Of a stretch of 36,542 nt of DNA, positions 1 through 36,542 are shown piece after piece. The DNA is taken from contig DATIET010000249.1 in NCBI GenBank assembly GCA_035455615.1, positions 1 to 36,542 of the forward strand. Direction: 5' to 3'. The stretch comes from Thermodesulfobacteriota bacterium (lineage in GTDB: Bacteria > Desulfobacterota_D > UBA1144 > Nemesobacterales > UBA2774). The notes beneath the pieces are model-generated. The model did no database searches and was not told the DNA's origin. It saw only the letters and a list, made by a program, of their open reading frames with translations. Positions within the stretch are counted from its first letter, which is position 1. Each line of letters opens with the position of its first letter. The translations under genes and the position numbers were made by a program.

Positions 1-119
1 GGCACCTGCGTCGCCCAGCTCCCGACCTGACTTCCGAGACCCCCGATGAGTACGACAGGGTACCCCTCACCGTAAACCTCGTAATAAATATTCATACCGT
101 TAGCCAGTGCGTATGGCAT
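1..119 (-). CDS. alpha/beta-fold hydrolase, N-terminal fragment running off the window edge
   Basis: The minus-strand ATG at 119 reads MPYALANGMNIYYEVYGEGYPVVLIGGLGSQVGSWATQV..., a typical alpha/beta-hydrolase N-terminus. GAGGGG lies about 11 nt upstream. It is absent from the ORF track because it is truncated. Confidence 0.5.
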   Translation of the reverse strand, partial: MPYALANGMNIYYEVYGEGYPVVLIGGLGSQVGSWATQV

Positions 120-137
120 CGTTCGCAGGTCCCCTCA

Positions 138-557
138 CTACTTCACAGGCCTCTTGGACTCGAGGTATTCGGCTAGTATATACACGGCGGCCATTTTGTC
201 TATCACCCGCTTCCTCTTCTTCCGCCCGACGTCCGCGCTTATGAGAAACTGCTCGGCGTCGGCGGTTGAAAAGCTTTCGTCCCAGTAAACGACGGGGAGG
301 CCAAAGGCGGCCTTTAATATATCGGCGAATTTCATTATCTCCTGTCCCCTTTTGCCCACGCCACCGTCGCTCCTGTAAGGAACGCCTACGAGCATCTCTC
401 CGGGCGCATACCGCTCGATGATCTTTCCGAGCTCCGCTTTATCGTGCTCTATTTCCTTTCTCTTTATCGTGGCTACCCCGTTGGCCGTTATACCGAGCTC
501 GTCGCTCACGGCGACGCCTATTGTCCTGGTACCTACGTCGAGGGCTAATATCCGCAT
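138..557 (-). CDS. ruvX: YqgF/RuvX Holliday-junction-resolvase-like nuclease (pre-16S rRNA nuclease)
   Basis: 139 aa. ILALDVGTRTIGVAVSD at the N-terminus, then GVPYRSDG and WDESFSTADAE blocks, characteristic of the YqgF family. Confidence 0.9.
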   Translation of the reverse strand: MRILALDVGTRTIGVAVSDELGITANGVATIKRKEIEHDKAELGKIIERYAPGEMLVGVPYRSDGGVGKRGQEIMKFADILKAAFGLPVVYWDESFSTADAEQFLISADVGRKKRKRVIDKMAAVYILAEYLESKRPVK

Positions 558-752
558 GTGGTGTCCGCGTATTACAAAAAACAGTAACGATAACGCCGCT
601 TGGTTACGAACCTGAATTATTATGTATGGTTTGATTTACAAATAAAAGGATTGTGTCCGACTCCCTTCCGCAATATCACATCAGCCCGCAAACCAGATTC
701 CTGTACATCCCCCCTAATACGCGGCCTACCGCCGATTGAGGCGCGTCGGGCA

Positions 753-1619
753 TTATACGCCGTCCCTGGTGTAGGATTCGATATTCTCGGGCCCGTATGT
801 CTTGATCCTGTTCTTCCACCCGGGGAGGAATTTTTTCTCATTCCTTTCGGGAGGGGAATTCCGGACACGCCTCTCGAGCACCGACTCCGCTGACCGGGCG
901 AACTCGCTCAGGGCCGCGGGTCCCACCTCATCCCCCTTCATGTTATCGAGCACCTGGAGTAAGCCCCATCCCTGCCCTTTGTACCGTTCCTTGAGCGACG
1001 TGCCTTCACCCTTGAAATTCACGTAATCAACGAGCACGTAAAAACCCATCGGAGTGCCTGACACACGGTAGAACTGTTTTCTGATATTGTCCCTCGACCC
1101 GGCTGGGGCCGACTCCAGCATCATCGGCAGGCTATTCTCCATCCGCTCCGCCATGTAGAGGGACTGGAGCGCGACGGTGTCGAGCATGAATTTTCTGAGA
1201 GATACCATGCGGGGGGAATCGAAGTCGCCGTAAAACTCGCTCCTTGAGCCCCACGGCAGGTCGAACGGGGCGATCCCGTCCATCCATTCCGGGACCGGAG
1301 CGCCCTTCGATTTGATGAATTCGAAGAGTGAGGGGAACGATTCGCGGAAGGGGTATTCTTTTCCTTCCGGGTACCAGAGAAAATGTCCTATACCCAGCGA
1401 AGCGAATTCTTCGCCTTCGTTCCAGGCAGTCAGGTTCTCGGTCTTCCCCCCGCACTCGTTCCTGAATATGAGAGAACCGATCTTCTCGAGCTCCCCGGGC
1501 GGGACCGTCGCGCACGCCGAATCGCACGAGGGGAGGAGCGCCAGGCATAGCGCAAGCGCTGCAGCTCCTGCGAGAGAGTAACCAAGGCATACGTACCGGC
1601 CGGAGAACCGTTTGATCAT
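753..1619 (-). CDS. hypothetical secreted protein or lipoprotein
   Basis: The ORF runs 753-1643. I start it at ATG 1619 (MIKRFSGRYVCLGYSLAGAAALALCLALLPSC), giving a signal peptide with a lipobox-like LLPSC. I recognise no confident family. Confidence 0.6.
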   Translation of the reverse strand: MIKRFSGRYVCLGYSLAGAAALALCLALLPSCDSACATVPPGELEKIGSLIFRNECGGKTENLTAWNEGEEFASLGIGHFLWYPEGKEYPFRESFPSLFEFIKSKGAPVPEWMDGIAPFDLPWGSRSEFYGDFDSPRMVSLRKFMLDTVALQSLYMAERMENSLPMMLESAPAGSRDNIRKQFYRVSGTPMGFYVLVDYVNFKGEGTSLKERYKGQGWGLLQVLDNMKGDEVGPAALSEFARSAESVLERRVRNSPPERNEKKFLPGWKNRIKTYGPENIESYTRDGV

Positions 1620-1718
1620 GTTATGCCGTTCTGCGATGAACAATTATACCGGACGCGGCAGGCGCATTCTTATAGAGGCGGGAATTCTTTCCTGAGCGTC
1701 GAAACTATACTCCTGTAT

Positions 1719-1940
1719 CTAGCGGTAGATATGGTGTTTTAGCGAATCACTGTCGGTAATCGTATCGAAAACCTCGCCGCACTTGTCACACTCGAACCTT
1801 ACCGATACCGGGGGATGACTTATACCGAACCCGACCAGGATCCATCCCCATAGCGAGTAGCTCGGCTTGGGCACTATCCACGGGTGGCTCCTCTCGTAGC
1901 CGCATCTGCACTTTTTATGATCAGTATCGTCGGAACTCAT
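1719..1940 (-). CDS. small hypothetical protein with CxC...CxxC and a central hydrophobic segment
   Basis: The ORF runs 1719-1955 from a TTG; the first ATG is at 1940 (MSSDDTDHKKCRCGY...WGWILVGFGI...ECDKCGEVF). A TATAAT lies about 35 nt upstream. Coding status is uncertain. Confidence 0.4.
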   Translation of the reverse strand: MSSDDTDHKKCRCGYERSHPWIVPKPSYSLWGWILVGFGISHPPVSVRFECDKCGEVFDTITDSDSLKHHIYR

Positions 1941-2105
1941 ATCGAGTCTTCTCAAGCGTTTATTGTAACGGGATTATACGTCTTATCAAATCTCGGGACC
2001 GCTTCATGTGCGATGATATATTCTGATCTACTGTTGCACCAAGGTTCACAGGAGGATCAAATACTTCCCGACAAAATGCCCCCTCGCCAATCATGCACGA
2101 GAAAA

Positions 2106-2531
2106 TCAATCCGCGGCAGCACTCAATGGTCTTCTTAATTCCTTGACCCGGCTCCGGCGCTTTTTTCTCTTTATTCTCTCTTCTTTCGATTGAAATGTGG
2201 GCCTTGTCTTACGCCTTTTAACGGGTTCGACCGCGGCTTTCCTTATCAGACCGGTCAGGCGCTCTACAGCGTCGCCGCGGTTCTTCTCCTGCGTCCTGAA
2301 CCTCCGAGCTTCGATTATAAGAACCCCCTCGCTCGTGACTTTCTTGCCGGCGATCTTTATCAATCTGCTCCTCACTTCGGGAGGGAGGCTCAGGGAATTC
2401 GCCGCATCGAACCTTAGCTCCACCGCAGTCGATACTTTGTTGACATTCTGTCCGCCCGGCCCGGAAGAACGGACGAATTCCATTGTTATTTCACTCTCGG
2501 CGAGTGATATGCGGGGCGTAATGCGAATCAT
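2106..2531 (-). CDS. arfB: alternative ribosome-rescue factor ArfB (YaeJ), a peptidyl-tRNA hydrolase
   Basis: 141 aa with a GGQ motif (RSSGPGGQNVNKVSTAVELRF) and a Lys/Arg-rich C-terminal tail (RRKTRPT...KRKKRRSRVK), the ArfB architecture. Confidence 0.85.
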   Translation of the reverse strand: MIRITPRISLAESEITMEFVRSSGPGGQNVNKVSTAVELRFDAANSLSLPPEVRSRLIKIAGKKVTSEGVLIIEARRFRTQEKNRGDAVERLTGLIRKAAVEPVKRRKTRPTFQSKEERIKRKKRRSRVKELRRPLSAAAD

Positions 2532-2537
2532 ATTTAA

Positions 2538-2566
2538 AATCTAAGCGCTCCGGCTCCATTATTCAA
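2538..2566 (-). promoter_or_regulatory. putative sigma-70 promoter of arfB (TTGAAT-17-TAGATT)
   Basis: The minus strand reads TTGAAT aatggagccggagcgct TAGATT ttaaat ATG. The -10 ends 6 nt before the start codon and there is no SD at a usable distance. Confidence 0.3.
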
Positions 2567-2719
2567 GTATGAAGTGGGTCCCTGACTATGAACCCCGATA
2601 CTCAGGGAAGCTCGCCCGGGGAATCCGTGACCGATTATAGATTCACACTAATTATTCCCGGGGATTATGTCGAAGGTGAAAAAAACCGTGGGGTAACTGC
2701 CGATGTGAATCACAATAAC

Positions 2720-2749
2720 AAGCGGCGGGATGCAGTCACCCCGCCGCTT
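2720..2749 (-). terminator. intrinsic terminator-like hairpin downstream of amt
   Basis: A perfect 10-bp GC-rich inverted repeat, AAGCGGCGGG (2720-2729) / CCCGCCGCTT (2740-2749), with a 10-nt loop, starting 18 nt after the amt stop. It has T-rich flanks on both strands (GTTATTGTGATT on minus, GAGTTTTCG on plus). Confidence 0.6.
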
Positions 2750-2767
2750 GAGTTTTCGTGCTTGATA

Positions 2768-4150
2768 TTATTCGTCTGTAAGTCTCGCTCCATGCTCGGG
2801 AGTGCCGTAGCCGTGAGCCATCTGGAATCCCGAATAGGCTTCCTCCCCGTGCTCGCCGAGGTCGAGCCCTCCAGCCTCTTTTTCGGGAGAGACTCTCAAC
2901 CCCATGACCGCCTTCAGGACAGCCAGTATTATCATCGTTCCCGCGAAGGAGAATACCCATGTGGCCGCGACGCCGATAAACTGTATCCACAGTTGCTCGG
3001 GATTGCCGTAAAAAAGCCCGTCGCGTCCCGCGGAATTAACGGCGGTAGTCGCGAATAATCCGGTTGCCAATGCACCCCAGGTCCCGCCTACACCGTGTAC
3101 GCCCACTACATCCAGGGAATCGTCATAACCGAGCTTAGGTCTCAGGTTTACGGCGAAGAAACAGAAGATCCCGCCGCCGAGCCCGACAACTATTGCAGCC
3201 ATCGGGGTCACGAATCCCGCAGCCGGCGTTATGGCTACGAGTCCCGCAACCGCGCCTGAGGCAGCGCCGAGTACCGTGGGCTTGCCTCTCACTATCCATT
3301 CGACAGCTACCCAGCCGAGCACCGCCGCTGCGGTAGCGGTGTTGGTGGTAACGAAGGCCGTGCTGGCAAGGCCGTTAGCGGCCAGCGCGCTCCCGGCGTT
3401 GAACCCGAACCAGCCTACCCACAGAAGCGATGCGCCTATCACGCTGTATGGCAGGAAATGAGGCGCCATAGGCTCGCGCCCGTACCCGACTCTCTTTCCG
3501 AACATCAGCGCCGCCGCGAGGGCCGCGGCGCCTGAGCTTATGTGCACTACGGTTCCGCCCGCGAAATCGAGAGCCCCCATAGCCCCTATCCATCCCCCTC
3601 CCCAAACCCAGTGGGCGAGCGGGTCGTATATGAGCGTCGTCCAGAGGAGGACAAAGACAATAAATGTGCTGAATTTTGCACGCTCCGCGAATGAACCCGT
3701 GATAAGAGCAACGGTTATCACGGCGAACGTAAGCTGATAAACCATGAAAAGGTTATGCGGTATGGTCGTCGCCCACACGTCGGACGGTGCAGCGCCAACG
3801 CCCTTCAACCCGAGGAAGTCCAGTCCGCCGATAAAATGAGAGATATCGGGACCGAACGCGAGGGTATAGCCGATGACCACCCACTGTATGGACACCAGCG
3901 CCACGATGAAAAAGCTGTGCATAAATGTGGCAAGCGCGTTCTTGGAACGAACCAGGCCGCCGTAGAACAGAAATAGCCCGGGAATCGTCATCATCAGCAC
4001 AAGAAGTGATGATGTGAGCATCCATGCCGTATCACCGGTGTCTATCGCGGGCCCGTCCTGTGCCAGCGATAAACCGGGCGATGATAGGCATAACAAAAAT
4101 ACGATAACGGGAAAAAACAAATACGAGTACTTAAGAAGTACCTTTCTCAT
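2768..4150 (-). CDS. amt: ammonium transporter (Amt family)
   Basis: 460 aa and polytopic. It carries Amt signature blocks LDFAGGTVVHISSG and DVVGVHGVGGTWGALATG, and a strong SD AAGGAGG 7 nt before the ATG. Confidence 0.95.
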   Translation of the reverse strand: MRKVLLKYSYLFFPVIVFLLCLSSPGLSLAQDGPAIDTGDTAWMLTSSLLVLMMTIPGLFLFYGGLVRSKNALATFMHSFFIVALVSIQWVVIGYTLAFGPDISHFIGGLDFLGLKGVGAAPSDVWATTIPHNLFMVYQLTFAVITVALITGSFAERAKFSTFIVFVLLWTTLIYDPLAHWVWGGGWIGAMGALDFAGGTVVHISSGAAALAAALMFGKRVGYGREPMAPHFLPYSVIGASLLWVGWFGFNAGSALAANGLASTAFVTTNTATAAAVLGWVAVEWIVRGKPTVLGAASGAVAGLVAITPAAGFVTPMAAIVVGLGGGIFCFFAVNLRPKLGYDDSLDVVGVHGVGGTWGALATGLFATTAVNSAGRDGLFYGNPEQLWIQFIGVAATWVFSFAGTMIILAVLKAVMGLRVSPEKEAGGLDLGEHGEEAYSGFQMAHGYGTPEHGARLTDE

Positions 4151-4310
4151 TGTAATTCCTCCTTTGTGTGAAGGTGAAACACAAAAACCTTTATATTCAA
4201 CTTTAATTATGGAAATTCCCGGTTCACACAGGCATAAAAGACAGAACCCGAAATTTCAGGACTCTATCTTTCATGTTTTTTTGCGGAACCTCCAGCCTAT
4301 TTTATATTGG

Positions 4311-4327
4311 ATGCAAACAACATACCA
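4311..4327 (-). promoter_or_regulatory. sigma-54 (RpoN)-type -24/-12 promoter upstream of amt
   Basis: The minus strand reads TGGTATGTTGTTTGCAT. The GG and GC are spaced exactly as in the TGGCAC-N5-TTGCA consensus. It lies about 160 nt upstream of the amt ATG. Confidence 0.5.
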
Positions 4328-4534
4328 GCTAGGGAATAAAATATGATTGAATGTTCACGGGTGGTTCCAAGGCAGGATAGGGGATTCCATGCCTAAAAGT
4401 TAAGCAGCATATTCTAAAAATTAAACACAGCGGTTTGAACCGATGTGCGGATAGGAAACCCAGGGAATTTATATCAACGGAACGAGACGCAGGGGCCGGC
4501 CAGGCTGCCGGCAGCAATCATGAACCCCCGTACG

Positions 4535-5536
4535 CTACTTCATCATATTGACGACGACCCGCCCCTTCTGCCCGCCCCGGAGAATCAGCTCTATATTTTT
4601 ATCCAGTTCGGCGAGCGTGATCTCGGTGGTGATTAGGTCGAGCCTGTCTATTTTCCATTCGCCCGCGATCTTGGCCCAGACCTTTTTTCTTATGTCCATG
4701 GGGCAATAAGCGGAATCGATGCCCACGAGAGAGACCCCTCTCAATATGAACGGATAGACGTTTATGGGCAGGTCCGCGGAAGCCACGTTCCCGCAGCAGG
4801 TGACGACCCCGTGCTGCTTGGCGGATTTTATGGCTGTAGCGAGTATATCCCCCCCGACGGTATCCACCGCCCCCGCCCACCTCGCCTTGAGAAGGGCCCG
4901 TCCTGATGTATCCGCGGCATCCTCCCTGCTTATCACCTCTTTTACGCCGAGATCGAGGAGGAGCCGCTTCTGGTCCGCCTTCCCGGTCGATGCGACGACA
5001 GTATAACCAGCTTTCGCGAGAATGCCCGAAGCTATACTCCCGACGCCTCCTGTTGCGCCCGTAACGAGAACCTCCCCCATTCCCGGAACGACTCCGTGTT
5101 CTTCCATTTTGTAAACGGAGAGTGCGGCCGTGAACCCCGCCGTGCCGTAAATCATGCTGTCTCTCAATGAAAGCCCCTCGGGGAGCTTTACCACCCACCC
5201 GGCGGGCACGCGTATATATTCCCCATAACCGCCGGAAGTGTTGGCGCCCAGATCGTATCCCGTGACCAGCACATCTTCCCCGGGCGTAAATTCACCCGCA
5301 GAGCTCTCAGCCACAACACCCGACGCGTCGATACCCGGCGTGTGAGGGTAATTCTTCGTTACGCCCTTGTTCCCGGTCGCGGAAAGGGCGTCTTTATAGT
5401 TAAGCGAAGAGTAATGAACCCGGATCAGCACCTCTCCGCCCGGAAGCTCTTCCGTAGACCTGTCCTTGATCGACCTCTCGAATTTATTCTCCCCCGTCTC
5501 CTCGACTACGAGTGCTCTGAACTTCCTGACGCTCAT
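4535..5536 (-). CDS. acuI: YhdH/AcuI-family NADPH-dependent quinone/acrylyl-CoA reductase (MDR superfamily)
   Basis: Strong block-wise resemblance to E. coli YhdH: VHYSSLNYKDALSATG, PGIDASGVV, GTAGFTAALSV, VTGATGGVGS, WAGAVDTVGG. I start at ATG 5536 (MSVRKF), which has GGAGG 6 nt upstream; the ORF extends to 5596. Confidence 0.85.
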   Translation of the reverse strand: MSVRKFRALVVEETGENKFERSIKDRSTEELPGGEVLIRVHYSSLNYKDALSATGNKGVTKNYPHTPGIDASGVVAESSAGEFTPGEDVLVTGYDLGANTSGGYGEYIRVPAGWVVKLPEGLSLRDSMIYGTAGFTAALSVYKMEEHGVVPGMGEVLVTGATGGVGSIASGILAKAGYTVVASTGKADQKRLLLDLGVKEVISREDAADTSGRALLKARWAGAVDTVGGDILATAIKSAKQHGVVTCCGNVASADLPINVYPFILRGVSLVGIDSAYCPMDIRKKVWAKIAGEWKIDRLDLITTEITLAELDKNIELILRGGQKGRVVVNMMK

Positions 5537-5675
5537 CGACGTCCTCCCTGGCATGGTTCGATTAACAGGCCGGGCCGTATCACGGCTCCGCCGCACGTGT
5601 CAATATAACAATATGACCGAATAATCCGCAAGGGCAACCGTACGGAATTGTCACTTAACACATGATAAATTGTTG

Positions 5676-5704
5676 TTGATTACAATATATAATGGTGATA
5701 TTAT
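5676..5704 (+). promoter_or_regulatory. putative sigma-70 promoter (TTGATT-17-TATTAT) driving the riboswitch leader
   Basis: -35 TTGATT at 5676-5681, a 17-nt spacer, -10 TATTAT at 5699-5704. The predicted +1 lies about 10 nt before the aptamer. Confidence 0.4.
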
Positions 5705-5721
5705 TTGCATATACAAAGTAA

Positions 5722-5822
5722 GGTCCTCATCCGAAAAGGCAAACCATCTGAAAAGGTGGGACGCAAAACCCGAGACCTAAGGGCTTAAAATGGCCTAAGG
5801 TAGACTGGTTACCGAAGTAGGG
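5722..5822 (+). promoter_or_regulatory. c-di-GMP-I (GEMM-I) riboswitch aptamer
   Basis: GGCAAACC (5738-5745). Hairpin CCATCT-GAAA-AGGTGG (5744-5759) with a GNRA loop. GACGCAAAACC (5760-5770). CCTAAG receptor-like element (5776-5781). GGTTACCGAAG (5807-5817). These match the conserved GEMM-I blocks as recalled from the Vc2 RNA. Confidence 0.75.
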
Positions 5823-5824
5823 AC

Positions 5825-5855
5825 GAGTGTGCGGATACGTCGCAACTCCTTTTTT
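5825..5855 (+). terminator. intrinsic terminator (riboswitch expression platform)
   Basis: GAGT(G)TGCG (5825-5833) pairs with CGCAACTC (5841-5848): 8 bp, one bulge, a 7-nt loop. It is followed by CTTTTTT (5849-5855) and sits 40 nt before the ORF start. Confidence 0.55.
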
Positions 5856-5894
5856 AGCCTCGGATAAAGGGACTGAAACGGGGGGTTTTATGCA

Positions 5895-7526
5895 ATGGGC
5901 GAGTATCTGAAATTCCTGATAATTGCCTTATTCACTATCTTCTCCGCATATAATTCGACGGGCGCGGAACTGACCACCGTTAAAGTAGCGGGGGGTTTCT
6001 CCGAGCCCCTCTACCTGACGTCCCCCGCGGGTGATACGAACCGCCTCTTCATAGTCGAACAGAGCTCGGCGACAATCAAGATAATAAAGAACGGAATCGT
6101 ACTCGCCGCGCCATTTTTAAATATCGACCCCAAGGTCGGAAGCGGCGGCGAAGGCGGCCTCCTCGGACTCGCGTTTCACCCGAATTATGCGTCAAACGGT
6201 TATTTCTACGTCAACTATACGGACAACTCCGGAGACACTGTCATCGCCCGCTACAAGGTTTCCGCAAACCCGGACGTCGCGGACCCGTCGAGCGAGCTGA
6301 TCGTGATGACCGTCGACCAGCCCTTTTCGAACCACAACGGAGGCATGCTCGCGTTCAGTCCGAACGACGACCACCTGTACATCGGCCTCGGGGACGGAGG
6401 GAGTTCTTTTGATCCGGGTAACAGGGCGCAGGACGGCGATACAGAGCTCGGGAAGATGCTGAGAATCGACGTCGGAAACGGAAATACGTTCACAGCCGCC
6501 GCGAACAACCCCTTCGACGACGACCCCGATTTCCTCGACACGATTTGGGCGCTGGGTTTTAGAAATCCGTGGCGGTTCAGCTTCGACAGGTTGAACGGCG
6601 ACCTCTACGTCGGGGACGTAGGACAGGGGGCGAAGGAGGAAATAAGCTTCCAGCCGGGGAACAGTCAGGGCGGGGAGAACTACGGCTGGCGGTGCATGGA
6701 AGGAAAAGACTGTACGGGCCTTTCCGGATGCACTTGCAATTCACCCGCTCTTACCATTCCACTACACGATTACACTCATTCCGGGGGGAATTGCTCCATA
6801 ACCGGAGGATATGTGTACAGGGGAGCGGCGATACCCGACCTGGACGGGACGTATTTCTTCGCCGATTTCTGTACGGGAAAGATATGGTCCTTCGTCAGGA
6901 GCGGCAGCACCGTATCCCAATTCACGGACCGTACTGCTGAGCTCAAGCCGATTACCGGAGAGACCATCAACAATATCTCGTCATTCGGCGAGGACGATAA
7001 GGGGGAGTTGTACATAGTCGACAGGGACGGGGAGATTTTCAAGATCGTGGACAAGAACTCAGTACCTCAACCCACGCCGGTTCCCACGCCCGTTCCCACA
7101 CCGGCGCCGACTCCTATACCTACCGCGCCCCCTTCAGCAAACGCTACCCTTTCCTCATTTAATCCGGGAACAGCCGGCGTCAGGAACTCCCTGACTGTTA
7201 CAGGGGCTCAGCGAGGGTCGATCGTCAGGTTCTACTATTCAAGGACCAACGGGACGACGACTATTTCATCCGGCGTATGCAGAGGGAAAGCCCTTAATAT
7301 GAGGTCGCCGGTCTCTCTCGGTTCCGCCGTCGCGGATTCGACAGGGAAAGCCACCATAAACGTCAGTCTGTCACGGAGTCTGGGCGGAAGGAAGCTTTAC
7401 GTGCAATCGAGAGTTGAGAGCTCGACCGCCTGCAAGATCACGAACCGCGTAACCCAAACAATCAAGCGAAGCTCTGGGGGCTTCGGCGGGGGCGGAGGAG
7501 GGTTCTTTTTCCCGTTTTTCAGATGA
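5895..7526 (+). CDS. secreted PQQ-dependent sugar (glucose/sorbosone) dehydrogenase-like beta-propeller protein with a Pro/Thr linker and a C-terminal beta-domain
   Basis: 543 aa. Signal peptide MGEYLKFLIIALFTIFSAYNSTGA. GSDH-family blocks GLLGLAFHP, SNHNGGMLAFSPND, LYIGLGDGG, GFRNPWRFSFD, GENYGWRCMEG. PT-rich linker PQPTPVPTPVPTPAPTPIPTAPP. Confidence 0.85.
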   Translation: MGEYLKFLIIALFTIFSAYNSTGAELTTVKVAGGFSEPLYLTSPAGDTNRLFIVEQSSATIKIIKNGIVLAAPFLNIDPKVGSGGEGGLLGLAFHPNYASNGYFYVNYTDNSGDTVIARYKVSANPDVADPSSELIVMTVDQPFSNHNGGMLAFSPNDDHLYIGLGDGGSSFDPGNRAQDGDTELGKMLRIDVGNGNTFTAAANNPFDDDPDFLDTIWALGFRNPWRFSFDRLNGDLYVGDVGQGAKEEISFQPGNSQGGENYGWRCMEGKDCTGLSGCTCNSPALTIPLHDYTHSGGNCSITGGYVYRGAAIPDLDGTYFFADFCTGKIWSFVRSGSTVSQFTDRTAELKPITGETINNISSFGEDDKGELYIVDRDGEIFKIVDKNSVPQPTPVPTPVPTPAPTPIPTAPPSANATLSSFNPGTAGVRNSLTVTGAQRGSIVRFYYSRTNGTTTISSGVCRGKALNMRSPVSLGSAVADSTGKATINVSLSRSLGGRKLYVQSRVESSTACKITNRVTQTIKRSSGGFGGGGGGFFFPFFR

Positions 7527-7578
7527 TATGGATCCGCTATAGCCGACCGGATTACGAGTTTCGCGAATTAAATGCTGG

Positions 7579-7640
7579 AAAAAGGCGGGTGCGGGCTGTG
7601 AATCTCTTTCCGTCAGTTTGTTGAAATTAATCCGCCCGCC
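7579..7640 (-). terminator. possible thiC terminator (GC helix with an unusually long loop, then T5)
   Basis: On the minus strand GGCGGGCGG (complement of 7632-7640) pairs with CCGCACCCGCC (complement of 7584-7594): 9 bp plus a 2-nt bulge, followed directly by TTTTT (7579-7583). The loop of about 37 nt is atypical. Confidence 0.3.
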
Positions 7641-7679
7641 TGTCGGGAATCAGGAGTAGCGCCAAACCGAAATTCCGGA

Positions 7680-10761
<3,082 letters not shown>

Positions 10762-10773
10762 GTCTTCCGCAAT

Positions 10774-11076
10774 TCAGTATTCGTAATCGACCACTGCCCT
10801 GTCCGAACGTATCTCGCCCACAAAATCGACGATCTTGAGATGCTCGGGATGGCTCTGATAAGCCTGGAGCCCTTCCCTGTCCTCGAACTCCGAATATAAA
10901 ACGACGTCGAAGGCTGCGGGGGAGACATTAAAATTTATCCCGACCTCAATAGCCGCAATTTCGTCTATGACCCCGTCTAACGCCTCGAGGGATTCCTTCA
11001 GCTTCCTCGCGTTCTCCTCTTTAGAAGCCCCGGCAGCGAAATCCTTGAGCCTCCACATTACTATGTGCTTAATCAT
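10774..11076 (-). CDS. Dabb-family stress-responsive alpha/beta-barrel protein
   Basis: About 100 aa. MIKHIVMWRLKD...LEALDGVIDEI...YQSHPEHLKIV is typical of the Dabb domain. ATG 11076 has GGAGG 7 nt upstream. Confidence 0.8.
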   Translation of the reverse strand: MIKHIVMWRLKDFAAGASKEENARKLKESLEALDGVIDEIAAIEVGINFNVSPAAFDVVLYSEFEDREGLQAYQSHPEHLKIVDFVGEIRSDRAVVDYEY

Positions 11077-11298
11077 AAATGCCTCCGGCATAATTGATAA
11101 GATACCGTCCGACAGCGATCGGCATACTGTCAGTGGCGGTTTTGATTTTCTGTAACGAGCGAATAGAATTATACTACTGAAGATGAGTTTTCTTTACAAA
11201 GGGGAAGAAGGACGACCGCTTAAATCCCGAAGAAATATTACCGCCGGTTAAACTATATCGTAAAATAGCGCCTGGTACGTGTCCGGGGAGAAAATACG

Positions 11299-13365
11299 TT
11301 GGCAGTGACGGAAAGCGAGGAATCAAGAAGGGGGAAGGGGACCGAGGACCTCAACATAATCAAGTGGCTTTACGGCTTCACGGGTCCCCACAGGGCTCTG
11401 ATGACGGCCGCCCTAGCGCTCATGATCCTGACCGCTTTCCTCGAGCTCTCGGTCCCCTACATAACCAAAATCGCCGTAGATAAGTACATCTACCCGGCGT
11501 GGGGTATCGCCCGGTTCAGAGCTAGCGAGAAGGACAGGGAATTCGAGAAATCCGTCAGGGACAGATACCCGGGCCTGGTGATTCCCATGGGAGCTAATTC
11601 CTACCTCATCGACATGTCGGGTATCGACAACGCCGACAGGAACGACCTCGAAAAACTGGGGACCGTGCCGGAAGAGAGATATCTCGTCATAGACCCCGCC
11701 CGTTTCGATAAGGACAAGCTCGCCCGCGCAAATGAAATCATTAAGGAGAACAGCGCTCTCTTTAAACGGGCCGGTGACGTCCACTACATAAGCTACACGT
11801 CTCTCAAGAAGCTCGGCAGGAACGACCTCCTCGTGCTGAGAAGCGAAGATATAAGGGAAGTGATTTTTTTATCGACCGTCGTGTTCGGGTGTCTCACCGG
11901 GATATTTATCCTGAGCTCGCTCTTCACTTACATCCTTAACTATTCGGGACACAGGATAATGCACAGGATGAGGACCGAGGTATTCTCCCACGTACTTAGC
12001 CTTCCGCAGACATTCTTCGACAAGAACCCCGTGGGCAGGCTGACGACCAGGGTGACCAGCGACGTCAACGCGATTAACGAAATGTACACGTCGGTGGCCG
12101 TACAGTTTATTAAAGACGTCCTCGTAGTCGTGGGTGTCTTCATAGTGATGTTCTATATGAACAGGGAGCTCACTCTCTTTGTCGCAGGTTTTACGGTGCT
12201 GATGTTCTTCTTCGCGGGCCTCTTCAGAATGAGGCTCAAGACCGTCTACAGGGACGTAAGGAGGTCGATCGCGAAGCTGAACGCATTCGTCCAGGAGAGC
12301 GTCAGGGGGATCGTGCTGATAAAGCTCTATAACAGGGAAGTGGAAAATTTCGAGAAGTTCAAGGAGACCAACAAGGAAAACTTCAAGGCGAACATGGACC
12401 AGCTGTGGGTGTACGCGACGTTCAGGCCGTTTATCGAATTCATGAGCGTATTCACGGTCGCTTTTATACTCTGGTACGGGGGTCTCAGCGTGCTCAAGCT
12501 CGAACTCACGATCGGTGCCCTGCTCGCATATCTTTACTACGTGAGAATGCTTTTCCGTCCCATCATGGAGCTTGCCGAAAGGTACAACATATTCCAGTCC
12601 GCAGCAGCCGCGAGCGAAAACCTCTACGAGCTCGTAAACGTGAAACCGGAGCAAAAGGAGGGTGAAAGGGAGGTGTCCGTAACAGGCAAGCTCGAATTTA
12701 AGAACGTGTGGTTCTCGTATAACGACAAAGACTGGGTACTCAAGGACGTATCGTTCACGATAGAGCCCGGAGAGACAGTGGCGCTGGTCGGGCTTACGGG
12801 GTCGGGCAAGACGACTATTGTCAATCTGATACTCAGATTCTACGACGCGGAGAGAGGGCAGATTCTCTTCGGCGGCAGGGACATAAGGGAGTTGAGCCCG
12901 GAATTTCTGAGGGGGAGCATCTCGGCGGTATTCCAGGACCTGTTTCTCTACGGGAAGAATATTTCCGATACGGAGCAAGACGAATTCTCGAAGGCGATAA
13001 AGATAGACCGGATAGAGGCGAACGGGAATACTATCTCATCAGGAGAAAAGCAGCTCGTCTCGCTGGGACAGGCATTTTCGAAGAGCTCGAAATTACTGAT
13101 ACTAGACGAAGCGACCTCCAATATCGACGCGCGGATCGAAAGGAATATTCAGAAGGCGCTCGGGAACGAGACCCGCGACCAGACGACGCTGATAATCGCC
13201 CACAGGCTATCTAACGTAAGGCACGCCGACAGGATCATGGTCATACATAAGGGCGAGATCTCGGAGATAGGCACGCATGCGGGCCTGCTCGAGAGAAAAG
13301 GGATATACTATAGCCTCTACAGGCTTCAGAACGAGATACATCGCTTTTCACTGCTGACTGATTGA
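11299..13365 (+). CDS. ABC exporter (fused TMD-NBD, MsbA-like type I fold) with a large TM1-TM2 insertion
   Basis: 688 aa. Walker A GLTGSGKTT, Q-loop VFQD, signature-like ISSGEKQ, Walker B LLILDEATS, H-loop IIAHRL. The TMD has FFDKNPVGRLTTRVTSDV. The start is a non-ATG (TTG 11299) with GGGGAG 8 nt upstream. Confidence 0.85.
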   Translation: MAVTESEESRRGKGTEDLNIIKWLYGFTGPHRALMTAALALMILTAFLELSVPYITKIAVDKYIYPAWGIARFRASEKDREFEKSVRDRYPGLVIPMGANSYLIDMSGIDNADRNDLEKLGTVPEERYLVIDPARFDKDKLARANEIIKENSALFKRAGDVHYISYTSLKKLGRNDLLVLRSEDIREVIFLSTVVFGCLTGIFILSSLFTYILNYSGHRIMHRMRTEVFSHVLSLPQTFFDKNPVGRLTTRVTSDVNAINEMYTSVAVQFIKDVLVVVGVFIVMFYMNRELTLFVAGFTVLMFFFAGLFRMRLKTVYRDVRRSIAKLNAFVQESVRGIVLIKLYNREVENFEKFKETNKENFKANMDQLWVYATFRPFIEFMSVFTVAFILWYGGLSVLKLELTIGALLAYLYYVRMLFRPIMELAERYNIFQSAAAASENLYELVNVKPEQKEGEREVSVTGKLEFKNVWFSYNDKDWVLKDVSFTIEPGETVALVGLTGSGKTTIVNLILRFYDAERGQILFGGRDIRELSPEFLRGSISAVFQDLFLYGKNISDTEQDEFSKAIKIDRIEANGNTISSGEKQLVSLGQAFSKSSKLLILDEATSNIDARIERNIQKALGNETRDQTTLIIAHRLSNVRHADRIMVIHKGEISEIGTHAGLLERKGIYYSLYRLQNEIHRFSLLTD

Positions 13366-13388
13366 TCGTCACAACCCGGATATGCGTA

Positions 13389-14588
13389 ATGGAATTCATA
13401 GCACTTGAAACACAAATAGAAGATGCCGCAGCATATTTAAAGAGAAGAGAAAGCTTTAACGATTCCCGCCTCAAGATAGTGGTGTCCCCTTACCGTATTT
13501 CCCCCTTAGGCGCGCACATCGACCACCAGGGGGGCCCTGTGCTCGGGATGACTATAGACGCCCGGAGCGTGCTTGCGTTCACCCCGATCGACGAAAAAAG
13601 GGTGAGGCTCTACAGTATGAACTACCCGGGGGTGACCGAATTCGACATCGACAGCATAAAATCCCCCGGCAGGGACGACTGGGGCAGATACGCGATGGGG
13701 GCGGCGAAAGCGCTCGGCGGGCACCGCGGGATACTGAGAGGGTTCACGGGCGCTCTCTCGGGCACGCTCCCCTCGGCCGGCTTGAGCTCGTCCGCTTCCT
13801 CAGGGCTCGCATACCTTAAAGCGCTCGCTTACGCGAACGATCTGGAGCTCGGGCCTGAGGAGTATGTCGAGCTCGACAGGAGGATCGAGAACGATTATCT
13901 CAGACTATCAAACGGTATACTCGACCAGTCCTCGATCGTTTACGGCAAAAAAGACAGCCTCTTGTACATAGATACGGTTACCGGGCATACGGCGGCTTAT
14001 CCGAGGCCCAAAAACTGGGAAGACTTTAAAATATTGATCGTATATTCGGGGATACCGCGCGAGCTCACGTCATCGGGGTTCAACACGCGCGTCGAGGAAT
14101 GCAGAAAGGCGGCGGGGCTACTCGGGATAATGGGGGGACTTAGATCGGCGAAGACGCTCTCTTATATTCCCGAAACCGTGTTTCGTGAAAAATCGCCCAA
14201 GCTCCCGGAGGAGCTCAGGAAGAGGGCCGAGCATTTCTTCGCCGAATCGGAGCGCGTGACGATGGGGGTTGCCGCGTGGAACAGGGGCGACGTGAGCGCT
14301 TTCGGGCGTCTGATGAACGAATCCTGCGAGAGCTCGTTCGTAAATTACGAGGTCGGCGGCCCCGAGCTCGAATCGCTCCAGGAGATCATAAGCACGACCG
14401 AGGGTGTTTACGGGAGCAGGTTGAACGGAGGCGGGTACGGCGGGTCCGTTACCGCCTTTGTGAGAAGAGACTTCCCGGATGATTCGGCTGACGGGATCCT
14501 CGAACGATATAAAGAACGGCACCCGGAGACGGGTATGAACGCAGCGGCATATTTCGCCGAATCAGACGACGGTATAAGGCTCATATGA
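13389..14588 (+). CDS. galactokinase-family (GHMP) sugar 1-kinase
   Basis: A GalK-like signature, VVSPYRISPLGAHIDHQGGPVLGM, and a GHMP ATP-binding loop, GTLPSAGLSSSASSGLA. The ORF opens at TTG 13362, overlapping the ABC stop; the first ATG is at 13389. Confidence 0.8.
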   Translation: MEFIALETQIEDAAAYLKRRESFNDSRLKIVVSPYRISPLGAHIDHQGGPVLGMTIDARSVLAFTPIDEKRVRLYSMNYPGVTEFDIDSIKSPGRDDWGRYAMGAAKALGGHRGILRGFTGALSGTLPSAGLSSSASSGLAYLKALAYANDLELGPEEYVELDRRIENDYLRLSNGILDQSSIVYGKKDSLLYIDTVTGHTAAYPRPKNWEDFKILIVYSGIPRELTSSGFNTRVEECRKAAGLLGIMGGLRSAKTLSYIPETVFREKSPKLPEELRKRAEHFFAESERVTMGVAAWNRGDVSAFGRLMNESCESSFVNYEVGGPELESLQEIISTTEGVYGSRLNGGGYGGSVTAFVRRDFPDDSADGILERYKERHPETGMNAAAYFAESDDGIRLI

Positions 14589-15355
14589 ACGCGATCCTGC
14601 TCTGCGCGGGCTTCGCGACGAGAATGTGGCCGCTCACGAAAGATTTGCCGAAAGCCCTCCTCAATGTCGGGGGCAAGCCTGTCATCGACCACCTGATCGC
14701 ACAAATACTCGATTTCAGTGGGCTTGATTCCATCGCAATCGTAACGAACGACCGCTTCTTCGGGCACTTTCTCGAGTGGGGCGAAAAGAACGGCGGGGCG
14801 GTAACGGAGCGGGGGATGAGCCTGCATATACTGAACGACGGAGTAGAACTGGCGGAGAAAAGGCTGGGCGCTGCGGGGGATCTCGGATTCGCGGTGAGCT
14901 GCGTCGCGGAGAGCAAAGGAACGGTCGTCGCGGCGGGCGACAACATCTTCCGCTTCCCGCTCGAGCCCTATTGGGAAAAATTCCTGAGCGGCGATAAGAG
15001 CTGCGTCCTCGCTCTTAAGACCGATGACGTGAAGAAGTTGAGAAAAACGGGGGTGCTCGAACTAGGCGAGGAGGACCGCGTTCTCGCATTCCATGAAAAG
15101 CCCGAGGCGCCGCCGTCAAACCTTGCATGCCCCGCACTTTACTTTCTTAAACCGGGAGCGCTCAATATTATTCATGCATACCTGTCGACGCCCGATGCGC
15201 GGGACGAGATCGGATACTTCATATCGTATCTGGCCAAACATGACGAAATATACGCCATTCGTGCCGAGGGTGAGGCGATAGACATAGGGACAGTCGAATC
15301 CTACGAGAGGGCAAAAAGAATACTATACGGGGAGCCTGTCATATACAAAGCTTGA
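14585..15355 (+). CDS. sugar-1-phosphate nucleotidyltransferase (NTP_transferase fold)
   Basis: The N-terminus MNAILLCAGFATRMWPLTKDLPKALLNVGGKPVIDHLI matches the G-x-G-T-R-x...K-P-x motif of RmlA/GlmU/MurU-type enzymes. Its start overlaps the kinase stop (ATGA at 14585-14588). Confidence 0.8.
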   Translation: MNAILLCAGFATRMWPLTKDLPKALLNVGGKPVIDHLIAQILDFSGLDSIAIVTNDRFFGHFLEWGEKNGGAVTERGMSLHILNDGVELAEKRLGAAGDLGFAVSCVAESKGTVVAAGDNIFRFPLEPYWEKFLSGDKSCVLALKTDDVKKLRKTGVLELGEEDRVLAFHEKPEAPPSNLACPALYFLKPGALNIIHAYLSTPDARDEIGYFISYLAKHDEIYAIRAEGEAIDIGTVESYERAKRILYGEPVIYKA

Positions 15356-15437
15356 CCGCGGCCCTAAGTCTCCTATCCGCATCCCGCAGGATATTGCGAA
15401 ATATTATAGTTATTGGCTTTTGTGAATTTTATAAATG

Positions 15438-15452
15438 TTTAGGTATGCTAAA
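15438..15452. promoter_or_regulatory. palindromic operator copy 1 (TTTAGGTATGCTAAA)
   Basis: Perfect 5-bp arms TTTAG/CTAAA around a 5-nt centre, immediately after a TATAAAT and 16 nt before the MarR-type start codon. It shares the 20-nt word TGTTTAGGTAnnCTAAATnT with copy 2. Confidence 0.6.
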
Positions 15453-15467
15453 TGTAAGGCAGAGTGT

Positions 15468-16085
15468 ATGTCCATTTTCGATCCTGTATACAGGCAGAAT
15501 AATATAGGCGGTCAGATAACGAGAACCCTGTTCCATATCGGACAGGCGGTAAAGAACCTCTTCTGGGATAAAAGCAGGCTCGAGCACCTTACGCCCGCCC
15601 AGGTAAAGTCACTCCTTTTCATCAATTACACCAGAAAAGACGCGATCACGATAGGGAATTTGGCGAGGTACCTGACCTGCACTCCGGCGACTGCGAGCGG
15701 CGTAATCGACTCGCTTGAAAGGAAAAACCTCATATTGAGGTCGCGGGGCCCTGAAGACAGGAGGAGGGTGCACATATCCCTCACGGCGGATGGGGTAAGG
15801 GTTGTCGGGGATATAGAAGATATCGGTTATGAAATCGAAGAAATAGTCAGGGAATTCGATCCCCAGGAACAGAAGATCCTTGAGAAGCTTTTACTCGCCA
15901 TTTCCGACAAACTCATGGAAAAGGGATTGATATTCTCGGGCGATATCTGTACAGAATGCTGTTTCTTCAAAAGAGACAGACACTTAGGAGAGCTTAAACC
16001 CCACTATTGTGAAAACCTTCACATACTCCTGAGCGAAGAAGAAATCTGTAAAGAATGCCCTCACTTCAAAAAAACTCTCAATTGA
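15468..16085 (+). CDS. MarR-family winged-helix regulator with a C-terminal six-cysteine module
   Basis: MarR wHTH: LTPAQVKSLLFI...ITIGNLARYL...ASGVIDSLERKNLILRSRGPEDRRRVHISLTADG. C-terminus: C-x2-C-C-x15-C-x12-C-x2-C. I start at ATG 15468 because ATG 15435 lies inside the operator. Confidence 0.75.
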   Translation: MSIFDPVYRQNNIGGQITRTLFHIGQAVKNLFWDKSRLEHLTPAQVKSLLFINYTRKDAITIGNLARYLTCTPATASGVIDSLERKNLILRSRGPEDRRRVHISLTADGVRVVGDIEDIGYEIEEIVREFDPQEQKILEKLLLAISDKLMEKGLIFSGDICTECCFFKRDRHLGELKPHYCENLHILLSEEEICKECPHFKKTLN

Positions 16086-16109
16086 TATTATAAATTTTTT
16101 TAGTATTAT
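16082..16109 (+). promoter_or_regulatory. putative promoter of the sigma-factor gene (TTGATA-16-TATTAT)
   Basis: -35 at 16082-16087 and -10 at 16104-16109. The predicted +1 falls inside operator copy 2. Confidence 0.4.
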
Positions 16110-16111
16110 TG

Positions 16112-16141
16112 TTTAGGTAGCCTAAATATTAGGTATACTAA
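16112..16141. promoter_or_regulatory. tandem palindromic operator copies 2 and 3
   Basis: TTTAGGTAGCCTAAA (16112-16126) and TTAGGTATACTAA (16129-16141), with centres 16 bp apart, between the MarR stop and the sigma-factor start. Confidence 0.6.
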
Positions 16142-16172
16142 GCATTAAATTCGTACAGGGAATTTAACCGCC

Positions 16173-17288
16173 ATGAAGCTAAAGCAGCTGGAATACATAG
16201 ACGACGAAAGCGACCTCGAGAGCCCGGACCTCGACACGGAAGACTTATCGGACGAAGAGGATTTTTCCGGTTATGAAGAAGGGGAGCCTGAAGAGGAAAA
16301 ACCCGGGGGTAAGTTTTTCAAAAGCGGTAGGGATATTACCGACCCCAATTACAGGCTGCTCTACGCATATTTTAAAGAGCTCAACGATGAGACACTGCTC
16401 AGCAAGCGGGACGAAGCGGTTCTCGCGGCAAAGATAAAGTTTTGCGAAACCAGGGCGAAAAAAATCACGGGGCGTTTAAATAATAAACCAAAGCGGGGGA
16501 ACGGAACCCCGCCGAGGGACGAGAGTATACTCGACGCCCTCGGCAGGTCATATACCGCAAGGTCGAAGCAGTTTCAGGATAAGTTCATCAAGTCTAACCT
16601 GAGACTCGTAATCGAGCTCGCAAACAAATACACCGGGAGGGGGCTGCCTCTCACGGACTTGATCCAGGAAGGGAACATCGGCCTCATGAAGGCAGTAACG
16701 AAATTCGACCATACGAAGGGATTCAAGTTCTCCACGTACGCATCATGGTGGATACACCAGTCTTTATCCAGAGCCGTGATGGAGCAGACGCATATAATAC
16801 TCATACCGGTTTATCTGCAGGAGCTGGCTGCGAAGGTATTCAGGGCAAAAGCGAAGCTCGAACACAATACGGATAAGAACGCGATGCCCGAGCAGATCGC
16901 AAATGAAACGAATATCCCCATCGATGCCGTAAGCACGATACTAAAGGGAAACGATCTCGTAGTGCCCCTCGAGCTCCTTCCCGGGAACGAGGATTCCAAA
17001 TCATATCTCGATATCACGTCCGACCCCAACGCCAAGAGGCCCGAATATTATCTGACACTCCGGTCGATCAACGACGAGGTCAGGGACTCGCTCGAATTAT
17101 TATCCGAGAGGGAGAAGGACGTGCTCATGATGAGGTTCGGGATCGATTATGAAAACGACCACAAGCTCGAGCAGATTGCGGACAAGTACGGCCTAAGCCG
17201 GGAGAGGATCAGGCAGATCGAAAAGGACGCCCTCACCAAACTGGCGGGCTCCGAGCGAAGTGGAGTGCTGAGGGAATTTTTGAATTAA
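16173..17288 (+). CDS. sigma-70-family RNA polymerase sigma factor (RpoD/RpoS-like domain set, divergent)
   Basis: 371 aa with an acidic N-terminus. Region 2: NLRLVIELANKYTGRGLPLTDLIQEGNIGLMKAVTKFDHTKGFKFSTYASWWI. Region 4.2: LEQIADKYGLSRERIRQIEKDALTKL. Confidence 0.9.
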   Translation: MKLKQLEYIDDESDLESPDLDTEDLSDEEDFSGYEEGEPEEEKPGGKFFKSGRDITDPNYRLLYAYFKELNDETLLSKRDEAVLAAKIKFCETRAKKITGRLNNKPKRGNGTPPRDESILDALGRSYTARSKQFQDKFIKSNLRLVIELANKYTGRGLPLTDLIQEGNIGLMKAVTKFDHTKGFKFSTYASWWIHQSLSRAVMEQTHIILIPVYLQELAAKVFRAKAKLEHNTDKNAMPEQIANETNIPIDAVSTILKGNDLVVPLELLPGNEDSKSYLDITSDPNAKRPEYYLTLRSINDEVRDSLELLSEREKDVLMMRFGIDYENDHKLEQIADKYGLSRERIRQIEKDALTKLAGSERSGVLREFLN

Positions 17289-17373
17289 CCACCCCCGTTT
17301 TAAAAAACGCTAATAAATTTATCTCAACGGAACCAGAGACCCCCTGATGTCCGGGGTCGGTTCAGGAGACACG

Positions 17374-17883
17374 ATGAGCGAGAATATAAAGCGGATTATA
17401 GCCGCCAACAGGGAGTACGCGAAGGAATTTGGCGATAAGGGGAAGATGGGGATAGTCCCCGCGAGGAAAATTGCGATCCTGACATGCATGGACGCGCGCA
17501 TCGAGCCCATGCGTCTTGCGGGCCTGGGGACGGGGGACGCGCATATCGTCCGGAACGCGGGCGGGAGGGCGAGCGACGACGCGATCAGGTCGCTCGTGAT
17601 CTCAAACAGACTCGTAGGCACGAGCGAATGGCTCGTCATCCACCACACGGGATGCGGAATAGAGAACCTCACTAACGAAAAGATGGCGGAATTAGCGGGG
17701 GAACCGCATAAAACGAGCGAAGGGGATTACATGAACTGGCTCACTATAAGGGACAGGATGCAGAGCATAAAGGACGACGTAAAGAGGCTGAGGGAACATC
17801 CCCTTACACCCGAGGGCGTTACCGTCTCAGGATTTATTTATGAAATCGAAACCGGGCTTCTTACCGAGATAGACTGCGATTGA
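17374..17883 (+). CDS. beta-class carbonic anhydrase-like protein
   Basis: Zn-ligand motifs CMDAR (ILTCMDARIEP) and HxxC (VIHHTGCG). ATG 17374 has GGAGA 5 nt upstream; the ORF extends to 17347. Confidence 0.8.
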   Translation: MSENIKRIIAANREYAKEFGDKGKMGIVPARKIAILTCMDARIEPMRLAGLGTGDAHIVRNAGGRASDDAIRSLVISNRLVGTSEWLVIHHTGCGIENLTNEKMAELAGEPHKTSEGDYMNWLTIRDRMQSIKDDVKRLREHPLTPEGVTVSGFIYEIETGLLTEIDCD

Positions 17884-17953
17884 ATAAATCCGTATAAGGA
17901 CGGGCAGCACCTGATGTGTATATATTCGGTATGGACTGATTCGTAAAGACCGG

Positions 17954-18904
17954 CTAAACGCCCCTCGACGCCGTTTTAAACTGGATCGTATCGGGAAACG
18001 GGAACCTCGTATGCTCTTCCTTGCCGTCTAACTCCTCTACTTCGTCGGCCCCGAATTCCCTGAGACGGGAAATTACCTCGAGAACGACCGTCTCGGGCGT
18101 AGAAGCGCCCGAGCTCAACCCCACGACCATGTCTTCCCGGAACATCTCTCTTCTGAGATTATCCGCCCCTTCGATAAGATACGCATTCTTGACCCCGTTC
18201 GATTTTGCGACCTCGACGAGACGGTTCGAATTGGAGCTTTCGGGCGAGCCCATAATGAATATAATATCCGCCTGCGCGGCAAGGGCCTTAACCGCGTCCT
18301 GCCTGTTCTGAGTGGCGTAGCATATGTCGAGCTTGGACGGACTCATTATCTTCGGGAACCTTCTCTTTAAAACTTCCAGTATCTCTTTTGTGTCGTCGAC
18401 GCTCAATGTCGTCTGCGTTACATAGGCGACCCTGTCCGGGTCTTCGAGGACGACCTCCTCGGCTTCGGAGACCGACTCCACTACTACGACCCTCTCGGGG
18501 GCTTCGCCGCTCGTCCCTATGACCTCGACGTGGTTCCTATGCCCGATAAGGATAATCGTGTACCCCATGTCGGCATAATGCTTGACTTCGTTATGGACCT
18601 TCGTCACGAGCGGGCAAACCGCGTCGACGACGTCGAGCTTTCTCATCTCCGCTTCCTCCCTTACTGCGGGGCTTATGCCGTGGGCGCTGAATATCACCTT
18701 CGCCCCTTTGCGGTCGATCTCGGCGAGCTCCTCGACAAACCTGACCCCCTTATTCTTGAGGGACTCCACCACGCGCTTGTTATGGACAATCGCGTGGCGC
18801 ACGTATATCGGCGGGCCGTACATCTCGAGCGCCCGCTCGACTATTTCGATCGCTCGGTCCACGCCCGCGCAAAAACCCCTCGGTTTGGCAACTATTACAC
18901 GCAT
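17954..18904 (-). CDS. ispH: 4-hydroxy-3-methylbut-2-enyl diphosphate reductase IspH (LytB)
   Basis: MRVIVAKPRGFCAGVDRAI, CPLVTKVH and ICYATQNRQ supply the three cluster cysteines. ATG 18904 has GGAGA 7 nt upstream; the ORF extends to 18949. Confidence 0.93.
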   Translation of the reverse strand: MRVIVAKPRGFCAGVDRAIEIVERALEMYGPPIYVRHAIVHNKRVVESLKNKGVRFVEELAEIDRKGAKVIFSAHGISPAVREEAEMRKLDVVDAVCPLVTKVHNEVKHYADMGYTIILIGHRNHVEVIGTSGEAPERVVVVESVSEAEEVVLEDPDRVAYVTQTTLSVDDTKEILEVLKRRFPKIMSPSKLDICYATQNRQDAVKALAAQADIIFIMGSPESSNSNRLVEVAKSNGVKNAYLIEGADNLRREMFREDMVVGLSSGASTPETVVLEVISRLREFGADEVEELDGKEEHTRFPFPDTIQFKTASRGV

Positions 18905-19006
18905 AACTATTCTCCGTAAATATAATACACTCTCCGTCAGGCTCTTCATAACCTGAACCAGAAAACCTTCGAGAAAAGGGTTCGGAGTCAGGCTATAACG
19001 GCCTGT

Positions 19007-19831
19007 CTAGGCTCTTATGAACCCGTCCAGAAACGCGTAGAACTCCTCACGCCGATCGAGCATAACCCAGTGGGAGGCCACATTAAACTCCCTACATTCA
19101 AGATTATTTCCGGATAAAAAGCCCTTTGTCGAATCCATAGCAGGCCTAGTTCCGGCACAGAAGATTCTGGGCAATTCGAGCCCCTTATACGCAAGCGAAA
19201 TTTCATTATTGCCAATCTCGTCCTCGCTTTCGGTCCTCCGTACCAATTCCGTCGCCGTCTGAGCAAAAGCCTCAGGGTCGCACTCGATCACGGAATCGAA
19301 ATACTTTATGGTCGAAGCGCTCTCATTATCCTCAAGTAATATCTTTTTGAAACCTCCTTCGTGGAGCCATTTGCCGAATTCCGGCATGTCGTGATTCAAT
19401 TGCCCGAGCGCCCTCACAGCATTCGTCGATAAGACCAAGGTGTCACGCGTTATGCATCCTTCGATGTTCACGAATTTTTTAATCCTGCGTTTCTCATCAT
19501 CCCCGCACATGAACGTCCCTAACACGCCGCCGTAAGAATGGCCGACGATTATGATATCTCTCAGGTCGAAATAATCGATCAGCTCACCGAGAATCCCGAG
19601 CTGGTTCGAGAAAGAATAATCGGGATCGTCTTTAACCTTCTCACTCTTACCAAACCCGAGCAGGTCGGGGACGATGACTGAATAATCGGACAACAGGCCA
19701 TAGGCATCGAAAAAGCATCTCCCGGATTCGCCGATCCCGTGTATGAACAGTAGAGGGGGCTTGCCGTTTTCCTTTATCCTGTACCTGACGAAAACGCTAT
19801 GACCCAGCAAATTAACGATTTCCGCTTTCAT
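19007..19831 (-). CDS. alpha/beta-fold hydrolase
   Basis: 274 aa. PPLLFIHGIGESGRCF (oxyanion region) and the nucleophile elbow IIVGHSYGG. The gene is visibly AT-richer than its flanks. Confidence 0.8.
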   Translation of the reverse strand: MKAEIVNLLGHSVFVRYRIKENGKPPLLFIHGIGESGRCFFDAYGLLSDYSVIVPDLLGFGKSEKVKDDPDYSFSNQLGILGELIDYFDLRDIIIVGHSYGGVLGTFMCGDDEKRRIKKFVNIEGCITRDTLVLSTNAVRALGQLNHDMPEFGKWLHEGGFKKILLEDNESASTIKYFDSVIECDPEAFAQTATELVRRTESEDEIGNNEISLAYKGLELPRIFCAGTRPAMDSTKGFLSGNNLECREFNVASHWVMLDRREEFYAFLDGFIRA

Positions 19832-20035
19832 TATTCCTCTTCCACTTAATTATCGTGAGCGGCAGCAGCGTCTCACTTCCCGATTATTGTTTGGCTCTTC
19901 CATTTTATACACAATTATAGTATGAATTTTATTAGCCGGGTGCCTGTTATATTTTAACCAGCAAAGCCGGCACGCCGGTTTGAGCTTTTAAATTTCCTTG
20001 ATTGCCGCGACAAATCAAAGAACGAGGTTAACAGG

Positions 20036-20818
20036 ATGAGACTAAAAGATAAAGTAGCGATTATAACGGGGGGATCTTCGGGCATAGGGAAGGCGATTGC
20101 GCTCGGATATGTCAGGGAAGGGGCTAAAGTCGCAATAGCCGCCCTGCATGAGGACCCTTGCCTTGAGGTGGTAAGGGAAATCGAGGGCCTCGGAGGCCAG
20201 GCCATGTATTATACTCTCGACGTCTCCGACCTCGGGAAGCATCAGGAGCTGCTCGACAAGACAATAAACACATTCGGCAAGGTCGATATATTAGTGAATG
20301 ACGCGGGCTATGCGAGGCGCGAGACAGTATTCGACGTGACGCCCGAGGACTGGGATAAAATGATGGATATAAATCTAAAGAGCGTCTTTTTCCTCTCCCA
20401 GAGCTTCGCCAGGCAGGTCATCAAGCAGGGGACTCCCGGAAGGATAATAAATATCGGCTCAGTTGCGGGCGCGATGGACATGCACCCGGTCTCGATCGCC
20501 TACCACGCGGCGAAAGGGGCGCTGATAAACGTGACGAGGGTGATGGCGGTCGACCTCGCCCATTACAACATAACGGTTAACTGCATAGGCCCGGGCTCCA
20601 CGATCACGCCGCTCTCCGCGTCCAAAAACCCTGAATACGACGATTACATGACAAAGGGCATACCGGAGGGGAGAAGGGGCACGCCGGAAGACATGGTACC
20701 GCCCGCCGTGATGTTCGCGACGGACGAGGCATCGTATATTACGGGACAGACCATATTCGTCGAAGGCGGGGCCATGTCGGTCTATCTCGGGAAAGACGAG
20801 CCCGACTTCAAGGCGTGA
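20036..20818 (+). CDS. short-chain dehydrogenase/reductase (SDR)
   Basis: TGGSSGIGKAIA cofactor motif, NDAG, and the catalytic YHAAKGA (YxxxK). Confidence 0.9.
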   Translation: MRLKDKVAIITGGSSGIGKAIALGYVREGAKVAIAALHEDPCLEVVREIEGLGGQAMYYTLDVSDLGKHQELLDKTINTFGKVDILVNDAGYARRETVFDVTPEDWDKMMDINLKSVFFLSQSFARQVIKQGTPGRIINIGSVAGAMDMHPVSIAYHAAKGALINVTRVMAVDLAHYNITVNCIGPGSTITPLSASKNPEYDDYMTKGIPEGRRGTPEDMVPPAVMFATDEASYITGQTIFVEGGAMSVYLGKDEPDFKA

Positions 20819-20825
20819 GAGTCCG

Positions 20826-21422
20826 TCACCCGTCGATTATCAGATCGGCTTTCTTTCTGTGCTTATCAATGTAGGGGAGATAGCCGTCGTAGTATATCTC
20901 CTTCTTCTCGAGCCACCCGTGGGGGTCGAGGTGACGCTTCGATTCGTCCCTCGATTGGGCCCGGGCGAGCGCGACGTCCACAGACGTGTCCACAAAGATT
21001 CCTAAATCAACGAGCCCGTCGAGCTCGTCGTCTAAAGAAAAGAGTCCTTCCAGTATGAAATATCCGTACTTTACCGTGTCGATAGTAATCCGTTTACAAA
21101 GATTGCCAGTTTCGACATCGTAAAAACCCGAGGCATCGAAGATCTTATTTGACCTTATCGAAAGGAGCGTTTCTTTTACCTTGCCGATATCGTACCAGCC
21201 GCGGAGGTGTATATTACCTTCCTCAATTTTTCTATTCCATTCAGACCGGGGTACAGAGACGAATAAATCCATCGTGATGAGGAGCGCGCCGGGGGAAAGG
21301 GCATCCTTCAATACCCCGCCCAGGTAGCTTTTCCCGCTCCCTATAGTCCCGTCGATCGCTATAATATAAGGGAAGGTTTTTGCGCGCGCGCGAATCTCTC
21401 GGGCGATCTCTCCGGAATCCAT
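20826..21422 (-). CDS. P-loop kinase, uridine-kinase/PRK-like
   Basis: 198 aa. Walker A in YIIAIDGTIGSGKSYLG. The length and the LITMDLF / ILEGLF blocks resemble the uridine kinase family. The substrate is unknown. Confidence 0.55.
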   Translation of the reverse strand: MDSGEIAREIRARAKTFPYIIAIDGTIGSGKSYLGGVLKDALSPGALLITMDLFVSVPRSEWNRKIEEGNIHLRGWYDIGKVKETLLSIRSNKIFDASGFYDVETGNLCKRITIDTVKYGYFILEGLFSLDDELDGLVDLGIFVDTSVDVALARAQSRDESKRHLDPHGWLEKKEIYYDGYLPYIDKHRKKADLIIDG

Positions 21423-21440
21423 GAACCAAACTATATATCT

Positions 21441-22184
21441 TTAGATAATTCCGAGCAACTTTAACGCTATTATAAAGATCGCGAGGACCATGACGTAGCG
21501 GATAATCCTCTCCCCGCCCTTGATAGAGAAGCGCACCGCCCACCAGCCGCCCAGGGCATTCCCGGCCGCGAGACAAAGGCCGAGCACCCAGTCTACATTC
21601 CCGGTCCAGATGAATATGATCAGGGCCGGGACTGTAAAGAGCATGGTTACGAACACCTTGTGCATGTTCACGCGTATGAGGTCCATATTGAGGAGATGAT
21701 AAAATGCCGCCATTATTAAGAAACCCACTCCGACTTGAATGAAGCCTCCGTAAAAGCCGATGCCCAGCATCACGGGGTATATGAGCCACGACTTCTTTTC
21801 ACCGTTTGTAATAACTTCGAATTTCTGCGGTATCAGCATAGACACTATTATCCCTATCATAACGAGGCCGAGGATACGGTCGAACCACTCGTTGCTTAAC
21901 TTGAGCGATACGAGCGCCCCCAGCACAGCCCCCGGAAGCGTGAGCAATGAGAGCTTGACGCTCTTTTCGATTTCGGAAATTTTCGCCTTACGGTATGTTA
22001 GGGTCGCGGTTATGCTCTGGAGGAGTATCCCTATACGGTTAGTGCCGTTCGCCAGAGAGCTGTCGAGTCCGATAAAAATAAGGGCAGGCAGAGTGAGGCT
22101 GGAGCCGCCCCCGGCCATCACGTTGATTACGCCCGCCAGAAGCCCCACACCGAAGAGGATCAGAACATCGAGATATTCAGGCAT
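21441..22184 (-). CDS. TauE/SafE (DUF81) family anion exporter membrane protein
   Basis: Polytopic, with the family-typical GLLAGVINVMAGGGSSLTLPAL near the N-terminus and a repeated half. I start at ATG 22184; the ORF extends to 22232. Confidence 0.8.
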   Translation of the reverse strand: MPEYLDVLILFGVGLLAGVINVMAGGGSSLTLPALIFIGLDSSLANGTNRIGILLQSITATLTYRKAKISEIEKSVKLSLLTLPGAVLGALVSLKLSNEWFDRILGLVMIGIIVSMLIPQKFEVITNGEKKSWLIYPVMLGIGFYGGFIQVGVGFLIMAAFYHLLNMDLIRVNMHKVFVTMLFTVPALIIFIWTGNVDWVLGLCLAAGNALGGWWAVRFSIKGGERIIRYVMVLAIFIIALKLLGII

Positions 22185-22272
22185 GATCTCCGCGCAGCCG
22201 GACCGAATAGACCGAGAAGAATAAAACCTCAAAACCGGGGCTGATTATAATCCTCGTTCCCTCCGTTTATGA

Positions 22273-22302
22273 TTGACATAATACTCGTCATCGTGTGATA
22301 AT
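22273..22302 (+). promoter_or_regulatory. putative promoter of the purine permease gene (TTGACA-18-GATAAT)
   Basis: A consensus -35 at 22273-22278, TG-containing spacer and -10 GATAAT at 22297-22302, about 34 nt before the ATG. Confidence 0.4.
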
Positions 22303-22335
22303 GACAACTAAAATTTTATACCTGTACTTGTCCAC

Positions 22336-23658
22336 ATGTTTAAAGGGTTATTCGATCTGAAAGAGCATGATACGACCATGGGCCGCGAGGTCGTGGCCGG
22401 CCTCACGACGTTCATGACGATGTCGTACATCATCTTCGTCCAGCCCGCCGTCCTGGGCGCGGCGGGGATGGACCCGGGCGCCGTAATGGTTGCGACGTGC
22501 GTCTCGAGCGCTCTCGGCACCGTGCTCATGGCGCTCCTGGCCAATTATCCGATCGCTCTAGCGCCTGCAATGGGACACAACTTTTATTTCACATACATAG
22601 TCGTTCTCACGCTCGGCTACTCCTGGCAGAACGCGCTCGGGGCGGTATTCGTCGCGGGCCTTGTATTTATCCTGCTTTCCACCGTGGGGTTCAGGGAGAC
22701 GCTCATGAACGTCCTGCCGGGCTGCCTCAAGAACGGGATACCGGTCGGCATAGGGCTCCTCATAGCCCTCGTAGGCTTAGAGTGGTCGGGAATCGTCACA
22801 GGGCACGCCGTGACATACGTGACTCTCGGGGACATTACGTCAAAACCGACGCTTATTGCGATAACGGGACTAGTTGTTATGGCCGTCCTCTTCGCGCTCA
22901 AAATCAGGGGGGCCATACTTATCGGCATACTGGTCACAGCCGCAGCAGGTCTCCTCACAGGCATAGTGGAGTTAAGTGGGGTCGTTGCCGCGCCCCCCTC
23001 GATCGCTCCCACGTTCCTGAAGTTTGAGATCCCGAACATATTCAAGGACCCGCAGCTGATTACGGTGATATTCGTATTCCTCTTCCTCGACCTCTTCGAC
23101 ACCATAGGGACGCTTATAGGCGTAAGCCAGCAGGGAGGGCTCATGAGGGATGGGAAGCTCCCGAGGGCTAGGCAGGCATTGCTTTCCGACGCGATAGCCA
23201 CGTGCGGCGGGGCGGCGCTCGGCACGTCAACCGTTACGAGCTACATCGAAAGCGCGTCGGGTATCTCGGCGGGAGGCAGGACCGGGCTCACAGGGATAGT
23301 TGTGGCGATACTGTTTTTACTTGCTATCTTTTTCAGTCCTGTCGTGCACATGATCGGGGCCGGCTACGTGAGCGGCGGCGTGACGCTCTATCCGGTCATT
23401 GCTCCCGCCCTGATCATCGTTGGAGCGATGATGTTCAGGAACATCGTCAACGTGGATTGGGACGATTATACGGAATCGATTCCGGCCTTCCTAACGCTCG
23501 TGATGATGCCGCTCGCATTCAGCATTACGGAAGGCATCTCGTTCGGCGTAATTTCGTACGTGTTCTTAAAGTTAGTGAGCGGGAAAGGGAAAAGGGTGCA
23601 CTGGCTCCTTTATCTCTTCGCCGTGCTCTTCGTCGCCCGTTATATATGGCTTAAATAA
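22336..23658 (+). CDS. NCS2/AzgA-family purine (adenine/guanine/hypoxanthine) permease
   Basis: 440 aa. The N-terminus FDLKEHDTTMGREVVAGLTTFMTMSYIIFVQP is typical of PbuG/AdeP/AzgA-type permeases. Polytopic. Confidence 0.9.
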   Translation: MFKGLFDLKEHDTTMGREVVAGLTTFMTMSYIIFVQPAVLGAAGMDPGAVMVATCVSSALGTVLMALLANYPIALAPAMGHNFYFTYIVVLTLGYSWQNALGAVFVAGLVFILLSTVGFRETLMNVLPGCLKNGIPVGIGLLIALVGLEWSGIVTGHAVTYVTLGDITSKPTLIAITGLVVMAVLFALKIRGAILIGILVTAAAGLLTGIVELSGVVAAPPSIAPTFLKFEIPNIFKDPQLITVIFVFLFLDLFDTIGTLIGVSQQGGLMRDGKLPRARQALLSDAIATCGGAALGTSTVTSYIESASGISAGGRTGLTGIVVAILFLLAIFFSPVVHMIGAGYVSGGVTLYPVIAPALIIVGAMMFRNIVNVDWDDYTESIPAFLTLVMMPLAFSITEGISFGVISYVFLKLVSGKGKRVHWLLYLFAVLFVARYIWLK

Positions 23659-23736
23659 GCCCCCTCCCGAATTGTTAATACAGCATGAAGCCGGTTTTTA
23701 TTTCCTATATCCAGAGTAAACTGTAGAATTAATTCT

Positions 23737-24657
23737 ATGAAAAAAGTAACCATCGCCCTCATACAAAGCAAGGTCTCGGAAGACGCCCGGTCGAACGTCT
23801 CAAGGACTATAGAGAGGATAGGCGAGGCGGCCGGGAAAGGGGCCGGGATCATCGCCCTTCAGGAGCTCTTCCAGACGCCTTATTTCCCGCAGTGGGAGAA
23901 GAAGGAGAAGGACGACTACGCCGAAAGCGCCGCGGGCTATACCGTGAGCGAGATGAGGAAGGCGGCCAAGAAATTCGGTGTGACGCTCGTCGTGCCGTTT
24001 TACGAAAAAAAGGGCGGGAAATATTTCAATACGGCTGTCGTGATAGGGAAAGACGGGAAGCTCCTCGGCCGGTATAACAAGATACACATCCCCCAGGACC
24101 CGGGATTTTACGAAAAGGAGTATTTTGAAGAGGGCCGGTCGGGGTACACGGTATTCAAGTCAGGCGGCGTAAAATTCGCCGTCCTCATATGCTACGACCA
24201 GTGGTTTCCCGAGGCCGCGCGCATGGCGCGCCTAAAAGGCGCCCAGATAATCTTCTATCCGACCGCCATAGGGAACATCACCGGCTACGACGCGGAGGGG
24301 GACTGGCACGACGCCTGGGAGACCGTACAGAGGGGACACGCGATCTCGAACAGCCTCTACGTGGCTGCCGTCAACCGGGTCGGACGCGAAGGCAGGATGG
24401 TATTCTGGGGACAGTCCTTCATATGCGATCCGTTTGGACGGGTATTGAAGCGCGCTTCAGCTACCAAGGAAGAAGCCATAATATTGACGCTCGACCTCGA
24501 GCGGAACGAATTTTATTCGGAAGGTTGGGGGTTCCTCCGCAACCGGAGGCCGGATACGTACAAAAAGCTTACCTCTTCCAAGCTGGTTAAGGAATCTAAA
24601 AAATTAAAAGACGTAGAGCATTATAAAGCTATGAAGAAAGCGCTCCGTCAGAAATAG
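23737..24657 (+). CDS. aguB: N-carbamoylputrescine amidase (CN-hydrolase family)
   Basis: E-K-C triad contexts LQELFQTPYF, YNKIHIP and ICYDQWFPEAAR, then IIFYPTAIG. Block-wise similar to AguB as I recall it. It has an extra Lys-rich C-terminal tail. Confidence 0.85.
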   Translation: MKKVTIALIQSKVSEDARSNVSRTIERIGEAAGKGAGIIALQELFQTPYFPQWEKKEKDDYAESAAGYTVSEMRKAAKKFGVTLVVPFYEKKGGKYFNTAVVIGKDGKLLGRYNKIHIPQDPGFYEKEYFEEGRSGYTVFKSGGVKFAVLICYDQWFPEAARMARLKGAQIIFYPTAIGNITGYDAEGDWHDAWETVQRGHAISNSLYVAAVNRVGREGRMVFWGQSFICDPFGRVLKRASATKEEAIILTLDLERNEFYSEGWGFLRNRRPDTYKKLTSSKLVKESKKLKDVEHYKAMKKALRQK

Positions 24658-24667
24658 TCCGCAGTTT

Positions 24668-25699
24668 ATGAGAAGCGAAAACAAGAAGTCATACAGAATG
24701 CCCGCCGAATGGGAGCCGCACTCGGCCATATGGCTCGCCTGGCCATACGACGAGGTCACCTTTCCCGCCAGGGTGGAAAAAGCTGAAGCCGCATTCGTAA
24801 AGATCCTGGGCGCGATACATATGAGCGAGCGGGCGGAGCTCCTCGTATTGGACGAAGAGATGAAGGAAAGGGCGTACGGGATGCTGGCCGCGGCGGACAT
24901 AGATATGCGGAGGATACATTTCCACGTCACCGATTACGCGGACGTGTGGTTGAGGGACACGGGGCCGATTTTCGTCAAAGACGGGTCGGGAAAGACGGTG
25001 ATTACGAAATGGCCCTTCAATGCATGGGGCAACAAGTTTCCTGAATTATTGAAGGATTCCGCCATCCCCGATAAAATCAGGGAGTGGAAGAAATTACACG
25101 TCGAAAGGCCCGGGATCATTATCGAAGGGGGCGCAATCGACGTGAACGGCCAGGGAGTGTGCCTCACAACCGAGCAGTGCCTGCTCAACGAGAACCGGAA
25201 CCCGGGGAAGACTAAAGCGGACATAGAAAAGTATCTCGAAGTATACCTCGGTATAAGAAAAACAGTCTGGCTCAAGGAAGGACTCGTCAACGACCATACC
25301 GACGGGCATATCGACGAGCTCGCCCGTTTCGTCGCCCCCGGAAAGATTGTCTCCGCATATGAAGACGACCCTGGAGACGAGAACTACCTGATACTCCAGG
25401 CTAATTATAAAACCCTAACCGAGGCGACCGATACCAATGGAAAACCCTTCGACGTCGTCAAGCTGCCCATGCCCCACGTGCGCTACGATGACGGGCAGAA
25501 GGCCCCCGTTTCCTACACTAACTTTTATATAGGCAACACGGTAGTCCTCGCGGCTACTTTCAACGACGAGAACGACAGAGAGGCCCTCGAAATCCTGAGA
25601 GATTGTTTCCCCGGACGCGAAATCACGGGCATCGACTGCAGCGACATAATATACGGGGGCGGCGCACTGCACTGCATGACGCAGCAGGAGCCGGAATGA
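24668..25699 (+). CDS. aguA: agmatine deiminase
   Basis: YRMPAEWEPHSAIWLAWP, WLRDTGPIF, DGHIDE and the C-terminal catalytic GGGALHCMTQQEP. Confidence 0.9.
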   Translation: MRSENKKSYRMPAEWEPHSAIWLAWPYDEVTFPARVEKAEAAFVKILGAIHMSERAELLVLDEEMKERAYGMLAAADIDMRRIHFHVTDYADVWLRDTGPIFVKDGSGKTVITKWPFNAWGNKFPELLKDSAIPDKIREWKKLHVERPGIIIEGGAIDVNGQGVCLTTEQCLLNENRNPGKTKADIEKYLEVYLGIRKTVWLKEGLVNDHTDGHIDELARFVAPGKIVSAYEDDPGDENYLILQANYKTLTEATDTNGKPFDVVKLPMPHVRYDDGQKAPVSYTNFYIGNTVVLAATFNDENDREALEILRDCFPGREITGIDCSDIIYGGGALHCMTQQEPE

Positions 25700-25734
25700 A
25701 TTTTGATTCTGTACAATTAAGCTAGGTATGAATT

Positions 25735-25762
25735 TTGACAAGGATACGCAGGGCTATAAAAT
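25735..25762 (+). promoter_or_regulatory. putative promoter (TTGACA-16-TAAAAT) for the DHS-like gene
   Basis: A consensus -35 at 25735-25740 and -10 TAAAAT at 25757-25762. This implies a leader of about 140 nt. Confidence 0.4.
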
Positions 25763-25821
25763 ATTCACGGGTCATCAGAATTCGAACGATAAAAGTTTAT
25801 TACCGAAAGAAAAAACAGATT

Positions 25822-25891
25822 CCGTCCCGAGCCGCTTGATAATCCCCGATTGATGCATATATACGGGGGTATCCATCTCGATCCGGGACGG
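25822..25891 (+). promoter_or_regulatory. two-tier stem-loop in the 5' leader, abutting the SD of the DHS-like gene
   Basis: The outer 8-bp helix CCGTCCCG (25822-25829) / CGGGACGG (25884-25891) encloses a 10-bp helix, 25838-25848 / 25864-25873, with one bulge and one G-U. The SD AAGGAG starts 3 nt after the outer helix. Confidence 0.45.
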
Positions 25892-25908
25892 TAAAGGAGA
25901 AACAGCAA

Positions 25909-26937
25909 ATGGCAAAGACAAAAACCACAAAAAAAGAGCTGCTGAAACAGCCGATCAAGCACGTCGATATAAAGAAGATCGACGGCAGGCAGATCATCGA
26001 CGCCTACCGAGGCATGTCATTCTCTTCGAGGGACACGGCGAGGGCGGCTGACATATTCAACATGAACCTCGCCGACAAGAACGCCTCCGTGTGGCTGACG
26101 CTCGCGGGCTCAACCTCAGCCGGGGGCTGCATGCAGGTGTACGTGGACATGGTGAAGCACAACATGGTGGACGTCATCGTGGCGACAGGGGCTTCAATCG
26201 TGGATATGGACTTTTTCGAGGCCCTCGGATACAAGCACTACGCGGGCACACCTCACATCGACGACGGCATGCTCAGGTCCCTCTACATCGACCGCATCTA
26301 CGATACGTTCATAGACGAAGAAGACCTCCAGGCGTGCGACAGGACCGTAGCCAAGATAGCGGACACGCTCGAGAGGAGGCCCTATTCGTCCCGGGAATTT
26401 ATATGGGAGATGGGGAAATGGCTGACCAGGCACGCGAAGAAGAAAGATTCCCTCGTACAGGCGGCGTTTGAGCACAACGTGCCTATATTCTGCCCGGCGT
26501 TTACGGACTCTTCGGCAGGGTTTGGCATGGTGTTCCATCAATGGAACAACCCCGATTCGCACGTGTCGATAGACAGCGCCAAGGATTTCCTCGAGCTCAC
26601 GAAGATAAAGATCTCGTCCAGGGAGAGCGGCCTCTTCATGGTCGGCGGAGGCGTGCCCAAGAACTTCGCCCAGGACACCGTCGTCGCGGCTGAGGTGCTC
26701 GGCTTCGACGTGCCGGTGCATAAATACGCCGTACAGATCACGGTCGCAGACGTGAGGGACGGCGCGTGCAGCTCTTCCACGCTAAAGGAAGCCTCATCGT
26801 GGGGCAAGGTCAGCACCGTCTATGAGCAGATGGTCTACGCGGAAGCTACGACGGTAGTCCCGTTAATAGTAGCCAACGCCTACCAGACCGGGAAATGGAA
26901 GCAGAGGAAACCCAGAAGCTTCGCCAAAATGTTCTGA
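25909..26937 (+). CDS. deoxyhypusine synthase-like protein (possible homospermidine synthase)
   Basis: 342 aa. DHS-family blocks LTLAGSTSAGG, DVIVATGASIVDMDF and GGGVPKNF, plus the lysine-bearing KEASSWGKVS near the C-terminus. Confidence 0.88.
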   Translation: MAKTKTTKKELLKQPIKHVDIKKIDGRQIIDAYRGMSFSSRDTARAADIFNMNLADKNASVWLTLAGSTSAGGCMQVYVDMVKHNMVDVIVATGASIVDMDFFEALGYKHYAGTPHIDDGMLRSLYIDRIYDTFIDEEDLQACDRTVAKIADTLERRPYSSREFIWEMGKWLTRHAKKKDSLVQAAFEHNVPIFCPAFTDSSAGFGMVFHQWNNPDSHVSIDSAKDFLELTKIKISSRESGLFMVGGGVPKNFAQDTVVAAEVLGFDVPVHKYAVQITVADVRDGACSSSTLKEASSWGKVSTVYEQMVYAEATTVVPLIVANAYQTGKWKQRKPRSFAKMF

Positions 26938-26977
26938 TTTCGGTGTGCGTTTGTCGGGAACTGCCCGCGCCCGTGTC

Positions 26978-27712
26978 CTAAAGCCAGGGAGCGGCGGCCT
27001 TATCTACATACCATTCGAGGACACCGTCAGCAGGGTGAACCATGGACGCCGGATAAGGCAGGGGTCGTGATCCCTTGTTCAATATCTCTTTCAGAACGGT
27101 CTCTTTTTCACTGCCTGCGACCAGGAACGAGACCCTGTCGGCGTTGTCTATAACAGGGAACGTGATGCTCACCCTCTTCTGCCCCGTCTGGGGATGCGTG
27201 GCGACGACGCAAATCTTCTCCTTCTCTTTCAATGTCGGGGCTCCGGGGAATAAGGAAGCCGTGTGCCCGTCCTCACCCATTCCGAGGAGAATCCAGTCAA
27301 AACGCGGGAAGCCGCTCCCGCCTGCGGGGACATTGTCTTTTATCTCCTTCGCGTATCGTACCGCCTCTTCATCGGGAGGGTTCTCACCCAATACGCGGCG
27401 GATATTGGCTTCGGGAATATTTACATGGGATAGGAGCGAGAGTTTCGTCATCTTGAAATTGCTCTCGTCGTTGTCAGGCGGGACGCATCGTTCGTCGCCC
27501 CAGAAAAAAACTACCTTGTCCCAGGGCAGGCCGTCACGATAGGGGGGCGAAGCGAGAACCTCGAAAAAGGCCTTCGGTGTGTGCCCTCCCGAAAGCGCAA
27601 CGATCAGGGACTCACCCGATGCCGCCTTCTCTGCGAGGGCTTTTCTGAAATCCGCGGCAAGGCGGTTCGCCAGTGCTGTAATATCGTCGAAGAGGTATAT
27701 TTCCTTTTTCAT
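26978..27712 (-). CDS. pgl: 6-phosphogluconolactonase
   Basis: LSGGHTPKAFFEVL, FFWGDERCVP and LGMGEDGHTASLFP motifs. AGGAGA lies 4 nt before the ATG. Confidence 0.9.
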   Translation of the reverse strand: MKKEIYLFDDITALANRLAADFRKALAEKAASGESLIVALSGGHTPKAFFEVLASPPYRDGLPWDKVVFFWGDERCVPPDNDESNFKMTKLSLLSHVNIPEANIRRVLGENPPDEEAVRYAKEIKDNVPAGGSGFPRFDWILLGMGEDGHTASLFPGAPTLKEKEKICVVATHPQTGQKRVSITFPVIDNADRVSFLVAGSEKETVLKEILNKGSRPLPYPASMVHPADGVLEWYVDKAAAPWL

Positions 27713-27755
27713 CTCGTCTCCTGCGTTTCGTGGGCCGAGAAATACCCGGCACTAC

Positions 27756-29294
27756 TTATTTAAGCTCGTAAAAATCCCCGTCAGTCGTCAGATGATCGGT
27801 CGGATACCTCCAGTCCTCCTCGGGGGAGTCGAATATGTGTCTGGCTTCCGGGGGTCCCCATGTGCCGACAGGGTATCCGTAAAGCTTGACCTCGGGGTCG
27901 TCCTCCCACGCCTTGAGGATAGGGTCGACGAACTTCCAGCAGGCCTCCACAGCGTCGGCGCGGGCGTAATGAGTGGCGTCGCCGGTGATGCAGTCGAGTA
28001 TCAGGCGCTCGTAGGCCTCCGGAATGTAGGCGTCCGCGAGCTCGGAATAGTGGAAGTCCATTCCGACCTCCTCGATATCGAACCCGGCGCCCGGCTTCTT
28101 CATCCCGAACCTGAGGAGTATCCCCTCGTCGGGCTGTATGCGTATGATGAGCTGGTTCGGTTTTGCGGAGCACAGCTCCTCCTGCGTGAAGAGGTGATGC
28201 GGGGTCTTCTTGAATTCGATCACGACCTCGCTCACGCGGGCGGGGAGGCATTTTCCGGTGCGGAGGTAAAAGGGCACGCCGCCCCACCTCCAGTTGTCTA
28301 TATACAGTTTAAGCGCAACGAAGGTCTCGGTCATCGAATCGTGAGCGACGTCCTTCTCCTGCCTGTATCCGATCACCTTTTTGCCGTTGATCACGGAATC
28401 CGTGTACTGACCCCTTACGGCGAACTTGTCCACATCGGCTGGCTTTATGGGTCTCAGCGACTGGAATATCTTGATGGATTCGTTACGGACGTCTATCGCG
28501 TCGAAGAAGGACGGAGGCTCTATGGTAACCGTGCCGAGGACTTGAAGCAGGTGATTCTGGATCATGTCCCTGAGCGCGCCGTAGTGGTCGTAGTAACCGC
28601 CCCGCTCCTCGACTCCGATAGTTTCGGCGGCCGTAATCTCGACGCGGCTCACGTAATTCCTGTTCCAGAGCGGCTCGAAGATGCCGTTCGAGAACCTGAG
28701 CGCGAAGATGTCCTGCACCGTCTCCTTGCCCAAATAATGGTCTATCCTGTAAATCTGGTCTTCTTTAAATATCCTCTGGAGGTCGTGGTTTAATTCCTGA
28801 GCGGACTCGAGGTCCCTGCCGAACGGCTTCTCTATGATGATGCGTCTCCAGGAGGAGTCCTTCCCCTCCTTCGCTAACCCTTTCTTGCCGAGATTCTTTG
28901 CGATAGCGGTGTAGAGGCTGGGCGAAGTGGACAGGTAGAAAATATAGTTGCCGCCTGTTTTCTCGGCACTGTCGACCGTGGAAAGCTTATCCTTGAGGTC
29001 GTCGTAGTGGCTAACGTCAGTCGCGTCCATGGCGAGGTAGTAAACGTGCTTCGAGAACGGCTCCAGCTGTTTCTGTTCTGATTTTTTGATGCCCGCATAC
29101 GTTACCACGTCTTCGATAATCTTCTTCCTGTACGCGTCGTCCGTGAACGGCGAACGGCTCGTGCCCAGTATTGCGAAATTCTTGGGAAGGAGACCCTGTC
29201 TGAATAACGCATAGAGCGCTGGCATGAGCTTCCGTTTGGTCAAATCACCGGATGCCCCGAATATCGCGATTATACAGCCGTTGTCCTGTGCCAT
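27756..29294 (-). CDS. zwf: glucose-6-phosphate 1-dehydrogenase
   Basis: FGASGDLTKRKL dinucleotide motif, the RIDHYLGKE active-site signature, and IIEKPFG. Confidence 0.95.
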   Translation of the reverse strand: MAQDNGCIIAIFGASGDLTKRKLMPALYALFRQGLLPKNFAILGTSRSPFTDDAYRKKIIEDVVTYAGIKKSEQKQLEPFSKHVYYLAMDATDVSHYDDLKDKLSTVDSAEKTGGNYIFYLSTSPSLYTAIAKNLGKKGLAKEGKDSSWRRIIIEKPFGRDLESAQELNHDLQRIFKEDQIYRIDHYLGKETVQDIFALRFSNGIFEPLWNRNYVSRVEITAAETIGVEERGGYYDHYGALRDMIQNHLLQVLGTVTIEPPSFFDAIDVRNESIKIFQSLRPIKPADVDKFAVRGQYTDSVINGKKVIGYRQEKDVAHDSMTETFVALKLYIDNWRWGGVPFYLRTGKCLPARVSEVVIEFKKTPHHLFTQEELCSAKPNQLIIRIQPDEGILLRFGMKKPGAGFDIEEVGMDFHYSELADAYIPEAYERLILDCITGDATHYARADAVEACWKFVDPILKAWEDDPEVKLYGYPVGTWGPPEARHIFDSPEEDWRYPTDHLTTDGDFYELK

Positions 29295-29373
29295 ATTGTT
29301 TACCCCTCGATCTTATTTGTATTTGTCGTTCTTTATATATATTCCAACGCTCGAATCGTACCCCCTGCGTGTC

Positions 29374-30030
29374 TTACCGTACACTGTCGAGGAGGGCTTT
29401 TACGTTATCCCGCACGCTGGCTTTATCGTTGTATACGCTCGAGCCGGCTACGAGCACCGTCGCCCCCGCCCGCACCACTTCCGGGGCCGTCTCGGTGTCT
29501 ATACCGCCGTCGAGCCCGATCGGGACATCGAGTCCCTTCCGGTCGAGCATCTCTTTTATTGCGCGTATCTTGCCCAACTGGCTCCATATGAATTTCTGTC
29601 CGCCGAAGCCGGGATTGACGCCCATTACCTGGACGAAGTCGGCAAGCTCGAGCACCTCCCCGATCGCGGATGGAGGGGTTCCGGGATTGAGTGTAACGCC
29701 CGACTGTATGCCGAGCTCCCTTATAGACTCGAGCACGCGGTGGAGGTGGTAACAGACCTCCTGATGGACGATGATGCGGTCAGCCCCCGATTCGGCGAAT
29801 AACTTTATATACTTCTCGGGCTCGACGATCATGAGGTGGACGTCGAGCTTCAATTTCGTAAGCGACCTGATAGCCGCCACCACACCAGGTCCGAAGATTA
29901 TGTTAGGGACGAAGCGCCCGTCCATCACGTCTATCTGTATCCAGGTCGCGCCCGCTCCCTCGGCCTCTCTCACGGCCTCGCCGAGCTTCGTAAAATCTGC
30001 TGATAAGATTGAAGGTTCGATTATCGTCAT
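29374..30030 (-). CDS. rpe: ribulose-phosphate 3-epimerase
   Basis: PSILSADF, IQIDVMDGRFVPN, HLMIV and MGVNPGFGGQKF blocks. Confidence 0.95.
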   Translation of the reverse strand: MTIIEPSILSADFTKLGEAVREAEGAGATWIQIDVMDGRFVPNIIFGPGVVAAIRSLTKLKLDVHLMIVEPEKYIKLFAESGADRIIVHQEVCYHLHRVLESIRELGIQSGVTLNPGTPPSAIGEVLELADFVQVMGVNPGFGGQKFIWSQLGKIRAIKEMLDRKGLDVPIGLDGGIDTETAPEVVRAGATVLVAGSSVYNDKASVRDNVKALLDSVR

Positions 30031-30061
30031 GATATTCGTGTATATCGGTACCGACCGATCG

Positions 30062-30787
30062 TTATGAGTCCTTACGCTTCTGGTAACGTATGCCGTGCGA
30101 AGTCGCGACTATTACCTCGCTTGCCGTGCCGATGAAAAGACCGTATCCCGCTATCCCCGCCTTCTGCCCTAACTTTACAGCCAATTCGCCGAGGTCGGGG
30201 ATGGGGCCGAACCTGCAGTCAATTATATAGTTACTCTGATCGGTGGCGTACGGGGCTCCGTCCTCATTCATACGCAGTACGGGCTCGCCCCCGAGGGATC
30301 TGAGGAAATTCGCAACCGGCTTCCATGCGAAGGGTATTACTTCGACCGGGACCGGGCAGTGCGTGCCGAGCATAGGCGATAGCTTGCTCTCGTCGACTAT
30401 CATGACGTTCCGCCTGCTCGACTGGGCGAGGACCTTCTCCCTCAGGAGCGCTCCCCCGCCGCCCTTTATGAGATTGAGGTCGGGATCGACCTCGTCTGCG
30501 CCGTCTATGGTAAGGTCTATCTCCTGTTTGTCGTCAAAAGAAATCACCGGTATGCCGAGCTCTCTCGCCGTTCTTTCCGTCTCTAGCGAGCTGGGTATGC
30601 CCGCGATGTCGCTGAGCCTCCCGTCCTTAAGTCTCCGGGCTATCTCTTCGAGCGCGTATTTGGCCGTGCTCCCCGTACCGAGACCGAGCACCATCCCCGG
30701 ACGCACAAGGTCTACCGCGCTTATTCCGGCTTCCTTCTTCAGCCTGTCCTGAAGCTTCTTCTGATCCGGGGACGGAGAACCGCTCAA
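30062..30787 (-). CDS. rpiA: ribose-5-phosphate isomerase A
   Basis: VLGLGTGSTAKYALEEI, IDGADEVD and LIKGGGGALLREK blocks. TTG start at 30787 with AAGGAGA 8 nt upstream; it overlaps the HAD gene's stop. Confidence 0.9.
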   Translation of the reverse strand: MSGSPSPDQKKLQDRLKKEAGISAVDLVRPGMVLGLGTGSTAKYALEEIARRLKDGRLSDIAGIPSSLETERTARELGIPVISFDDKQEIDLTIDGADEVDPDLNLIKGGGGALLREKVLAQSSRRNVMIVDESKLSPMLGTHCPVPVEVIPFAWKPVANFLRSLGGEPVLRMNEDGAPYATDQSNYIIDCRFGPIPDLGELAVKLGQKAGIAGYGLFIGTASEVIVATSHGIRYQKRKDS

Positions 30788-31539
30788 CCTGTTTTCTCCT
30801 TCTCGGAATTAAGCTCGCTTATAAAACCCTTCGCGGTCTCAAGAAGCACGGGAGGGGTATCGATCACGCGCAGGTTCCTTGCCGGGGGGATTTTATGGAC
30901 CCCTTCCCTCGTAAAATCGGTCGTCACCGCTATACAATTCATGCTCGCGGCGAGAGCGGCCTCGACGCCAGACGCAGAATCCTCGATGACGAGGCATTCG
31001 GTATGAGTCACCTTGAGCTCACCGGCCAGAAGGTTATATATCTCGGGATCGGGCTTCCCGTGCTCGACGTCCTGTATCGTCGCTATGAAATCGAACTCGG
31101 ACCTGATACCCAGCACGTCGAGGACACGGTCGGCCTCCTTTCTGTGGGACATAGTCCCGAGTCCGGTCGGATAGCCCTCACCCCGCGCCCATTTAAGGAG
31201 CCCCAGATTATACGGACACAGATGAGATTTTAGTATTTTGGGGTCGGATATCATCTTAAAATACGTGTCGAGCCTGATGTCCACGTAGGCCTGCCAGGGG
31301 GTGTGGACATGGAATTCCTTCATCCTCGCCCGTGCCGCGTTTTCGAGATTAAACCTCTTGAGCAGCCCTTCCGCGACCTCTTTACGCGACAGCCCCACAA
31401 AGTCCTTGAAACCGTCTATGACCTCGTCTTCGGTAAGCGAATTATCGAGCTCGACCGCGGCCCTGGCGTAAGACTCCGCCTTCAGTACCTCGGTCTGCAC
31501 GAGTGTGCCGTCGAGATCGAATATAAGCGCTTTAATCAC
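30784..31539 (-). CDS. HAD-IA family sugar-phosphate phosphatase / beta-phosphoglucomutase-like hydrolase
   Basis: HAD motifs I FDLDGTLVQTE, III HGKPDPEIY and IV IEDSASGVEAA. The start is either GTG 31539 (GGAAGGGA upstream) or TTG 31554, which overlaps the tal-pgi stop. Confidence 0.8.
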   Translation of the reverse strand: MIKALIFDLDGTLVQTEVLKAESYARAAVELDNSLTEDEVIDGFKDFVGLSRKEVAEGLLKRFNLENAARARMKEFHVHTPWQAYVDIRLDTYFKMISDPKILKSHLCPYNLGLLKWARGEGYPTGLGTMSHRKEADRVLDVLGIRSEFDFIATIQDVEHGKPDPEIYNLLAGELKVTHTECLVIEDSASGVEAALAASMNCIAVTTDFTREGVHKIPPARNLRVIDTPPVLLETAKGFISELNSEKEKTG

Positions 31540-31550
31540 TGTCCCTTCCG

Positions 31551-34376
31551 TCAAAGTATTTTCGCCAGCCTGTTAATACCGCGTACAACGTTTTCACCCA
31601 GATGGAACGTAATGACCTTGCGCTTCCGGTCTAGCAGCGCCTGGCGGTCGCCGAGCGCCTCGGCGTCTTTAAATACGCCGAAGGTTATGGACGAGGCCTT
31701 CTTGCCCGGCTCGTCCGGGATCGGTATATCGACGGGCATATCGGACGTGAACTGAATGAAGAGACCGTGCCCCGCGTCTCCCTTATGGAGCTGCCCTGTT
31801 GAATGGAGGAACCTCGGACCGAACCCTACGGTCGTGGCCAGTCGGTACTGCCTCTCCACCTTGGTCCGGAGCTTCTGGAGAGCGTTATACGTCTCGTCCG
31901 ATGGCTTGACAAAGGCCTGGAACGCGACGTAGCTCCTTCCCTTCGATTCGTCCCTGCCTGGTTTGGCGAAGGAGAGGAACTTCGTAAGCGCCTGCTCGAG
32001 GCTCCCGGCTTTAAAATCGGAATAGACCGTTATTTCCGACTCTCTGAGGGTCGGCTTTACGACCGGCAGCTTACCTTTTTTCTGGTACTCGGCTATCATC
32101 TTGCGCGCGAGCACCTTGGCAGCCTCCACGTTCGGCTGGTTGAAGGGGTGAATGCCGATTATCATGCCGGCGACGGCGATAGCCATCTCCCACCTGAAGA
32201 ACTCGCCCCCCAGGTCGTAGATATCCCTGAGATTGATACGCACCACCGGATAGTCCGCTTTCTCAAGGGCATTCACCTGCCTGTCGTACGTGTCGTCATT
32301 TAAGAGGCGGAGGTAAACGAAGAGCCTGTCGTTCGCATAGAATTCCGGCTGCGCCAGAGGCTCCCTGTCGACGGGGAGGATGCCCTTCCCGTCCTTACCG
32401 GTGCTCTCGGCTATCAGCTGCTCGACCCAGGAGCCGAAGCCTGCTATCGGCGGGGAAGCGACGAGTGTGACTTTATCGCGCCCTGCCCTGGCAAGCTCCC
32501 CGAGTATCGCCCCCAGCCAGGCGCCCGAATTGTCCCCGTCAACGGCGCAGTTGCAGCTTTCGCAGTTGTGGAGCATGGTGACGGCGCGGGCGAGCAGCGT
32601 GTCGAGGTCAACACCCTGGAAAGCTGCGGGTGGTATCCCTACGAACGAGAGGGCGGAGTATCGTCCGCCGATATTGGGATCGTTTAAGAACGTTTTTCTG
32701 AATTTAAGCCCCGCTGCGATCTTCTGGAGACCGCTCCCGGGGTCCGTAATGGCAATGAAGTGCCGTCCCGCATCTTTCTTGCCGACTTCCTTCAAAACCT
32801 CGTTGTAGAAGTATTTCATGAACGACATGGTCTCCGCCGTGCCCCCCGATTTGGTGGAGACGATGAAGAGCGTCTTCGACATATCGAGGCGGTCCCTCTG
32901 TTCGAGCACGGCCCCGGGGTCCGTGCTGTCGAGCACCGCCACGTCGAGATAGCCCTTTTTGACGCCGAAGGTCTCGCGTATAACCAGAGGGGCGAGACTC
33001 GAACCGCCCATTCCCATGAGAAGCACGTTCTTATAACCGTCGGCCTTTACATCGGCGACCACTTTTTTTATACCCGGAAGGGCGTCAACCATTACTTCCG
33101 GTATGTGGAGCCATCCGAGACGGTTGCTTATCTCGGTCGGGTCGTCTTCCCAGACCATGTAATCGAAGTTCCAGATCTTTTGTATGATATTGTTGTCACG
33201 CATGTTCTCAAGCGCCTTGTCGACCGCGGCCTGGTACTTTCCGAGTGAGGCGGAATAGGGCTTTTTCTGGGACTGTATCTGCACCTTCTTTTGCTCTATG
33301 CTCGCCATGAGTGTCCTGAAGGAATCGGCGAACTGGTCTACCCCGTCCCTGAGCAGCTTGTTCGTCACCGACTTTAAATTTATGCCGAGCTTCCCAAGCT
33401 TTTCTACGTCCTGTCTCGCCTGATTTACGCCCCTCGTGATCGTGAGAGCGACCTTCCCGTGATCCCTGAAGTTCTTGTATGTGGCAGGCGGTACCGTGTT
33501 TACGGTATCCGGCCCTATGAGCTCGTCGACGTAGAGCGTATCGGGATAAGCCGGGTTTTTCGTGCTGGTGCTCGCCCAGAGGCATCTCTGCACCCTAGCC
33601 CCCGCGTCCGAGAGCTTCTTCCAGCGCTTGCCTTTGAATATCCTCCTGAATTCGTCGTACGCGAGCTTCGCGTTCGCAATCGCGATCTTCCCCTGAAGCG
33701 CGGTGTTACCGATCTTCTCGAGCTCGGGGTCGATGGCGGTATCCACACGGCTTACGAAAAATGAAGCTACGGAGGCCACCCTGTCCACCCGGTGTCCCTT
33801 GAATACGGAGGGGCCTTCGGCTGCAAGTTTTTCGAGACCCTTTATATACGCCTCGGCCACGGCTTTATACTGATCGAGGCTGAACATCAGTGTTACGTTC
33901 ACGTTGATACCGGCCCCAATGAGCTCAGTGATGGCAGGGATGCCGGCTTTGGTCGCGGGGACCTTGATCATGACGTTCGGGCGCCCTAGAGTGACGAAAT
34001 ACCTCCTGGCTTCCCTGATAGTGCCGTTCGTATCGTTAGCCAGGGTCGGGCTCACCTCGAGACTTATGAACCCGTCGCCGCCGTTCGTTTTATCGTAGAG
34101 CGGCCTGAAAAGGTCGGCGGCCATCGCGATGTCCTTCAAGGCGAGCGCCTCGTATATCTCGTCTGCGGATTTATTCTGCTCCACCAGGGACTTCAACTCT
34201 TCATCGTAATCGGAGCTCCCGGCTATGGCTTTTTCGAGTATCGAGGGGTTCGAGGTTTCGCCCCTCAGTCCTTCGTCTATGAGGGCATTGAGCTCCCCCG
34301 AGGTCAAGAAGGACCTCCTTATATAATCGTACCAGATCGACTGGCCGAGCTTGGATAAATCCGTTATTCTGGACAT
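31551..34376 (-). CDS. bifunctional transaldolase / glucose-6-phosphate isomerase fusion
   Basis: 941 aa. The N-terminal ~360 aa look like transaldolase (SIWYDYIRR, GETSNPSILEKAI, VMIKVPAT). The C-terminal ~570 aa look like PGI (MGMGGSSLAP, STKSGGTAET, IGGRYSALS). Confidence 0.9.
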   Translation of the reverse strand: MSRITDLSKLGQSIWYDYIRRSFLTSGELNALIDEGLRGETSNPSILEKAIAGSSDYDEELKSLVEQNKSADEIYEALALKDIAMAADLFRPLYDKTNGGDGFISLEVSPTLANDTNGTIREARRYFVTLGRPNVMIKVPATKAGIPAITELIGAGINVNVTLMFSLDQYKAVAEAYIKGLEKLAAEGPSVFKGHRVDRVASVASFFVSRVDTAIDPELEKIGNTALQGKIAIANAKLAYDEFRRIFKGKRWKKLSDAGARVQRCLWASTSTKNPAYPDTLYVDELIGPDTVNTVPPATYKNFRDHGKVALTITRGVNQARQDVEKLGKLGINLKSVTNKLLRDGVDQFADSFRTLMASIEQKKVQIQSQKKPYSASLGKYQAAVDKALENMRDNNIIQKIWNFDYMVWEDDPTEISNRLGWLHIPEVMVDALPGIKKVVADVKADGYKNVLLMGMGGSSLAPLVIRETFGVKKGYLDVAVLDSTDPGAVLEQRDRLDMSKTLFIVSTKSGGTAETMSFMKYFYNEVLKEVGKKDAGRHFIAITDPGSGLQKIAAGLKFRKTFLNDPNIGGRYSALSFVGIPPAAFQGVDLDTLLARAVTMLHNCESCNCAVDGDNSGAWLGAILGELARAGRDKVTLVASPPIAGFGSWVEQLIAESTGKDGKGILPVDREPLAQPEFYANDRLFVYLRLLNDDTYDRQVNALEKADYPVVRINLRDIYDLGGEFFRWEMAIAVAGMIIGIHPFNQPNVEAAKVLARKMIAEYQKKGKLPVVKPTLRESEITVYSDFKAGSLEQALTKFLSFAKPGRDESKGRSYVAFQAFVKPSDETYNALQKLRTKVERQYRLATTVGFGPRFLHSTGQLHKGDAGHGLFIQFTSDMPVDIPIPDEPGKKASSITFGVFKDAEALGDRQALLDRKRKVITFHLGENVVRGINRLAKIL

Positions 34377-34446
34377 TGTCTATCTCCCGTTCATCGTGTT
34401 ATTCGTTCCATAAAAACGGAGCGTGACAGCGAACCTTAAATCTACA

Positions 34447-36507
34447 TTATTTTTTTGACGGCTTTTTAACCTTCTTGTTATTCAGCTTAAGGACTTCGTT
34501 CGCCTTTGCGACGACGTGATCGACTGTGAACCCGAACTCAGGCAGGAGGTCCGCTATGGGAGCCGATTCGCCGAACGTGTTTATGCCTATCGAGCCGCCC
34601 CCGTTGTCGGAGCCCACGTACCTGCACCAGCCGAACGTGGAGCCCATCTCCACAGACACCCTGGCCTTTACGGACGACGGCAGGACTTCTTCCTTGTAAT
34701 CCGCCGTCTGCATTTCGAAGAGAGACCATGAGGGTATGCTGACTACGCGCGCCTTGATCCCCTGCTTTTTCAGTATCTCGTATGCGCCCAGGCATAGCTG
34801 GACTTCAGAACCCGTGCCGATCAATATGACGTCAGGCCCGGGCTTGCTGTCGGCGAGAATATATGCGCCCTTTAAAGCGCCTTCGGCCGGGGCGTACAAG
34901 TGTCTATCGAAAGTGGGGACGTCCTGCCTCGTCAGTATCAGGGCTACAGGATGGTCTTTCGAACCCATTATATATTTCCACAACACACTTAATTCGTTAG
35001 CGTCGGCGGGCCTTACGACAGCGAGGTTGGGCATGGCTCTCAAAGACGCGAGGTGCTCGACGGGCTGGTGCGTGGGTCCGTCCTCGCCGAGACCAATACT
35101 GTCGTGAGTGAATATGAAAGTCACGGGGATCTGCATCAGGCTCGCGAGCCTGATCGTGGCCCTCATGTAGTCGGAAAATACGAAATACGTGGCCGTATAA
35201 GGCCGGAGCTTACTGAGCGCCATACCGTTCGCGACAGCTCCCATCGCGTTTTCTCTTATGCCGAAATGAAAGTTCCTGCCGTCGTATATCCCTTTCTCGA
35301 AGCTGGTAGCTCCATCAATGTATGTCTTCGTCGAAGAGCCGACATCAGCCGCGCCCCCCAGGAGGAACGGGTACACGGGGACTATGGCGTTCAGTATCTT
35401 GCTGTTGGCGGAGCGTGTCGCGGGCCCCTTCGGGTTCGGGGGGAACACCGGGAGGCATTTCTCCCACCCTTCGGGCATCTCCCTGTCCCGAAGCTCACGG
35501 AACTGCTTCGCCAGATCGGGATAGTCGCGCTCGTAGGCGCTTAATTTCTTATTCCATTCGTCCTCAAAGACGGCGCCTTTCCTGATAACGGTCTCCCTGT
35601 ATTCCTTCACCTCTTCGGGCACGTAGAATTTCTTGTCGGGGTCCCAGCCGTAATTTATCTTGGTCTTCCGTATCTCCTCGTCGCCGAGGGGCTCGCCGTG
35701 AGCCGCTGACGTGTCCTGTTTGTTGGGGCTCCCGTATCCGATGTGGCTGTCTACTATGATGAGAGACGGCTGCTCGTTCTCCTTGAACGCCCTTTCTATC
35801 GCCTCGGCCAGCATCTCGAGGTCGTTTGCGTCTCCGACACGCTGTACGTGCCAGTTGTATCCCATGAACCGGGCCGCCACGTCCTCGCTGAAAGCGAGCG
35901 CGGTGTGCCCTTCTATTGTTATGTGGTTGTTGTCGTAGAACCAGATGAGGTTGTTCAAGCCGAGGTGTCCCGCAAGCGAGGCAGCCTCGCCCGATATCCC
36001 CTCCATCATGCACCCGTCGCCGCAGATTGCGTAAATATTGTAGTTGATAATTTCGTGGCCCGGTTTGTTGAAGTATGCCGCGAGCCATTTCTCCGCGATC
36101 GCCATGCCGACCGACGTCGCGACTCCCTGGCCGAGTGGCCCCGTCGTAGTCTCTACCCCCGGTGCAAGGCCGTATTCCGGGTGGCCGGCGCACTTGCTGT
36201 GTAGCTGCCTGAACGTTTTTATATCGTGAAGAGATAGGTCGTAGCCGGTAATATGGAGGAGACTGTAGAGGAGCATCGATGCGTGGCCGTTCGAGAGCAC
36301 GAACCGGTCGCGGTTGGGCCAGTCGGGATTCTTGGGATTGAATTTCATGAACTTGTCCCAGATGGTGAACGCCACGGGGGCGAGCGCCATCGGCGTGCCC
36401 GGATGACCCGAATTCGCCTTTTGCACCGCGTCCATCGACAGGGTCCTTATGGTGTTTATTATCAGTTGCTCCAGTTTGTCTCTGCTCATCTTGGGTTTCG
36501 ACTCCAT
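34447..36507 (-). CDS. tkt: transketolase
   Basis: SGHPGTPMALAP and ICGDGCMMEGISGEA (ThDP motif), FGIRE, THDSIGLGEDGPTHQP. ATG 36507 has GGAGA 7 nt upstream; the ORF extends to 36522. Confidence 0.95.
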   Translation of the reverse strand: MESKPKMSRDKLEQLIINTIRTLSMDAVQKANSGHPGTPMALAPVAFTIWDKFMKFNPKNPDWPNRDRFVLSNGHASMLLYSLLHITGYDLSLHDIKTFRQLHSKCAGHPEYGLAPGVETTTGPLGQGVATSVGMAIAEKWLAAYFNKPGHEIINYNIYAICGDGCMMEGISGEAASLAGHLGLNNLIWFYDNNHITIEGHTALAFSEDVAARFMGYNWHVQRVGDANDLEMLAEAIERAFKENEQPSLIIVDSHIGYGSPNKQDTSAAHGEPLGDEEIRKTKINYGWDPDKKFYVPEEVKEYRETVIRKGAVFEDEWNKKLSAYERDYPDLAKQFRELRDREMPEGWEKCLPVFPPNPKGPATRSANSKILNAIVPVYPFLLGGAADVGSSTKTYIDGATSFEKGIYDGRNFHFGIRENAMGAVANGMALSKLRPYTATYFVFSDYMRATIRLASLMQIPVTFIFTHDSIGLGEDGPTHQPVEHLASLRAMPNLAVVRPADANELSVLWKYIMGSKDHPVALILTRQDVPTFDRHLYAPAEGALKGAYILADSKPGPDVILIGTGSEVQLCLGAYEILKKQGIKARVVSIPSWSLFEMQTADYKEEVLPSSVKARVSVEMGSTFGWCRYVGSDNGGGSIGINTFGESAPIADLLPEFGFTVDHVVAKANEVLKLNNKKVKKPSKK

Positions 36508-36542
36508 ATCGTTTCTCCTCATTTATAATTTTGAGAACTATT

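Follow-up and report, generated by a model that had tools for sequence, protein, structure and literature searches.

The beta-propeller gene and its surroundings

The window, that is, the whole 36,542-nt stretch of DNA analyzed, contains a gap of 358 nt between a divergent YhdH-like zinc-ADH gene (4535 to ~5536, minus strand) and an ORF that starts at position 5895. This ORF and the leader features described below lie on the plus strand. The ORF (5895-7526) encodes a protein of 543 aa, which we assigned to the GSDH/HHIP-like beta-propellers from Pfam, a structure match, and sequence reading. Pfam identified a Glucose/Sorbosone dehydrogenase beta-propeller (PF07995, E 2e-40), and the NHNGG motif of the GSDH family is invariant among orthologs. 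The closest solved structures were the propeller of the vertebrate Hedgehog-interacting protein (E 8e-26) and the PQQ-dependent soluble glucose dehydrogenases (E 1e-11 to 1e-14). The propeller is followed by a Pro/Thr linker, a ~100-aa domain with two Cys, and a Gly-rich tail ending in FFR. Searched against Pfam by themselves, the C-terminal 159 aa gave nothing meaningful, and the two-Cys domain is without a Pfam match. The N-terminus resembles a Sec-type signal peptide and the protein is hence probably secreted, as an earlier note on this DNA had also read it.

The GSDH gene is followed by a convergent thiC in all orthologous loci and is therefore monocistronic. A TPP riboswitch was looked for before thiC, and none was found. 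The other genes of the window include amt, tsaD, an ABC exporter, a sugar-nucleotide pair, a MarR regulator, a sigma factor, ispH, polyamine genes, and a pentose-phosphate cluster; these neighbors are housekeeping genes. For the domain search, 28 of the 53 ORFs of at least 150 aa were submitted to Pfam, the remainder overlapping those 28. None of these 28 large, plausibly coding ORFs carried GGDEF, EAL, or HD-GYP, as the earlier note had stated, and PilZ was likewise absent.

The closest relatives of the downstream protein come from MAGs labelled Candidatus Dadabacteria or Thermodesulfobacteriota, with amino-acid identities of 94% (L001), 87% (L002), and 84% (L003). We compared 15 leaders, comprising the window, L001-L005, and the nine loci L161-L169, the last group obtained through exact-protein look-ups. 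The gene order ADH (minus), GSDH (plus), and thiC (minus, convergent) is kept in all orthologous loci. A metagenome scan found no close relatives.

The leader begins with a sigma-70-type promoter (5676-5704), composed of a -35 element TTGATT (5676-5681), a 17-nt spacer, an extended -10 TG (5696-5697), and TATTAT (5699-5704). The promoter scan reported two sites in 500 nt against 0.8 expected and is weak by itself. Conservation adds to it: at a constant distance from the aptamer, 15/15 leaders retain the -35 TTG, the 17-nt spacer, and TGnTAT(T/G)(A/C)T, in surroundings that have diverged. This is the promoter that the earlier note had proposed. Transcription would start near 5711, giving a leader of ~184 nt. 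The cis layout of promoter-like site, aptamer, and start codon on one strand is the same in the 15 loci, and the aptamer always lies 68-82 nt before the start codon of the same gene.

The c-di-GMP-I aptamer, its predicted ligand contacts, and its distribution

The earlier note proposed a GEMM-I aptamer in the gap, to be checked with the Rfam model RF01051 (c-di-GMP-I). In the Rfam covariance-model search, the whole of RF01051 (model positions 1-87 of 87) aligned to 5728-5816 and scored 72.8 bits, the gathering score being 35 bits. The E-value was 1.3e-12 for the whole 36.5-kb window and 2.6e-14 for the local search of the gap. RF01051 was the only Rfam family above threshold in the window. Two further hits of the local search, CRISPR-DR31 (18.6 bits) and RT-2 (14.9 bits), fell far under their thresholds and were rejected as chance.

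The conserved blocks aligned by the model are the same as those picked by eye. The P1b hairpin CCAUCU-GAAA-AGGUGG (5744-5759) is capped by a GAAA (GNRA) tetraloop, which is invariant in 15/15 orthologs. It is followed by the junction GACGCAAA (5760-5767), which contains A5765, and by P2 (5767-5810), which includes the CCUAAG tetraloop receptor (5776-5781); the UUACCG strand (5809-5814) completes the series. The GNRA tetraloop and the P2 receptor, predicted docking partners, are thus both present in the aptamer sequence.

The covariance-model alignment also placed the three ligand-contacting residues. G5738 corresponds to model position 11, the unpaired G preceding two G-C pairs, and is the equivalent of Vc2 G20. 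A5765, the first A following the closing GC, is the equivalent of A47, and C5812, the first C in the consensus gCCgaa, is the equivalent of C92. In the known complexes, G20 forms a Hoogsteen pair to G-alpha, C92 forms a Watson-Crick pair to G-beta, and A47 intercalates (PMC6140456, PMC11218506), whereas position 20 is occupied by A in the GEMM-Ib (cGAMP) riboswitches (PMC6140456). Since G5738 and the other contacts are canonical, the predicted ligand of the 5728-5816 aptamer is c-di-GMP and not 3'3'-cGAMP, which agrees with the G20-type specificity suggested earlier. The position equivalent to C92 is C in 15/15 leaders. The GEMM-Ib reading was rejected, as position 20 is G in the window and in all 15 orthologous leaders.

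The second helix could not be fully folded by eye in the earlier note because the window has non-canonical nucleotides at two pairs that the Rfam consensus places in the center of P2. The same two pairs (alignment columns 54/86 and 55/85) are unpaired in 11-14 of the 15 orthologs, and the P2 pairs flanking them are intact and covarying. The central part of P2 is, as read from this alignment, an internal loop in the clade and not a failure of the model.

For the covariation test, we used a covariance-model-guided alignment of the 15 aptamers together with the outer P1, with slid 3' partners and 500 shuffles as controls. Canonical pairs filled 85% of the pair cells across the 15 sequences, against 28-52% for the slid controls. 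Double changes were found in 8 pairs and 23 cells and were matched by 0/500 shuffles, a count that is not a probability, as the sequences are related. Three of the covarying pairs are in P1b and three in P2, and the double changes are spread over P1b, P2, and the P2 tip. This spread and the slid control are the pattern of a real conserved fold. With the full-length match and these compensatory changes, 5728-5816 is almost certainly a genuine class-I c-di-GMP riboswitch.

Another 14 Dadabacteria/Thermodesulfobacteriota assemblies carry RF01051 hits of 46-76 bits before the orthologous gene (48-76 bits for L001-L005 and 46-70 bits for L161-L169). The more distant orthologs L170 and L171, which have the same synteny and 55-57% identity, have a short intergenic region, and the aptamer is absent. 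An Rfam scan of the GSDH homologs L006-L020 found no riboswitch. Additionally, a clade-derived covariance model found no aptamer in L007-L160, the best score being 17 bits (E 0.06), and such a one-clade model might miss very divergent aptamers. The riboswitch as a general feature of GSDH homologs was therefore rejected, as it was not found at ~150 non-Dadabacteria homolog loci. Judged by the loci searched, the link between riboswitch and GSDH is restricted to Dadabacteria-type orthologs. In at least two assemblies, the publicly called ORF extends through the aptamer.

Expression platform and proposed mode of control

The aptamer is closed by P1, whose 5' strand, segment a (GUCCUCAUCCGA, 5723-5734), pairs with the 3' strand, segment a' (CGAAGUAGGGAC, 5813-5824), in a duplex of -7.9 kcal/mol. 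In the outer helix, GUCCU pairs with GGGAC (5820-5824). The outer pairs are 83% paired over the 15 sequences, and GUCC/GGAC is nearly invariant.

Immediately downstream, scanning and folding located an intrinsic-terminator-like element (5825-5855). Folding gave a stem of 9 bp with two 1-nt bulges and a GAUA loop (5825-5848, -8.9 kcal/mol), followed by C5849 and six U (5850-5855); the terminator scan reported a 5-bp core (5830-5844) and then the T-run. The earlier note had described an 8-bp hairpin with CTTTTTT and called it a classic termination-type platform. The hairpin, the C, and the U-run are indeed there, although the stem is longer and bulged. The platform assignment fared less well: the U-run and terminator stem occur in only 3/15 leaders (window, L001, and L002), the other 12 being without a comparable terminator, and the stem is stable with or without the P1 3' strand. 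In the window, the local stability is -9.5 kcal/mol with the P1 3' strand free and -8.9 kcal/mol with it blocked; when free, AGGGA of this strand extends the stem onto UCCUU in the local fold. The terminators of the window and L001 are equally stable when the P1 3' strand is blocked. As the hairpin forms in silico with or without P1 closed, the sequence gives no clear sign that the ligand controls termination. For L002, the full terminator (-9.2 kcal/mol) depends on the P1 3' strand, and a 5-bp hairpin (-4.5 kcal/mol) is left when the strand is blocked. This dependence would make c-di-GMP anti-terminating in L002, that is, an ON signal.

One alternative is an OFF switch acting on transcription termination, in which P1 closed by c-di-GMP would block a competitor hairpin and let the 5825-5855 terminator form. 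The hairpin and U6 abut P1, as they would in such a switch, and Cd1 of C. difficile is a terminator-type OFF switch of the GEMM-I class (PMC9262584). The candidate competitor pairs GACG (5822-5825, in the P1 3' strand) with CGUC (5838-5841); it is kept in 8/10 main-group leaders, and its inner stem varies among orthologs (UGU/AUA, AUC/GAU, and ACC/GGU). However, this competitor of 4-7 bp is weaker than the terminator, and the minimum free energy fold with the P1 3' strand free lengthens the terminator instead of breaking it. A terminator present in only three leaders would also leave control in the 12 terminator-less orthologs unexplained. We consider termination OFF improbable.

The independence of the terminator from P1 also fits another alternative, in which termination is constitutive in the sublineage of the window. 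The main product would then be an aptamer sRNA of ~145 nt (5711-5855) with c-di-GMP-responsive stability or trans activity, and control of the gene would be secondary. Vc2 is described as controlling the stability of an upstream small RNA, according to Pursley 2019 as cited in PMC11218506. Against this, the aptamer keeps its 68-82 nt distance to the start codon of one and the same gene within a conserved SD/anti-SD context, the terminator is missing from most orthologs, and the stem is modest, with -8.9 kcal/mol and two bulges. This alternative is very unlikely.

The remaining leader carries elements shared more widely. The Shine-Dalgarno sequence GGGGGG (5880-5885) and the ATG (5895-5897), together 5880-5897, were read from the sequence, and the G-run is invariant in alignment A5. 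Within the ~78 nt past the aptamer, the conserved islands are GGAC of the P1 3' strand, CGG and GGAC of a segment that we call a'', the G-run of the SD, and the start codon. Segment a'' (UCGGAU-AAA-GGGACU, 5860-5874), identified from duplex predictions and conservation, is a candidate alternative partner of the P1 5' strand. Its complementarity to that strand (GGUCCUCAUCCGA) is nearly perfect, with 12 bp and -16.6 kcal/mol against -7.9 kcal/mol for the native P1 partner. Across leaders, a:a'' ranged from -10 to -19 kcal/mol and a:a' from -4 to -10.5 kcal/mol. In most of the 15, the best duplex of the P1 5' strand with the downstream leader falls at an equivalent site and ends 11-23 nt ahead of the start codon.

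In the ten alignable leaders, a:a'' was 92% canonical against 19-58% for slid partners, and nearly every pair is invariant. The helix is backed by conservation and not by covariation, with one double change and the shuffle control not exceeded. Per-sequence shuffles gave p ~0.02-0.1 in a GGA/UCC-rich leader in which many alternative pairings score well. Isolated compensatory cases were seen in L166 (A-U to G-C) and L163 (U-A to A-U), the latter masked by an alignment gap.

Segment a'' overlaps a C/U-rich candidate anti-SD stretch (5846-5862), proposed from folding and conservation, in which CUCC (5846-5849) and CCUCG (5858-5862) can each pair with the GGGGGG SD; with 5869-5884, a hairpin of -14.6 kcal/mol is obtained. 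The overlap is with CCUCG, which is invariant in the first six leaders, and a C-rich run is found at this position in 15/15. The five most distant leaders have the anti-SD CCCUC, a perfect complement of GAGGG, which occurs there both as the SD and in the P1 3' strand; the P1 3' strand of this subgroup is thus an SD mimic. A further pairing in the minimum free energy fold, between the junction AAAACCC (5765-5771) and GGGUUUU at the SD, was rejected, as it is not kept in L003 and L004.

Forcing P1 in place of a:a'' lowered the unpaired probability of the SD in 9/15 leaders, raised it in two (L161 and L004), and left it unchanged in four. In the window, the SD was unpaired with a probability of 0.56 when a:a'' was forced and 0.05 when P1 was forced. 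In unconstrained ensembles, the SD is mostly sequestered in both states, and the unconstrained and P1-forced ensembles are not separated. The whole-leader partition comparison with P1 forced covered the longer aptamers, the P2 constraint of the five shorter ones being misplaced (dE 19-31 kcal/mol). Judged by the elements that the clade has conserved, control would be exerted at the ribosome-binding site and not at the terminator.

Our best guess, to which we give about an even chance, is an OFF switch that acts on translation and to which one lineage has added a terminator. The P1 5' strand (5723-5734) would pair with its partner in the aptamer (5813-5824), and c-di-GMP would lock this pairing; alternatively, the strand would pair with the stronger complement at 5860-5874, which lies upstream of the SD and overlaps the anti-SD. 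Without ligand, the long-range helix a:a'' would form and break the anti-SD hairpin, leaving the ribosome-binding site open. With c-di-GMP, P1 would be closed and the anti-SD would pair with GGGGGG, and translation would be repressed. In the window and its two nearest relatives, the added hairpin and U-run (5825-5855) may give premature termination, partly constitutive, an addition that would resemble the dual transcription/translation platforms of other GEMM-I RNAs.

We favor translational OFF control because of the three-element layout, the GEMM-I precedents, and the SD-accessibility trend in 9/15 leaders. An aptamer strand acting as anti-anti-SD, then an anti-SD, and then an SD is the usual OFF design. 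Among the precedents, Vc2 represses translation by masking a distant RBS, according to Inuzuka 2018 as cited in PMC11218506, and Bc1 exerts dual transcription-translation control (PMC11218506). Taken jointly, the riboswitch identity and an OFF, translational mechanism appear moderately probable.

Nearly identical GEMM-I aptamers yield ON or OFF switches (PMC9262584), and an ON switch was weighed as well. Here c-di-GMP would sequester the P1 3' strand (AGGGA), which otherwise completes the terminator stem (AGGGA/UCCUU) or masks the SD, and the protein would be induced. The L002 terminator, at -9.2 kcal/mol with the P1 3' strand and -4.5 kcal/mol with it blocked, behaves in this way, and the SD of L161 and L004 is more open with P1 forced. 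Extracellular and adhesion factors are commonly induced by c-di-GMP, and pilM-type GEMM RNAs are ON switches (PMC9262584). However, blocking the P1 3' strand leaves the terminators of the window and L001 as stable as before, nine of the 15 leaders show the opposite trend in SD accessibility, and the order of P1 5' strand, anti-SD-overlapping a'', and SD is that of an OFF switch. We therefore regard the ON switch as unlikely.

Significance and relation to known riboswitches

The RNA is a canonical member of a well-known family in a poorly studied lineage, with nothing that challenges the current understanding of GEMM-I. It would be a direct read-out of c-di-GMP signaling in the uncultivated Candidatus Dadabacteria, and the named, clade-conserved target, a putatively secreted GSDH/HHIP-like propeller, could guide work on c-di-GMP control there. 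In the literature searched, we found no paper linking GEMM-I with the GSDH/HHIP-like family or with Dadabacteria, and a single incidental mention of Dadabacteria together with c-di-GMP; the clade-conserved GSDH target gene is apparently unreported. The 15 leaders make up a small natural series with a fixed aptamer and a drifting platform, in which a terminator was gained in one sublineage and the anti-SD relocated; such a series is useful for studying the evolution of riboswitch platforms. Recognizing the aptamer RNA also corrects protein models whose ORF runs across it.

A more specific and still tentative proposal is that of a Dadabacteria-specific GEMM-I regulon member. In it, c-di-GMP would repress (or induce) a secreted HHIP-like/GSDH propeller through a three-element translational platform, onto which a terminator was recently grafted in one sublineage. 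If true, a riboswitch expression platform would have switched mechanism among close relatives, and c-di-GMP would be tied to an extracellular sugar-oxidizing or surface protein family not previously linked to it.

Among known systems, Cd1 of Clostridioides difficile likewise has a hairpin and U-run directly 3' of the aptamer, and c-di-GMP is expected to lower expression (PMC9262584). However, Cd1 sets a terminator against an aptamer-involving anti-terminator, whereas the present leader showed no convincing anti-terminator and most orthologs are without the terminator. Bc1 of Bacillus thuringiensis is similar in that its platform joins terminator-like hairpins with structures involving the RBS (PMC11218506). 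The Bc1 platform has ~220 nt and two terminators, whereas the present one has ~78 nt and one terminator-like hairpin, restricted to a sublineage. The GEMM-Ib riboswitches (Geobacter Gs1761, pilM) share the fold and the Rfam clan and come from related 'delta-proteobacterial'-type lineages, but they have A at the G20 position, where all 15 leaders have G.

The RNA resembles Vc2 and the RF01051 consensus in detail: the model matches over its full length, the GAAA tetraloop, the receptor of this loop, the GACGCAAA junction, and the equivalents of G20, A47, and C92 are all present, and the gene whose 5' leader contains the RNA encodes a putatively extracellular protein. The differences are that the present riboswitch belongs to an uncultivated Dadabacteria/Thermodesulfobacteriota host, has a GSDH/HHIP-like beta-propeller as its target, and carries an internal loop where the Rfam consensus has two central P2 pairs.

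Start codons of the regulated gene's orthologs and of thiC

The public gene calls for two orthologs of the regulated protein, P0012 (565 aa) and P0014 (609 aa), place the starts upstream of or inside the riboswitch. Because of this position, the predicted N-termini (L162:1112-1276 and L163:1254-1417) are translated leader RNA. In the alignment, the real starts match the MGEYLKFL of the window protein (~540 aa).

The convergent thiC gene is also listed with too early a start. The ORF at 7680-10049 (-) encodes 789 aa, whereas the thiC orthologs comprise 627-635 aa, and the true start is therefore near 9581. A thiC without a TPP riboswitch is unusual; none was found in the ~110-nt thiC-tsaD intergenic region (searched 9350-10100), which also returned no Rfam match at E≤1.

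Other features of the window

On the strand opposite the expression platform, a CRISPR-DR31 match at 5838-5879 (-) scored 18.6 bits, below the gathering score of 35 (E 0.38). The match was rejected as chance since no repeat array was present there.

A contiguous, single-strand pentose-phosphate cluster occupies 26978-36522 (-). Its genes encode 6-phosphogluconolactonase, glucose-6-P dehydrogenase, ribulose-P 3-epimerase, and ribose-5-P isomerase A, along with a HAD phosphatase, a transaldolase-phosphoglucose isomerase fusion (941 aa), and transketolase. The polyamine-type trio at 23737-26937 (+) comprises a CN-hydrolase resembling N-carbamoylputrescine amidase, a PAD_porph protein of the agmatine-deiminase type, and a protein similar to deoxyhypusine synthase. 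The putative 296-aa ORF at 753-1643 (-), with a TTG start, had no Pfam match at E≤1e-3.

C-terminal region of the regulated protein

The C-terminal region of the regulated protein (7047-7526, +) begins with a Pro/Thr linker, followed by a domain of ~100 aa that matches no Pfam family and contains two conserved Cys, and then by a Gly-rich tail, GGFGGGGGGFFFPFFR. The tail is longer in the orthologs P0019, P0021, and P0025, reaching ~60 residues of GGxGG repeats. In P0048 and P0041, relatives without the riboswitch, the tail is absent, and the C-terminal domain is duplicated in its place.

Follow-up and report, generated by a model that had tools for sequence, protein, structure and literature searches.

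Three copies of one palindrome that flank a MarR-type gene and precede a sigma-factor gene are very probably, as judged from their sequence and its conservation, DNA-binding sites of the neighbouring MarR-type regulator. The model favoured here, to which a probability of roughly 80% is assigned, proposes that these palindromes are operators through which the regulator would repress both its own gene and the adjacent gene for a sigma-70-family factor, with repression possibly relieved by a signal received at a C-terminal cysteine domain. The predicted sites exist, are conserved, and follow the regulator gene across phyla.

The palindrome in the window and in related loci

The window, by which is meant the whole 36.5-kb stretch of DNA analysed, belongs to a Candidatus Dadabacteria genome and had been described in an earlier note as holding one palindrome copy before the MarR-type gene and two copies in tandem between this gene and the sigma gene. 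Direct reading of the sequence placed all three at the coordinates of Table 1, and the centres of the second and third copies are indeed 16 bp apart. A search of both strands with TTAGGTANNCTAA, allowing at most one mismatch, returned three matches in the 36.5 kb against a shuffle mean of 0.28, and exact TTAGNNNNNCTAA, again on both strands, returned the same three only (shuffle mean, 0.34), with 0 of 100 shuffles reaching three matches; the impression, formed by eye, that the full palindrome occurs nowhere else in the window thus held under a pattern scan. The arms had been given as TTAG/CTAA, which is true of all copies, and the underlying consensus was refined from related loci to TTAGG-N3-CCTAA. 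The perfect 6-3-6 form (TTTAGG/CCTAAA) is confined to copy 2, the perfect symmetry of copies 1 and 3 being limited to TTAG/CTAA.

Table 1. Position of the genes, predicted promoter elements and predicted operators in the window.
Feature	Position	Strand	Description
Possible -10 element, regulator promoter	15430..15436	+	TATAAAT; -35 weak or absent
Operator 1 (predicted)	15438..15452	.	TTTAGGTATGCTAAA; 16 nt 5' of regulator start codon; directly 3' of TATAAAT-G
Regulator gene, 205 aa	15468..16085	+	MarR winged-helix core (about residues 1-152) and C-terminal four-cysteine domain (about 155-205)
Predicted sigma-70-type promoter of the sigma gene	16082..16109	+	TTGATA-16-TATTAT; 10/12 matches in promoter scan
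Conserved A/T tract	16092..16101	.	AAATTTTTTT; consensus A5-7 T3-5; within predicted promoter spacer
Operator 2 (predicted)	16112..16126	.	TTTAGGTAGCCTAAA; perfect 6-3-6 palindrome
Operator 3 (predicted, weaker site)	16129..16141	.	TTAGGTATACTAA; centre 16 bp from operator 2 centre
Target gene, sigma-70-family factor, 371 aa	16173..17288	+	Pfam Sigma70_r2, r3 and r4; regions 1.2, 2, 3 and 4

The regulator-sigma gene pair is retained across a comparison set of about 50 related loci (50-98% regulator identity), and all 19 genome loci (52-97% regulator identity) have the two genes in the same order. The comparative check that had been proposed for the palindrome came out in its favour, as orthologous MarR-sigma pairs retain it at both positions: upstream, 38 of 43 unique orthologous regions contain a site that differs from TTAGGNNNCCTAA at no more than one base, and downstream the palindrome is present in all 36. 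A second downstream TTAG-N5-CTAA site (at most one mismatch) follows at +16 in 31 of these 36 regions and is missing in the most distant Dadabacteria-type loci (L017-L019). In a scan of the window and of the flanks of the related loci, one extra palindrome site was seen in L032, and the single-cell genome AH_259_B03_O07 was found to carry two regulator-sigma pairs (L017 and L019). Among 21 unique orthologous sequences of operator 2, the arms TTAG/CCTAA are invariant and the centre varies, the sole arm variant lying at the fifth position of the left arm. In alignments of unique regions (34 downstream, 33 upstream), the arms are likewise invariant or nearly so, the 3-nt centre is free, and the surrounding intergenic DNA has diverged; fixed arms around a variable centre are the pattern of a protein-binding site. 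In 294 kb comprising the window and the related loci, 122 matches with at most one mismatch fall at the two expected positions; of the 11 others, five come from these same positions in partial loci.

A MarR subfamily with a C-terminal four-cysteine domain

The regulator is not a plain MarR protein, as it carries a four-cysteine domain that the first reading of this DNA had missed. It exceeds the MarR profile thresholds (PF01047, 47.9 bits against a cut-off of 24.6; PF12802, 27.8 against 27), and the decision to move its start codon to 15468 was correct by the length and N-termini of homologues: all 77 are 196-205 aa long or fragments, and among 20 aligned homologues the 19 closer ones begin MSIFDP, with a 36%-identity outlier beginning MD. 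The AF2 model computed with a 94-sequence alignment reached a pLDDT of 91.5 (about 90 for the C-terminal domain), that domain having stayed below 50 in a first model from 20 sequences. In the monomer model the protein appears to adopt a MarR fold, as Foldseek matched it to MepR, MexR, ST1710, SlyA and MarR over about 135 residues with target-normalised TM-scores of up to 0.84; a Foldseek search with the whole model returned MarR cores only. The start of the recognition helix and the wing are conserved family-wide, with T75, D97 and R99 in at least 90% of the 94 sequences. In the C-terminal domain, the cysteines follow the pattern C-x2-C-x16-C-x15-C with Pro-His before the third (C161, C164, P178, H179, C181 and C197), and in the same alignment C161, C164 and H179 show no variation, whereas P178, C181 and C197 occur in at least 90%. 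The domain found no match in Pfam, in NCBIfam above cut-off, or among PDB sequences; hits to a C-type lectin (E = 0.02) and to DUF1284 (E = 0.03) were weak and look like chance matches. The domain is likely the signal input of the regulator, or it may bind zinc for structural reasons only and sense nothing.

The cysteine domain defines a MarR family of about 200 residues present in Acidobacteriota, Actinomycetota and Chloroflexota. It was found in 225 cluster representatives, and among the 150 representatives listed it is nearly always C-terminal, in proteins mostly of about 200-230 aa. Distant members (21-30% identity to the regulator, in genomes of 56-76% GC) have no sigma neighbour and carry TTAGGAGTCCTAA or TTAGGATTCCTAA beside the regulator gene, the site lying either 12-33 nt 5' of the start codon, or between divergent genes, or ahead of the gene that follows. 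Near these distant regulators TTAGG-N3-CCTAA gave five exact matches against 0.003 expected, and nine against 0.21 expected when one mismatch was allowed. As the site stands beside distant regulators that lack a sigma gene, it follows the regulator and not the sigma gene. Genes for globins, protoglobins or truncated globins lie at most two genes away in five of ten distinct distant contexts. Literature searches on the operator words and on MarR combined with protoglobin or with Fe-S returned nothing on the four-cysteine MarR family, and no binding or expression data for any of its members were found in the literature searched; the subfamily appears to be uncharacterised.

MepR of S. aureus (PDB 4LLL and 4LLN) is the closest relative of known structure by profile (E = 8e-23) as well as by fold, at an identity of only about 26%. 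MepR operators are inverted repeats on TTAG...CTAA with the signature GTTAG-N4-CTAAC, one repeat covering the -10 element and transcription start of MepR's own promoter and two adjoining repeats lying at the target promoter (PMC3936728). The layout here is the same, with one site 5' of the regulator and two, 16 bp apart, 5' of the sigma gene (31 of 36 unique loci). However, the operator signature differs, the spacing being TTAG-N5-CTAA in place of N4 and the flanking base another one. In MepR, T60-G61-P62-T63 specify the TTAG bases (PMC3936728), and these residues align with T72, P73, A74 and T75 of the regulator. MepR controls a MATE multidrug efflux pump and has cationic substrates as inducers, whereas the target here is a sigma-70-family factor; further, MepR is without the C-terminal four-cysteine domain of about 50 residues, a part of the regulator that no PDB chain covers. 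Given this additional domain, the inducer is unlikely to be a cationic drug. ArnR of Corynebacterium and the cyanobacterial and actinobacterial SufR resemble the regulator in architecture, a winged helix of MarR/ArsR type being followed by a dimerisation helix and then by a C-terminal domain that bears cysteines and is sensory (putatively so in the regulator); the likeness is one of functional analogy only. ArnR represses the flavohaemoglobin gene hmp and loses DNA binding upon exposure to nitric oxide (PMC12343034); it has three conserved cysteines at another spacing (C179, C193 and C223), whereas the regulator family has four together with a Pro-His whose histidine is invariant, and its hmp target may be compared with the globin genes that often adjoin members of the four-cysteine family. 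OhrR, MgrA/SarZ and AdcR/ZitR have in common with the regulator a MarR core and, as predicted for the latter, palindromic operators for autoregulation and cysteine or metal sensing. However, they sense through residues of the MarR core or the dimer interface, whereas the regulator would do so through an appended domain. The regulator scores 23.2 bits against a cut-off of 175 for the AdcR-family model NF038251, and 21 against 200 for the NCBIfam model of OhrR. A 2024 review counts no characterised metalloregulators in the MarR family beyond the zinc-sensing AdcR/ZitR (PMC11672702).

Predicted promoter arrangement and competing explanations

The promoter proposed earlier before the sigma gene, TTGATA-16-TATTAT, was recovered by a promoter scan. 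Its TTGATA overlaps the regulator stop codon, and operator 2 starts 2 nt after the -10 hexamer and spans the expected transcription start, the arrangement TATTAT-TG-TTTAGG placing it at about -5 to +10 of the predicted promoter. Of the 36 unique downstream regions of orthologues, 27 have a TAnnnT hexamer with 0-5 nt between its end and TTTAGG; in 21 the gap is exactly 2 nt. The conserved A/T tract has an information content as high as that of the operator arms over 34 unique downstream regions. On the side of the regulator, the TATAAAT reported before copy 1 is present and lacks the usual final T of a -10 hexamer; the promoter scan scored no sigma-70-type match on the + strand for the regulator's own promoter, and a strict TAnnnT hexamer stands just 5' of only 8 of the 38 upstream sites. 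A conserved block, GTGAATTTTAWAAAWG, lies 5' of operator 1 in the closer clades. In the clade of L008-L012 and L026, the -10 element before operator 2 is poor, and TATACT inside operator 3 is an alternative -10 candidate. A promoter with its -35 element in operator 2 and its -10 element (TATACT) in operator 3 was also considered; it fits only L001-L012, fails in L013-L016 and L032-L041, and is a minor possibility at most. As the operator sites abut or overlap a -10-like hexamer and the expected transcription start, the arrangement fits repression.

The sigma factor itself has an acidic, variable N-terminus and falls below every NCBIfam cut-off for RpoD and RpoS, scoring 212-260 bits against cut-offs of 555-582 for the full-length RpoD models. 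It scores 244 bits against a cut-off of 354 for the C-terminal RpoD model TIGR02393, a threshold that cannot separate primary from alternative sigma factors here, as the nearest other sigma group (about 396 aa, 40-45% identity; L065) also fails it with 281-289 bits. No dnaG neighbour was seen.

It is unlikely that the regulator binds these sites to activate transcription, or acts both ways, by recruiting RNA polymerase or displacing a silencer in the manner of SlyA and RovA, MarR proteins with TTAG-type sites that counter silencing. Such a role would agree with the presence of SlyA and RovA structures among the Foldseek matches and with the situation in L008-L012, where TATACT, within operator 3, is the one good -10-like hexamer and the TTTAGG of operator 2 is 16 nt upstream of it, and the conserved A/T tract could then be a UP-like or bent element. 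However, most clades show the exact 2-nt spacing (21 of 36 downstream regions), with which a protein bound to operator 2 would cover the transcription start; in distant members, sites 12-17 nt 5' of the start codon directly follow TATATA- or CATAAT-like boxes, as is typical of repressors; and the closest relative, MepR, is a repressor with the same layout. There is only a slight chance that the palindromes are bound by another, for example global, regulator and that the adjacency of the MarR gene is incidental. TTAG/CTAA half-sites are common to several MarR proteins, MepR among them, and are also used by SlyA, so that a paralogue could share them, and the genome AH_259_B03_O07 with its two regulator-sigma pairs offers such a setting. 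However, the motif accompanies the four-cysteine MarR gene across unrelated neighbourhoods and phyla of very different base composition, and it is almost absent elsewhere in the 294 kb and in 60 kb of flanking DNA.

Two further explanations do not involve an operator. The palindromes would very improbably act as RNA hairpins in 5' leaders, with effects on stability, attenuation or translation: the segment 16108-16175 folds at -17.2 kcal/mol (z = -2.9), and operator 2 by itself folds at -5.0 kcal/mol, but significant folding is limited to the tandem palindromes, the fold of the copy 1 region being no more stable than that of shuffled sequence (z = 0.02), it is the sequence of the arms that is conserved, with neither compensatory exchanges nor covariation, the AT-rich words persist in genomes of 70% GC, and transcription starting inside operator 2 would leave the hairpin incompletely transcribed. 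An Rfam search of 15300-16300 for known RNA elements returned no family even at E = 1. It is harder still to credit that the repeated word is a promoter element of the adjacent sigma factor, serving positive autoregulation. Copies 1 and 2 do share a longer direct word, TGTTTAGGTAnnCTAAATnT, and both lie 5' of genes of the pair; however, what is conserved is a dyad whose centre is free to vary, and not a -35/-10 pair. A promoter motif of the sigma factor itself was rejected, as the dyad also stands beside family members with no sigma gene nearby.

A proposed model of the circuit and its meaning

The suggestion that the MarR-type protein regulates its own gene and gates the adjacent sigma gene is thus supported by the comparative evidence, and the binding, repression, promoter positions and signal that we infer may be assembled into a model. 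This model proposes that a regulator dimer binds TTAGG-N3-CCTAA via its winged helix-turn-helix, the TTAG half-sites possibly being read as in MepR. One dimer would sit at the regulator's own promoter, and two, 16 bp apart, would occupy the sigma-gene promoter from just behind its -10 element across the transcription start; the bound regulator may thereby block RNA polymerase at both promoters. A signal at the four-cysteine domain would then release the regulator and allow the sigma factor to be made; most likely, oxygen, nitric oxide or redox state would be sensed there by a metal centre or by thiol chemistry. The conserved cysteines and the neighbouring globin genes hint indirectly at such a relief of DNA binding. 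A more specific version, which we hold tentatively and at well under even odds, is that the C-x2-C...P-H-x-C...C domain holds an Fe-S cluster or another redox-active metal or thiol centre, and that the family is a new cross-phylum class of MarR gas or redox sensors that share TTAGG-N3-CCTAA, usually partner globins, and were rewired in Dadabacteria to gate a sigma-70-type factor. The wiring of the proposed circuit, in which the regulator may have further targets elsewhere in the genome, is ordinary; what is unusual is the regulator subfamily and the predicted site that it shares across phyla.

To our knowledge, nothing has previously been learned of gene regulation in the uncultured Dadabacteria, and a regulator-operator pair on a sigma-factor gene, predicted here with high confidence, provides a testable entry point. 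If the tail of the regulator holds a metal or redox centre, the family would add a sensor class beyond the zinc-sensing MarR metalloregulators, and it would offer an operator that reporter constructs could use directly. If a one-component sensor directly controls a sigma-70-type factor in this phylum, a chemical signal would be coupled to an entire transcription programme and, if the reading as a redox or gas sensor is true, one oxygen, nitric oxide or redox signal would switch that programme.

The regulator-sigma pair and its palindromes

The open reading frame between the palindromes encodes a protein of the MarR family (Pfam MarR, 47.9 bits; cut-off, 24.6), and that at 16173-17288 encodes a member of the sigma-70 family in which regions 2, 3 and 4 and a stretch resembling region 1.2 are recognised. 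The earlier note had moved the regulator's start from 15435 to 15468, and the later start is upheld because the homologues are 203-205 aa long and share the beginning MSIFDP, found in 19 closer homologues of the 20 aligned, the 36%-identity outlier starting MD. The sigma factor falls under every NCBIfam RpoD and RpoS cut-off (RpoD_Cterm, 244 versus 354) and diverges faster than its surroundings, with 58-68% identity where the neighbouring ispH has 79-85%. Its source names are generic, some orthologues being termed 'nonessential primary-like' in IMG. A second sigma group (~396 aa, 40-45% identity), likewise under the RpoD cut-off, occurs in similarly named metagenome bins, possibly from the same organisms. 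We lean towards regarding the target as an alternative, group-2-like sigma factor. The gene neighbourhood is chromosomal and unremarkable (galactokinase-like, nucleotidyl transferase, carbonic anhydrase, ispH, ThiC, transketolase), and the closest genomes are Candidatus Dadabacteria metagenome-assembled genomes. The window also holds a c-di-GMP-I riboswitch aptamer (Rfam RF01051, 72.8 bits, E = 1.3e-12) 5' of a 543-aa glucose/sorbosone-dehydrogenase-like gene, a 941-aa fusion of transaldolase and phosphoglucose-isomerase domains, and a long ThiC of 789 aa in which ~170 extra N-terminal residues precede the ThiC-associated domain.

On re-reading of the sequence the three palindromes lie exactly where the earlier note had placed them, and its impression by eye that the full palindrome has no further copy in the window holds for both strands of the 36.5 kb, as searches with TTAGGTANNCTAA (at most one mismatch) and the looser TTAGNNNNNCTAA gave these three matches only, against shuffle means of 0.28 and 0.34, respectively; three matches were reached in 0 of 100 shuffles. 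Operator 2 is a perfect 6-3-6 palindrome, and operators 1 and 3 are perfect over TTAG/CTAA only.

Positions of predicted operators and other features in the window and in fetched loci (L numbers)
Feature	Locus	Position	Sequence
Operator 1	window	15438-15452	TTTAGGTATGCTAAA
Operator 2	window	16112-16126	TTTAGGTAGCCTAAA
Operator 3	window	16129-16141	TTAGGTATACTAA
Predicted sigma-gene promoter	window	16082-16109	TTGATA-16-TATTAT
A/T tract	window	16092-16101	AAATTTTTTT
Block 5' of operator 1	window	15421-15437	GTGAATTTTAWAAAWG
c-di-GMP-I riboswitch	window	5728-5816 (+)	
Dehydrogenase-like gene	window	5895-7526	
ThiC	window	7680-10049 (-)	
941-aa ORF	window	31551-34376 (-)	
Site at distant regulator	L053, L057	-17	TTAGGAGTCCTAA
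Site at distant regulator	L060	-12	TTAGGAGTCCTAA
Site at distant regulator	L063	-33	TTAGGAGTCCTAA
Site at distant regulator	L054	-12	TTAGTAGTCCTAA
Two sites 15 bp apart	L058	divergent region common to regulator and truncated-globin gene	
Further sites	L054, L059, L063	5' of next downstream gene	
Relaxed variants	L055/L056, L061	before first gene of protoglobin-containing operons ending with regulator	GTAGGTATCCTAC, TTCGGGGTCCGAA
79-aa ORF 3' of regulator	L053	3691-3930	MKKKATFFHAGCPVC (protein start)
79-aa ORF 3' of regulator	L057	3692-3931	MKKKATFFHAGCPVC (protein start)
Extra operator-like site	L032	2818-2830	TTAGGTATACTAA
Degenerate site at P0286	L064	31 nt 5' of start	TTCGTAGCCCTAA

A consensus scan recovered the promoter proposed for the sigma gene, matching 10 of 12 positions. 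It joins the operator as TATTAT-TG-TTTAGG, and on the sigma-gene side the end of the -10-like hexamer stands exactly 2 nt from TTTAGG in 21 of 36 unique loci, so that operator 2 would span roughly -5 to +10 and operator 3 would lie in the early transcribed region. The regulator's own gene has equal spacing in the window (TATAAA-TG-TTTAGG). The regulator's promoter gave no score in the promoter scan, a strict TAnnnT hexamer occurs just 5' of only 8 of 38 upstream sites, and the evidence for this putative promoter is weaker than for that of the sigma gene. An A5-7 T3-5 tract, itself self-complementary, lies 11-20 nt 5' of operator 2 within the predicted promoter spacer; it recurs at the equivalent position in loci L001-L048, its conservation equals that of the operator arms (34 unique loci), and it could serve to bend the DNA, as an UP-like element or as the site of a second protein. 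The block abutting operator 1 on its 5' side is kept in the closer clades (L001-L012, L021-L029, L045) and bears no resemblance to a standard -35/-10 pair.

Conservation of the site in Dadabacteria and beside distant regulators

Orthologous loci were taken from scans of species-representative genomes (20) and metagenome contigs (32), with regulators 50-98% identical to that of the window. The sigma gene lies 3' of the regulator in 19/19 informative genome loci, and in the closer ones galK is upstream and ispH downstream of the pair. Orthologous pairs keep the palindrome: all 36 unique intergenic sequences past the regulator stop codon have a downstream site that differs from TTAGGNNNCCTAA by one mismatch at most, a second follows at exactly +16 bp in 31 of them, and 38 of 43 unique upstream sequences carry a site before the regulator. 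Over 294 kb (window and loci), 122 matches fall at the two expected positions against 11 elsewhere, 5 of which are the same two positions in partial loci. The arms TTAGG/CCTAA do not change among 21 unique copy-2 sequences, apart from a single variant at base 5 of the left arm, and in the site-centred alignment the three central bases are free to vary and the surrounding intergenic DNA has mostly diverged. Fixed bases in both arms around a free centre are a sign of a dimeric DNA-binding protein, not of an RNA stem or a pair of promoter hexamers.

In the single-cell genome Desulfobacterota bacterium AH_259_B03_O07 the sigma gene is present twice, each copy with its own regulator (L017, L019); both pairs have their own upstream and downstream palindrome, so that the module was duplicated as a unit. 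In L032, an extra operator-like site lies ~670 bp 3' of the sigma gene and may belong to a further target there; a reverse-transcriptase-like ORF, which is truncated, and a direct repeat of 27 nt come before it, and a small ORF with two CxxC-type motifs comes after it.

Eleven distant members of the family, 21-30% identical to the window protein with one more at 36%, were viewed in their genomes (56-76% GC). No sigma gene adjoins the regulator there, and yet the same AT-rich palindrome adjoins the regulator gene. Exact matches number 5 against 0.003 expected in the 59.7 kb of ten distinct loci, and matches with at most one mismatch 9 against 0.21. The site therefore travels with the regulator subfamily across phyla and gene neighbourhoods, and this co-travel is the strongest evidence available, short of a binding assay, that the palindrome would be the binding site of the regulator.

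A role of the palindrome as promoter element for the sigma factor is excluded, as the site accompanies the regulator where a sigma neighbour is absent, and its binding by some other regulator is unlikely because it accompanies four-cysteine regulator genes in distant loci. It is very improbable that the palindromes act as RNA hairpins: RNA folding is strong for the tandem region (z = -2.9) but no better than in shuffles for that of copy 1 (z = 0.02), the orthologue alignment has no compensatory changes between the arms, and an Rfam search of 15300-16300 gave no match.

Globin, protoglobin or truncated-globin genes lie at most two genes away in 5 of 10 distinct distant contexts, and globin-type genes adjoin or are near the regulator in L053, L055/L056, L057, L058, L060 and L061. 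The regulator is downstream of, or overlaps, a protoglobin gene in three contexts (L055/L056, L060, L061). In another it points away from a truncated-haemoglobin gene, and two operators lie in the gap. The 79-aa protein encoded directly 3' of the regulator in two distant loci begins with a thioredoxin- or glutaredoxin-like CxxC motif, a redox-flavoured neighbour.

The four-cysteine tail and its family

The regulator consists of a MarR core (~residues 1-152) and a ~50-residue tail, in which C161, C164, P178, H179, C181 and C197 are invariant in the Dadabacteria alignment. A tail profile searched against 1.84 billion cluster representatives matched 225 proteins; among the 150 matches listed the tail is nearly always C-terminal and the proteins are mostly ~200-230 aa, and 28 of 30 sampled tail-bearing proteins matched MarR profiles. 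Across 94 family sequences C161, C164 and H179 are still invariant, with P178, C181 and C197 in at least 90%. The tail is without a match among Pfam and NCBIfam models and PDB sequences, and AlphaFold2 predicted it as disordered from a 20-sequence alignment and as a small beta-rich module (pLDDT ~90) from the 94-sequence alignment. The four cysteines with Pro-His suggest a possible zinc or iron-sulfur site. Family members, generically named 'MarR family winged helix-turn-helix transcriptional regulator', come from Acidobacteriota, Gaiellaceae and other Actinomycetota, and Dehalococcoidia. P0002 and P0334 are a close Dadabacteria orthologue pair; a distant paralogue, P0286 (~25% identity; contig Ga0074479_10169858, 59,902 bp), is preceded by a degenerate site, and Dadabacteria may have a second four-cysteine family member.

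A MepR-like model of the circuit

The best solved relative of the regulator, both by profile (E = 8e-23) and by fold, is Staphylococcus aureus MepR, whose operators are inverted repeats, GTTAG-N4-CTAAC, one lying over the -10 and transcription start of the mepR promoter and two adjoining repeats at the mepA promoter (PMC3936728). In architecture MepR offers a close precedent: the window likewise has one site at the regulator gene and two at the target. In MepR the TTAG bases are specified by T60, G61, P62 and T63, with which the recognition helix begins (PMC3936728); these residues align pairwise with T72, P73, A74 and T75 of the window protein. Both proteins have a wing Asp-x-Arg-Arg, and across the whole family T75, D97 and R99 each reach 90% conservation or more. 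From the site positions and the MepR-like layout we infer that the regulator would repress both promoters by occlusion; activation instead of repression is disfavoured by the same positions and precedent. Repression would be relieved when the cysteine tail receives a signal, at which the conserved Cys/Pro-His residues and the globin neighbours only hint. These neighbours recall ArnR, a repressor of winged-helix type that has a [4Fe-4S] cluster at its C-terminus and acts on a flavohaemoglobin gene (PMC12343034); the likeness is one of analogy.

The wiring itself is textbook: a MarR repressor that acts through palindromic operators at its own promoter and at its neighbour's. What appears to be new is a MarR subfamily, uncharacterised and spread across phyla, to which a four-cysteine domain has been added, an apparently family-wide single operator and, in Dadabacteria, a sigma-70-type factor as the likely target. 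No literature on the four-cysteine family or its operator was found in searches outside subscription journals, so that prior work may exist. Characterised MarR metalloregulators comprise only the zinc-sensing AdcR/ZitR, according to a 2024 review (PMC11672702).
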